This document shows, one piece after another, positions 1 through 48,704 of a stretch of 48,704 nucleotides of DNA (positions are counted from its first letter, which is position 1; every line of letters starts with the position of its first letter). This DNA is from a virus (lineage: Duplodnaviria > Caudoviricetes). The notes under the pieces were generated by a model, which searched no databases, was not told the DNA's origin, and saw only the letters and a program-made list of their open reading frames with translations. Location: positions 1 to 48,704 of the IMG/VR virus record IMGVR_UViG_3300010382_000021, one strand, 5' to 3'. The translations under genes were made by a program, and so were the position numbers.

Positions 1-1086
1 CTATTTGACATCCTTTTTGACATCCAAAGGTCTAACAATGTTATTTAATGCATTGGCCGCATTACTTTTCATGTTGGATAATATGTGCTGATATTTCTTT
101 GTCATATTTATGTCTGAATGGCCCAATCTTTCGGCGGCTTCTTTGTCCGAGACGCCGCCTTTTAACATCATCGTTGCGTTAAAATGTCTTAAATCGTGGA
201 ATCTTGTATGGGGCAAGCCTGCACGCTCTAATATTTTGGAAAACCTTATTCCATAATTGCCACCATTTTCGGCAGTTCCGTCCTTTTTAGGGTAAACAAA
301 TCCGACACCCTTATATAAGCTTAATCTGTCCATGACGTATTGAGGAGCAATAAAGCTCCTGTACGATGTCCTGGTTTTCGTTTCTTTTTGCATAACCTTT
401 GCGCCCACATGCACATATGCCCTTCGGACATGTATTTCGCCGGTATCAAAACTTATATCGTTCCAGGTCAATCCCATTATTTCGCTCACTCTTAAACCGC
501 ATAGGGCTCCCAAAAGTATAGGTATTTCCTCTTTGGTGCCAGTAACGTAATCCAGTAACTTATTAAATTCGGCTTCATTATAGATGTAGTATTTGTAGGG
601 CTCTATATCCTTTGGCACCTTTACACCAATGCAAGGATTGTTTTTTAAGACTTTGTTTATCATCGCATATTTAAAAACTCCACCAATGTCACCCAATAGG
701 TTGCTGCACGTTTTTTCTGAATGTGTCTTAGCAAATTCATTAATCATATCCTGAATATGGACCGGCAGTATCTTTATTAATAAGGCATCCCCTATGTACC
801 CGTCAGCATATTTGACTATGCTTTTATTATATCCATCCAGGGTGGTGGGGGATAAGTTTCTGCAATACTTGTCTAAGTATATCTGCCCATATTCTCTGAA
901 GGTTGCTTTTGTTGGGTTAATCATGCCGTCATTTTCAATCTGTTCAATAACTTCATTTACCTTTTTCCTACATTCAGCTCTTGTCGCAGCATAAACATAT
1001 TTTCGCTTTCTTTTCCCAGTCAGCGTCGGGATATCAACTACGCCCTGCCAGCGTCCATCCTTACGCTTAGTTACAGACCCTTCCAC
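1..1086 (-). CDS. int: Tyrosine recombinase / phage integrase
   Basis: N-terminal arm-binding domain (GSVTKRKDGRWQG); catalytic GLRVSE, HDLRH, LGH and terminal Y. Confidence 0.97.
   Translation of the reverse strand: MEGSVTKRKDGRWQGVVDIPTLTGKRKRKYVYAATRAECRKKVNEVIEQIENDGMINPTKATFREYGQIYLDKYCRNLSPTTLDGYNKSIVKYADGYIGDALLIKILPVHIQDMINEFAKTHSEKTCSNLLGDIGGVFKYAMINKVLKNNPCIGVKVPKDIEPYKYYIYNEAEFNKLLDYVTGTKEEIPILLGALCGLRVSEIMGLTWNDISFDTGEIHVRRAYVHVGAKVMQKETKTRTSYRSFIAPQYVMDRLSLYKGVGFVYPKKDGTAENGGNYGIRFSKILERAGLPHTRFHDLRHFNATMMLKGGVSDKEAAERLGHSDINMTKKYQHILSNMKSNAANALNNIVRPLDVKKDVK
4..25. repeat. Direct repeat TTTGACATCC x2, probable integrase arm-type site
   Basis: Exact 10-bp repeat at 4-13 and 16-25 at the 3' end of int, next to the expected att junction. 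Confidence 0.55.
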
Positions 1087-1090
1087 GACA

Positions 1091-1438
1091 TCATTCCTCC
1101 ATTCCGCTTAAATAGGCAATATATTTGATTGCATCCAACTTGCGTTCATCTGATAATTTTGAATACATCTCAATTAAATGTTCAGTCCTCGTGTCTATGT
1201 CTTCTCCACAAAGATATTCAACGGAAACATTAAAATATGATGCAAGTTTTTGAGCTATTACCATATCGGGATCTCGTTTGCCTGTTTCATATCTTGATAT
1301 TGTCGCGTTGCTGGTACCAACAATTTCGCCTAAAGCGCGTGTGCTCAATCCATGTTGATCTCTTAGATTCTTAAGCCTTCTAGCAAAAATTGCCAATGCG
1401 GTCTTTCTTATTTCTTCATTTGCTGAAATTCGTTTCAT
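1091..1438 (-). CDS. XRE-family HTH repressor (CI-like)
   Basis: LKNLR...TISRYETGKRDP...YFNVSVEYL; upstream of int, divergent from a Cro-like gene. Confidence 0.9.
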   Translation of the reverse strand: MKRISANEEIRKTALAIFARRLKNLRDQHGLSTRALGEIVGTSNATISRYETGKRDPDMVIAQKLASYFNVSVEYLCGEDIDTRTEHLIEMYSKLSDERKLDAIKYIAYLSGMEE

Positions 1439-1469
1439 TTCTACACTCTCCTTGTTATTCTATAAAAGA

Positions 1470-1499
1470 ATTATATTACAAGTTGTTACCAATTTGCAA
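1470..1499 (-). promoter_or_regulatory. Leftward sigmaA promoter (repressor/integrase)
   Basis: TTGCAA-18 nt-TATAAT on the minus strand. Confidence 0.6.
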
Positions 1500-1842
1500 T
1501 AAAATAATCAAATTAATTTAAATTATTTTTCAAAAACATATTGACCGTACGCGATTTTGAATATATAATGATACCAAGATGTAACAAAGCAATAAGATAA
1601 GGAGGATTTTTATGGATTATTCATTGAAGTATGCGAATAGCAATATAAAGCTACTTCTGAAGTATAAGGAATGGACTCAGGAGATGCTATGTAAAAAAAC
1701 AGGGATAACTCCAGTTACGCTTAGGCGAAGGCTTAATAGCAGCGTCCCTAATTGGACAATGACTGAAGGGGTTGCTATAGCAAAGGCTTTTGACGTTCCG
1801 GTGAGCGACCTTTTTTTTACCAGAATGATACCAAGTGGTAAC
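1485..1842. promoter_or_regulatory. Three putative repressor operators (consensus GTTACC-N4-GGTAAC)
   Basis: GTTACCAATTTGCAAT (1485), GATACCAAGATGTAAC (1570), GATACCAAGTGGTAAC (1827). Confidence 0.6.
1541..1569 (+). promoter_or_regulatory. Rightward early sigmaA promoter
   Basis: TTGACC-17 nt-TATAAT. Confidence 0.8.
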
Positions 1843-1863
1843 GGAAATAAAGAATTGAAGTAA
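1612..1863 (+). CDS. Cro-like HTH regulator
   Basis: Short XRE-like HTH (TQEMLCKKTGIT...IAKAFDVPVSDLF); AAGGAGG SD. Confidence 0.85.
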   Translation: MDYSLKYANSNIKLLLKYKEWTQEMLCKKTGITPVTLRRRLNSSVPNWTMTEGVAIAKAFDVPVSDLFFTRMIPSGNGNKELK

Positions 1864-2008
1864 TAAACAATCTAACTCCTACTAACTAATAAGAAAGGAG
1901 AGAGCCGATAGATTGAAAGCCAGATGGAAACAAATAGGCAAAACAATTCTTGGGAAGCTCATTACGGTGGTAATTCCATCGGCGGTAGTTACTGTGGTCT
2001 TATCATTA

Positions 2009-2377
2009 CTATTTGGTAAGTAATTTTACATAGTCCATCACAAAGTATACGACCACAGCAGTTATCGCTGAAACAACAATATCCGATGTTTTAGAAATGG
2101 CGAGGGCTTTCCAAAATTCTTTCTTGGCAGAAATTTTATCTTCAAAGTAAGTATGACCCTCAGGCATGATAGCTATAACATATGGTTTGTTGTCGGCCCA
2201 ATGGACTTCGATTAGTTCCTCGTTAGCAAGTATTGACAAAATCGTTTCGGTGCGAGCAATATTTCCAAAATGTTTGTAGACAGAATCAATATCGTATATG
2301 GAATCGCAGCCCTGTTCCTCATAAACTTCCAATAAATATTTCATAACTTTATCTTTATTGATTTTTATAATAATCAT
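2009..2377 (-). CDS. Hypothetical moron protein with C-terminal TM helix (start uncertain)
   Basis: ORF; hydrophobic C-terminus; TGGTAAAAT extended -10 upstream. Confidence 0.65.
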   Translation of the reverse strand: MIIIKINKDKVMKYLLEVYEEQGCDSIYDIDSVYKHFGNIARTETILSILANEELIEVHWADNKPYVIAIMPEGHTYFEDKISAKKEFWKALAISKTSDIVVSAITAVVVYFVMDYVKLLTK

Positions 2378-2436
2378 CCCCTTCAACAAAATTTTACCAT
2401 TGTTGGCAGGGAGAGACAAGAAAGGAGGCGCAATAA

Positions 2437-2685
2437 ATGGCATTCGGCGGGATTAAGAAATATCACATAGTCCACTTAGATTTTCAAAAACTTGAATTCA
2501 GCATTTACGAGTATGAAAAGGACAGAAGATTGACGGCTAATCAAGCCTGGGCATTAATACGAAGCAAAGTGCAGCCCATAGAAAAAGGGCGACTAAAACA
2601 AAGGGACACTATAGAGAATTACTGGCAGATAATAGAGGAACGTAATTATCCGGATAAACGGTGCGATAGATATATAGCATTTTAA
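2437..2685 (+). CDS. Hypothetical protein
   Basis: AAAGGAGG SD, 82 aa. Confidence 0.7.
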   Translation: MAFGGIKKYHIVHLDFQKLEFSIYEYEKDRRLTANQAWALIRSKVQPIEKGRLKQRDTIENYWQIIEERNYPDKRCDRYIAF

Positions 2686-2721
2686 TGTGCTGAAAAGACA
2701 AGTAAGAAAGGAGGTTCCGCT

Positions 2722-2883
2722 ATGGATTATAAGACAGTAATTGAAGAACAGATCAGAGAATTGCAGAGGAGGCAAGACAAATTATCCGACAGAAGCGGCT
2801 TCGACAAAGAAGCATGTCAGATTGCAAAGACTATATCTGAACTGACTTTTTTAGCAGCTGCATTTGAAAGTAAAGGGGCTTAG
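2722..2883 (+). CDS. Small hypothetical protein (53 aa, MDYKTVIEEQ...)
   Basis: AAGGAGGT SD; read by eye, below the ORF-track size cut-off. Confidence 0.7.
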   Translation: MDYKTVIEEQIRELQRRQDKLSDRSGFDKEACQIAKTISELTFLAAAFESKGA

Positions 2884-2889
2884 ATTTAT

Positions 2890-3054
2890 TTAGACATCTT
2901 CCTCGTTAACAGTTTTTAAGATTGTTTTATACAAATTGGAAATGAATTCAGGAACTTCATTCGCTATCATGTTTTTACCAAGATCCATGCTTTGTATGGT
3001 AGCAACAACTATTTCTTTTGCAATAACCTCAGCAGTTTGGCTTTCAGTAGCCAT
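2890..3054 (-). CDS. Small hypothetical protein (54 aa, MATESQTAEV...)
   Basis: AAAGGAG SD and TGTGGTAAAAT extended -10 upstream on the minus strand. Confidence 0.65.
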   Translation of the reverse strand: MATESQTAEVIAKEIVVATIQSMDLGKNMIANEVPEFISNLYKTILKTVNEEDV

Positions 3055-3130
3055 AGAAACAACTCCTTTAAAAGCCCCTTTACAACTAAATTTTACCACA
3101 CTGTCAGAAAGCGCGAAAGGAGGACTATAT

Positions 3131-3919
3131 ATGCCAAACTTAATCCCGAAACAAGTCAATTTCAATGGTGATGAACTATTAGCAGTCAAAGATGCCGATA
3201 CCGGCAAGATCCTTATATCAGTTAACCATATTTGCAACGGTCTTGGTTTAGAAGCCAGGATACAACGCGATAAGCTTAGAGATCACATGACTTTATCAAA
3301 GGGGTGTACCATATGCCCCATACCTTCAAACGGAGGAATACAAGAGGCCTTTGTAATTGAAATTGATTTTCTCCCCCTATGGCTGGCAGGCATAAACCCA
3401 GCCAAGGTTAATCCAGAAATTCAAAGCAAGCTTATCGAATATCAGCTTAAGGCGAAGGATGTACTTGCAGAGGCATTTCTTCCGAATCAACCTCAATGTA
3501 TTGAGGACCTTATAATAATGCAGGCCACCGCCATGAAGCAGCTCAGGGAAGAAGTAAAACAACTCCAAGCTGACACATCGCAAGCAAAGCACACTGTTGA
3601 AACGATTAAGGAGACTATTATCCAGCAACCAGACAACTGGAGGGAAGAACTAAATAGGATGCTCAATACGATCGTTATAACAATAGGCAACCAGCAATAT
3701 CAGGAAATGCGCAAAGGTAGCTATAAGGAACTTGAAAGAAGAGCAGGGGTAAATCTTGAAGCTCGGCTTAGGAACTTAAGGACCAGGATGTTGGAGGCAG
3801 GCAAAAGAAAAACGGAAATCAACGGAGTCTGCAAGCTTGATGTAATAGCGGAAGATAAGAAGCTCAGGGAGATATACAGCAAGATAGTACAGGAGCTTTA
3901 CATAAAATTTGTAGCTTAA
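3131..3919 (+). CDS. Phage antirepressor (P22_AR_N-like N-terminus)
   Basis: VNFNGDELLAV...ICNGLGL...FLPLWLAGINP...YQLKAKDVLAEAF; AAAGGAGG SD. Confidence 0.85.
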   Translation: MPNLIPKQVNFNGDELLAVKDADTGKILISVNHICNGLGLEARIQRDKLRDHMTLSKGCTICPIPSNGGIQEAFVIEIDFLPLWLAGINPAKVNPEIQSKLIEYQLKAKDVLAEAFLPNQPQCIEDLIIMQATAMKQLREEVKQLQADTSQAKHTVETIKETIIQQPDNWREELNRMLNTIVITIGNQQYQEMRKGSYKELERRAGVNLEARLRNLRTRMLEAGKRKTEINGVCKLDVIAEDKKLREIYSKIVQELYIKFVA

Positions 3920-3988
3920 AACCCCGCATACCACCCCAAATCCCAATATAACCAAATATTATACAGATTATGCAAAGGAGGTTATCTA

Positions 3989-4138
3989 ATGGTCTATATA
4001 TGCGACGAATGCGGAAAAGAATTCCTGGAAAAGGAAATGGAAGATTGTCCCGTTAATGGGATAGATAGTCCTTGCAAAGTATGTAAATCCTGCTGCGAGA
4101 ACTGCTATTACAACGTAGATGGCGAATGCGAATGGTGA
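3989..4138 (+). CDS. Small Cys-rich protein (49 aa)
   Basis: AAGGAGGT SD; MVYICDECG...CKVCKSCCENC. Confidence 0.7.
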   Translation: MVYICDECGKEFLEKEMEDCPVNGIDSPCKVCKSCCENCYYNVDGECEW

Positions 4139-4176
4139 TTACTGGCTAGAAGCCAGAGAAATAGAAGGAGGTCAAA

Positions 4177-5013
4177 ATGAAAAAGAGTTACAAGGGCTAT
4201 AACAAAGATATGACATGCACCGGAGGAAATACTCCAAAGCAATATGAACGTGGCAGTGATTATTCGGAGGATAAAGCAAAGTGTTGCGATTGCGGGATGC
4301 ATTCCTGCCTGAATCCGTTGGATGTTTTCACTTATTACCCGCCTATAAATGGCAACCGCTATACGGAAGTTGAGGCCGCCGGCGAGATTGATACCCATGA
4401 AGAAGATAGCAAGATATCTTCAACAAAACTCAAAATTGGGCTTGAACTGAACGTAAAGAGCATGATAGAGGCTGGAGTAAAATTCATCTTTGAGAAAACT
4501 AAGGTTGTTAAGGATGCAATTGCTACCACAGGCAATGGGGCTAATGCTGCTACCACAGGCTATGGGGCTAATGCTGCTACCACAGGCGATAGGGCTAATG
4601 CTGCTACCACAGGCGATAGGGCTAATGCTGCTACCACAGGCGATAGGGCTAATGCTGCTACCACAGGCGATGGGGCTAATGCTGCTACCACAGGCTATGG
4701 GGCTAATGCTGCTACCACAGGCTATGGGGCTAATGCTGCTACCACAGGCGATAGGGCTAATGCTGCTACCACAGGCGATGGGGCTAATGCTGAAGCTAAT
4801 GGCAAGGAGTCTATAGCAGCTGCTATAGGTATAGAAAATAAGGCAAAAGCTGCACTTGGTTGCTGGATTGTACTTTCAGAATGGTTCCAGGATAAGGAGC
4901 ATCGTTGGCATATCAAGGAAGTTAAGTCAGCGAAGGTTGACGGTGAGACAATTAAAGCAGATACATGGTATACGCTCCGAAATGGGCAGTTTGTAGAAAC
5001 TTCGATCGAATAA
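4177..5013 (+). CDS. Phage protein with tandem 9-aa AATTGxxAN repeats (DUF7666-like N-terminus)
   Basis: YKG...C...GMHSCLNPLDVFTYY N-terminus; repeat block; KADTWYTL C-terminus. Confidence 0.85.
   Translation: MKKSYKGYNKDMTCTGGNTPKQYERGSDYSEDKAKCCDCGMHSCLNPLDVFTYYPPINGNRYTEVEAAGEIDTHEEDSKISSTKLKIGLELNVKSMIEAGVKFIFEKTKVVKDAIATTGNGANAATTGYGANAATTGDRANAATTGDRANAATTGDRANAATTGDGANAATTGYGANAATTGYGANAATTGDRANAATTGDGANAEANGKESIAAAIGIENKAKAALGCWIVLSEWFQDKEHRWHIKEVKSAKVDGETIKADTWYTLRNGQFVETSIE
4522..4790 (+). repeat. 10 copies of a 27-bp tandem repeat
   Basis: GCTACCACAGGC-DAT-RGG-GCTAATGCT units. Confidence 0.95.
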
Positions 5014-5027
5014 AAGGAGGCCTAATC

Positions 5028-5345
5028 ATGAACAAGTTTCACGGGATTCTTACGGAAGAAAACCTGGATATAGTAACAAGCACATTGAGTGCTATATCTG
5101 TCCCGGAGAAACAAAAGATAAATCTCATCGAGACAATATCCAACATTATCTATATCTATGAAAACTATTTCAATTCCCTGGACACAAAAGAAAAGATTAA
5201 TGCTTTGGCTATGGTGGCCTTTGTATTCGATACCCTTTTAGATGCTGAAATCAACCCTCTAGCCAAGAAATACATCACACTGGGACTTAATGCCTTCAAC
5301 AACAATATCTTTTCTGTGGGAGGGAATGCGGATGTGTCAAATTAA
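5028..5345 (+). CDS. Hypothetical protein
   Basis: AAGGAGG SD. Confidence 0.7.
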   Translation: MNKFHGILTEENLDIVTSTLSAISVPEKQKINLIETISNIIYIYENYFNSLDTKEKINALAMVAFVFDTLLDAEINPLAKKYITLGLNAFNNNIFSVGGNADVSN

Positions 5346-5493
5346 CGAATCGTATCTGCCGGAAACAATCGATAATTGCAGCCTATGGGATGAACACAAC
5401 CTGTGCTGCATGCTTGACCGGATAGAGAAGATATTCCCGGAGGTATGGGAAAACGAGCGCTGTATCGGACTGGAAGTGGCGCAACATGATTAG
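5332..5493 (+). CDS. Small Cys-containing hypothetical protein
   Basis: GGGAGG SD, overlaps the preceding gene. Confidence 0.55.
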   Translation: MCQINESYLPETIDNCSLWDEHNLCCMLDRIEKIFPEVWENERCIGLEVAQHD

Positions 5494-5644
5494 AATGATT
5501 CGATACGACAAGAACGGCTTTGTCAAGGATATTACCAAGGTTTACGGAGACGGAGAAAGCCCAGTTGGTATCGGTATAGCTGACATATTCTATCTGGTTG
5601 TGGTCTTGGGCTTCCTTGGATATGTTTTTAGACTGGTTCAATAG
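5486..5644 (+). CDS. Small membrane protein (52 aa)
   Basis: Coupled start; C-terminal IFYLVVVLGFLGYVF. Confidence 0.55.
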   Translation: MIRMIRYDKNGFVKDITKVYGDGESPVGIGIADIFYLVVVLGFLGYVFRLVQ

Positions 5645-5754
5645 GGAGGGATGCACATGAAAAGAATTACAAAGTCTCAGGCTAAAAGGTTTATGATATG
5701 CGGCATTAAGGTAAAAAGAACTAAGCATTCCTATTACTTGCCGGGAAGGAGATA

Positions 5755-5991
5755 TTGACCGTGGCAAATATGATGATTCCATTAAACCAAGACCCTGAGA
5801 TACATGATGCTTTGATAGAACTAGACCAGGCAAATACGATGTTCCGTAATGCTGTAAATAAATACCGTATAGACGAAGCGATATACCGCATGTCAGCAGC
5901 AAATAGTCGGATACAGGCAATTATATCGGAGAGGATGGAGGCTACCAATGCTAAGAAAATGGTTAGAGCGTCTCAGGCACAAGAGACGTAA
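5755..5991 (+). CDS. Hypothetical protein (YaaL/DUF2508-like)
   Basis: A...F......IDEAIYRMSAA..R pattern; AAGGAG SD. Confidence 0.55.
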   Translation: MTVANMMIPLNQDPEIHDALIELDQANTMFRNAVNKYRIDEAIYRMSAANSRIQAIISERMEATNAKKMVRASQAQET

Positions 5992-6043
5992 CAAACGGAA
6001 TATGATACAGACTGAATTAATAAGGAAGGGACTGATGTAAGAA

Positions 6044-6298
6044 ATGAGCATAGTTGAATTCACGGCAGACACAAACCCAAACGAAGTAGAATCAATTGTT
6101 ATCCGGTACAGCGACGGTATCGAAAAAGAAATACGCAAAGGTATGGCCCTGACGGTTCAGGACGAAGGCGATAATGCTCATATTTCAATGGAGTTCCTTG
6201 GGTGTAACAAAACGGACGTAGGAATGATGGTTGAGGGTTTTGTTGAAATGGGCATGAGAATGGGGCTTTTCGGTGATACCGAGGATTCTGAGGAATAA
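6044..6298 (+). CDS. Hypothetical protein
   Basis: ORF in the early operon. Confidence 0.65.
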   Translation: MSIVEFTADTNPNEVESIVIRYSDGIEKEIRKGMALTVQDEGDNAHISMEFLGCNKTDVGMMVEGFVEMGMRMGLFGDTEDSEE

Positions 6299-6493
6299 AA
6301 AGAGCTGCTCAAAGCAGCCGAGAATAATACTCAACTTAATTATATCAAACAAGAAAAATAAATTCAATAGGCGGCGGCTGGAAGTTTAGAGGCGGCAAGC
6401 TCCAATTATTGTAGTGGGCTGTCGGATAGCCAATAAGTGAACGTACAACATTACGACATGGTTCTGCCGCCAATCTAAAAGTGAGGCGATTAT

Positions 6494-7264
6494 ATGAAAA
6501 TAAAAAATGAGATTTTAAACATCCTTGATAAGTGCACTATTGAAGAAAACACAGTCTTTCTTACCTGTGGTCAGCTTGATCGTAAAACTTACGAGGAAGT
6601 TAATGAGTGTCTTGAAAATATCGGAGGTAAATGGAACCGGAAATGTAAAGGGCATATATTCGATTCTAATCCTGCTGAATTACTTGATAACCTCATCTTG
6701 ACTGGTGAAACTGTTGATTTGAAAAAGCAGTATCAGTTTTTCCCAACGCCCCGCCCTATTGCGGATCGCATGTGTGATATGGCTGAACTCAGCGAACACA
6801 GCAGGACTCTGGAGCCTTCAGCGGGAGATGGGGCTATCGTAAAGGCGCTTGTAAGCGCAGGAGTGCAGAGTGTTTACGCTGTGGAATTAAACGAGAAAAT
6901 GATCCCCATGTTAGAAAAACTGAATGATAATGGTTGCGGTCCTATTGTTGTTGCAGAGCAAGGCGACTTCCTTTCGTTAGGACTCGGCGAGAAAATCGAC
7001 GTCAACCGTGTGGTGATGAACCCTCCTTTTTCCAAACAGCAGGACATTGACCATATATATGAGGCGTTCAAAGTCTTGCAGCCGGGCGGTATACTGGTGT
7101 CTATCGTCAGCGAAAGCCCATTCTTTAGGGAAAATAGAAAGTCGGTTGAGTTTAGGGAATGGCTAGATGAAAACGACGCCGAAGTATACGACCTTGAACC
7201 AGGTGCTTTCAAGGAAAGTGGCACAATGGTTAGGGCGCGAATCATCAAAATCAACAAATTGTAA
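6494..7264 (+). CDS. SAM-dependent (N6-adenine type) DNA methyltransferase
   Basis: QFFPTP, LEPSAGDG (motif I), MNPPF (motif IV). Confidence 0.88.
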   Translation: MKIKNEILNILDKCTIEENTVFLTCGQLDRKTYEEVNECLENIGGKWNRKCKGHIFDSNPAELLDNLILTGETVDLKKQYQFFPTPRPIADRMCDMAELSEHSRTLEPSAGDGAIVKALVSAGVQSVYAVELNEKMIPMLEKLNDNGCGPIVVAEQGDFLSLGLGEKIDVNRVVMNPPFSKQQDIDHIYEAFKVLQPGGILVSIVSESPFFRENRKSVEFREWLDENDAEVYDLEPGAFKESGTMVRARIIKINKL

Positions 7265-7280
7265 ATGTGAGGCGGTACAT

Positions 7281-7478
7281 ATGGTAACAGAAAGATACCA
7301 AGCTGACAAAATTGTGAAGAAGTGCAAAGATTGCGGTGAGACATTTGAAATGGAACAGAAGGAAATGGATTGGTACAGGAATAGGGATTGGGTACTTCCT
7401 GAGCGGTGCCTGGATTGTAGACGGAAGCGCAGGGAGTATAGAGCGAATTGCTTGGGCGTTACTGATCCTAGAGATTGA
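7281..7478 (+). CDS. Zinc-ribbon protein
   Basis: CKDCGETF...PERCLDCR. Confidence 0.75.
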   Translation: MVTERYQADKIVKKCKDCGETFEMEQKEMDWYRNRDWVLPERCLDCRRKRREYRANCLGVTDPRD

Positions 7479-7491
7479 AGGAGGAAGCAAA

Positions 7492-7704
7492 ATGAAGCAG
7501 TGCGGATGTGTTGCAGAGATAGAGGCGAAGGCTCGGGAGAATCTGAAAGTATCGGAAGGCGGCATTAGCAACTTGGAATTAATATCTGGCAGAACGTTTT
7601 CAACCTTCTCATATGAAGAGACACAGGGTAAGCGGAAGAGGAAGAAAGAGACTTATATATTACATTCCTTCTGCCCCTTCTGCGGCAAGCCTTATGCGAA
7701 GTAG
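7492..7704 (+). CDS. Hypothetical protein (C-terminal FCPFCG)
   Basis: AAGGAGG SD. Confidence 0.7.
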   Translation: MKQCGCVAEIEAKARENLKVSEGGISNLELISGRTFSTFSYEETQGKRKRKKETYILHSFCPFCGKPYAK

Positions 7705-7716
7705 GAGGCGAATTGA

Positions 7717-7929
7717 TTGGATGATTTTATAAGAACTGGAGTGTTTGCGACAGAGGAAGAGATTCAGCGATTGAAAAATGCTTGCAATACCCCTTATATA
7801 ATGGTCGGAGGTCATTGGCCCAGGAGTCCGCAGGTTATAGCCCATGAATTAGCTTTGAAACACGGTCTGCCTGAGATAGCAGGGTATTACGGATGCGACC
7901 TCCAAAATGGAGAATTTGTAAAAACTTGA
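7717..7929 (+). CDS. Hypothetical protein
   Basis: AGGAGG SD, TTG start. Confidence 0.65.
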   Translation: MDDFIRTGVFATEEEIQRLKNACNTPYIMVGGHWPRSPQVIAHELALKHGLPEIAGYYGCDLQNGEFVKT

Positions 7930-8015
7930 ACCCCATAAGCAGCCCCAATAGTCCGATGAAGCAGATTGTACTGGTCGGAAGCGCTGAGGGCGGGGCGATT
8001 TGATATATGTGGATA

Positions 8016-8115
8016 TGGCGGCAGCGTGGCGATATGACATGCAAATCACGATGGGTAAAGTTAGGATTGTAACTTGCCCTGGAAACAATCCAGCAGGGGT
8101 AGGACCTGCCCGCCA
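8016..8115 (+). ncRNA. Putative tRNA-like multi-stem RNA
   Basis: TGGCGG/CCGCCA closing stem, internal hairpins, GCAGG-7 nt-CCTGC arm abutting the closing stem. Confidence 0.4.
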
Positions 8116-8219
8116 AAATTTGATTAGTAATGGATATTTACGCAAATTGAATGGCATGCCGCTGGAGCCGTGGGGCCGACCAGCCACGGTAACAGTATGA
8201 AAATAAGGAGGCGGGGTCA

Positions 8220-8555
8220 ATGTTAGTAGCTGATTACAGTAATGAGTCTCCAGAAATAAACGTAGAGAACCACAATTACGCAGTTCGGAACGTAGTTGAT
8301 TTACAGGTTGGAGAGATTCAATTTGCACTCAGAGAAGCAGACTCAAAAGAAATATCGGAGAAGTTGGACAGAGAATTGTACAGTGAAACCCGGCAAGAGC
8401 TGGAAGAACAGATTGAATCGCTAAACGAAGAAGTAGCTGACCTAAAAAAGGATCTGGACGATTCAAAATCTTATATAGCAGAAATGGAAGCCAAAATAGA
8501 AAAATTCAAGCAATATGTAAACTACGAGATAAAGAATTATGAAGAAATGCGGTAA
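8220..8555 (+). CDS. Coiled-coil hypothetical protein
   Basis: AAGGAGG SD; acidic heptads. Confidence 0.7.
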   Translation: MLVADYSNESPEINVENHNYAVRNVVDLQVGEIQFALREADSKEISEKLDRELYSETRQELEEQIESLNEEVADLKKDLDDSKSYIAEMEAKIEKFKQYVNYEIKNYEEMR

Positions 8556-8648
8556 ATCTATGCCGCCTCTCTTACTGCTCCGTTATAGCTGCCAATGGTG
8601 TATAAGCACGGACAGTACTTGGGGCGGCAGATAAAAAGGAGGATAACA

Positions 8649-9131
8649 ATGCCAAAGTTATATGAGTTAAGCAGCCAGTATAACCAAATATTTCAGGCCA
8701 TTACCGAAGAATCAGGCCTGGAGCAGCTGGAGGAAAAGCTGTCCGCAATAGAAGAAGAATTCGACATGAAGGCTGAGAACATAGCCAAGATTATAAAATC
8801 CCTTGACGGGGACATAAAGGCCTACAAAGAAGAAGCAGACAGATTGTCAGCCCGGAAGAAAACATTGGAGAATAATCAAGGCAGGCTTAAAGCATACCTT
8901 GAAGCCAATATGAGGGCCATGGGCAAAGAAAAGATTAAGGGTAATGTATTTGCCCTATCAATACAAAATAATCCGCCGCAGGTCATTGTAGACAACGAGA
9001 AGGCAATTCCCAGAAGATATAAATCATATGAGCTACATATAGCCAAGAAGGAGCTTTTGGAGGACCTGAAGTTGGGTGGTAAAATCAAGGGCGCACATTT
9101 GGAGGTTGGCACCTCTTTACGAATAAGGTAG
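8649..9131 (+). CDS. Siphovirus Gp157 family protein
   Basis: MPKLYEL...KAENIAK...EADRL..RKK..EN...NNPP...GAHL...SLRIR. Confidence 0.9.
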   Translation: MPKLYELSSQYNQIFQAITEESGLEQLEEKLSAIEEEFDMKAENIAKIIKSLDGDIKAYKEEADRLSARKKTLENNQGRLKAYLEANMRAMGKEKIKGNVFALSIQNNPPQVIVDNEKAIPRRYKSYELHIAKKELLEDLKLGGKIKGAHLEVGTSLRIR

Positions 9132-9143
9132 GCGGTGGAGTAA

Positions 9144-9857
9144 ATGGAAAATGTGAAAAAAGATATTCGCCTATTAAAGGCAAATGAAATTGATGTACGT
9201 GTACAGAGCGTAAAGAAAGGCAAGGGCAAAGTAGGCTGCATACTTCTTATATACAAGGACGCTAGAGTAGATCAAAACATTCTTGATGAAACATATGGTG
9301 TATTAGGCTGGCAGCGTGATCATAAAGAGCTGAAGGACAATATTTATTGCGGTATAGGCGTATATTGCCACGAACAGCAAGGATGGGTATGGAAATGGGA
9401 CTGTGGGGCCGAGAGCAATACGGAAAAGGAAAAGGGAGAAGCTTCAGACAGTTTCAAACGTGCCGGTTTTAATTGGGGTATAGGCAGAGAACTCTACACA
9501 TCACCATTTATCTGGGTGGACTTAAAAGAAGGGGAGTATTTTGAAAAGGATGGAAAAGTTTCATTAAGCCCCAAAGTGAAATTCAACGTAAAATCAATCG
9601 GCTATAACGAAGATCGGAAGATAAATGCCCTCGAGATAGTGGATAACCATAACATACACAGATACTCTCTAGGCAGGGATATAAAACCTGATGACGAGCC
9701 ACAGGAGCCCGCAGGAGATAAGAAAAACGATAAGCAGGGTAGCGAGTATAGTTGCGACAAATGTCACAAAGACATAACGGCGGCTGAAAAAGGCTATTCC
9801 ATGAAAGAATTTGGCATACCGCTTTGCAGAGCATGCCAGAAGTCAATACCAAAATGA
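9144..9857 (+). CDS. Sak/Rad52-like single-strand annealing recombinase
   Basis: YKDARVD..ILDE, KWDCG.ES..E.EKGEASDSFKRAGFNWGIGRELY. Confidence 0.85.
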   Translation: MENVKKDIRLLKANEIDVRVQSVKKGKGKVGCILLIYKDARVDQNILDETYGVLGWQRDHKELKDNIYCGIGVYCHEQQGWVWKWDCGAESNTEKEKGEASDSFKRAGFNWGIGRELYTSPFIWVDLKEGEYFEKDGKVSLSPKVKFNVKSIGYNEDRKINALEIVDNHNIHRYSLGRDIKPDDEPQEPAGDKKNDKQGSEYSCDKCHKDITAAEKGYSMKEFGIPLCRACQKSIPK

Positions 9858-10177
9858 TCTATCCAGCACCCAAGCCCAAGCCGCGCAAGCAGAGCAGGGC
9901 AAGGAATAATCCAAAACCCACTATAGATGATATATGTCGGTATGATGGTACGCCTTATGCTCAAACCCACGAAGTATATGAGGGCAACGGCAGGCGGCAA
10001 ATATCAATTAAATATCATATGCAAGTAAAAGTGTGTGATGAATGTCATAAGGATATACAACTTCATCCTTTGCAGGGTAAAGACCTGGAATTGAAGCAGG
10101 AGTTTCAAAGGAAATTTGAAGCAGAAGGACATAGTAGGGATGAATTTAGGAAGTTGTTTATATTTAGCTATTTATAG
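9854..10177 (+). CDS. HNH-like phage protein
   Basis: C...HEVY.G..RR..S...VCDECH...H. Confidence 0.65.
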   Translation: MIYPAPKPKPRKQSRARNNPKPTIDDICRYDGTPYAQTHEVYEGNGRRQISIKYHMQVKVCDECHKDIQLHPLQGKDLELKQEFQRKFEAEGHSRDEFRKLFIFSYL

Positions 10178-10189
10178 GAGGGGTAAGAG

Positions 10190-10738
10190 TTGAAAGCACA
10201 AGCAGATAACATAGAAATATCATACAACGAATCAGGTAAGCAGAAATTGACTCTTACCCTTACCTCTAAACAAGATATGAGCGATTTAAAAGCCCTATGC
10301 GCCAATAAAAAGCTGTTGGCGATAGAGATTAAGGAATGCAGACAAAAACGCAGCCTGGACGCGAATTCGTACGCATGGGTGCTAATTACAAAGATAGCCG
10401 ATGTGCTTCGGACAAACAAAGAAGAGTTGTATATAGAAATGCTTAAAAGGTATGGGCAGCGTGAAAAGCAGCTTATTTCCGTAATAGCGGAAGGTGCAGA
10501 AATAATATACAGAGCTACTAACAACCATTGCTGTGAGGTCGGAGAGAGTGAGTTGAACGGTAAGACATTCAAGCACTTAGCAATATTGATTGGCAGCAGC
10601 CGGTACGATACCAGGCAAATGAGTATTCTTATAGACGGTATAGTATCGGAGGCAAAAGAGCTTGATATTGAAACTATGACACCAGCTCAGTTGCAGGAAT
10701 TGAAAAGCAGTTGGAACAATGAAACCCGGAAGGGGTGA
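10190..10738 (+). CDS. NinB-like recombination-associated protein
   Basis: RSLDANSYAWVL...SSRYDTRQMSILIDGIV.EAKEL. Confidence 0.65.
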   Translation: MKAQADNIEISYNESGKQKLTLTLTSKQDMSDLKALCANKKLLAIEIKECRQKRSLDANSYAWVLITKIADVLRTNKEELYIEMLKRYGQREKQLISVIAEGAEIIYRATNNHCCEVGESELNGKTFKHLAILIGSSRYDTRQMSILIDGIVSEAKELDIETMTPAQLQELKSSWNNETRKG

Positions 10739-10742
10739 TAGA

Positions 10743-11531
10743 TTGGCAAGCCCACAAAAAGAAAATGGCTATACACCTATAGCAAATGAAATATTGGAGC
10801 AGATGGCCAAGATCAAGTTAAGCCCTACACAATACAGAATTATTTTTATGATATGGCGGTATACATACGGCTTCAATCGCAAGGAACATGATTTATCTTT
10901 AAGCTTTTTAAGCAACGCTACTGGATGTGAAAAAAGACAGTTGCAACGCGAATTAAAAGAACTTGTAAAAATGAATATTGTAAAGCAAAAAATAAAAAAT
11001 GGGATAGGTCGGAAGATAGGATTTAACAAGCATTACGATACGTGGGTTGTCAAAACTACCGTTGGTGGAACTACCATTGGTGAAATAGACATTGGTCAAA
11101 CTAGCGAAGCTACCATTGGTGAAACTGACAAGGGTACCATTGGTGAAATAGACAACCAAGAAAGAAATAATATAAATACAAATTTAAAGACAAATATATA
11201 TAGCGATTTTACATCTAACTCTGACCTTATTAATACACTAAAAGATTTTGAAGAAATGCGAAAAAAAATAAAGAAGCCAATGTCAGACAGAGCTAAAAGG
11301 ATGCTAATAAACGAACTTAATAAACTTGCTGATACTGATGAAAAGAAAATAGCAATATTGGAGCAATCAATATTCCATAGCTGGCAAGGGGTGTTTCCAC
11401 TAAAAGAGGATAAGCCACAGAATCAAGGGCAACAACAGAAGCCCACCTTTAACAATTTTAAAGGACGCAGTTATGATGCAAAGGCTATTGAGGAAGCATG
11501 GCTCAAAGCAAGTAAGGATAAAGATGGATAG
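10743..11531 (+). CDS. Phage replication initiator (lambda O-like N-terminus)
   Basis: ENGYTPIANEILE...IWRYTYGF; internal iterons; TTG start after AAGGGGTG. Confidence 0.88.
   Translation: MASPQKENGYTPIANEILEQMAKIKLSPTQYRIIFMIWRYTYGFNRKEHDLSLSFLSNATGCEKRQLQRELKELVKMNIVKQKIKNGIGRKIGFNKHYDTWVVKTTVGGTTIGEIDIGQTSEATIGETDKGTIGEIDNQERNNINTNLKTNIYSDFTSNSDLINTLKDFEEMRKKIKKPMSDRAKRMLINELNKLADTDEKKIAILEQSIFHSWQGVFPLKEDKPQNQGQQQKPTFNNFKGRSYDAKAIEEAWLKASKDKDG
11057..11158. repeat. Iterons of the putative replication origin
   Basis: TACCATTGGTGAAA x3 plus degenerate copies, followed by an AT-rich tract. Confidence 0.8.
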
Positions 11532-11663
11532 ATTCAGATTATAGGAGGTGCAATATGGAAGATATATTAACAGACTACAAAAAGCTCAGGAGTGAGGGCT
11601 TATGCAGAGATAAGGCAGTATAATCAAGCTGCTTACTAAGGCGAAGCAAGCGAAGTGAGGTAA

Positions 11664-12140
11664 GTGGATAGAGTGCTATTAAGCACCGGGAAGGATGATT
11701 GGGAAACGCCGCAATGGCTGTTCAATGAACTCAATAAGGAATTTCACTTTACTCTTGATCCGTGCGCCACCTCCGAGAATGCGAAATGTAGTAAATTCTA
11801 CACCAAGGAGCAAGATGGGCTAAAGCAGGATTGGGGGGGCGAAACGGTGTTTTGCAATCCTCCGTACTCCAAGAAAACAAAGGGAAATCCCGGTCAAGAA
11901 GCGTGGATAAGGAAATGTTACGAAGAAGGCCGGAGAACAACTGTTGTAATGTTAATACCCGCAAGAACTGACACAATAGCTTTCCATAGGTATATTTACG
12001 GGAAGGCTGATATACGATTTTTAAAAGGCAGGGTAAAGTTTGTTGGAGGTAAGAGCGCTGCACCATTTCCAAGCATGGTAGTTATATTTAGTGGTGCAGC
12101 GCAGGGTTTTGAACAAATAGATATGTTTGGAGTGAGGTAG
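11664..12140 (+). CDS. Phage N6-adenine methyltransferase (T1 Dam-like family)
   Basis: WETPQ..F, FTLDPCA, FCNPPY, LIPARTDT. Confidence 0.92.
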   Translation: MDRVLLSTGKDDWETPQWLFNELNKEFHFTLDPCATSENAKCSKFYTKEQDGLKQDWGGETVFCNPPYSKKTKGNPGQEAWIRKCYEEGRRTTVVMLIPARTDTIAFHRYIYGKADIRFLKGRVKFVGGKSAAPFPSMVVIFSGAAQGFEQIDMFGVR

Positions 12141-12965
12141 ATGGCAGTAAGCACAGTGCTCAAATATCCCGGTTCGAAATGGAGTATAGCAGATTGGATA
12201 ATATCAAACTTCCCTCCAGGTTATGAGAAAATGACATACCTTGAGCCTTATATGGGATCGCTGGCAGTATTTTTCAACAAGAACAGAAGTGCTATTGAGA
12301 CGGTCAATGACCTGGATGGCAATGTCGTGAACCTATTTAGAGTGATACGAGACAACCCGGAGGAGCTGGCCCGACTGATAAAATTCACTCCCTGGGCACG
12401 GGAGGAATATAAAAATAGCTATGAGTCAACGGATGAACCGATAGAGAATGCCAGAAGGTTCCTTGCTCGAATGTGGATGGCTATAGGTGCAAAGTCCAGC
12501 GATATCACAGGCTTCAGAAATGTTATTAAGGGTGTAAACGGAAATATTCCGCACTGGAACAACAGGCTTCCGGGCCGGATACTCGAAGCAGCGGAGAGAT
12601 TAAAGCATACAGATACCTGCGTTGTACAGATCGAGAATCAACCGGCATTACAGTTAATTGAGCGATATAACCGTGAAAATGTCCTGATATACATTGACCC
12701 TCCCTACCTCCTTCGCACCAGGAGCAAACGGATATATAAGCATGAAATGAACGATAACGACCATTTGGAATTATTGGGAGTCCTTAAAGAATCCAAAGCA
12801 AAGATAGTACTCTCGGGATACGAAAACGATATGTACAGCAGCATCCTAGGGGGTTGGCATAAGGAAAGTAAGAGTTGCCTGAAGGAAGCTGGGTTAAGTG
12901 CCACAGAGGTACTTTGGATGAACTACGAACCACAAGGGCAAATAAGCATATTTGAGAGGATGTGA
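12141..12965 (+). CDS. D12-class DNA adenine methylase
   Basis: KYPGSK, YLEPYMGS, ETVNDLDG, YIDPPY. Confidence 0.92.
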   Translation: MAVSTVLKYPGSKWSIADWIISNFPPGYEKMTYLEPYMGSLAVFFNKNRSAIETVNDLDGNVVNLFRVIRDNPEELARLIKFTPWAREEYKNSYESTDEPIENARRFLARMWMAIGAKSSDITGFRNVIKGVNGNIPHWNNRLPGRILEAAERLKHTDTCVVQIENQPALQLIERYNRENVLIYIDPPYLLRTRSKRIYKHEMNDNDHLELLGVLKESKAKIVLSGYENDMYSSILGGWHKESKSCLKEAGLSATEVLWMNYEPQGQISIFERM

Positions 12966-13231
12966 GGAGAATGAAAGGTGTTAACTATAAACATGCAAAT
13001 ACTGCTTTGTTAGGCGGAAGGCCTGACGTATACGACCTGCCGATATTGAGGTTTAAGTATTCGGATGGGCAGGAAGCTGTTGAAAGCTGCTGGCAAATGA
13101 CCTTCGTAGAGAGGATGCGAGCGCTGCTTACCGGTAAGATATACTTCCAATGCTGGGGAGTTACGCACCCGCCGATACTATTATCTACGGTGTCGGTCAT
13201 GAATGAGAAGGGGGCTGACAAAGGTGAATAA
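12962..13231 (+). CDS. Hypothetical protein
   Basis: Coupled ORF; SCW....ER...L.TG.I......HPP. Confidence 0.7.
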   Translation: MRRMKGVNYKHANTALLGGRPDVYDLPILRFKYSDGQEAVESCWQMTFVERMRALLTGKIYFQCWGVTHPPILLSTVSVMNEKGADKGE

Positions 13232-13991
13232 ACAAGGTAAAGGAAAGATAGAGTACCTGGACTATACTTGGAATCCTATAACCGGCTGTCTGCATAATTG
13301 CCCATACTGCTACGCTGAGAAGATAACAAAGCGTTTCGGCAGTAACTATATAAATGACGGGGCATTGCATTATCTTGGGGAGCCGATGTACAAAACCACA
13401 AGAGACGACGGCATGATGATTGATCCTTACCCCTTTGGATTTGCCCCCACCTTCCACAGATACCGCCTAGACGAGCCGCAGAAGGTCAAGAAGCCCTCTG
13501 TTATCGGTGTGGTGTATATGGGGGATTTATTTGGGGATTGGGTGCCGGACGAGTGGACAGAAGAAGTATTTGCGGCTTGCGAAGCTGCTCCATGGCACAC
13601 ATACGTGTTTCTGACGAAGAATCCGGAAAAGACCACGAAATCAATCGGAAAATGGATTACCAAAAAAGATACGTGGGGATGGATAAATGATAATTGGTGG
13701 TTTGGAACTACAGTGACCTGCCAAGAAGATATTGAAAGAATTGGAGAACTACATATAGACACTAACTGCTTTGTATCTTTTGAGCCGCTGTTAGGCCCCG
13801 TGAAATTAAAATATAGGATTGAATGGGCGATAATCGGATCTCAGACCGGTCCCGGAGCAAAGTCGCCGGCGGATAAATGGGTACAAAGTGTAATAGACCA
13901 ATGTAGGGCTGCGGGGGTGCCAGTATTTGTTAAGAGCCCATTATATAAACGGTTCCCAACCCAAGAGTGGCCGGAGGGGATGAGAAAATGA
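13224..13991 (+). CDS. DUF5131 (Gp37/Gp68) radical-SAM-like protein
   Basis: TWNPITGCLHNCPYCYA, MGDLF, LTKNP, SFEPLL, PVFVK. Confidence 0.9.
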   Translation: MNKQGKGKIEYLDYTWNPITGCLHNCPYCYAEKITKRFGSNYINDGALHYLGEPMYKTTRDDGMMIDPYPFGFAPTFHRYRLDEPQKVKKPSVIGVVYMGDLFGDWVPDEWTEEVFAACEAAPWHTYVFLTKNPEKTTKSIGKWITKKDTWGWINDNWWFGTTVTCQEDIERIGELHIDTNCFVSFEPLLGPVKLKYRIEWAIIGSQTGPGAKSPADKWVQSVIDQCRAAGVPVFVKSPLYKRFPTQEWPEGMRK

Positions 13992-14152
13992 GCTTGCTTG
14001 ATGAAATCCTGAAAACAAAGCCAGCCTGCGAGGATTGCATATACCTAATATGGCCTAGAAAAGACTTACCATTCTGCAAGGTAAAAGATAAGATTATCCT
14101 TCCGAGTTTTCCACCAACCAAATGCGATTTAAAGAAGGAGGCTGAGGACTAA
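13988..14152 (+). CDS. Small Cys-rich protein
   Basis: ATGA overlap; CEDC...C...C. Confidence 0.6.
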   Translation: MSLLDEILKTKPACEDCIYLIWPRKDLPFCKVKDKIILPSFPPTKCDLKKEAED

Positions 14153-14580
14153 TGATACTGAGCATGGAGGAAGTTAGAAAATTCAAGAATGGGAAAGAAC
14201 ACCCAGGAAAGTATATATATGATTTGTTTGATACCATAGAAGCCCAACAGCAAGAGATAGAGCAGTACATAGCTTGGAATGAAGCACATACAAAGGCTAG
14301 GGCAGAGCAGTGGGAGAAGATTAAGCAGCTCCTGGGGCATGTGGAGGGGCAGGTGGAGGCAATGAGGATAATATTGCAGGATATGGTTGATGTAGCTCGG
14401 GCATGCGCATGTAAAGACTATCATAACCCTGCTGATGTAGAGGCATTGCAACTATCGAGAGAAGCCTTAGATTGCGCATTGTTCTGGACAAGGAAGCATG
14501 AACATACCGCAAGCTCGGAGCAGATTGAAGAAGCCCTTGCTGCCATAGAAAAACAGATTGGAGGTCAGGAAGATGTATGA
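14152..14580 (+). CDS. Hypothetical protein
   Basis: Coupled ORF with SD. Confidence 0.65.
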   Translation: MILSMEEVRKFKNGKEHPGKYIYDLFDTIEAQQQEIEQYIAWNEAHTKARAEQWEKIKQLLGHVEGQVEAMRIILQDMVDVARACACKDYHNPADVEALQLSREALDCALFWTRKHEHTASSEQIEEALAAIEKQIGGQEDV

Positions 14581-15037
14581 GCGGTTAACGAAACGCAGCG
14601 AGTATGACCGAATCGGGAATGGACATGTAGCCCACATAAAATGCCATGCAACATGCAGGGCAGGCACGGATTGCACTGTATGCCAATTGGAATTAGAGTT
14701 GCTTGAAAGACTCGCCCTCTATGAGGACACGGAACACTCACCCGATGATTTGCAAATGATGATACGCTCATATAACGCAATGAAGGCAGAATTGACAGAA
14801 TATCGCGCAACAGGCTTATCCCCTGAGCAGGTACAGGAGCTTGCCAAGGCTAAGGCGGAGGGGCGGCTTGAGATAGTTGTTAAGTGTAAGGATTGCCGGC
14901 TAAAAGACACACAGCTTTGCAGGGCGTCCAAATCCATAAAGTACGATCTGCGCAAAGAAAAGCACACCTATAAGACATTTATGGAGGAAGATGGATTTTG
15001 CAGCATAGGGGAGGTGGGCAGGGATGGAAAAGACTAA
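14573..15037 (+). CDS. Hypothetical phage protein
   Basis: RLALYEDT, TGLSPEQV, AEGRL..VVKCKDC motifs. Confidence 0.7.
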   Translation: MYERLTKRSEYDRIGNGHVAHIKCHATCRAGTDCTVCQLELELLERLALYEDTEHSPDDLQMMIRSYNAMKAELTEYRATGLSPEQVQELAKAKAEGRLEIVVKCKDCRLKDTQLCRASKSIKYDLRKEKHTYKTFMEEDGFCSIGEVGRDGKD

Positions 15038-15272
15038 AGCCTACTGGTGGTGCCCTGAATGTAAGCAAGAATTGGACGGATGCCAGGTTACATACCAGGA
15101 GAAGTGCGAAAGTTGCGGCACTACTGTTGTATGGAGGCCGGAGGTAGTATCACCGGAGAGAATGGAGGAAATTTGCCAAGCAGAGGCGGAAGGGCGGCTT
15201 GTGGTATTGCCGTGTAAGGTGGATAACAGAAAGTTAGAGCAGATACTAAAGCTCTGCTCCAACGATGGCTAA
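15024..15272 (+). CDS. Phage protein, probably truncated by HNH insertion
   Basis: Ends just after EGRLVVLPCKV and overlaps the HNH stop. Confidence 0.6.
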   Translation: MEKTKAYWWCPECKQELDGCQVTYQEKCESCGTTVVWRPEVVSPERMEEICQAEAEGRLVVLPCKVDNRKLEQILKLCSNDG

Positions 15273-15863
15273 TTCAAATGGCTTTCCGTTGTATATGCGC
15301 TGACGAACCTTGGAATAATTGAGATCCAATCTTCTACACCATGCTGCAAGAGACTGCGTTTGCCCGTTATAAGTAATATCCAGGTTGTTGGATTTGTTGT
15401 TTGCTTGGACTCCCCATGTAACCCAGCGGCAATTTTCTGGGGAATACGGAAGTAGGGAATCCTTTCGGTCAATAGAAAGGCTCTCAGAATATCCATGGCT
15501 AAGGCTCCATGCATAAAAATTTTCAAAGCCATTATCACCAAGCCAGTCATCGGACATGGTAATACCTTTAGCACCGTAAAACTTATAGGATTTGGTTTTT
15601 GCGTTATAGCATCGCTTTTTCATATCGTGATAGATGCTATAAATACGGGAATGGTTTCCTTGTAAGGCTTGATTATGTTTAGTATAAAGACACCCACACG
15701 CTTTAGTGTTTCCGCTTTTTAATAAGTCTGCTCTTACGGAAACTGTATTCCCGCAATCACAATGGCAAACCCAGTACGGACGATTAGGTTTTGTTTGATC
15801 TAGTTCCAACACAGTTAATTTATTAAACTTTTGACCTACAAGGTTTTGGAAATTGTGCTTCAT
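15246..15863 (-). CDS. HNH-type homing endonuclease
   Basis: GQKFNKLTV, CHCDCG, ACGC, MKKRC, YGAKGI, SIDRKD...YSPENCRW...QANN. Confidence 0.88.
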   Translation of the reverse strand: MKHNFQNLVGQKFNKLTVLELDQTKPNRPYWVCHCDCGNTVSVRADLLKSGNTKACGCLYTKHNQALQGNHSRIYSIYHDMKKRCYNAKTKSYKFYGAKGITMSDDWLGDNGFENFYAWSLSHGYSESLSIDRKDSLLPYSPENCRWVTWGVQANNKSNNLDITYNGQTQSLAAWCRRLDLNYSKVRQRIYNGKPFELAIVGAEL

Positions 15864-15927
15864 ATAATCACCTCGTAATTATTTTACCACAATCCAACCT
15901 TGCAAGTCAACAAAAGGAGGAGATATT

Positions 15928-16002
15928 ATGTATTTCGGCAAAACCGTATTCCTTACCCGTGAAGCCGCAGAAAAAGGCGCTGGAGGGAGGCGGGCAGAAT
16001 GA
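15928..16002 (+). pseudogene. Detached C-terminal fragment (FGKTVFLTREAAE) of the 15024 gene
   Basis: This motif normally closes GRLVVLPCKV-type phage proteins; has its own AAGGAGG SD. Confidence 0.55.
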
Positions 16003-16352
16003 AAATTGAAGAATTAGACCAACATTGCGGGGACTGTGGCGTAACGGAGTATTGCGGAACCGCATACGGCTATTCCATATGTTGCGATGAAAGATTCGGT
16101 GACATAGAGGAAAGCGAATATAAAGAAATCGCCGAAGCAGCAACGGATATAAAAGAGTTTAACGAATGTTCCAGATGTGACCGTCCGGATTGCGGCATCT
16201 ACAGATATAGCGACGATAATTTTGCGGATAAAGGTTGCGAATACGTCGACGAAGCGCGGGATTATTATTGTGAGCAGATAGCGACCTATGTTGAAAAGCA
16301 TCAGAAGGGAGGCAACCAGGATGAAAAAAGCCGAAAGACTCCAGGTATATAA
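15999..16352 (+). CDS. Cys-rich hypothetical protein
   Basis: ORF with SD. Confidence 0.65.
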   Translation: MKIEELDQHCGDCGVTEYCGTAYGYSICCDERFGDIEESEYKEIAEAATDIKEFNECSRCDRPDCGIYRYSDDNFADKGCEYVDEARDYYCEQIATYVEKHQKGGNQDEKSRKTPGI

Positions 16353-16698
16353 CAAATATAATAGGCGCTGTGCTTACTGCGGTAAGGCTATTGCCTATAA
16401 GGATATGCAAGTTGACCATATAAGGCCGAAGATGAAATATATTGAACGGAACCTTGTATTCGAGATTGATGCTGACGCTCTCGAAAACCTCAACCCTTCC
16501 TGCGGGCGTTGCAACCATTACAAGCGGGCGCACTCCCTGGAACGGTTCAGGGAAATGATGAAAACCCTGCACGAAAGGCTTCGAAAGCTATATATATTCA
16601 AGGTTGCAGAGGATTACGGGATTGTCAAGGTGGAGCCCTGGGATGGAGTTTTCTACTTTGAAAAGGTTGATAAAAAAGAAAGCCCACAAAAGGGCTAA
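16321..16698 (+). CDS. HNH endonuclease
   Basis: CAYCG...MQVDHI.P...NLNPSC..CNHYK. Confidence 0.88.
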   Translation: MKKAERLQVYNKYNRRCAYCGKAIAYKDMQVDHIRPKMKYIERNLVFEIDADALENLNPSCGRCNHYKRAHSLERFREMMKTLHERLRKLYIFKVAEDYGIVKVEPWDGVFYFEKVDKKESPQKG

Positions 16699-16743
16699 AA
16701 GAAAAATATATTGGAATTCAATTATAGCATGGGAGGTCGACAA

Positions 16744-17256
16744 ATGAAACTATCACTTAACTCCCAACAAAAGGACAGCATAGTCCTCCTAGACACCTTC
16801 CAGTTCACACTTGAACAGGCGCTTGCCGAATGGGCACAGAGCAAGACCATGAGTACTTATAAGGATGCTCTGAAGGCCTTTAGAATGGCAAATACATGGA
16901 TGTCAAAAGGGCTTAGCCTGATAATAAAAAATGTGGACGCGAAAGAGGCGGCAGCATTGGACCGTAGGAAGGAAACCAACGAAATAGTGCTGATGCCCAA
17001 GGGCGATTTTGAGAGATTGAGGAAGCAGCAACCGGATCTGAAGTATTGGATGAACAAGGAGCAGGCCTTCTACTTGGCGGAGGGAGTTATCGAAGCTTTC
17101 TGCCGGAATTGCAAGCGGAAGCCTGGAGAGTGCGAAATTCGTGCCTTGATGCAGGCATGGGAGGTTCCGGGGATAGTTGGGCAGTATGAGGAATGCCAAT
17201 ATCGGGAAAAAGGGGGCGAAGGTTTTGGACGCAAGGGAGGCAGTAGAACAGTATAA
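16744..17256 (+). CDS. Hypothetical protein (DUF5651-like)
   Basis: GGAGG SD; C-terminal C..C.....C...C.Y. Confidence 0.65.
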   Translation: MKLSLNSQQKDSIVLLDTFQFTLEQALAEWAQSKTMSTYKDALKAFRMANTWMSKGLSLIIKNVDAKEAAALDRRKETNEIVLMPKGDFERLRKQQPDLKYWMNKEQAFYLAEGVIEAFCRNCKRKPGECEIRALMQAWEVPGIVGQYEECQYREKGGEGFGRKGGSRTV

Positions 17257-17259
17257 AGA

Positions 17260-17580
17260 ATGGTATCAGGAATTCTATGGTATAAAACCCACAGAGAGCT
17301 TATAGATACATTTTGTAAAATGAAAGGCATTGATATAGAGGAAGTGGCAAAGGTGGAAGAACAGGCAAAATACACAACAGTGTATGGGAACTCATGCGGC
17401 ACATTAGAAAATATTTCGACCGTGACAAGCCAAAACACTCCAATACCATATTCTGAAGAAAACTTTAGAGCATTAGAATCCAACTATAATAACCTCCTAG
17501 AGGAATACGAGAAGGCTTGTTCTGTCATTCAGGCATTGAAGGCAGAGAAAAGTTCGAAAGGTGGTGCGGAGATAATATGA
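17260..17580 (+). CDS. Hypothetical protein
   Basis: ORF in operon. Confidence 0.55.
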   Translation: MVSGILWYKTHRELIDTFCKMKGIDIEEVAKVEEQAKYTTVYGNSCGTLENISTVTSQNTPIPYSEENFRALESNYNNLLEEYEKACSVIQALKAEKSSKGGAEII

Positions 17581-17804
17581 GTAAAAGAAAAAAGTATTAT
17601 TTCAATGACGGACTTGACGGAATAGTAATTGCAAGGAGTCTAAGCCATGCAGTAAATACGCTTAGGCGTAATGGATATAACTCTTATACAAAGCACGAAT
17701 TAATGGAAAGCGTAAAAAGGGGCGATATTTTTAATTGCGATTTTACTGTAGAAATATTTAATGGTAATTACAAAAAGTCTCGAATGGTCGGTTGGTGTGA
17801 ATAA
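17577..17804 (+). CDS. Hypothetical protein
   Basis: ATGA overlap, GGAG SD. Confidence 0.6.
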   Translation: MSKRKKYYFNDGLDGIVIARSLSHAVNTLRRNGYNSYTKHELMESVKRGDIFNCDFTVEIFNGNYKKSRMVGWCE

Positions 17805-17848
17805 GAGGACACAATGCAACACAAAAAGCTGAAGAAAGGAGAATAACG

Positions 17849-18103
17849 ATACATGATTATATAACGGAGAGGGTCTTGGAAGAAGCGAAATATCTTATAC
17901 TCAACAAGACAACAGCCCGGGATGCGGCAAAAATATTCGGAGTCAGCAAAAGTACTGTACATAAAGATGTCGCTGAGAGACTTCCAAGAATAAACCCCTC
18001 AATTGCCTTGCAAATTCGCAAAATACTTGATTGTAATCTGGCAGATAGGCACAACAGGGGCGGCAGGGCAACACAGTTGAAATACGGGAGGGATATGCAG
18101 TGA
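17849..18103 (+). CDS. spoIIID: SpoIIID-like sporulation transcription regulator (probable ATA start)
   Basis: (I)HDYITERVLE...FGVSKSTVHKDVAERLPRINP...RHNRGG.AT.LKY; AAGGAG SD 7 nt before ATA. Confidence 0.92.
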   Translation: MHDYITERVLEEAKYLILNKTTARDAAKIFGVSKSTVHKDVAERLPRINPSIALQIRKILDCNLADRHNRGGRATQLKYGRDMQ

Positions 18104-18486
18104 AAAGAAAAATAGTCTATGATGGCATAACAACAATTCTGCTTATAATATGCTTTGCCGGTTGGATATTTGCAATAAAAGAAATCAAACATGTGAACAC
18201 AGAAAATGTAGAACTTCAGCAGCAGCTTCAATCCATGCAGCAGGAGCCAGAGCCAAACTACAAAGAAGGCCCATACACCATGATAACCGATCTGGCTTCG
18301 TTCATGTATATCAATGGCGTTTCAGGGGATATTGAAGGAGCTGTGCATTGGACTGATGTGAACGGAGTTTCGGGCTTCGACGTAACTGTAAATAGCACAC
18401 ATTACCGGTACGTTGAAGGACATATACCATTGCCTCAACTGGCACTGTATGCTCCGTATCTCAACATTGTGGATAGCGGCCAATAG
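18100..18486 (+). CDS. Membrane-anchored hypothetical protein
   Basis: N-terminal TM helix; GTGA overlap. Confidence 0.7.
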   Translation: MKRKIVYDGITTILLIICFAGWIFAIKEIKHVNTENVELQQQLQSMQQEPEPNYKEGPYTMITDLASFMYINGVSGDIEGAVHWTDVNGVSGFDVTVNSTHYRYVEGHIPLPQLALYAPYLNIVDSGQ

Positions 18487-18498
18487 GGAGGGATTGAG

Positions 18499-18744
18499 TT
18501 GGAAGAAAATTACTGTGCGCTGGTAATCAGCATATTGAAAAACTGCTCTCCCGAACAGGCGTTTCGATACCTTGAAACAGGCAAGAAGGGCAAGGCGAGT
18601 CCCGAAGACTCCCAAAAGCTTGTTGTAGAGATTAAGAAAATGCGGAAGCAGAAAATGTCATTTAGGGCGATAGCCAAAGTTGTCAATTTATCTCCAGGTA
18701 ATGTATATAGGCTGCTGAAGAAATATGAGGACAATGTCGCTTGA
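18499..18744 (+). CDS. HTH DNA-binding protein
   Basis: MSFRAIAKVVNLSPGNVYRLL. Confidence 0.75.
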   Translation: MEENYCALVISILKNCSPEQAFRYLETGKKGKASPEDSQKLVVEIKKMRKQKMSFRAIAKVVNLSPGNVYRLLKKYEDNVA

Positions 18745-18774
18745 TGATAATTATGTGACGTAAGGAGGCTAAAT

Positions 18775-18999
18775 ATGGAAAACCCAAAAGTTATTGAGAT
18801 TATGCAGGCTGGATTGGCATGGGCGAATTGGACAGACGAACAAAGAGAGGCATTTATTATTGCAGGAGAAGCAGTCAAAAAGCAAATACCACAACGAGTT
18901 ATAAAAATCCAAGGAGTATCAAGTCAAGCATGTCCAGTCTGTAAATCAAATGTTAACGGTAAATACTGTTCGTGCTGCGGTCAAAGACTAAGTTATTAG
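18775..18999 (+). CDS. Zinc-ribbon phage protein
   Basis: KQIP...CPVC...YCSCCGQRL. Confidence 0.75.
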   Translation: MENPKVIEIMQAGLAWANWTDEQREAFIIAGEAVKKQIPQRVIKIQGVSSQACPVCKSNVNGKYCSCCGQRLSY

Positions 19000-19035
19000 T
19001 TCGTAGTTCAAGAATTATGCGAAGGAGGAAGGGAA

Positions 19036-19209
19036 TTGTCAAAACAGACAGTAGCCGGTCAGCAAAAATTAATTGATGATGAAAATAAAATAATAAATAG
19101 CATAGTTCGTCATTATAAAGGCCGAAAAATGCCAGAATACGAGAAATCATACATAAAAGACCTTGAAAAAAAGATAGCAGAACGCAAAGCATGGATTGGA
19201 CGACAGTAA
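19036..19209 (+). CDS. Small hypothetical protein (57 aa)
   Basis: AAGGAGG SD, TTG start. Confidence 0.55.
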   Translation: MSKQTVAGQQKLIDDENKIINSIVRHYKGRKMPEYEKSYIKDLEKKIAERKAWIGRQ

Positions 19210-19496
19210 GAGTTGCGCATTTACACAGAGAATATTGCGAAAAGGGGGAGCCGCCGGCAGAAATCCTTTTAACTAACCGGCGGCTCATTAGGGACATACA
19301 AATAATACCATAATTAGACAATTATTGCAAGTTGAATGTTTGTGAAGGGGGTAAGCCTATGGAAATAAACCACAGCCTAATGTTGTATGCCAGGGACATA
19401 GAAAACATGTGGCGCAACGGTATGCCGCTTGATAAGGCTATAAGGCAGATGCAATAGATAAGACAATGCATGGGGCGGCGAGATAGGGGGTGCGGA

Positions 19497-19892
19497 GTGA
19501 GGATTAATAATATTAATGAGTTGCCGGCTGACATACAAAAGCAGATCGAGCAGAAAATAGGCAAAGTCAAAAGACCAAGCAAATACCACAATGAGCGCAC
19601 TATCGCTGACGGCCAAGAGTTTGCCAGTGGCAGGGAGGCTGAAAGATATGGACAACTGAAGTTGCTTGAACGGGCAGATGAGATAACAGCGCTTAGCACT
19701 CAGGTGTGGTTTTTGTTAGAGCCAGGGAACAAGGTTAACAGGCCAAGCTATTACATAGCAGACTTTGTATATTTCGATTGCCGGCTAAAGGAATGGGTAG
19801 TAGAGGATACAAAGGGGAAACGGACACCAGAGTATATTTTAAAGAAAAAAGCCATGTATAACCTGTACGGGATTGATATAAAAGAGGTCTAA
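19497..19892 (+). CDS. DUF1064 family (PD-(D/E)XK nuclease-like) protein
   Basis: SKYHN...DG..FAS..EA.RY, YIADFVY, VVEDTKG. Confidence 0.88.
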   Translation: MRINNINELPADIQKQIEQKIGKVKRPSKYHNERTIADGQEFASGREAERYGQLKLLERADEITALSTQVWFLLEPGNKVNRPSYYIADFVYFDCRLKEWVVEDTKGKRTPEYILKKKAMYNLYGIDIKEV

Positions 19893-19904
19893 AGGGGTGG
19901 TTAT

Positions 19905-20123
19905 ATGAATTGCAAGGGCTGTCTGAGATATGTAAAGCATGAATGTGAGGCATTAACAGTAAGAGAAAATAACTGCTTTGCCAGAGAGATGGATCGGGAT
20001 AAGTACATAAAAGAAATGGAGGACATAATAGCGTACAACAAAGAGAGGGCTAACCCAAAAGGATGCACAGCAGCAAGACGTAGTATTAAGCGCGTTAAGG
20101 CAAGTAAGGCGGTGATAGAATGA
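19905..20123 (+). CDS. Hypothetical protein
   Basis: SD plus ORF. Confidence 0.6.
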   Translation: MNCKGCLRYVKHECEALTVRENNCFAREMDRDKYIKEMEDIIAYNKERANPKGCTAARRSIKRVKASKAVIE

Positions 20124-20428
20124 ATTGTCCACAATGCCCAGGTGATGTAGAAATGCTATATATAAAAGAAGATAACATGTATCACTGCCCTATATGTAAT
20201 GGTCAATGGTGGCCTCCAGATAAGCCAGAGCGTGGAGAGTATAAGAAAGCAATATGCGATATCAGTTCCCCTGAAGCTTTGATATTTGGCTTGGCAGAAT
20301 CAACATATGGAATCAATTATAAAGCCCCTTTGCCTCCGGGGGAACCTTCTTATAAAGGTGGCAGTAGATCGGGCAAGAGAAGGAAGAAGAGGCCCAAACC
20401 GCAAATAACCAATATAAATTATTGGTAA
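20120..20428 (+). CDS. Zinc-finger protein with basic tail
   Basis: CPQC...CPIC; KRRKKR. Confidence 0.65.
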   Translation: MNCPQCPGDVEMLYIKEDNMYHCPICNGQWWPPDKPERGEYKKAICDISSPEALIFGLAESTYGINYKAPLPPGEPSYKGGSRSGKRRKKRPKPQITNINYW

Positions 20429-20437
20429 AAAAAGTAC

Positions 20438-20466
20438 TTGAAATTTGACTAAATATATTATATACT
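20438..20466 (+). promoter_or_regulatory. sigmaA-type promoter upstream of the late region
   Basis: TTGAAA-17 nt-TATACT. Confidence 0.6.
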
Positions 20467-20489
20467 AAGAATGGATAGCAGACACATTT

Positions 20490-20518
20490 AGCACTCAGTA
20501 AAATACTGGGTGCTTTTC
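20490..20518 (+). terminator. Terminator-like hairpin just downstream of the promoter
   Basis: AGCACTCAGTA-aaa-TACTGGGTGCT followed by TTT. Confidence 0.55.
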
Positions 20519-20938
20519 TCATGTCTGGATATAATAATGGATTGAGAATTTACGCAAAAGGAAGCCTTGAAATGATATATAGGCTTCCTTTTAACTTTAA
20601 CATGGAGGGCAACAATGAAGCACAGGAAATTACCTGTAGAAGTTGAAAATGGATATGAAATGTGTGACTCATTTACTGGAAAGTCGTACGGATTTTGCAC
20701 AAAAATTGAAAGATTTACTACGCCATTGGCAAAGAAAGTGCCCTTAGTATTCAAACCCGCAATAAAAACCTTGGAGGGTTGGCGTACAATAACCCCTAAA
20801 TAGCTTTTACATAGGTGCCAGATTGACACTAACGTGCTGGTGGGCGGGTTGTGGGAGTTCTAGTTTAATTATACGGCAGTCGGGATAGATAGAGACCTCC
20901 TTCCCGGCTGCTATTCTATTTATGCAGGAGGAATAGGT

Positions 20939-21085
20939 ATGAAATCAGGAACAGCATTATTAATATTTGCGATATTAAAGAATATTGGGCTAATTGTATT
21001 GGCTGGGTTTATATGCTGGTACATGAATACATTATGGGGACTGTTGGCATTGTTATTTTTAAGTGGCATAGAGATCAAAGAATAA
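20939..21085 (+). CDS. Small hydrophobic protein (48 aa, about 2 TM helices)
   Basis: AGGAGG SD; MKSGTALLIFAIL...LWGLLALLFLSG. Confidence 0.65.
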   Translation: MKSGTALLIFAILKNIGLIVLAGFICWYMNTLWGLLALLFLSGIEIKE

Positions 21086-21221
21086 GATGTGGATAGCAAA
21101 AATGGAAATTCGTTTTGTTGAAATTACTGGGTTAATTGCCATATGCTCACCGCAGGAATAAAACAAAAATGGAAATTGAGGCGGCGATATTATATTTAGT
21201 TTTCCAAGGGAGGTCAAGCAA

Positions 21222-21539
21222 ATGCCAAGTAAACCAAAGCGGCCTTGTTCTCACGGGCGTCAATGGAGAGAAAGAAAATCATCGATGAAGGAACAGGGTT
21301 GGTATAATACTTCGGCGCACAGACGGTGGAGGAAGCTGGTGCTGCAGCGTGACAAAGTATGTCAGATGTGCAAGCGTAAGCCGGCGACCGAGGCGCACCA
21401 TATCAAGCCGCTTGAGGATTACCCTGAGCTTGCGCTTGACTTGGACAATGGGCAAGGACTTTGCTGGGACTGCCACGAGCTGACAAAGCAGAGGAAGAAG
21501 ATGAAACTTCCGGAGGGGGTGCGGGTTATCAAGGCATAG
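21222..21539 (+). CDS. Packaging-associated HNH endonuclease (HK97 gp74-like)
   Basis: MPSKPKRPC; CQMC...EAHHIKP...N..GLC.DCH; just upstream of terminase. Confidence 0.88.
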   Translation: MPSKPKRPCSHGRQWRERKSSMKEQGWYNTSAHRRWRKLVLQRDKVCQMCKRKPATEAHHIKPLEDYPELALDLDNGQGLCWDCHELTKQRKKMKLPEGVRVIKA

Positions 21540-21568
21540 GGTATTTAAAAAATGAGGAGGACAGAAGG

Positions 21569-21826
21569 ATGGATATGGTTACGAAGAAAACATGGAAAGA
21601 GTTTCGCGAAAGCGGGTTACTCTGGTGGATCAATATGATCTTGCATACTTTGGGATGGGCAATTGTTGTAGAGGTTGAGGATGAAACCGGCGACATCACA
21701 TGCTGTTATCCTGCAAGGGTAAAGTTCAGAGGGTTTGATGAGAAGTCAAATACTGATGGATATATCAAAGTGTCTGAATACATAAAGTTAAACGCTGATG
21801 AACTTAACGGGGAAGCAAAGACATAG
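21569..21826 (+). CDS. Hypothetical protein
   Basis: W.EFRESGLLWWIN.ILH..GWAI. Confidence 0.7.
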   Translation: MDMVTKKTWKEFRESGLLWWINMILHTLGWAIVVEVEDETGDITCCYPARVKFRGFDEKSNTDGYIKVSEYIKLNADELNGEAKT

Positions 21827-21900
21827 CCCCCCCGGGTATCAAAGTTGGAGTCGGCTACATAGATACCGTGTGCCCTCCTTCCTTTGCACCGCGGGTAATT
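21826..21900. other. Probable cos / packaging initiation region
   Basis: C-run and GC-rich intergenic stretch between HNH and terS, the usual position in cos phages. Confidence 0.5.
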
Positions 21901-21920
21901 TTATAGTGGGGGTGTAGTCT

Positions 21921-22292
21921 ATGGCAAACAAGACCGAAACAATTTTAAAAGCAGCATTGCCGGACAATGAAGCAATACGGGATGAATACGCTCGCCTCAT
22001 GTCACTTTACAAGACGGCGCCAAAAGAAAAATTGGCTCTGGCAAGGAAGCTGATCAGCCGTGCTGCATTCCTGGCCGTGACCATAGATGATCTGGAAGAT
22101 GACATTGCCACGAACGGCTATGAGGACGAATACCAGAATGGCGAATTCCAGAAAGGCAAGAAAAAAAGTGCAGCTGCCGAGCTCCATGTGACCTATACCA
22201 AGAACCTGCTTGCCGTGATGAAGCAGCTTGACGATATGCTGGATGTTCAGGTGAGCATACCCGGAAAGGGTGATGCATTTGAGCGGTTCTAA
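21921..22292 (+). CDS. terS: Terminase small subunit
   Basis: Position; RAAFL...L...I...G....YQNG..Q.G.K. Confidence 0.8.
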   Translation: MANKTETILKAALPDNEAIRDEYARLMSLYKTAPKEKLALARKLISRAAFLAVTIDDLEDDIATNGYEDEYQNGEFQKGKKKSAAAELHVTYTKNLLAVMKQLDDMLDVQVSIPGKGDAFERF

Positions 22293-24003
22293 AATTCCCA
22301 GCCTGGTTGAGTCTTCGGAATGCTATAAATTTGCCGAGGAAGTCCTCTCTGGTATTATCGTTTCCGGAAAACGGCGCAAGCAAGCCTGCCAGAGATTTGT
22401 AAACGACCTTAAAAAATCGTTGACGGATCCTACATATCCGTGGGTGTTTGATGTAACGAAAGGCTATAGACCCATTGATTTCATGGAGGAATTTATCACT
22501 CCGACTAAAGGCGATTACGATCGCATGGAGCTGCTCCCTTGGCAGCACTTTGTTGAAGGTAACCTTTACGGATGGGTCGACAGGAAGACCGGATACCGGA
22601 GGTTCCGTGAAGGCCTGATCATCGTTGGCTCCGGTAACGGAAAAAGCACGCTGGTTACCGGCAATGCTGCATATGCGATTTCCAAGGACGGGGAACGCGG
22701 GCCGGAAGCGTACTGCCTCGCAAATTCCAAGCAACAGGCCCGAATTGTCTTCGATGCCTGCAAGGCCCAAATTGAAGAATCCCCGCTGCTGAGAAAGCAT
22801 TTCCGGACAAACCGCAGCGGGATATATTACGATCCTGCAAATGGCTTGTTTGAACCGAGAGCAACGGATTCCAAGAACCTGGATGGAATGAATGTCCATA
22901 TGGGTATATTTGACGAAATACAGGAATATCGGGATTATAAGCTTATCAATGTTATCAAGAAAAAAGGTAAAAAGCGGCGTCAACCGCTTTTTATTTACAT
23001 TACAACACTTGGTACGGTCATTGACGGTCCGCTGATGGATTATTACATCTTGGGAGGACAAATTTTGGATGGCGCCGAGGCGATATCCCAGAGAGCGGCC
23101 GACCGTATGTTTATCTATATTGACGAAATCGACGAGGGTGACGATCCTGATGATGTGACTTGCTGGGGAAAGGCAAACCCATCTCTTGGCCCGCTGCTCC
23201 TTCTGGACGATCTGATCGACGAATGGGAGCGGTGTAAGCTGATCCCAGCGGAGCGATCCGACTTCATCAACAAACAGCTCAACGTATTTACTTCGGTGGA
23301 TGAATTGAGCTTTTTAGATGCCAAAACAATCAGGGCAAATAACAAGATTTACGACATCAAGAATCTCAAAGGCGGGCTGTGCTACGGAGGTTTCGACCTT
23401 GCCGAAACGGAGGATTTTACATCCGCTTGCTTGGAATTTCCGCTGCCAGATAACTGGTTCTTCCTGTTAGAACATTCGTGGGTTCCGATAAAAAAGGTCA
23501 AAGAGGACCATGAAAAGTTGGATTGGAAGGGATTGGGGAATGCGGGGGTGCTGACCATTGTCAATAAGGATTATGTCGAATACGAGCTAATTTTAGCGTG
23601 GTTTCTAAAGATGCGAGAGCTCTATAGGATAGATTCTATCGGTTTTGACCCTGCCAAAGCCTTCATGCTGGTTAATAAGTTACGGGAAAACGGATTTGTC
23701 ATGAACGAAGTCCGACAGGGCGAGCTAACACTGACCGCGCCGCTTGACAATCTCAAGGAGCGTTTCCTGGATGGGAAAATAATGCACAACAACAATCCGC
23801 TGTATTATTGGTACCTCGGTAATGTGAAACTTACCAAAAGAGGCCCGAATGCTACGTATTTGCCAACAAAACAGAATAAATATCGCAAAATAGACGGTTT
23901 TGCCGCCCACCTGGACGCGCATACTGAATATCTGCGGAAACATCCAACATACATTCCGGAGGACAAAAAAGTCTCGACAGTCCTCAAATTAGCTCAGAAA
24001 TGA
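22270..24003 (+). CDS. terL: Terminase large subunit
   Basis: LLPWQ.F, Walker A GNGKST, FDE, WGKANP, GFDLA, KIDG. Confidence 0.96.
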   Translation: MMHLSGSKIPSLVESSECYKFAEEVLSGIIVSGKRRKQACQRFVNDLKKSLTDPTYPWVFDVTKGYRPIDFMEEFITPTKGDYDRMELLPWQHFVEGNLYGWVDRKTGYRRFREGLIIVGSGNGKSTLVTGNAAYAISKDGERGPEAYCLANSKQQARIVFDACKAQIEESPLLRKHFRTNRSGIYYDPANGLFEPRATDSKNLDGMNVHMGIFDEIQEYRDYKLINVIKKKGKKRRQPLFIYITTLGTVIDGPLMDYYILGGQILDGAEAISQRAADRMFIYIDEIDEGDDPDDVTCWGKANPSLGPLLLLDDLIDEWERCKLIPAERSDFINKQLNVFTSVDELSFLDAKTIRANNKIYDIKNLKGGLCYGGFDLAETEDFTSACLEFPLPDNWFFLLEHSWVPIKKVKEDHEKLDWKGLGNAGVLTIVNKDYVEYELILAWFLKMRELYRIDSIGFDPAKAFMLVNKLRENGFVMNEVRQGELTLTAPLDNLKERFLDGKIMHNNNPLYYWYLGNVKLTKRGPNATYLPTKQNKYRKIDGFAAHLDAHTEYLRKHPTYIPEDKKVSTVLKLAQK

Positions 24004-24012
24004 GGTGAAAAT

Positions 24013-25272
24013 TTGAGCATATTTAATATTGGACGTCAAAAGGAACTGGAAAAAGAAATAACTGCGCTAAAAGCAGAAATTACCACTCTGAAAGCGGCCC
24101 CACCACCGAATACAAAAATCAGAAGGCTGCTGACATCATGGCTGCCGCATTGGATCCGCGGTGACTATACGCTCCAAAATAGCGAACTGATATTCTCTGC
24201 GGTCTCCCGGATATCAAACGCCCTGTCAGCTATGCCGGTGCAACTCTACCGGGGAAGCACACAGGTCAAAAACGACTTAAACGACATAGTAAGCTTCGGG
24301 CCAAATACGAATATGACGTCATGCCAGTTTTTTAAGACGCTGGAAGCCTGCAAGTGTACAGAAGGCAATGCGTATGCAATAAAATTGTTTGACCCGGGCG
24401 GAACTTTGTCGGGCTTACGGCCCCTTGATCCGCTGCGAGTCAGACCGGTAATGGAAACTGATTCCATGGAGTTGTGGTATAGGATAACCCCGGAGCAGGG
24501 CGCTGATTACTACCTGCATAACTTTTATGTTATCCATGTACCGTTTATCTCCACAAACGGATATTCTGGAGTGAATCCGGTATCAGTGCTGTTTAATACG
24601 CTTTCTTACGGTGCCGATATACAAAAATTCAGTGCCTCGCAGCTCCAGAAGGGCATAAACGCCCAGGTAGTTCTAGAGGCTCCGGCCAACCTCGGGAAGC
24701 AGCAGAAAGAGGACATGATCAACGACTTCATGGACACCTACCGCGAGACCGCCGGAAATATCCTGTTATTGGAGTCCGGCGTGCAGGCTAAGACCTTGAA
24801 TCTTTCTCCGGTCGATTCCAAGCTGTTTGAGGTCGAAAAGATATCCAGATCCCGTGTGGCGATGGTATATAACATCCCGCCGCACCTTTTAGGAGATTAT
24901 TCAGACACTTCTTTCAGCAGTCAGGAGCAGCAGATGCTGGAGTTTCTGATGCTAACCATGCTCCCTATCGTCACGGCCTACGAGCAGGAACTGAACCGAA
25001 AGCTTTTAAGTCGCGAACAGCGCAAGACGATGCGGTTTAAGTTTGATATGGATGCGATACTCCGGGCAGACGCGGCAACCAGAGCTGATGTTCACCAAAA
25101 AGCTATTCGAGGCGGATGGGAGACACCGAACGAGGCGAGGACTGAATATGGCAGAGCGAACGATCCTAACGGAAATAAACTGATGGCTTCTCGCGATCTG
25201 ACAACGCTGGAATATATTATAAAAAACCCCGACAAGGGACCAAGTAAAACGAATGGTGGTGATGAAAAGTGA
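24013..25272 (+). CDS. HK97-family portal protein
   Basis: GNAY, VIH, IPPHLLG, TPNEAR motifs. Confidence 0.95.
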   Translation: MSIFNIGRQKELEKEITALKAEITTLKAAPPPNTKIRRLLTSWLPHWIRGDYTLQNSELIFSAVSRISNALSAMPVQLYRGSTQVKNDLNDIVSFGPNTNMTSCQFFKTLEACKCTEGNAYAIKLFDPGGTLSGLRPLDPLRVRPVMETDSMELWYRITPEQGADYYLHNFYVIHVPFISTNGYSGVNPVSVLFNTLSYGADIQKFSASQLQKGINAQVVLEAPANLGKQQKEDMINDFMDTYRETAGNILLLESGVQAKTLNLSPVDSKLFEVEKISRSRVAMVYNIPPHLLGDYSDTSFSSQEQQMLEFLMLTMLPIVTAYEQELNRKLLSREQRKTMRFKFDMDAILRADAATRADVHQKAIRGGWETPNEARTEYGRANDPNGNKLMASRDLTTLEYIIKNPDKGPSKTNGGDEK

Positions 25273-25562
25273 GTTTATACAAAGTATGGGCTACGGGCAA
25301 GCGGCACCCTGCATGGCCGGACTTTCCCGCATTTCGTGACTGGACACTGCGCGAGGGCTGGCTTGAGGAATACGGCTTCGAGGGCGAATTTACACCGGAA
25401 AATTTAAAGCTGGCAATTCAAAAAAAAGAACCGGGTATAGACCCAAAAAAGGACTGTCCTGTTTTGAAACCGACAAAGTCGCTTGATCAGGCGCAAAAAC
25501 TAATTGAGCAACCACAACGCGGCAAGAAAGCCAAAAAGGAGGCGGACGATGGACAGAGTTGA
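25269..25562 (+). CDS. Hypothetical protein
   Basis: GTGA overlap between portal and protease. Confidence 0.6.
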   Translation: MSLYKVWATGKRHPAWPDFPAFRDWTLREGWLEEYGFEGEFTPENLKLAIQKKEPGIDPKKDCPVLKPTKSLDQAQKLIEQPQRGKKAKKEADDGQS

Positions 25563-26358
25563 AAAATTTAAAGCCTTTGCGGGCGGCACACCGATTGATC
25601 CTACCGCAGACATTGACCTGATTAATAAATACGCGCTGAAGGAGCTGACGCCGGAAGGCGTTTTTTGTTTCCCTATAATCCTCGCTGACAACGAGGTGGA
25701 CCGCGACACAGAAAAATTTCCGAAAGCCTCTCTTGATGAACTTGCCAAACTCCTTGTCGGGAAGACGGGCATTTTTGATCACGACTGGTCGTCTGGAAAT
25801 CAGGTTGCGCGGCTATACCGTTGCGAAGTGGTGGAACAGCAGGGCAAGAACTCTGTAGGAGAACAGAAATTGGCTTTACGTGGCAGTGCCTACATGCTGA
25901 AGATCCCGGAAAATGAACCCCTTATCGCGGCAATAGAGGGAGGCATTGTAAAGGAGGTATCTATTGGATTCCGCCTGACTGAAGTGGCTTGTTCCGCTTG
26001 CGGTAAGAAGTTCAAATATAGCTGGGATATCGGCAAGTATATCTGTGAAAACGGCCACGTCAAAGGCGCGGTAGTAGACGGCAAATTGGTACATGGCAAT
26101 ATGCTGGGCATCAAGGATGCTTATGAGTTTTCATTCGTGGCGGTGCCATCGCAGCGCGGCGCGGGTGTGACCAAGAGCGTCAAGGATCTGAGCGACGCCG
26201 TCGAATTGATGAAGTCCGGCGATCTTGCGACGGTCAACCCTGAAGACCTCAGCACAATCATCAAACGCAGTCAGATGGCGCTCGCGGATAACGATGAGCG
26301 CGAAGAAAGGGCGAAAATACTCGCCGAAAATGAAAAATATTTGAAAGGAGTCAATTAA
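25549..26358 (+). CDS. Prohead maturation protease
   Basis: DNEVDRD, FDHDW, KEVSIG, YEFSFVAVPSQ. Confidence 0.82.
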   Translation: MDRVEKFKAFAGGTPIDPTADIDLINKYALKELTPEGVFCFPIILADNEVDRDTEKFPKASLDELAKLLVGKTGIFDHDWSSGNQVARLYRCEVVEQQGKNSVGEQKLALRGSAYMLKIPENEPLIAAIEGGIVKEVSIGFRLTEVACSACGKKFKYSWDIGKYICENGHVKGAVVDGKLVHGNMLGIKDAYEFSFVAVPSQRGAGVTKSVKDLSDAVELMKSGDLATVNPEDLSTIIKRSQMALADNDEREERAKILAENEKYLKGVN

Positions 26359-26359
26359 T

Positions 26360-27793
26360 ATGACATTATTTGAGCTTAAGGAAAAAATGACAACTCTCGC
26401 CGCGGCCATCAAGGCTGATGCCGATTGGATCGCGGAAAAAGCGGCAGATCCCGCGACCAGCATGGAGGATATTACCGCAAAAAAGACACACCGCGACGAA
26501 CTCCAGGGGCGTTATGATCTGCTCAAGGCAGAACACGACAAGATGGAAGAGGAACAACGTAATACAATAGCAATTAAAAATGGCTCTGGCAATGGAATGA
26601 CAGAAAAAGATGTCGTTGTTAAAAATAAGGCGGCTTATTACCGTGCCGTGGCGACTGGCAACAAGGAAGCAGCGCAAAAAGCCTATCAAGGCCTTGGGGG
26701 AATCCCGGCCGGATCCGCCGACATGGGCAGCGGATCCCATCTGCTGCCGACAACACTGTCGAGCGAGCTGATCGTCGAGCCTGCTGAGGAAAACTCCCTG
26801 CGTAAGGTCGAGCAGACTTCCCAGGTTGCAGGATTGGAGGAGCCCCGTATTACATTTGATATTGACGATGAAGATCTGCTTGAGGACGTAATAGACTTTG
26901 AAACAGCCAAAGAGATTGAGATATCTGCGGATATGGTTACCTATGGCCGATATAAAACCAAAGCCAGGGTTAAGATGTCTGATACTGTTGTTTACGGTAC
27001 CGATACGAATCTTGTCACAGAAGTTGAAAATGCGCTTCGCTCCGCTCTTGCAAGAAAAGAAAAGCTTCGCGCATTTGCAAAATCCGCGGACGATACCCAC
27101 AAACACATGAGTTTCTACATGGTAGGCATCAAGGGTGTTACCGGTGCCACCGTCGTCGCGGCGATTATGGCAGCTCTAGGAGACTTGCCCGACCTCTTCC
27201 GTGCCAACGCAAAGGTCGTCATGACGTCGCAGGATTGGTACAGTTATATCCAGACACTGGCCAATGATTCCGATACTCTTTTCACCGCAAAGCCGCAGGA
27301 TGTTCTCGGCGTACCGGTTGAATTCAACGACAAGGCTTCCATTCCGATTGTGGGAGATTTCCGCTATGCTAAGCAGAATTATGATCCAGCTGCTATTCTC
27401 GACAGCGACAAGGATGTGGACACTGGAACATTTAAATACGTACTGACCGCATGGGGAGATCATCAGATTAAACTTAAGAGCGCATTCCGCCTCGCAATCG
27501 TCGCTGTTGCTGTCATCGGCGGCGTAGTGACGCCCGAAGCTACCGGCGCAGCCGGCGAAGATCTGACCGTCGTGCCTGTGTTTAATGGAGCCGCGAGCCA
27601 GGTGCCGACCACGGGCATCACCTACCTCTGGCAGAAGCTTGTCAGCGGAACATGGACCGACCTAACGGCAGATTATACAGGATATAACACAACTACGCTG
27701 ACGACTGTGGCCGGAGATTCAGGCGCGTCCTTCCGCTGCGCGATCACCTACGACAGCAAGACCGCACACTCCAATGTTATCAAAATGTCCTAA
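26360..27793 (+). CDS. HK97-family major capsid protein with C-terminal Ig-like domain
   Basis: Coiled-coil delta domain; LLP.T.S.ELI.EP; GDF.Y; C-terminal TYLWQK...FRCAIT. Confidence 0.92.
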   Translation: MTLFELKEKMTTLAAAIKADADWIAEKAADPATSMEDITAKKTHRDELQGRYDLLKAEHDKMEEEQRNTIAIKNGSGNGMTEKDVVVKNKAAYYRAVATGNKEAAQKAYQGLGGIPAGSADMGSGSHLLPTTLSSELIVEPAEENSLRKVEQTSQVAGLEEPRITFDIDDEDLLEDVIDFETAKEIEISADMVTYGRYKTKARVKMSDTVVYGTDTNLVTEVENALRSALARKEKLRAFAKSADDTHKHMSFYMVGIKGVTGATVVAAIMAALGDLPDLFRANAKVVMTSQDWYSYIQTLANDSDTLFTAKPQDVLGVPVEFNDKASIPIVGDFRYAKQNYDPAAILDSDKDVDTGTFKYVLTAWGDHQIKLKSAFRLAIVAVAVIGGVVTPEATGAAGEDLTVVPVFNGAASQVPTTGITYLWQKLVSGTWTDLTADYTGYNTTTLTTVAGDSGASFRCAITYDSKTAHSNVIKMS

Positions 27794-27811
27794 CGAATGG
27801 AGGGTAGCCTG

Positions 27812-28111
27812 ATGGCAGTAACAACCGAAAACCTGAAAGATTACCTGCGGCTGCCTTCTGACAATGCAGAAGACCTGACGGGTTACCTTGCCGCCGCGCA
27901 ATCCAAAGCGCGGACGGCGGGGATACCTGCCTTCCAGCACAACGAGCAATATGACATGTTCATCAAGGCGCTGGCAGGGATGTATTACGATAACCGATGC
28001 ATGTCATTTGACGATCCTGCATTGAAGGCGGCGGCAGAGCGCATGACGAATTCGTTTGTGCTTGAACTTCGTTATGCAGAGGAAGATCCAGAAGGTGGTG
28101 AGAGTGCATGA
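27812..28111 (+). CDS. Head-tail connector (gp6-like)
   Basis: LKDYLRL...YYDNR. Confidence 0.85.
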   Translation: MAVTTENLKDYLRLPSDNAEDLTGYLAAAQSKARTAGIPAFQHNEQYDMFIKALAGMYYDNRCMSFDDPALKAAAERMTNSFVLELRYAEEDPEGGESA

Positions 28112-28425
28112 ATCCGGGCAAATACAGGCATAAAATTATATTTCTTAAGAATAACGGCGGTAAAGATGAATACGGGGAGCCTGCGGATGATTGGCAGCCA
28201 TTCATTACTGCCTGGGCAGCCGTCGACCCGTTGCTCGGCAATGAATTCCTTACGGCCCTGACCACAGCTGCAAAGGTTGAAGTAAAATTCAATAGCCGGT
28301 ACATTTCGGGGGTAACAAATGATATGCGGATTCAGTATGGCAGCAAAACATATGAAATACTGTCAGCCATAAATGTAAAGGAGCTTAACAGGGAGTTGCT
28401 TTGCTACTGCAAGGAAGTGAAGTAA
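28108..28425 (+). CDS. Head closure protein
   Basis: NPG..RH.I, WAAV.P..G.E, MRI.Y. Confidence 0.88.
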   Translation: MNPGKYRHKIIFLKNNGGKDEYGEPADDWQPFITAWAAVDPLLGNEFLTALTTAAKVEVKFNSRYISGVTNDMRIQYGSKTYEILSAINVKELNRELLCYCKEVK

Positions 28426-28890
28426 GTGGCCAAGGTAAAATTCAAAGTTGAGGGCATGAATAAGCTGCAAAAAAGCCTGAAAAAGCTCGGAGATGTGCCG
28501 CAGAAACATGTAACGGCAGCAGCTAAAAAAGGTATGAATATTGTAAAGAAAGACGCTAAGGCTGATGCTCCGTACCTCTCCGGAGACTTACAGCAAGGTA
28601 CGATTCTTGTACCGGAAAAAACGAAGCCGGGCAAGAAGGTATATCGGGTTGTGTTTGATAGCAAGATGAATGACGTTTTCCAGAAACCAAACAAAGACGG
28701 TAAGATAACCGGGTATTACCCGGTATCTCAGGAATACGGATTCTTTGCAAAGAACGGTAGATACATCCCAGGTCTTGCTTTTGCCCGTGGTTCACTTGAA
28801 AAGGATGCTCCGGCAGTAGAAAAAACCATCGTTGACACCATGAAAAAGAAAATTGATGCGGAGATTGCGAAAGGGGGCTTGAAAAAGTGA
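28426..28890 (+). CDS. HK97 gp10-like neck/tail protein
   Basis: AP..SG.L, QEYG. Confidence 0.85.
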   Translation: MAKVKFKVEGMNKLQKSLKKLGDVPQKHVTAAAKKGMNIVKKDAKADAPYLSGDLQQGTILVPEKTKPGKKVYRVVFDSKMNDVFQKPNKDGKITGYYPVSQEYGFFAKNGRYIPGLAFARGSLEKDAPAVEKTIVDTMKKKIDAEIAKGGLKK

Positions 28891-29270
28891 TAGAGGCAGC
28901 ACTGAAATATGAAATTGAGCAATCTATCCCGGAACTGGCCGGAGAAATCTATCCGACAAATGCTCCTGAAACGCACAATAAACCGTACTTGGTGTACATG
29001 CGCACCAAGACAGACAGAACAAAGACGCTTGATGGGTACACAGACAAGCAGGCTTTGAGCTTTATGTGGAGCGCTATGGCAACACGATATAACGATATGC
29101 TCAGTGTTCGCGGCAAGCTCGAAGCATTGCTTTTATCCATGCCAAAACGAAGTATAGGACAGGGTGACGGAATATTTATCGAGGATATTGATATCGAGGA
29201 CATAAATGAAACATACGAATTCAACCTCGGCGTAAACCGGGGGATTATTGTTTTTACAATATATTTTTAG
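28887..29270 (+). CDS. Tail terminator (DUF3168-like)
   Basis: IYP..APE....PY.VY; synteny. Confidence 0.75.
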   Translation: MIEAALKYEIEQSIPELAGEIYPTNAPETHNKPYLVYMRTKTDRTKTLDGYTDKQALSFMWSAMATRYNDMLSVRGKLEALLLSMPKRSIGQGDGIFIEDIDIEDINETYEFNLGVNRGIIVFTIYF

Positions 29271-29286
29271 GAAAGGATGATGGGAT

Positions 29287-29724
29287 ATGCCAGAAGCAAC
29301 AAGAGCACTTGGGACCACACTGCAAATAGGTAAGGGGCCGGACCCGGCGCCAATAACAGTAGCAAAACTGTCCTCTATAGGGGGGCTGGAGCTTTCCGCA
29401 GATACGATAGATACAACGGCGCTGGATTCCGATGGTGGCTACAGAGAATTTATTGCCGGCTTCAAGGATGCCGGAGAAGTGGCTGTTGAAGGTTACTTTG
29501 TCCCAGCAACAGGTCAGGGGCAAAAGGAACTTTACGATCTGTTTGAAAGCGGCGCTACGGAAGATTTTGCAATTGTATTCCCGGCAAGCTTAAATGCGCA
29601 GTGGGAATTCAAGGGCATTGTGGTAGGCTTTTCTACCAGTGCGGACCTTGAAGATCCGCTGGCGTTTTCGGCAACAATCAAAGTTTCGGGTGCGCCGACA
29701 TTGACAGTAGGAGCGGGGAGCTAG
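29287..29724 (+). CDS. Major tail (tube) protein
   Basis: DTIDTT.LDS..GYREFI.G.KDAGE; F.ATIKVSG.P. Confidence 0.9.
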   Translation: MPEATRALGTTLQIGKGPDPAPITVAKLSSIGGLELSADTIDTTALDSDGGYREFIAGFKDAGEVAVEGYFVPATGQGQKELYDLFESGATEDFAIVFPASLNAQWEFKGIVVGFSTSADLEDPLAFSATIKVSGAPTLTVGAGS

Positions 29725-29737
29725 GGCTCCCTGTTTT
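29716..29737 (+). terminator. Hairpin/terminator after the tail tube gene
   Basis: GGGAGC-tagg-GCTCCC-TGTTTT. Confidence 0.5.
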
Positions 29738-29756
29738 GCTGTGGGAGGGATTTGAG

Positions 29757-29927
29757 TTGAGTGATACGAAAAAGATTCAAGTGGATGTTGCTATCAATTT
29801 AAGTAACATCGATGAATATTTAGCAAAAGCAAATAAATATGTTGAGTTGTTGGCCGAAGCCAAAACTTTGGCAGAAGAATTGGCTTCGGCAAAGTTCGAA
29901 ATAGAAGTTAGCGGACATCAAGCTTAA
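29757..29927 (+). CDS. Small hypothetical protein
   Basis: GGGAGG SD, TTG start. Confidence 0.55.
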   Translation: MSDTKKIQVDVAINLSNIDEYLAKANKYVELLAEAKTLAEELASAKFEIEVSGHQA

Positions 29928-30123
29928 AATCTATTTCATTGTGGCAATAAGGGCATATGCTTTTTCCGACGGGAGCATTAATGCTCTTGCCGCAAGCGGG
30001 GCATTTGATATCGTACTTCCCTTTTAAAGCTGCGGATTTAGCTTTTTCCATAACGGATTTTTCTAAATCCTTTTGGAATTTACGCATATCAGACTTGCTA
30101 AGCAGGTTATATTTTTTAGTCAA
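29908..30123 (-). CDS. Moron zinc-ribbon protein
   Basis: CPAC...CPYC; GAGGTG SD; TGCTATAAT upstream. Confidence 0.7.
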   Translation of the reverse strand: MTKKYNLLSKSDMRKFQKDLEKSVMEKAKSAALKGKYDIKCPACGKSINAPVGKSICPYCHNEIDFKLDVR

Positions 30124-30192
30124 TTTAATCACCTCTTTGAGGTTGATTATAGCATAAATGTAAAAATATATAAAATAAAGGAGAGTGAAAAC

Positions 30193-30534
30193 ATGTTTTA
30201 TCCGATAAAATTAGATAAAATGAGGAACTTAAGGTACGGTATGAAAGCAATAAGCTTAATTGAGGAAACGCTGGGAAAGCCAGTTATGCAAATAGAAGGC
30301 ATAGACAACGGAGGATTAACAATGCATGCTTATGCCGTCCTGATATGGGCTGGTCTTGTGCACGAAGATAAAGACTTGACGCCTGATAAGGTAATAGATT
30401 TAGTAGACGAATACTCATCCATCAAAACTGTTACTGAAGAAATGTGGAAAGCATTTAATGGAGCTTTTAAGAGCAACGAGGGAAAAGAAGCAAGAAAAAA
30501 CTCCAAGGGAGCAGCGGAGAAGAATTTAGCGTAA
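30193..30534 (+). CDS. Tail assembly chaperone (gpG-like)
   Basis: IKLDK.R.L.YG..A...IEE; WAGL.HED. Confidence 0.85.
   Translation: MFYPIKLDKMRNLRYGMKAISLIEETLGKPVMQIEGIDNGGLTMHAYAVLIWAGLVHEDKDLTPDKVIDLVDEYSSIKTVTEEMWKAFNGAFKSNEGKEARKNSKGAAEKNLA
30495..30501 (+). promoter_or_regulatory. -1 ribosomal frameshift site A AAA AAC
   Basis: XXXYYYZ heptamer in the correct phase; the -1 frame is open into the 30543 ORF. Confidence 0.85.
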
Positions 30535-30542
30535 AAAATGCC

Positions 30543-30836
30543 ATGCAACTTGCTGCTCAAATTGAAATATCACCATCAGAGTTTTGGGACATGACACCTG
30601 CTGAATTAAATATATGGGCCAGGGGGTATAGTCAGAGAAAAGAGGTAGAGGCAAAAGAGAGCATATTTCAAGCGTATCTTATAAGTCGTTGGGTATGGCA
30701 GAAAAAAATAAATATAGAAAAGATACTTGATGCAAAGCGGAAAAAACGTATTATGACAGATGAGCAGATGCTTAATCAGATCAAGACACTCAATGCAGTA
30801 TTTGGTGGAGAGATCAAATGCAAAGGGCAGAATTAA
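30543..30836 (+). CDS. Tail chaperone frameshift extension (gpT-like)
   Basis: ISPSEFWDMTPAEL; no clear SD; reached by -1 shift. Confidence 0.8.
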   Translation: MQLAAQIEISPSEFWDMTPAELNIWARGYSQRKEVEAKESIFQAYLISRWVWQKKINIEKILDAKRKKRIMTDEQMLNQIKTLNAVFGGEIKCKGQN

Positions 30837-30849
30837 ACCTCTGCCCTTT
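30822..30849. terminator. Bidirectional terminator
   Basis: AAAGGGCAGA...TCTGCCCTTT between convergent genes. Confidence 0.65.
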
Positions 30850-30857
30850 ATGGGATT

Positions 30858-31601
30858 TCATTTATCGTCTGCGAGAATAATGAATTCAGCCGATAAATAG
30901 GGAATAGAAACCCCTTGGCCTAGAACCGACGTATAAGTTTTTATCCCGTTTAGAGTGCCATATAAATTCACGATATCGTTTTCAAGAATTCGGCTTTCAT
31001 TTTTAGATTTTCGAGTATATTCAACATAGAGAGTGTCTTTCCAGAAATTATTTTCATCCTTAGTTACATTTACGCGCAAAACGATGAGATCCCCCGATTC
31101 TTGTACTTGGATTACTTGTCCGGTAAAAACAGAATCTTTGCCTACATAATTATTCGGATTGCGAGCAATTTCTTCATAAGCATAAGATGAGCATAAAGGC
31201 TTGTATTCATCTAGCGTCAGACCACCTGATTTGTTTGCTTGAATATTAGTAGATTGCCCTGATGGATTAAATGCCATTGAAATTATAAAAATTACTATTG
31301 ATAAAACGGAATAGCCTAAAAATACTTTTGATTTTTTTCCTTTTGCATAATTAATAAAAAATAAGAATGACATTACAACATAGGCGATAGTTGCTATTAC
31401 AGGAATCATAAACAGTATATGCCCCTGAGCTATCCACGGCATAAAAATTGCGGTTACTCCAGAATACATAAATAGTACTAAAAACAGGCAAAAAATAGAG
31501 CCTATAGCAATAAATAAGATATTCCAGGCTGTTAATTTTTTAGGAGGGGGACTACCGTTATTGTTTACGGGAAAAAGTTCGGGTGAACCGTATAATCCCA
31601 T
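30858..31601 (-). CDS. Moron membrane protein with extracellular OB-fold-like domain
   Basis: About 3 TM helices, then YEEIARNP..Y.G....FTGQVIQVQE...RILE.D.V..YG; own promoter TTGATT-17-TATTAT. Confidence 0.8.
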   Translation of the reverse strand: MGLYGSPELFPVNNNGSPPPKKLTAWNILFIAIGSIFCLFLVLFMYSGVTAIFMPWIAQGHILFMIPVIATIAYVVMSFLFFINYAKGKKSKVFLGYSVLSIVIFIISMAFNPSGQSTNIQANKSGGLTLDEYKPLCSSYAYEEIARNPNNYVGKDSVFTGQVIQVQESGDLIVLRVNVTKDENNFWKDTLYVEYTRKSKNESRILENDIVNLYGTLNGIKTYTSVLGQGVSIPYLSAEFIILADDK

Positions 31602-31719
31602 ATTATCACCTCATATTTTTACTAAATAATACCATAAAAGAGTTTAAAAATCAAAATAATTTAGAAATTCGAACATCTATAAGGATGTTTTTATTTTTTA
31701 TAGAAGGAGGTGGAAAAGC

Positions 31720-34086
31720 ATGAGTCAAAAGTCTAACTTTATAGTTCGCGGCGGAGCAGACTTTAGCGGAATAAAAAAAGAAATGACCGTACTGCAAGGG
31801 CAATTTAAGGGCTTCCAAGCAATAATTTCGGGTGGGTTGCAATTAGCGGGGATTAGTTTAGGAATAGGCGCGCTGGTCAGCTTCGGAAGAAAGGCCATTG
31901 AAGTAGCATCAGATCTTGAGGAAGTGCAAAATGTGGTTGACGTCACATTTGGCTCTATGGCGAAGGACGTTAATGATTTTGCAGATACGGCCTTGAAGCA
32001 ATTTGGGTTGTCTCAGTTATCCGCTAAAAAATATACATCTACAATGGGTGCTATGTTGAAATCCTCCGGGCTAACGGGAGAAGCAATGAAAAGCATGGCT
32101 ATAGATCTGACTGAATTATCAGCGGATATGGCCTCTTTTTATAATCTGCAAAACGATGCGGCTTTTGAGAAGATACAAGCGGGTATAGCCGGAGAAACAA
32201 AGCCGCTGCGTGAACTAGGTATTAACATGACAGTTGCGAATCTGGAAGCATATGCATTATCTCAAGGGATCAGAGAGTCATGGTTAGAAATGACACAGGC
32301 GGAGCAGACCCTGCTAAGATACAATTATCTGCTATCCGTTACTGGGGATGCTCAGGGTGATTTTGCCAGGACATCAGGAAGCTGGGCGAATCAGGTAAAA
32401 CTCCTTAAAGAGCAATGGCAGGAATTTATGGGGCTGATGGGTAAGGCACTAGTAGAAATCCTTCTCCCCGTGGTAAGGTTTTTGAACGAAGCGCTAGAGG
32501 CCCTGATTGCTGTTACAAAGGAAATTGGCAAGATATATGTAATGATTACCGGAAAGCAGATTGAAATAAGCGACACAGCGGGTGATGCAGCTGATTCGGA
32601 GATCGATTTATCAGATGGTGTCGATAAAGCGGGAAAAGCGGCTAAAAAGGCATTAGCGCCATTTGATGAACTGAACTTATTACAGAGTTCTCTGGCCTCA
32701 GGAAGCGGAGGAGCATCGGGGTTGGATAATATTAAAACCAATATAGATACAAAGCAAATTACGGATGGGCTAACAAGCGGTTTTAAGGACGCTGAAGATG
32801 AGAGTGATAAGTTTTATTTGTGGTTTACGGATAGATGGAATAAATTAAAGCAAATGTTGGCGGTACCGCTATTTGTGCCCGCGCCCATTTTTGCAGCTAT
32901 TCCGAATCCCGTATATGACCCAAACTGGGGACTGGAACCGCCGCCTAAAGTAGAGAAACCAGTATTTCAGCCGATACCTAGTCCGATATACAACCCTAAT
33001 TGGAACTTAACTGTTCCAGCCGTATCTGCTCCGGTATTTCAGCCGATACCGAATCCCGTATATAGCCCAAACTGGGGACTGGAACCGCCTCCTGTCCCGG
33101 TCATAGAGATTCCGACCATAGATTATGTTGCGTATGGGCTATCCCTGGCAGCACTTGCGGTAAAGACGGCAGAGTCCTTTGAAGGTGTTAAAACTCACAT
33201 ATACGGATCGATGGAATCCGCAAGAGCAGCTGTTAACACAGGCTTAGAAACAATAAGAAGCAATTTTGAAACTCACAAGGAAAATGTCGGGCTGATAGCT
33301 GCTGCCGCATCTGCCGTACTGGTTGCGAATATAAAGCAGGGGCTATCTACTACGGGTACAAATGTAAATAACGCCATAAGTACCATTCAAAATAATTTAC
33401 AAATGTTTGGCAGGAATACCGGTAATATTGCAGCAGAAACGGCTAAAGCCTGGGCTAATAATTTAAGCGAAGGGTATAAGGCAGCATCACAAAACTTTTC
33501 AACCTTTGCAAATACAACCGGACAAAATTTAAAAGCTTTTGGAAGTGGATTTTTACAGGCTGCGGCAGAAACCGCCAGAGGATTTGTAAGTAATATGGTA
33601 AGCGGATTTAGCTCAGTATGGAATAATTTCAAAAATCTAATGAGCAGTATAGGTGAAGAAGTAAGTGGATGGTTCAGGGAAAACAAAAGCCTGGTGTTAA
33701 AAACGACTATAGCAGCCGGCGTAATAGTGGGGGCGGGGGCATTGGCATTAGCAGCACCCGCGATAATTCCATATGCAGGAGCGGCTTTAGGGGGGCTGGC
33801 GAGTATCCCGGCCCTTGCCGATGGCGGTATAACCAACGGTCCTATGCTCGCTATGGTAGGAGATAATCCCGGAGGCAGGGAGGTAATATCGCCTCTGGAT
33901 GATCTGAAGGAAATGATAGTATCTGCTGTAACGAGCGCCATGCAGCAATCCGGGAATAGCGGTGGCTCCGGTAGTGGATCAGGAGACTTGATACTGAAGA
34001 TAGGCGAAACTGAATTCGCGAGGATATCAATAAGCGCGATAAATGCAGAACAGCGACGTGCAGGCAGAACGCTGCTGATAGTATAG
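31720..34086 (+). CDS. Tape measure protein
   Basis: ASDLEEVQNVVDVTFG, ADMASFYN, QGDFARTS, LA.GG...GP..A.VGD. Confidence 0.93.
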   Translation: MSQKSNFIVRGGADFSGIKKEMTVLQGQFKGFQAIISGGLQLAGISLGIGALVSFGRKAIEVASDLEEVQNVVDVTFGSMAKDVNDFADTALKQFGLSQLSAKKYTSTMGAMLKSSGLTGEAMKSMAIDLTELSADMASFYNLQNDAAFEKIQAGIAGETKPLRELGINMTVANLEAYALSQGIRESWLEMTQAEQTLLRYNYLLSVTGDAQGDFARTSGSWANQVKLLKEQWQEFMGLMGKALVEILLPVVRFLNEALEALIAVTKEIGKIYVMITGKQIEISDTAGDAADSEIDLSDGVDKAGKAAKKALAPFDELNLLQSSLASGSGGASGLDNIKTNIDTKQITDGLTSGFKDAEDESDKFYLWFTDRWNKLKQMLAVPLFVPAPIFAAIPNPVYDPNWGLEPPPKVEKPVFQPIPSPIYNPNWNLTVPAVSAPVFQPIPNPVYSPNWGLEPPPVPVIEIPTIDYVAYGLSLAALAVKTAESFEGVKTHIYGSMESARAAVNTGLETIRSNFETHKENVGLIAAAASAVLVANIKQGLSTTGTNVNNAISTIQNNLQMFGRNTGNIAAETAKAWANNLSEGYKAASQNFSTFANTTGQNLKAFGSGFLQAAAETARGFVSNMVSGFSSVWNNFKNLMSSIGEEVSGWFRENKSLVLKTTIAAGVIVGAGALALAAPAIIPYAGAALGGLASIPALADGGITNGPMLAMVGDNPGGREVISPLDDLKEMIVSAVTSAMQQSGNSGGSGSGSGDLILKIGETEFARISISAINAEQRRAGRTLLIV

Positions 34087-34097
34087 GAGGTGCAGAT

Positions 34098-34280
34098 TTG
34101 GAGACGATTTGCGAGCACAAATACGTGTTTATGGAAACGGTTAGACAAAAGGGCTATAGTGGCTATGGCTCAAAAGAATGGAAGCGTATTGACCGATTCT
34201 ACTGCGAAAAATGCTTAGAAATCAAGGAACTGGTCAAAACAGCACCAGCCTATTATGATAAGCCCGAATGGTTTGATTAA
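34098..34280 (+). CDS. Small hypothetical protein
   Basis: AGGAGGTG SD; CEH...FYCEKCL. Confidence 0.6.
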   Translation: METICEHKYVFMETVRQKGYSGYGSKEWKRIDRFYCEKCLEIKELVKTAPAYYDKPEWFD

Positions 34281-34299
34281 GGAGGGGGGGGGTAACAAT

Positions 34300-34659
34300 A
34301 TGCTGATAAAAATAAACGGTGAAGAAATCGCTGCATACCCTTTTGAGTTTTCTGTAACCCCGATGGACCTGGACAACGGCGAGACCACGGTAAGAACTAT
34401 GGACGGTACCCTTAACCGGGACAGAATAACCGTCAAGAGGCAAATAAACTGGTCTTTCAATGCTTTATCCTGGGAAGCAATATCAGCCTTGCTGAAAAGC
34501 ATGAGCGCAACATTCTTCGATGTGTATTATCCTGATCCCATGGAAGGCGATTATGTTACAAAGACATTTTATGTGGGAAACCGGCCGACCACGGTTGCCA
34601 TAGCCAGGGGAGACGAAATAGTATGGTCGGGCCTGAAGGTAACCCTAACGGAGAGGTGA
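34300..34659 (+). CDS. Distal tail-like protein (DUF6711-like)
   Basis: DLD....R..DG.L.RDRI..KR; Y.DP..G....FYVG.R. Confidence 0.8.
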   Translation: MLIKINGEEIAAYPFEFSVTPMDLDNGETTVRTMDGTLNRDRITVKRQINWSFNALSWEAISALLKSMSATFFDVYYPDPMEGDYVTKTFYVGNRPTTVAIARGDEIVWSGLKVTLTER

Positions 34660-34663
34660 TGGT

Positions 34664-36715
34664 ATGTACCCAGTAAGTAATGATTTTAAGATTGCAGCAC
34701 TTAAGAGTGAGCGAGAATTCCAAGCAAAGATAGTGATAGGCGGTACAAAGGTTTTTGAAGATAGCTCAATAGTTGGATTCTCAATCGCTGATTCGCTGAC
34801 AAGTAAGGACGATTTTACAATAGGAGAGGCTATATCTTCAAAGCTCACGGCTTCAATAAGGACGAAAATACCTTTGCTTGACGGGGAAAAGGTAGAGCCC
34901 TTCATCCGGATAAAACTTAATGAAGGGTATTCTGATTATATGCCCCTGGGAGTATTCTCGATTGACAGCAAGGTCAATAAAAATAACATATGGGAGATAA
35001 CAGCTTATGACGATCTGACAGCTCTGCTTATCCCATATGAATCTGAGCTATTGTATCCGGCAACGATGCTGGCCGTAATGAACGAGATTAAAGCTCAGCT
35101 AAATTTGACCTTTGACAGCAGCATTGTAATAAACCCAACATTCACAATAGCCTATAACAATAACACAGATCCGCCGACAATCCGGGATGTAATACGATGG
35201 ATTGCCGGCGCTCATCTTTGCTCTGCCAGGATGACGAAAGATGGTAAGTTGGGCTGGGTAAAGTTTTCACCCGCGGTCACGACCAGGACCGGCATACAAA
35301 TGTCAAGTTGCTTCAGAGTAAACAAAATAAACGATATAAGGACCATAACAAAGGTGATAGTGACTGACAGCTCCCAGGGAGAAACAGTATACATTGAAAG
35401 GGGCTCCGGCGATGCCTACCATACATTGACCTTTGATAATCCTTATGTTACACAAGCTTATCTGAATGCTCTATTCCCCCAGATAGAGGGCTTTTCTTAC
35501 GTGCCCTATGAGCTGTCATGTCGAGGACTGCCCTATTTGGAAACAGGGGACGCAATCACCTTTCAGCGTGACGAGAGTTTGACTTGGCTTGACATAGATA
35601 TACCCTGGCAGGATTATAATGTTCCCTGGGATGGCCTTGTTACTTATAACTCTTTGATACTGCACAGTGAGCTTGTGTATAAAAAGGGGTTGCTGCAAAA
35701 CATTGCGGCCAGGACACGGTCCGAAAAAGAAAACGAGTACGAGTTTACCGGCACTCTGAACGCAGAAATACAGAGACTTAGAAGAAATGCAATACAGGAG
35801 AGCAAGCTTTATAACGGCGTAAAAATAACAAGAGCTTCCGGCGTAGAAGTAATACGCTCAGATGGTAAGGCAGAAGTGTCTATGAATGCCACGGACGGCT
35901 TCCGGATACAGTCTGACCGGGGCGATGGATATCTGGAGGACGCACTGTATATAGATACAAACGGAAACTTGAAAATACATGGTGATTCTATCATAAGTTT
36001 TGGTGATATATACGATGTACCGGACTTCGTGACAGATTCCGATTTACAGGATGAGCTGCTTAATTACGTTACCGGCTCCGGGCTGACTACTATACTCGGG
36101 CAGGACTATGTTATCACAGGGAAGATTCTGGCCAACCAGATAGCGGCAGGGACCATATCAGGGGTGACAATAGACGTAGATACCGACATGACCGTCGGAA
36201 ACAACATATATCTGGGCGGCAGCTCAGGCATACGATTGGAAAATGACGAGGGATATTTTTATCTTCGGCGCAGCGGCGTAAGGGCTATGAAGTTTTGGAG
36301 CAATGGGATATTTGTTGAGGGAAATGTGGATGTATCCCGGGGAGGCAGTATCGGAATGCATGACGGTATAAACGGTACGACGAGAGAGGCCATGATAACC
36401 TTCCACACTGACGGAGGGATCTCGATCCGTGGCACCGGCGCCGATATGAACATCGGCACTTCCGGATATAATCCAACGGTAAACATATACGGATATATGC
36501 GGCATAGGGGGGACAGAATAGGATTCTTCGGGTATTCTGCATCCAGCAGGACTTCAGTATCCTCCCCGAATTCTATTGTGACTACGCAGACTGCTAGTGG
36601 TTCCTACGGCTCAAACGAACAGAATATGCTTAACAATTTGAAGCAGGATGTTAGAAATCTCAGGAGTACACTTTATGATTTAAGAGATGCACTGAATAGT
36701 TATGGCTTGGTGTAG
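34664..36715 (+). CDS. Tail tip / baseplate hub protein
   Basis: Synteny; PLGVF, AYD, G.PYLE.GD; beta-rich C-terminus. Confidence 0.8.
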   Translation: MYPVSNDFKIAALKSEREFQAKIVIGGTKVFEDSSIVGFSIADSLTSKDDFTIGEAISSKLTASIRTKIPLLDGEKVEPFIRIKLNEGYSDYMPLGVFSIDSKVNKNNIWEITAYDDLTALLIPYESELLYPATMLAVMNEIKAQLNLTFDSSIVINPTFTIAYNNNTDPPTIRDVIRWIAGAHLCSARMTKDGKLGWVKFSPAVTTRTGIQMSSCFRVNKINDIRTITKVIVTDSSQGETVYIERGSGDAYHTLTFDNPYVTQAYLNALFPQIEGFSYVPYELSCRGLPYLETGDAITFQRDESLTWLDIDIPWQDYNVPWDGLVTYNSLILHSELVYKKGLLQNIAARTRSEKENEYEFTGTLNAEIQRLRRNAIQESKLYNGVKITRASGVEVIRSDGKAEVSMNATDGFRIQSDRGDGYLEDALYIDTNGNLKIHGDSIISFGDIYDVPDFVTDSDLQDELLNYVTGSGLTTILGQDYVITGKILANQIAAGTISGVTIDVDTDMTVGNNIYLGGSSGIRLENDEGYFYLRRSGVRAMKFWSNGIFVEGNVDVSRGGSIGMHDGINGTTREAMITFHTDGGISIRGTGADMNIGTSGYNPTVNIYGYMRHRGDRIGFFGYSASSRTSVSSPNSIVTTQTASGSYGSNEQNMLNNLKQDVRNLRSTLYDLRDALNSYGLV

Positions 36716-36726
36716 GAGGTGAGATA

Positions 36727-36882
36727 GTGGAAAATCAAAAAATCGTAGAAGTGAAGTTAAGCGAAGCAGAATATAACAATCTGCTTATTTTTATGCAGCG
36801 GGTTAACCTGAAGGGCGGTGAGGTGCCAGCGTTTGCAGCTATAATGGGAAGATTGGAGGCGGCGGCTGAAAATGGCGAATAA
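36727..36882 (+). CDS. Small tail-region protein (51 aa)
   Basis: AGGAGGTG SD, GTG start. Confidence 0.6.
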   Translation: MENQKIVEVKLSEAEYNNLLIFMQRVNLKGGEVPAFAAIMGRLEAAAENGE

Positions 36883-39103
36883 ATATTGCAACCTGATAGG
36901 ATACAATAAGGTATCTGATGAGTACAGCCTTATAACACAGGGCTTTAATGTCGTAGACGCCGATGTAAGCGCTCTTCAGACAGAAGTAAGCGAAATAGTG
37001 AGAGGGGACGCCAATGCTGAAGTAGGCCAGGCCCACGTGTCCACAGTTAAAGGAGAGGTATTTGAAACAATAAAAGACAGATTCGAGGCAGCAGAAACAG
37101 ATACGATATCCCTCCAGAATGAAGTTTTGAATTCAGTCCCAGTAGGCACAGTATCCCTCTCCACCGAATCCCCTGTAGCCAGCATAGATGCAAAAGTCAG
37201 CGGCGGACTCAATTTTGAGATGGAAGCAAGTCCGCTGTTGGTGAATATCGTAAAGAATGGTAATTTTGCAAACGGGACTACAGGATGGACAACTACTGGT
37301 AGTACTTTATCTGTAGCCAATAATATTTTATCTGTTACCGGAAGTGGTTCAGTGATAGAACCCGATACCAGACACAGCACAGGCTATTCATTAAGCACGG
37401 GTAGGAAAATTTATGTAAGAGCTGAACTAAAAGTAACTAATAGCGATTGTACAGAGGTAGCTGTCTATTTGCACGATAATGCTGCTTTTTTGGCACTGGT
37501 TGAAGGAAAGGCGTCTCCCGCAATAAATCAAGCATATACATTTTCAGGTGTATATCTAACAACAGGTAATGTTTCCAATCTTGTTGTTAGATTAAGACAC
37601 GTGTATTCTAGTGCAGCTATAGCTAATGGAAAAGTTATGGAAGCGCAGCGAGTAATGGCTGTAGATATTAGCGATTATCCGGTAGAAAAACAGACACAGG
37701 TATGGTGTGACGCCAACTTGCCCTACGTCAATGGCATACAACCTATGATGGGGCTGTATTTGCAGAGCTGCGGGAAGAATTTGTTTGATAAGGGCAGCTT
37801 GATGCCCGGACAGTATAATGGTACTAACACAAGCACACATAAACACAGTGGATTAATACCGTTGGTGGTAGGTAATCAATATTATTTTAGCGGTAACCAT
37901 GTTGCCATAAGGCAGTTTGACAGTAATAGAAATTATATATCAGTGGTGAACACAACAACGAGTAGGGCATATACTGCCAATTATCCTTACATAATGATTG
38001 AGAATTACTATGGATTAACAGAGACTTACTTTGATGACATACAGCTCGAAGAAGGCACAACAGTCACAGCCTACGAACCATATCAAGGCAGCGAATTGCT
38101 TGTAGACGGTGAATTTGCAGGGATAGACAATTACAGGGATAAACTAAGCTATGAGAATGGTGTAGCAAAAAAGCTGGCGAAGGTAAAGAAGTATGTTTTG
38201 CAGGCAAGTGATATAACTAATCTTATAACATCACAAGTAGCAGTAGATTATATAATTGCTGTTGCCCCACCTGACTGTATAAATTTAGGGAGTAGCACAG
38301 CTTTAACAGGCTATGTAAAAATCGCTGGAAAAGCTGAAACCATACTTCAAGAAACTATTCCTGCAAGTGATGCTGGTAACTTTTTTACTGGCTTTGCATC
38401 TAGTCAAAATAGAATAAACTTTATAGCTTCAAAAGGCACCTATGCCAGCCTTGCAGCAGCACAAGCAGCCCTTGCCGGTACAGAGATATGGTACGTCCTT
38501 GCGCAACCTATAGAGGAAATCCTTCCTACTCCAATTAATGGATGGTCAGTATACAAAGGCAAGACTACAATAAGCCTGCAGACAGGGATTGTTAAGGAGA
38601 AGGCTAATCCAATATTTATGCAATCAACATCTAAGTATTATATTAACCGCAATACCTCAGTTGCCATAGACACCACAGCCTCAAAGACAAAATGTGCAAC
38701 AGAACGTATTAAAAGCATCCTAAAAAATGGTATAGAAAACATTAATAATTGGTTGATAACCAGAAATGACCCTACAGCCTATGCTTTTGGGAGGGAAAGG
38801 GCAGAAATACCTCAAGCCAACTTTGACCCCACAGCAACCTACGAAGTCCTCTACGAAGCTCTCCCTGAAGAATACAACAACCAGCAGGCAGCCATAACAG
38901 CAGAGTATGTGGAGAATCTGCTGGACAGCCATAATGAGCTCGTAAAGACGGTAAGCAATGTCCAAGCTAATGTAGCTGATGTGTGGCTCAGCCTGCTGCC
39001 TCTGGCCGAGAAGGAGCTAAAGATGGCAGCCGTTGCAAACCTGACAACAGAGACAACCACGGACCTGAAGAATAAAATCAACGAAATACTTAATATATGG
39101 TAG
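36872..39103 (+). CDS. Tail fibre / receptor-binding protein with carbohydrate-binding-like modules
   Basis: NAEV.QA...RF motif; NIVKNGNF.NGTTGW; GKNLFD...QLEEG...TAYEPY. Confidence 0.8.
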   Translation: MANKYCNLIGYNKVSDEYSLITQGFNVVDADVSALQTEVSEIVRGDANAEVGQAHVSTVKGEVFETIKDRFEAAETDTISLQNEVLNSVPVGTVSLSTESPVASIDAKVSGGLNFEMEASPLLVNIVKNGNFANGTTGWTTTGSTLSVANNILSVTGSGSVIEPDTRHSTGYSLSTGRKIYVRAELKVTNSDCTEVAVYLHDNAAFLALVEGKASPAINQAYTFSGVYLTTGNVSNLVVRLRHVYSSAAIANGKVMEAQRVMAVDISDYPVEKQTQVWCDANLPYVNGIQPMMGLYLQSCGKNLFDKGSLMPGQYNGTNTSTHKHSGLIPLVVGNQYYFSGNHVAIRQFDSNRNYISVVNTTTSRAYTANYPYIMIENYYGLTETYFDDIQLEEGTTVTAYEPYQGSELLVDGEFAGIDNYRDKLSYENGVAKKLAKVKKYVLQASDITNLITSQVAVDYIIAVAPPDCINLGSSTALTGYVKIAGKAETILQETIPASDAGNFFTGFASSQNRINFIASKGTYASLAAAQAALAGTEIWYVLAQPIEEILPTPINGWSVYKGKTTISLQTGIVKEKANPIFMQSTSKYYINRNTSVAIDTTASKTKCATERIKSILKNGIENINNWLITRNDPTAYAFGRERAEIPQANFDPTATYEVLYEALPEEYNNQQAAITAEYVENLLDSHNELVKTVSNVQANVADVWLSLLPLAEKELKMAAVANLTTETTTDLKNKINEILNIW

Positions 39104-39115
39104 GAGGAGTGAATT

Positions 39116-39319
39116 ATGGGTGAATTACTATGGGGCGTAATAGTACAGAAATGTCCTGAAATTGCCGCATCTATCGAAAATAAGATAGCTGAAGAGGTAG
39201 GCAAGAAGCAGGCTGAAATTGATACTCTTAATACAAAGCTGGTCCAGGCTGAAGCAGATAATATTATCGCCCTTGAGGCCCTAGCTGAAGTCTACGAAAT
39301 GATTATAGGAGGAATATAG
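39116..39319 (+). CDS. Small coiled-coil protein downstream of the fibre
   Basis: ALEALAEVYEM motif. Confidence 0.7.
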   Translation: MGELLWGVIVQKCPEIAASIENKIAEEVGKKQAEIDTLNTKLVQAEADNIIALEALAEVYEMIIGGI

Positions 39320-39320
39320 C

Positions 39321-39434
39321 ATGGCAGAAGTATACTACAAGCTGGTAAAGGCTGGCAGGAGGACAATCGACCAGGTACCGGAAGCTATAAGAGCAGAGGT
39401 CCAGGCGCTCCTGGATGCCGAGGGGCAGGGATGA
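39321..39434 (+). CDS. CD1375-like small protein (37 aa)
   Basis: MAEVYYKLVKAGRRTIDQVPEAIRAEVQALL. Confidence 0.75.
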   Translation: MAEVYYKLVKAGRRTIDQVPEAIRAEVQALLDAEGQG

Positions 39435-39625
39435 AGCTGCTAAACATATTAAGGCTGATACTGGCCTTATGGAGAGGAGGGATAGTTGTGGTAGATGTAT
39501 ATGTTGCTTTGATCGTAAAGCATAGAAGAACCATTGAGCAGGTACCGGAGCAGCTGAGAGCTGCCGTAATGGCAGAGCTGGAAGCGCTAGGATTGGACGG
39601 CAATGGCGATCCGGTAGAAAACTAG
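39431..39625 (+). CDS. CD1375-like small protein
   Basis: VYVALIV..RRTIEQVP.QLR..V...L.ALGLD. Confidence 0.75.
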   Translation: MKLLNILRLILALWRGGIVVVDVYVALIVKHRRTIEQVPEQLRAAVMAELEALGLDGNGDPVEN

Positions 39626-39695
39626 ATGTATGACAGGGGCAAGGCAGGAGCTTAGCTCTTTTGTTTTGCCCTGAATTCGACAGAAGGCGGGTGAG

Positions 39696-39953
39696 GTGAT
39701 GGGGGATTCAATATGTACTGAAAAACACAAACGTATTGACGAGCAGCTGCAGGTGCATGACCGCAGACTGAATGATCACGCGAAGCAATTGGATTCGCTC
39801 CAGGTGGACAGCAGGGAGTATAAGATCCAGATACAAAACTTATGCAAGGATATAGGCAACCTTGTTACGACCCTTAGGTGGTTCATGGGGCTGATGGTAG
39901 GAGCTTTTGTAAGCTTCTTTTTTTATGCTGTCCAACAAGGAATATTCAAATAA
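39696..39953 (+). CDS. XhlA-family hemolysin/holin-like protein
   Basis: Coiled coil plus C-terminal TM ending FFFYAVQ. Confidence 0.82.
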   Translation: MMGDSICTEKHKRIDEQLQVHDRRLNDHAKQLDSLQVDSREYKIQIQNLCKDIGNLVTTLRWFMGLMVGAFVSFFFYAVQQGIFK

Positions 39954-39970
39954 AAGGAGGTAAAGTAAAA

Positions 39971-40222
39971 ATGGATATTATGCAGTATATAACTCAGGAG
40001 GCCCTTATACTTATACCGGTGCTGTGGATCATTGGGGCGATCCTCAAAGCAACACCAAACGTACCTAATTGGATAATACCCTATGTCCTGCTTGCTGCCG
40101 GCGTAGTAGGGGCTGTGCTGTTAATGGGCAGCAATCCACAGGCTTATATACAGGGTGTGCTGGTGGCCGGCGCTGCTGTTCTGGGGCACCAGCTTGTAAA
40201 GCAGGCTAAAGAGGGTGATTAA
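39971..40222 (+). CDS. Phage holin
   Basis: ILIPVLWIIG..LK...W.IP..L; QGVL.AG.AV..HQ..KQ. Confidence 0.88.
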   Translation: MDIMQYITQEALILIPVLWIIGAILKATPNVPNWIIPYVLLAAGVVGAVLLMGSNPQAYIQGVLVAGAAVLGHQLVKQAKEGD

Positions 40223-40224
40223 GC

Positions 40225-40824
40225 ATGATCAACAGCAGGAAATTAGAGGACCTGCATCCGGTGGTCCGGGAACTTTGCAACAGGCATATTGCTGCCTGCA
40301 AAGCCCGGGGAGCCACCATCCAGGTGACAAACACCCTCCGGGATGCTGAGTACCAGGCATACTTATATGCCCAGGGGAGGACCAGGGCCGGCAGTATAGT
40401 AACAAACATGCAGCACATAGGTCCGCACGGCTTTGGCCTGGCATATGACGTTGTACCTGTGGTTAATGGCAATGCAGTATGGGGCGATAACAAATTGTGG
40501 GCCGTTGCCGGCGAAGAGGGAAAGAAACTGGGGCTCACCTGGGGAGGAGACTGGAAAAGCATTGTTGACAAGCCGCACTTTGAATATACTGGGAGCCTGA
40601 CAGCGGCGCAACTCCGGGCAGGTCAGCGGCCGAGCTGGTGGGAGGTGAAGCAGTTGGACTGGAAGGAGATACTATACAAAGTAGCAAGCAATCCGGAAGA
40701 GTGGGAGAATGCAATTAATGTTGCTGTAGCAGCTGCAAAAGCAGATGGAAACCTGGGAGCGCTGGAGATATTCAAGTTCCTTCCGGAGCTGATAGAGAAA
40801 GTGCATAATAATGCCAAAGAATGA
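40225..40824 (+). CDS. Endolysin, M15-family (L-Ala-D-Glu) peptidase
   Basis: R....Q..LYAQGRT, H.FGLAYD, WGGDW, D.PHFE. Confidence 0.92.
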   Translation: MINSRKLEDLHPVVRELCNRHIAACKARGATIQVTNTLRDAEYQAYLYAQGRTRAGSIVTNMQHIGPHGFGLAYDVVPVVNGNAVWGDNKLWAVAGEEGKKLGLTWGGDWKSIVDKPHFEYTGSLTAAQLRAGQRPSWWEVKQLDWKEILYKVASNPEEWENAINVAVAAAKADGNLGALEIFKFLPELIEKVHNNAKE

Positions 40825-40859
40825 GAAAGCTGCAAATAAAGATGAATATGGAGGCATGT

Positions 40860-41225
40860 ATGAGAAAGTGTTTAATATTCGTTTTGGCCTTGTTCCTTAT
40901 ATTTACGGCGGGCTGCGGAAACAACAGCAAGCCAGCAATGCCGGCCAGCGCTGAGGACATCGACGGTCCCCAGGAGGAATATACCGTCAACATCGATACA
41001 GTAAAGCAGGGAGAGATAACATATAAAAAGCTGGTAATCCACAACCATACTGAATATGCCGATACCGAAGAGAGCATTATGGAACAGAGCAAGGAGCTTT
41101 TGCATGAAGTATCCGGAAAGTATGATCCTGGTGGATACGGAGAGACAAGTATAATTTTTTATAAGGGGAAAGGCATGTACTGCGTTGTGGATGCGGGTAG
41201 TATGGAAATAAGTTATGTTGAATGA
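40860..41225 (+). CDS. Putative lipoprotein
   Basis: Signal peptide with TAGC lipobox. Confidence 0.75.
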   Translation: MRKCLIFVLALFLIFTAGCGNNSKPAMPASAEDIDGPQEEYTVNIDTVKQGEITYKKLVIHNHTEYADTEESIMEQSKELLHEVSGKYDPGGYGETSIIFYKGKGMYCVVDAGSMEISYVE

Positions 41226-41226
41226 T

Positions 41227-41262
41227 GGAGGTAGCCTTTGGCTGCCTCCTTTTTTATTTTTT
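41227..41262 (+). terminator. Rho-independent terminator ending the late operon
   Basis: GGAGGTAGC-cttt-GGCTGCCTCC followed by a T-tract. Confidence 0.85.
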
Positions 41263-41296
41263 GTAAGAAAATATGTAAATATTTCCCCTGAAGGTA

Positions 41297-41325
41297 TTGC
41301 AAATGATATACATATGTAGTACAAT
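41297..41325 (+). promoter_or_regulatory. sigmaA promoter of the accessory operon
   Basis: TTGCAA-17 nt-TACAAT, overlapped by the palindrome TGTAGTACA. Confidence 0.7.
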
Positions 41326-41358
41326 AAGATTAAGGATAAGATGAAAGGGGATAAAAAA

Positions 41359-41562
41359 ATGACACTCAGAGATTTGTCAGAAAACATGGAGATAGTAGCT
41401 GATATAGTAATCAAAAAATGGAATTATAAAGAAGAAAAATACATCATCCTTGCAGAGACTGGCGAGGAAATAGTTGCTAAAGGGTTACTTGATGCGGACA
41501 TCAAAAGTCTTATCACAGCAACGCATCCAACACACGGAAGTGTCTTAATAGTCGAAATATAA
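41359..41562 (+). CDS. Hypothetical protein
   Basis: AAAGGGG SD. Confidence 0.65.
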   Translation: MTLRDLSENMEIVADIVIKKWNYKEEKYIILAETGEEIVAKGLLDADIKSLITATHPTHGSVLIVEI

Positions 41563-41576
41563 GGGGGGAGAGTAAT

Positions 41577-41750
41577 ATGAAAAGATTATATTGTCAATAT
41601 TGCGGACGGTTGCTGTCAGAGGGTTGTGATTGCTTAAGAGAAGCGGCAGAAGCCGAGAAGGAGTTTATAGAAGATTACGAAAACAGCCCAGAGACGCTTT
41701 ACGGATGGGCACAGCAAGATTTGATAGACCTGCGAAATTTTGAAAGATAA
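41577..41750 (+). CDS. Small Cys-motif protein (57 aa)
   Basis: GGGGGAG SD; YCQYCG...CDC. Confidence 0.65.
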   Translation: MKRLYCQYCGRLLSEGCDCLREAAEAEKEFIEDYENSPETLYGWAQQDLIDLRNFER

Positions 41751-41819
41751 CCCGCCTGACGATGGCCTGCTGGGTACAGGCCGAAACAATGATCCGGCAC
41801 ATTGCCGGGGAGTCGCGGG
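41751..41819 (+). ncRNA. Hammerhead ribozyme, type I (variant with extra U after A9)
   Basis: Stem I CCCGC/GCGGG; CUGACGA; stem II GGCCUG/CAGGCC; GAAAC; GUC cleavage triplet at 41812-41814. Confidence 0.8.
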
Positions 41820-41895
41820 AACCCGCCACGAGGGAGAAATGCATAGCTCCCCTTCATATAGATTGTTCCTTGATAAGTTGATGGAGGTTGATAAA

Positions 41896-43032
41896 ATGGC
41901 ATGGTATTATGGGACTTTTTCATGCGGTCATGAAGGCCGTGTAAATATAGTAGGACCCACAAAAAATAGACAATGGATAGCAGACAAAAAGTTCTCCGGC
42001 CTATGCGAAGAATGCTATGAAAAGAAGCTTGCCGAAGATAGAGAAAGAGAGAACGCCGCTGCAGCCGAGAAGGCAAAGGAAATGGAACTTCCGGAGCTCA
42101 AAGGAAGTGAGAAACAAGTAGCCTGGGCAAATACTTTGAGGCAGAAGTTAATCGATAATGTAGAGGAAATATTAGAAGACATAGAAGAAAGAAAAGGCAA
42201 TAGAGACTTAGCGAATTCTATATTTGATTATATTTTGACCAACAAAACAGAAGCAAAATGGTATATCGATAACCGTGTTTGCTTCGGAAATCATAAAATG
42301 CTAGAAATATTATTCGACGATATACACAAAGAAATGCCGACAGAAGAAAAGATTAGGGAAGAAAAGGCTATTGCCGAAATAAATGCTGAAGCCACAGTAT
42401 ATCCGGAAAACTGTAGGACAAATGCAACCGTTGAAATTAGAATATTGGATGGTAAAGTTGCTGCCATATTTGAAAAAGACGATAGATTCATGAGGATTGT
42501 GAAAGAACTTAATTATAGTTGGAGCGGTCAAGCATGGGAAAGAAGGATTGGGCTTACAACCGGATCTGCTGTGGATCGTGCTGCCGAATTAGGTAATAAG
42601 CTCCTTAATGCCGGATTCCCAATAATACTAATTGATAATGAAGCCAGGGAGAAGGCTATTAATGGTACTTACGAACCTCAATGCAAACGTTGGATAGCAA
42701 AAAGAACAAAGGGAGAATATGCCGGATGGTTTTCTATTGGGTGGACAGATGGAAGTGATTTATACGATATGGCAAGGAGGCTTCCAGGCTCAAGATACGA
42801 TAGGCCGAATGTAATGGTAAAACCGGAACATTATGAAGAAGTTGAGGATTTTGCGAATATGTATGGCTTCAGATTAAGCCCCGGAACTGTGGAATTAATC
42901 GAATCTGCAAAAGCTGCCAAAGATGCAGCATTGAAGGTTAACCCGGCGAAGGTTGTTGATCCAGAAGCAAAAGATGGATTAAAAGAAATATTGAACTCAG
43001 GAAGTGATATCCTTGATGACCTTAAAGACTGA
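41896..43032 (+). CDS. Conserved hypothetical protein (Zn-binding N-terminus)
   Basis: SCGH...LCEECY; LPEL.GSEKQVAWA..LR; GGAGGT SD. Confidence 0.8.
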   Translation: MAWYYGTFSCGHEGRVNIVGPTKNRQWIADKKFSGLCEECYEKKLAEDRERENAAAAEKAKEMELPELKGSEKQVAWANTLRQKLIDNVEEILEDIEERKGNRDLANSIFDYILTNKTEAKWYIDNRVCFGNHKMLEILFDDIHKEMPTEEKIREEKAIAEINAEATVYPENCRTNATVEIRILDGKVAAIFEKDDRFMRIVKELNYSWSGQAWERRIGLTTGSAVDRAAELGNKLLNAGFPIILIDNEAREKAINGTYEPQCKRWIAKRTKGEYAGWFSIGWTDGSDLYDMARRLPGSRYDRPNVMVKPEHYEEVEDFANMYGFRLSPGTVELIESAKAAKDAALKVNPAKVVDPEAKDGLKEILNSGSDILDDLKD

Positions 43033-44428
43033 ACTTAAGCCCCACCAGGTACCTGCTGTTGAAAAGCTTATCCATATAAAAGTCGGTGCTCTCTATATGG
43101 AGCAGGGTACCGGCAAGACAAGAACCGCATTGGACCTTATCGCACAGCGGATAAATTCCGGGAAAGTAGATAAAGTACTATGGCTATGTCCTTGTTCTGT
43201 GTTTGAAACTGGTAACATTCAGGATGAGTTGATAAAGCATTTGCAATCCGGTATTGAGCTTGTTGAAATACATGGCATAGAAAGTCTATCGAGCAGCATC
43301 AAGCTTAACCTTAAGTTGCTGGACATGGTGCAGAACAACAGAGTATTTTTAGTAGTAGACGAAAGTAATCTTGTCAAAAATCACAAAAGGCTTAGAACAA
43401 TGAATATAAGACGATTGGCTGAACATTGCCAGTACAAATTGATTCTCAACGGTACCCCTATAACAAAATGTGAAAAGGACTTGTTTGCACAGTGGTATAT
43501 CCTGGATTGGCGAATATTGGGGTATCAGTCTTTCTGGAGCTTCGCGGCCAATCATCTGGAATATGATGAGAGGATCCCAGGAAAGATTAACCGGGTTTTG
43601 AATGTAGATTATCTCACCCGAAAAATAGCCCCATATACATATCAGGTTTTAAAGAAGGATTGTCTGAAACTGCCTAAGAAGATTTATAAGACCTGCTATG
43701 TAGACCTTTATGACTGGCAGCGGAACGAATATGAGCGTGTAAAATATGCTTTTCTGGCGGACATTGACGAACTTAAGCCTTATACGATATATCGGCTTTT
43801 TACAGCATTGCAGCATGTTGTAAGCGGGCATAGAATTATATCGGATGTGGATAGTCCTATGCAGACAGAATCAATATTTGGAGATCCTGAAGATAATCCG
43901 AGAATAAAAAGACTGCTGAAGCTATTGGATTCAGAAATAGAAGAGGAAAAAGCTATTATTTGGTGTAAATTTACACACGAGATAAAAACTATAGCTGAAA
44001 TCCTTAGAAAACATTATGGCGCAGAGGCAGTAGAACTATACGGTAAAGTGAGTAAGAAGAAGAGAAAAGAAATAATTAGCCTGTTCAAGGGGAAGGCACA
44101 ATATTGCGTAGCGAATAAAATATGTGGAGGTTATGGATTGAATCTTCAATTTTGCCGAAATGAAATTTATTATACGAACGATTATGATTACGCTACACGG
44201 GCACAGTCAGAAGACCGTTTGCATCGGATAGGCCAGGAAGATGATGTATATATTTATGATATATGCGCACGCCAGACTATAGACGAAAGAATTTTAAAAT
44301 GCCTATGGAAGAAAGAAAGACTGATTGACGGTTTTAGATATGCAATTGATTGTGAAAAGGATAAAGTAGCTTTAGGGAGGTGGGTAGACGGTGCCGAAGA
44401 TATACAACCCGAACAAGAATGTATATAG
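43016..44428 (+). CDS. SNF2/SF2-family helicase/ATPase
   Basis: EQGTGKT, VDES, NGTP, GYGLNLQ, QSEDRLHRIGQ. Confidence 0.9.
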   Translation: MTLKTELKPHQVPAVEKLIHIKVGALYMEQGTGKTRTALDLIAQRINSGKVDKVLWLCPCSVFETGNIQDELIKHLQSGIELVEIHGIESLSSSIKLNLKLLDMVQNNRVFLVVDESNLVKNHKRLRTMNIRRLAEHCQYKLILNGTPITKCEKDLFAQWYILDWRILGYQSFWSFAANHLEYDERIPGKINRVLNVDYLTRKIAPYTYQVLKKDCLKLPKKIYKTCYVDLYDWQRNEYERVKYAFLADIDELKPYTIYRLFTALQHVVSGHRIISDVDSPMQTESIFGDPEDNPRIKRLLKLLDSEIEEEKAIIWCKFTHEIKTIAEILRKHYGAEAVELYGKVSKKKRKEIISLFKGKAQYCVANKICGGYGLNLQFCRNEIYYTNDYDYATRAQSEDRLHRIGQEDDVYIYDICARQTIDERILKCLWKKERLIDGFRYAIDCEKDKVALGRWVDGAEDIQPEQECI

Positions 44429-45644
44429 TGCCGCTGTAGAACGTGTAGACTGGATATTGGACAATTTTCCGGCCTATTATGTCAGCTTCAGCGGGGGGAA
44501 GGACAGCGGCGTTACTCTTAATTTGGTGTTGGAACGCGCCAGGCTGAAAAATAAGTTGCCGGTTCCAGTGATGTTCTTCGATTGGGAAACCTGCTATAAG
44601 GAAACCATAGACTTTGTTGCAAGAATAATGCTCCGGGATGATGTAGAGCCATATTGGATATGTCTTCCGGAATGCGAAGATAACGGTTCAAGCATATATG
44701 AACGGTATTGGAAACCATGGGATCCCGCCAAGAGAGATAAGTGGATCCGCCCCATGCCCACATATCCTTTCGTTATAAACCAAGACAATATGCCGGAAGA
44801 ATGGAAAGCCTGGTACGATGGAAACTCATACACCTTATGGATTGTAAAGAAGTTCGGTGACTGGCTGGCAGATAAAAAAGGCGTAGATTCCATTGCTGAT
44901 ATATTGGGGCTCCGGACGGATGAAAGCTATGGCCGACATATGCTGGTTCAGGCACAGAAGAACAGAAAGAAAATGCGGAAATGGGTTTACCAGACTGCCG
45001 ACAACGGCAATAAGTCATGGATATGTCTTCCCATATATGATTGGGAAGTCTCAGATATATGGACGGCCAATGCCCAGTTCGGATGGGATTATAACAAGAC
45101 CTATGACAGATTCTACCGGGCCGGCAAGCCGCTACATGAAATGCGTATCTGTAATGCCTTTGGAGAAGTACAGAAAAACGATCTCTTCCAGTGGCAGGAG
45201 ATAGAACCGGAAACCTGGGATAAGCTTGTAGAACGTGTTGAAGGGGCTAATTTTGGAGCTATCTATAACGGAAGCAATTTGAATATTGGTAAGCTCAAGA
45301 AGCCGGCCAGCTGCACATGGGAAGAATATACTCAATTGTTGTTGAACAGTCTTCCTCCTGAGGCAAAGGCAAATTACGAATACCGGTTCGGCGTGATAAA
45401 AAGATGGTTTGAAATATATTCCGGAGAGAAGCTTAGCCTGAAGCAATGGTGGTTTGATACCAGGAAGGAAGCGAAACAAGCATCAAAGGATTTGGGTGTC
45501 AGTATTGCCTATGTGGGTTCCTGGGAGACCATGGCCGGTTTTATAATAAAAGGGGACTGGATGTGCAAGAAATATGGCTTCAAGGAATCTGAGCGTACTG
45601 ACAAGGCTATTAATGCCTTGTTTGAAAAATATAAGGATTTATAG
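44391..45644 (+). CDS. PAPS-reductase-fold protein, IbrA/YbdN (DUF3440) type
   Basis: SFSGGKDS PP-loop, W..WDP....W.R..P, GLRTDES, PIYDW...DIW, YN..YD, MRIC, RVEGANF. Confidence 0.9.
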   Translation: MPKIYNPNKNVYSAAVERVDWILDNFPAYYVSFSGGKDSGVTLNLVLERARLKNKLPVPVMFFDWETCYKETIDFVARIMLRDDVEPYWICLPECEDNGSSIYERYWKPWDPAKRDKWIRPMPTYPFVINQDNMPEEWKAWYDGNSYTLWIVKKFGDWLADKKGVDSIADILGLRTDESYGRHMLVQAQKNRKKMRKWVYQTADNGNKSWICLPIYDWEVSDIWTANAQFGWDYNKTYDRFYRAGKPLHEMRICNAFGEVQKNDLFQWQEIEPETWDKLVERVEGANFGAIYNGSNLNIGKLKKPASCTWEEYTQLLLNSLPPEAKANYEYRFGVIKRWFEIYSGEKLSLKQWWFDTRKEAKQASKDLGVSIAYVGSWETMAGFIIKGDWMCKKYGFKESERTDKAINALFEKYKDL

Positions 45645-45655
45645 GAGGTAGTACA

Positions 45656-46105
45656 ATGGAAATCAAGGTTTTTACCAAGGACATGCAGGGACATGATTTT
45701 TATGGATATCTAGGCCCCTATTTTGCAGATAGGAGCATTATGGAGGAAATGACGCTTCCACTGTATAATGAGCCTGGAGGCACATGGTTTGTCGGCTTTG
45801 ACGGAGAGAAAATAGCCGGCTTCTGCTGTCTATTTGAAAACAAGAGAAGTGCCAAGAACCTCAAAGGAGACGGTTATATATATTTTGATAATTTTTACAT
45901 CCCTCCGGAGTATAGGGGAAATGGCTACAGCAAGGAATTGTTTGAATATCGTCAGAAGCACACCGAACAGAATTATAAAGGATGGATCATTGAAGCAATG
46001 TCACGGGATCCACGGCAAATCAAGAATTATGAAAAATCCGGATTTATCGTAACGGGGAAACGCGGGAGCTATAAATTGTTCAGAAAGGAGATACAAAATG
46101 AGTGA
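45656..46105 (+). CDS. GNAT-family acetyltransferase
   Basis: FYIPPEYRGNGYS (motif A); YEKSGF. Confidence 0.85.
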   Translation: MEIKVFTKDMQGHDFYGYLGPYFADRSIMEEMTLPLYNEPGGTWFVGFDGEKIAGFCCLFENKRSAKNLKGDGYIYFDNFYIPPEYRGNGYSKELFEYRQKHTEQNYKGWIIEAMSRDPRQIKNYEKSGFIVTGKRGSYKLFRKEIQNE

Positions 46106-46715
46106 ATTTGAAGGACTAGTTGACTTGATAAAGATACAGCTCTCAGCAATGCCTGAAGAAGAGCGCATACAGGCCATTAACCAAATTAAAAAAGATATTG
46201 ATGAAATGAATCCTATCCAGCAGCCCGTGAGTATAGTAAAATGGGTACCCTCAGACATGGTTGTTGCAAATGATTATAATCCTAACCATGTAGCTCCGCC
46301 CGAAATGAGGCTGTTGTATAGGAGTATCAAGGAAGACGGCTATACACAGCCGATTGTAACTGTATGGGATGAGCAGCTCGGAAAATTTGTTGTTGTTGAC
46401 GGATTCCATCGCAACAGGGTTGGTAAGGAATATAAGGATATAAATAAAACTGTCAAAAATCATCTTCCTATAGTAGAACTAGAAAAATCCATGAATGAGC
46501 GTATGGCAAGCACAATAAGACATAATAGGGCCAGGGGAAAACATGGGATAGACGGTATGACTGATGTAGTGGCTGAAATGCTTTTGCAGGGCTGGGATGA
46601 TACAAGGGTCGCGCAGGAACTTGGAATGGATCTCGATGAATTTTTAAGGCTTAAGCAAAATACCGGTATTGCTGAATTGTTTAAAAACAGAGAATTTTCC
46701 CATTCATGGGAATAA
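46098..46715 (+). CDS. IbrB/YbdM-type ParB/Srx-domain protein
   Basis: ANDYNPN.VAPPEM.LL..SI.EDGYTQPIV, VVDGFHR, STIRHNRARG.H. Confidence 0.92.
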   Translation: MSEFEGLVDLIKIQLSAMPEEERIQAINQIKKDIDEMNPIQQPVSIVKWVPSDMVVANDYNPNHVAPPEMRLLYRSIKEDGYTQPIVTVWDEQLGKFVVVDGFHRNRVGKEYKDINKTVKNHLPIVELEKSMNERMASTIRHNRARGKHGIDGMTDVVAEMLLQGWDDTRVAQELGMDLDEFLRLKQNTGIAELFKNREFSHSWE

Positions 46716-46727
46716 TGGAGGAGAATT

Positions 46728-47261
46728 ATGTTTGGTAAAGTGGAAGTAGGGAAACTGTACCAAGAAGGCATAAATAAATACCAGGAAGAATCAAAATTCG
46801 ATTTCACAAACTCAGGGGCTGAGCTCTATCTTATGTTTGATAGGCCTGCCAAAACTGAAATAGAGAATATAAAAAGAGGTAATATAGAATTAGCTGTTTA
46901 TCCAGCAGATGAAGTATTATTCATGCTTTTTAAGTTTGGTAGCTTGAATTGGATCGATGTGCCCTACTCGGTGCATTTATCTAAAGATTTAGAACTGCAG
47001 GAGGTGGAGGAGGGGAAGGGTTATGCATTGCATGTTACCCTGATTGATGCAAGTACCGGCATAGTTGAAGTACTTAGATTGATTGGTCTTTCTACAAAGT
47101 TTTCAATACAACTGCGTAAACTGATAATGTCACAAAAAGAAAAACCATTTGATATAAAAGCTTATAACAATAAAATAAACCATATATATAATAATTACTC
47201 AACAAAGGACCTGGTTAGCAGAACCATACTAAATTATAGGCATAAAGGTGGGGAAGAGTAA
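46728..47261 (+). CDS. Hypothetical protein
   Basis: GGAGGAG SD; 177 aa. Confidence 0.75.
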   Translation: MFGKVEVGKLYQEGINKYQEESKFDFTNSGAELYLMFDRPAKTEIENIKRGNIELAVYPADEVLFMLFKFGSLNWIDVPYSVHLSKDLELQEVEEGKGYALHVTLIDASTGIVEVLRLIGLSTKFSIQLRKLIMSQKEKPFDIKAYNNKINHIYNNYSTKDLVSRTILNYRHKGGEE

Positions 47262-47262
47262 G

Positions 47263-47418
47263 ATGGCAATTAAATCTGAGATTATACCGTTGCGTGTATC
47301 TCCGCTGCTTAAAGATAAAATTGAAAGGGCAGCTGGTGATGCACAGGAAAATACGGCAGAATATATCCGGAAGGCTGTAGAACAAAGATTGGAAAGGGAA
47401 ACGAAGAAGTCTGAATAA
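47263..47418 (+). CDS. Ribbon-helix-helix regulator (51 aa)
   Basis: IIPLRVSPLLKDKIERAA......AEYIRKAVEQRL. Confidence 0.7.
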   Translation: MAIKSEIIPLRVSPLLKDKIERAAGDAQENTAEYIRKAVEQRLERETKKSE

Positions 47419-47432
47419 GGCTTCTTTTTTTT
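47404..47432 (+). terminator. Rho-independent terminator of the accessory operon
   Basis: AAGAAGTCT-gaata-AGGCTTCTT followed by a T-tract. Confidence 0.7.
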
Positions 47433-47695
47433 GTGGAATTTGCTCTGTTTAGGTATTAAGTCCTACAAGGAGGTCATAGGACATTTTGCATAGACCTGGG
47501 TATTATACCTTACATTTACATAATTATCCCATTAAAATTTCATTTCACACCGAATATTATTATGCATTCCATTGTCAATTACAGTCAACCATTTGGCATA
47601 AAGCCGTTCCCATAGCATTCGCAATTATAACATAGGTGACAAACGCATCCTCTCGGTACTTATGGACAAAATAACGAAAATAAGTATCAGGTGGG

Positions 47696-48049
47696 ATGGG
47701 CGTGAAGCAAGAGCTTACAAAATCAGAATATATCCATATAGGTCGCGTTGAGTATTACAAAACTACCGACCTAATAACCTATGCCGGCATACAGCGCCGG
47801 GTAACGCTACAAGTATGTGTAATGGATGGTAAGTACACATATGTTATGCCTATCTATGCCCAGGGAATGAAAATACGCGCCGTAAGAAAGGCTGGAGCAC
47901 AGATAGTAAAATTAAGCCTTGAGGAGAACAAAGGATGGAGCCATGAAGATTACATATATATAAAGCCACCAAAAGAATATGAAGCTGGAGAAGGGCCTAT
48001 AGCTTATATGGCAGACTATATACAAGGTATACTTAACCTTATGGAATAA
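47696..48049 (+). CDS. Hypothetical protein
   Basis: 117-aa ORF, AGGTGG SD. Confidence 0.6.
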   Translation: MGVKQELTKSEYIHIGRVEYYKTTDLITYAGIQRRVTLQVCVMDGKYTYVMPIYAQGMKIRAVRKAGAQIVKLSLEENKGWSHEDYIYIKPPKEYEAGEGPIAYMADYIQGILNLME

Positions 48050-48249
48050 TATTACAAAATTAATCCCAATTAATCCCAAAAAGGCACTTTAGGTATCGAA
48101 AATTACCGTTCATCAAAATCCATTGAAAATACAGAAAATTAAAAATATAATGGGAATATAACGCAAATCGACAAATTATGACAAAAAAATGCAGCTCGGA
48201 ATGGGACATGCATGTGACGGAAATACAAGTAATATTTTTCTCCAGGGTA

Positions 48250-48278
48250 TTTTCAAGCGAACATATGTTTGGTATAAT
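48250..48278 (+). promoter_or_regulatory. Promoter with LexA (Cheo) box
   Basis: CGAACATATGTTTG (48258-48271) between TTTTCA and TG-G-TATAAT. Confidence 0.7.
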
Positions 48279-48340
48279 ATTCCCATGAATAAAAAGTTCC
48301 AATGGAAATATTTCCTGTAAGGATATGAAGGAGGTATATT

Positions 48341-48490
48341 ATGGAACCCGACATAATAGAGAAAGGAAGCCACATTGTCTACCCAGGACACGACTTCCTT
48401 TCTTTGTCAGCCCCTCCAAAAGGAGGAAGACAACTAATTCTACCTTATTCGTTGTACATATGCAATAGAAAACTTTCGACAAATATATAA
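48341..48490 (+). CDS. Small ORF (49 aa) downstream of the LexA-box promoter
   Basis: AAGGAGGT SD. Confidence 0.45.
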   Translation: MEPDIIEKGSHIVYPGHDFLSLSAPPKGGRQLILPYSLYICNRKLSTNI

Positions 48491-48509
48491 TAGATACGGA
48501 GGAGAATAT

Positions 48510-48704
48510 ATGTATAGCCAAAAATCAAGCATAAAAGATTTTATGAAAAAAAACGGGGTTAATATCGATGCGCTTTCGAAGAAAACAAATATATCAAAAT
48601 ATGAGCTATTCCTTTTACTTTACTGTCCTTTCCTGAAGCTTAAATTATCGCATTTTGTGCTTATTAGTAGAGGCTTAAATATACATATTTCAGATTTACT
48701 ATGA
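48510..48704 (+). CDS. XRE-like HTH protein
   Basis: GGAGGAG SD; LSKKTNISK...ISRGLNIHISDLL. Confidence 0.7.
   Translation: MYSQKSSIKDFMKKNGVNIDALSKKTNISKYELFLLLYCPFLKLKLSHFVLISRGLNIHISDLL

Follow-up and report, generated by a model that had tools for sequence, protein, structure and literature searches.

A conserved IbrA–IbrB cassette in a temperate phage, with relatives in counter-defence operons

The DNA analysed here (the window, all 48,704 nucleotides of the caudoviricete record IMGVR_UViG_3300010382_000021) carries, downstream of the lysis module of a temperate phage, an operon of nine tightly coupled plus-strand genes. The operon is real and not unique to this phage, and relatives of the cassette sit in counter-defence operons, an association that is new here. 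In the reading that we prefer, with a probability of roughly 40%, this conserved phage cassette serves counter-defence: IbrA would attach a covalent mark to phage DNA, probably through sulfur chemistry that depends on cysteines. Hundreds of phages, plasmids and chromosomes carry IbrA and IbrB, and the Escherichia coli K-12 copy is repressed; placement in anti-CRISPR operons, together with a predicted DNA-binding partner of 378 residues, turns their role into a specific question that can be tested in harmless cultured phages. A confirmed phage-made DNA mark would be a further counter-defence chemistry, would mean that many annotations of these genes as sulfur metabolism need correction, and would be relevant to phage resistance in dairy starters.

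Operon layout and local additions

All nine open reading frames were found on the plus strand, to which all coordinates below refer, in the order given by a first-pass annotation, with intergenic distances of 14, 145, −20, −38, 11, −8, 12 and −14 nt; its domain assignments were likewise upheld by profile matches, and the motifs that it listed (GKT, DES, SGGKDS and DGFHR) are present in the translations. Its view of the operon as a bounded unit also stands. A terminator-like hairpin with a 10-pair stem and a T run (41227..41256, hairpin at 41227–41249) would end the lysis-side transcript, a sigma70/sigmaA-type promoter candidate (41297..41325, 9/12 consensus positions) follows, and a hairpin scan placed a second terminator-like hairpin at the operon 3′ end (47403..47435, hairpin at 47403–47427). 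Both scans are weak on their own, returning 10 terminators against 6.9 ± 2.5 and 37 promoters against 23.8 ± 4.6 in shuffled sequence. The promoter spacer contains a 10-nt palindrome (41309–41318; expected 0.09 times per 95 nt), a possible operator for the ribbon-helix-helix (RHH) protein encoded at the end of the operon. Read depth in the sole RNA run was even across the structural genes and the cassette, so that its reads represent DNA and are uninformative on expression. No terminal direct repeat of at least 12 nt was found between the two window ends.

The operon opens with two small open reading frames of 73 codons (41341..41562, whose translation may in fact start at a later ATG) and 57 codons (41577..41750, with two Cys pairs); neither was assigned a family in profile searches, and no relatives of either occur in 187 IbrA loci. 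They are followed by a type I hammerhead ribozyme motif (41751..41825), identified by a descriptor match comprising the CUGANGA and GAAA core, three stems and an NUH cleavage site, here GUC, with one extra U ahead of stem II and a pseudoknot between loop II and the 3′ tail. This copy has an interrupted stem III, and its self-cleavage is only predicted. It is the sole descriptor match in the window (1 against 0.025 per shuffled window) and one member of a large family in phages, of whose 128 copies 117 have the cleavage-side arm, which was not part of the search; the motif is thus well supported, though an Rfam search gave no hammerhead match. A tie between hammerhead and cassette was rejected, since the descriptor matched in none of 187 IbrA-type loci and SNF2, IbrA or GNAT genes were found in none of 82 hammerhead loci. 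One of these 82 loci carries an N-terminal 378-aa-like gene, and three have weak ParB matches. The hammerhead, the two small open reading frames and the RHH gene are local additions to the cassette.

The IbrA–IbrB core and its partners

IbrA (44391..45644) combines an SGGKDS PP-loop domain of the PAPS-reductase fold with DUF3440 (E-values 9e-11 and 3.9e-23, both exceeding the Pfam cut-off). Structure comparison bore out the proposed PP-loop assignment, with matches to FAD synthase (Z 14.9) and APS reductase (Z 13.5); Cap9-CdnD also matched (Z 7.4). Only two cysteines are conserved, C91 in 112/114 and C392 in 108/114 sequences; no third one suited to an Fe-S cluster is conserved, C254 occurring in only 42/114. 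In a subclade adjoining that of the window, C392 is replaced by Phe, which accounts for about 12 rows of an alignment of 32 and for 3/114 of the larger one. The window's protein falls within a deep 12-member clade (support 1.0) and is 32% identical to an E. coli phage IbrA; matches to IbrA extend over 222 phage and 724 plasmid records. The function of IbrA/IbrB has been given as unknown (PMC4541368), and no biochemical study of IbrA/IbrB, DUF3440 or ybdN/ybdM was among the matches listed for the part of the open literature covered.

IbrB (46098..46715) consists of a ParB/Srx-type domain and a C-terminal HTH-like segment. Its ParB_N match (E 0.002) is below the cut-off, while phrog_2159 (E 1e-67) confirms the family, in which the NPN and DGFHR motifs are conserved. 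Co-conservation as a unit, another element of the initial proposal, was evident: ibrB accompanies ibrA in 109/113 non-redundant loci, and members of the 378-aa family are followed by SNF2-IbrA-IbrB in 18/18. The compact SNF2-family ATPase (43013..44428) has a match to SNF2/Helicase_C above the Pfam cut-off and retains Walker A, Walker B, motif III and motif VI. However, this motor is not essential to the IbrA–IbrB pair, because 42/113 loci, many of them on chromosomes or plasmids without phage context, have none of the SNF2, GNAT and cupin genes nearby, and because the ATPase motifs are lost in a gut alphaproteobacterial clade.

The GNAT (45656..46105), whose acetyl-CoA loop is intact here, scores above the Pfam cut-off with generic GNATs as best matches, and belongs to a family that is dedicated to ibrA. 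Its location between ibrA and ibrB had been regarded as unusual, yet such genes recur in 24/113 loci, on either side of ibrA, and a Bacteroides-type GNAT lies immediately 5′ of ibrA in 14/14 cases. With the gene absent from 89/113 loci and the acetyl-CoA loop lost in 10/24 aligned GNATs, it is a dedicated but optional partner, so the adenylation-then-acylation path suggested earlier is unlikely as an obligatory one. In one aquatic-phage clade the GNAT is replaced by an ectoine-synthase-like cupin (Ectoine_synth, E 5e-40), which hints at small-molecule chemistry; the two share a slot and never occur together (0/113), and 73/113 loci have neither. Another recurring but optional member is the 177-aa protein (46728..47261, phrog_12389), for which no usable Atlas match was obtained. 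The operon ends with the RHH-like small regulator (47248..47418; RHH/NikA E 0.002–0.05, below cut-off), in whose slot relatives carry Aca1, AbrB-like or HTH genes.

A predicted motor partner and counter-defence context

The domain make-up of the 378-aa protein (41896..43032) is new here and, from sequence and a predicted model, suggests a DNA-binding partner of the motor. It comprises a Zn finger (C10, H12, C37, C40), an AcrIE7/AcrIF23-like helical domain at about residues 66–147, and two XPB-DRD/UvsW-N-like domains at about residues 176–248 and 263–332. Profile searches matched AcrIF23 (E 2.9e-6) and AcrIE7 (E 0.27–0.42), and the model aligned with both at Z 5.0–5.1, with the XPB DRD at Z 5.7 (rmsd 2.0 over 55) and with the UvsW N-domain at Z 5.2 (rmsd 2.3 over 61), values in the range that the structure tool calls common. 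Foldseek gave no match for this model at E ≤ 0.001, and Pfam scans matched none of 19 family members. AcrIE7 blocks Cas3 by covering R-loop single-stranded DNA, which it binds through K6 and R49 (PMC12002350); these residues align to K73 and R127 of the 378-aa protein, each kept in 17/18 domain-bearing rows, while the Cas2/3-binding loop of AcrIF23 (residues 17–28) falls outside the matched region.

Anti-CRISPR genes are found close to several relatives of the cassette. In phage D4276, acrIIA5 lies two genes upstream of SNF2-ibrA-ibrB, as it does in six near-identical streptococcal loci; aca1 closes the cassette in 3 loci, and in another (L042) ibrA-GNAT-ibrB lies within a type IV-B cas operon, these neighbours representing few lineages and carrying no background rate. 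A specific tie of aca1 to ibrAB was rejected, as 0/5 further aca1 loci carry ibrAB. AcrIIA5 together with PAPS and ParB gave no match in the open literature covered. Additionally, a type I-B-like host CRISPR spacer from the same sample matches this phage. Searches of 74 neighbour genes with PHROG and Pfam named no further Acr, and the same libraries also missed AcrIIA5; Cas models matched none of ten cassette-region proteins, and the csf1/csf2/csf3/cas11 set of type IV-B systems is not among these. PADLOC returned a generic helicase and weak DndC scores only. Of the anti-restriction or anti-phage role first put forward, the counter-defence half is favoured by context, whereas no context points to anti-phage defence.

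Proposed mechanism, alternatives and known systems

Under the DNA-mark reading, the promoter would fire early and the terminal RHH protein would repress it later, in the manner of Aca proteins in acr operons. The 378-aa protein would hold on to DNA that is single-stranded or branched; together with the SNF2 ATPase, whose gene overlaps its own, it would make up a two-part motor for opening the DNA or tracking along it. IbrA would adenylate its target with ATP at the PP-loop and then resolve the intermediate with a nucleophile, most likely sulfur on C91/C392. As the first-pass annotation noted, the cassette has no gene for a cysteine desulfurase, and profile searches found none; the sulfur would come from a host desulfurase. 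The resulting mark, which may be a thio-base or resemble a phosphorothioate, would make the DNA resistant to host nucleases. IbrB would bind DNA and nucleotide as an obligatory partner or regulator, as ParB-like DndB does with DndC, and the GNAT and the 177-aa protein would tune the system and be dispensable.

The DNA-directed parts of the cassette, namely the intact SNF2 ATPase, the ParB and HTH segments and the 378-aa domain matches, support this reading, as do the co-conservation of its genes, the acr, aca, cas and spacer context, and the PP-loop fold and conserved cysteines of IbrA; the reading is weakened by the score of IbrA against the DndC model (26 bits, cut-off 290), by the Phe-bearing subclade, by the presence of only two conserved cysteines, by the many loci without the motor and by the small number of lineages with acr, aca or cas neighbours. 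All four known phosphorothioate systems employ a PAPS-reductase-domain protein, and, counting against our reading, LC-MS found phosphorothioate absent from gut isolates without dnd, ssp or brx, which may or may not carry ibrAB (PMC12914056). In line with sulfur chemistry, though as a correlation only, deletion of citR in E. coli derepresses ybdN/ybdM and the cys regulon rises as well (PMC9068703, Table 1). A more doubtful extension is that IbrA–IbrB, with an SNF2 motor split over two genes, give phages rather than hosts a fifth pathway to sulfur-modified DNA, which would protect phage genomes from restriction and CRISPR nucleases and would lie within well-known acr operons, the acrIIA5 locus of D4276 among them.

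Equally doubtful is counter-defence without a DNA mark, in which the 378-aa protein shields single-stranded DNA, the SNF2 ATPase rewinds R-loops or repairs cut forks, and IbrA–IbrB act on a host-defence protein or nucleotide. The two predicted junction-binding-type domains together with SNF2 would resemble annealing motors such as SMARCAL1; the retained ssDNA-covering residues of AcrIE7, the Cap9-CdnD match, given that proteins can be PP-loop enzyme substrates, and the type I-B-like spacer also fit. However, the 378-aa gene is present in only 11/113 loci by automatic count, IbrB is of a ParB/HTH DNA-binding type and, in a weak test, none of 642 long candidates was a fused 378-aa/SNF2 protein.

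Less probable is the role that the name IbrAB suggests, in which the cassette would co-activate prophage genes at the transcriptional level or relieve their silencing. IbrA/IbrB of the E. coli ECOR-9 island reportedly activate eib, GenBank notes label them 'co-activator of prophage gene expression', and the SNF2 and HTH domains suit chromatin or promoter remodelling. Deletion of citR in E. coli changes the expression of many genes (PMC9068703, Table 1). Yet this leaves the invariant PP-loop active site and the cysteines unexplained, virulent phages carry the cassette too (D4276 is called virulent), and activation could be a by-product of a DNA mark.

Just as improbable is a reading in which the GNAT or the cupin provides or modifies an amine that IbrA would then ligate to a base, a nucleotide or a metabolite; adenylation followed by acylation would be one form of it. 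Both folds occur in the ectoine pathway; the mutually exclusive use of one slot by GNAT and cupin, the strong Ectoine_synth match and weak matches of IbrB to SbnI and to SerK, a serine kinase (E 0.009–0.05), agree with such chemistry, but the many loci with neither gene, the GNATs without an acetyl-CoA loop and the conserved cysteines do not. Slightly less probable still, the cassette could be a prophage-encoded defence that guards the lysogen against phages: it occupies a moron position with its own promoter and terminator candidates, Zorya, DISARM and BREX include SNF2 helicases (generic matches), and it is kept on chromosomes and plasmids, although it has no nuclease or toxin-like effector, PADLOC found no specific match for IbrB, the GNAT or the family-less proteins, and acr/aca neighbours and virulent carriers speak against it. 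An auxiliary metabolic role in sulfate assimilation as a true PAPS reductase, as many annotations and the PHROG category 'moron, auxiliary metabolic gene' have it, is very improbable despite the fold match, given CysH scores of 26–30 bits against cut-offs of 154–254, a PP-loop of the ATP-pyrophosphatase type that is intact, the close linkage with ParB and SNF2 genes, and no cys genes among the recurring neighbours.

Several known systems share parts of this arrangement. Dnd, Ssp, Tdp and BREX type 4 also place a PAPS-reductase-domain PP-loop enzyme beside an NTPase, the two criteria of PMC12914056, and DndB is a ParB-family partner (PMC10853773), as IbrB is here; however, the NTPase here is SNF2 rather than DndD, SspC or BrxC, the cassette is phage-carried and lacks a desulfurase, DndE, SspB and a restriction module, and PADLOC models of DndD/E, SspB/C and BrxC gave no match in it. 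By sequence, it is not a Dnd/Ssp member. The type IV-B CysH-like protein, proposed to AMPylate nucleic acid (PMC8175902), resembles IbrA in its SGGxDS PP-loop PAPS-reductase fold and its location on mobile elements, and co-occurs with ibrA-GNAT-ibrB in L042, but Cas-CysH has about 250 residues without DUF3440 and the catalytic cysteine, and the cassette has no cas gene. As in SMARCAL1/UvsW/XPB-type motors, two DRD/UvsW-N-like domains directly precede an SF2 ATPase, here split over two overlapping genes and without a Pfam HARP match in the 378-aa protein; the pair may be SMARCAL1-like. The cassette recalls acr-aca operons in its strong-looking candidate promoter, which contains a palindrome, in its small first genes and in the putative small regulator at its end; related cassettes carry true acrIIA5 or aca1 genes, and the AcrIE7/AcrIF23-like helical domain is here embedded in a larger multidomain protein. 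By contrast, the cassette is enzyme-rich, its regulator is RHH-like, not Aca1, and its anti-CRISPR role is predicted. Finally, PAPS_reduct plus DUF3440 and an adjacent IbrB-family gene make the window's pair a member of the IbrA/IbrB (YbdN/YbdM) family, with the same DUF3440 and ParB-like domains in the same order as E. coli ECOR-9 IbrA/IbrB and K-12 YbdN/YbdM, whereas in this phage a GNAT splits the pair, and SNF2, the 378-aa and 177-aa proteins and RHH are added.

Setting of the cassette and the hammerhead motif

The 48.7-kb window corresponds to one virus record, whose sequence was contained in one sequencing run only, a sediment metagenome. Its gene layout is that of a temperate tailed phage, with an integrase-like gene at the left end, replication genes, then terminase to tail genes and a holin (labels mostly from reading the translations), and with an M15 endolysin (40225-40824) among the lysis genes, directly 3' of which the cassette begins. 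Window translations and gap lengths upheld the nine ORFs that the first-pass annotation had described, all on the + strand (operon 41297-47435), in the proposed order and with the proposed tight spacing, and family model searches agreed with the domains assigned to their products. The promoter and terminator matches said to bound this unit are present, but their statistical strength is weak. A lipoprotein-like ORF (40821-41225) lies 5' of the cassette, and a gene for an uncharacterised 117-aa protein and an HTH gene (47696-48704) lie 3' of it, at the right end of the window, where GC is lower (0.35). Elsewhere, two adjacent DNA adenine methyltransferase-like genes (11664-12965) were assigned by motif, and the phage therefore has further anti-restriction candidates besides the cassette. 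A host spacer matches 36 nt of the tape-measure-like gene (32281-32316) and carries CRISPR-repeat-like sequence on both flanks in same-sample contigs; the matched stretch is immediately preceded by TCA, which we take to be a type I-B-like PAM.

The proposed hammerhead ribozyme (41751-41825, + strand), between the second small ORF and the 378-aa gene, had no Rfam match in the window, yet the motif is supported by a descriptor search (one match in the window versus 0.025 per shuffle) and by a viral family. A pattern for its 5' half matched 135 viral loci, with about 430 stretches estimated, and the cleavage-side arm, which was not part of the pattern, is present in 117 of 128 distinct copies. 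Pairing between loop II and the 3' tail occurs in 48 of 84 distinct pairs, compared to 22.6 with shuffled tails, and the window copy resembles published pseudoknotted bacterial hammerheads. The family is common in phage contigs (L188-L322), often as 2-5 copies between small genes, and showed no link to ibrAB in the other loci examined.

Conservation across IbrA loci

The 187 IbrA-type loci gathered for comparison lean to window-like IbrA, because two large scans contributed only their best 80 of 496 and best 80 of 585; the 183 sequences of at least 370 aa (window included) were collapsed below 85% identity to 114. Co-conservation of the cassette genes, as predicted, was confirmed: ibrB is in the operon at 109 of the 113 non-window loci, and of the remaining four, three are contig ends and one (L038) has ibrB 600 nt further on. 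Automatic counts, which overlook a few loci where gaps are long or genes overlap, placed SNF2 at most two genes upstream of ibrA in 41/113 loci, an ectoine-synthase-like cupin near it in 16/113 and the 378-aa gene in 11/113; hand-corrected labels gave SNF2 in 46, GNAT in 27, the cupin in 17 and the 378-aa gene in 16 of 114. Searches from the other genes agree. SNF2-IbrA-IbrB follows the 378-aa gene in 18/18 loci, 8 of which also have GNAT; among the 18, 8 contigs are shared with the first set and several more are near-duplicates. Bacteroides-type GNAT lies directly 5' of ibrA in 14/14.

An adenylation-then-acylation pathway had been proposed for the cassette. As a fixed path this is unlikely: by the automatic count a GNAT lies within two genes of ibrA in only 24/113 loci (12 of them downstream), and a gene missing from most loci cannot supply an obligatory step of the catalysis. 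The cassette GNATs nonetheless form a dedicated family, whose N-terminal motif is conserved; the acetyl-CoA loop is lost in 10 of 24 aligned members and kept in the window copy.

GNAT and cupin occur together in none of the 113 loci. The cupin-type loci form one clade (support 1.0), and the 378-aa/SNF2/GNAT set is spread over several deep clades of the IbrA tree, a scatter that would suit an ancient complete cassette from which members were lost repeatedly. A separate clade, made up of L034, L047, L056 and 14 more loci from aquatic phages, has ibrA, cupin (free or as a fusion with IbrB), ibrB and a conserved, uncharacterised protein of about 140 aa. In another variant (L342, 2491-8165), SNF2 and ibrA are separated by a 291-aa gene, and a DPPW methyltransferase-like gene lies downstream.

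Component proteins

A 19-member profile of the 378-aa protein matches AcrIF23 (E 2.9e-6) and, weakly, four AcrIE7 chains (E 0.27-0.42). In the structure model (pLDDT 87, pTM 0.57), residues 66-147 match AcrIE7 (Z 5.1) and AcrIF23 (Z 5.0), residues 176-248 archaeal XPB damage-recognition domains (Z 5.7, 5.1) and residues 263-332 the T4 UvsW N-domain (Z 5.2); because unrelated folds score similarly, the weight of these matches rests on their agreement with the sequence match and with weak Foldseek XPB rows. The ssDNA-binding residues K6 and R49 of AcrIE7 (PMC12002350) correspond by chain numbering to the K of GSEKQ and the R of IDNR, K73 and R127, each of them retained by 17 of the 18 alignment rows with this domain, and the Cas2/3-binding loop of AcrIF23 (PMC9270243) falls outside the matched region. 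We infer that the 378-aa protein may be the half of a two-gene motor that grips DNA. Among 73 SNF2s examined, the canonical ATPase motifs are intact in those found with the 378-aa gene; motif VI is a variant in the shorter streptococcal forms, and Walker A has been lost from the alphaproteobacterial ones.

The IbrA model (pLDDT 87.5) best matches FAD synthase, APS/PAPS reductase and CysD (Z 12-15), followed by tRNA thiolases, TilS and NAD/GMP synthetases; curated model cut-offs rule out CysH and DndC. Two cysteines, C91 and C392, are conserved, position 392 being Phe in one subclade and both being absent from one phage (L006). In MnmA and ThiI, both PP-loop enzymes, sulfur is transferred by a pair of cysteines. 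In an E. coli citR deletion, ybdN and ybdM, the K-12 counterparts of ibrA and ibrB, rise by log2 5.5 and 2.5, and the same table lists eleven sulfur-assimilation or uptake genes up by log2 1.7-3.2 (PMC9068703), cys gene names being otherwise confined to one mention in the introduction. For sulfur use by IbrA this correlation is only a hint, as flagellar genes also rise (PMC9068703). IbrB combines a ParB/Noc-like domain with an HTH-like C-terminus and has weaker matches to SbnI and SerK; published descriptions either assign IbrAB no function or call them prophage regulators (PMC4541368, PMC8813620).

Counter-defence context and known systems

In virulent phage D4276, in which AcrIIA5 was discovered (PMC6060171), the annotation runs from acrIIA5 through a small gene, an SNF2-sized gene, PAPS reductase and ParB to an HTH-like gene, all touching, an arrangement repeated in six near-identical streptococcal loci. 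Cultured phages with the cassette include, besides D4276 of S. thermophilus, CHPC1148 of the same host species, C. scindens phiCs5676-1 and L. helveticus phiAQ113. An Aca1 homolog (E 2.7e-19) is the last cassette gene in L012, L028 and L078, the last with the gene order of the window and Aca1 replacing RHH; HTH or AbrB-like genes end the cassette in other relatives. In L042 (5760-11649), ibrA-GNAT-ibrB sits inside a type IV-B cas operon, between a cas11-csf2 fusion and cysH-like, csf3 and csf1 genes, with a RadC-like gene 5' of it. These acr, aca and type IV-B contexts amount to about four lineages, counted without a background rate. At the other aca1 loci examined, ibrAB was not found, and bare ibrAB pairs occur among unrelated genes on plasmids, for example on a virulence-type Klebsiella plasmid (L324, 5965-7826), where the pair is flanked by the iron-uptake genes fec and iro.

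Two further neighbourhoods were observed. Directly before SNF2-ibrA-ibrB in L076, a 123-aa gene (198-569) matches the Cas8c/Csd1 C-terminus (E 2.4e-10), and its product is possibly a Cascade decoy. In Fusobacterium phage phiFN37 (L010, 5998-13054), ibrA-ibrB-helicase adjoins a second ParB gene, a queuine tRNA-ribosyltransferase and a queuosine precursor transporter, a cluster of apparent deazaguanine DNA-modification type.

The cassette is a real, widespread and unsolved module, of which the window, judged by sequence, appears to hold a complete version with catalytic motifs intact. The single reading that fits best is counter-defence through marking of DNA, at a probability of 0.4, and we incline towards counter-defence of some kind. 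The cassette resembles phosphorothioation systems in its PP-loop enzyme, NTPase and ParB partner (PMC10853773, PMC12839542, PMC12914056), but orthology and partner genes place it outside them. For the CysH of type IV-B systems, AMPylation of nucleic acids has been proposed (PMC8175902; PMC10848311).
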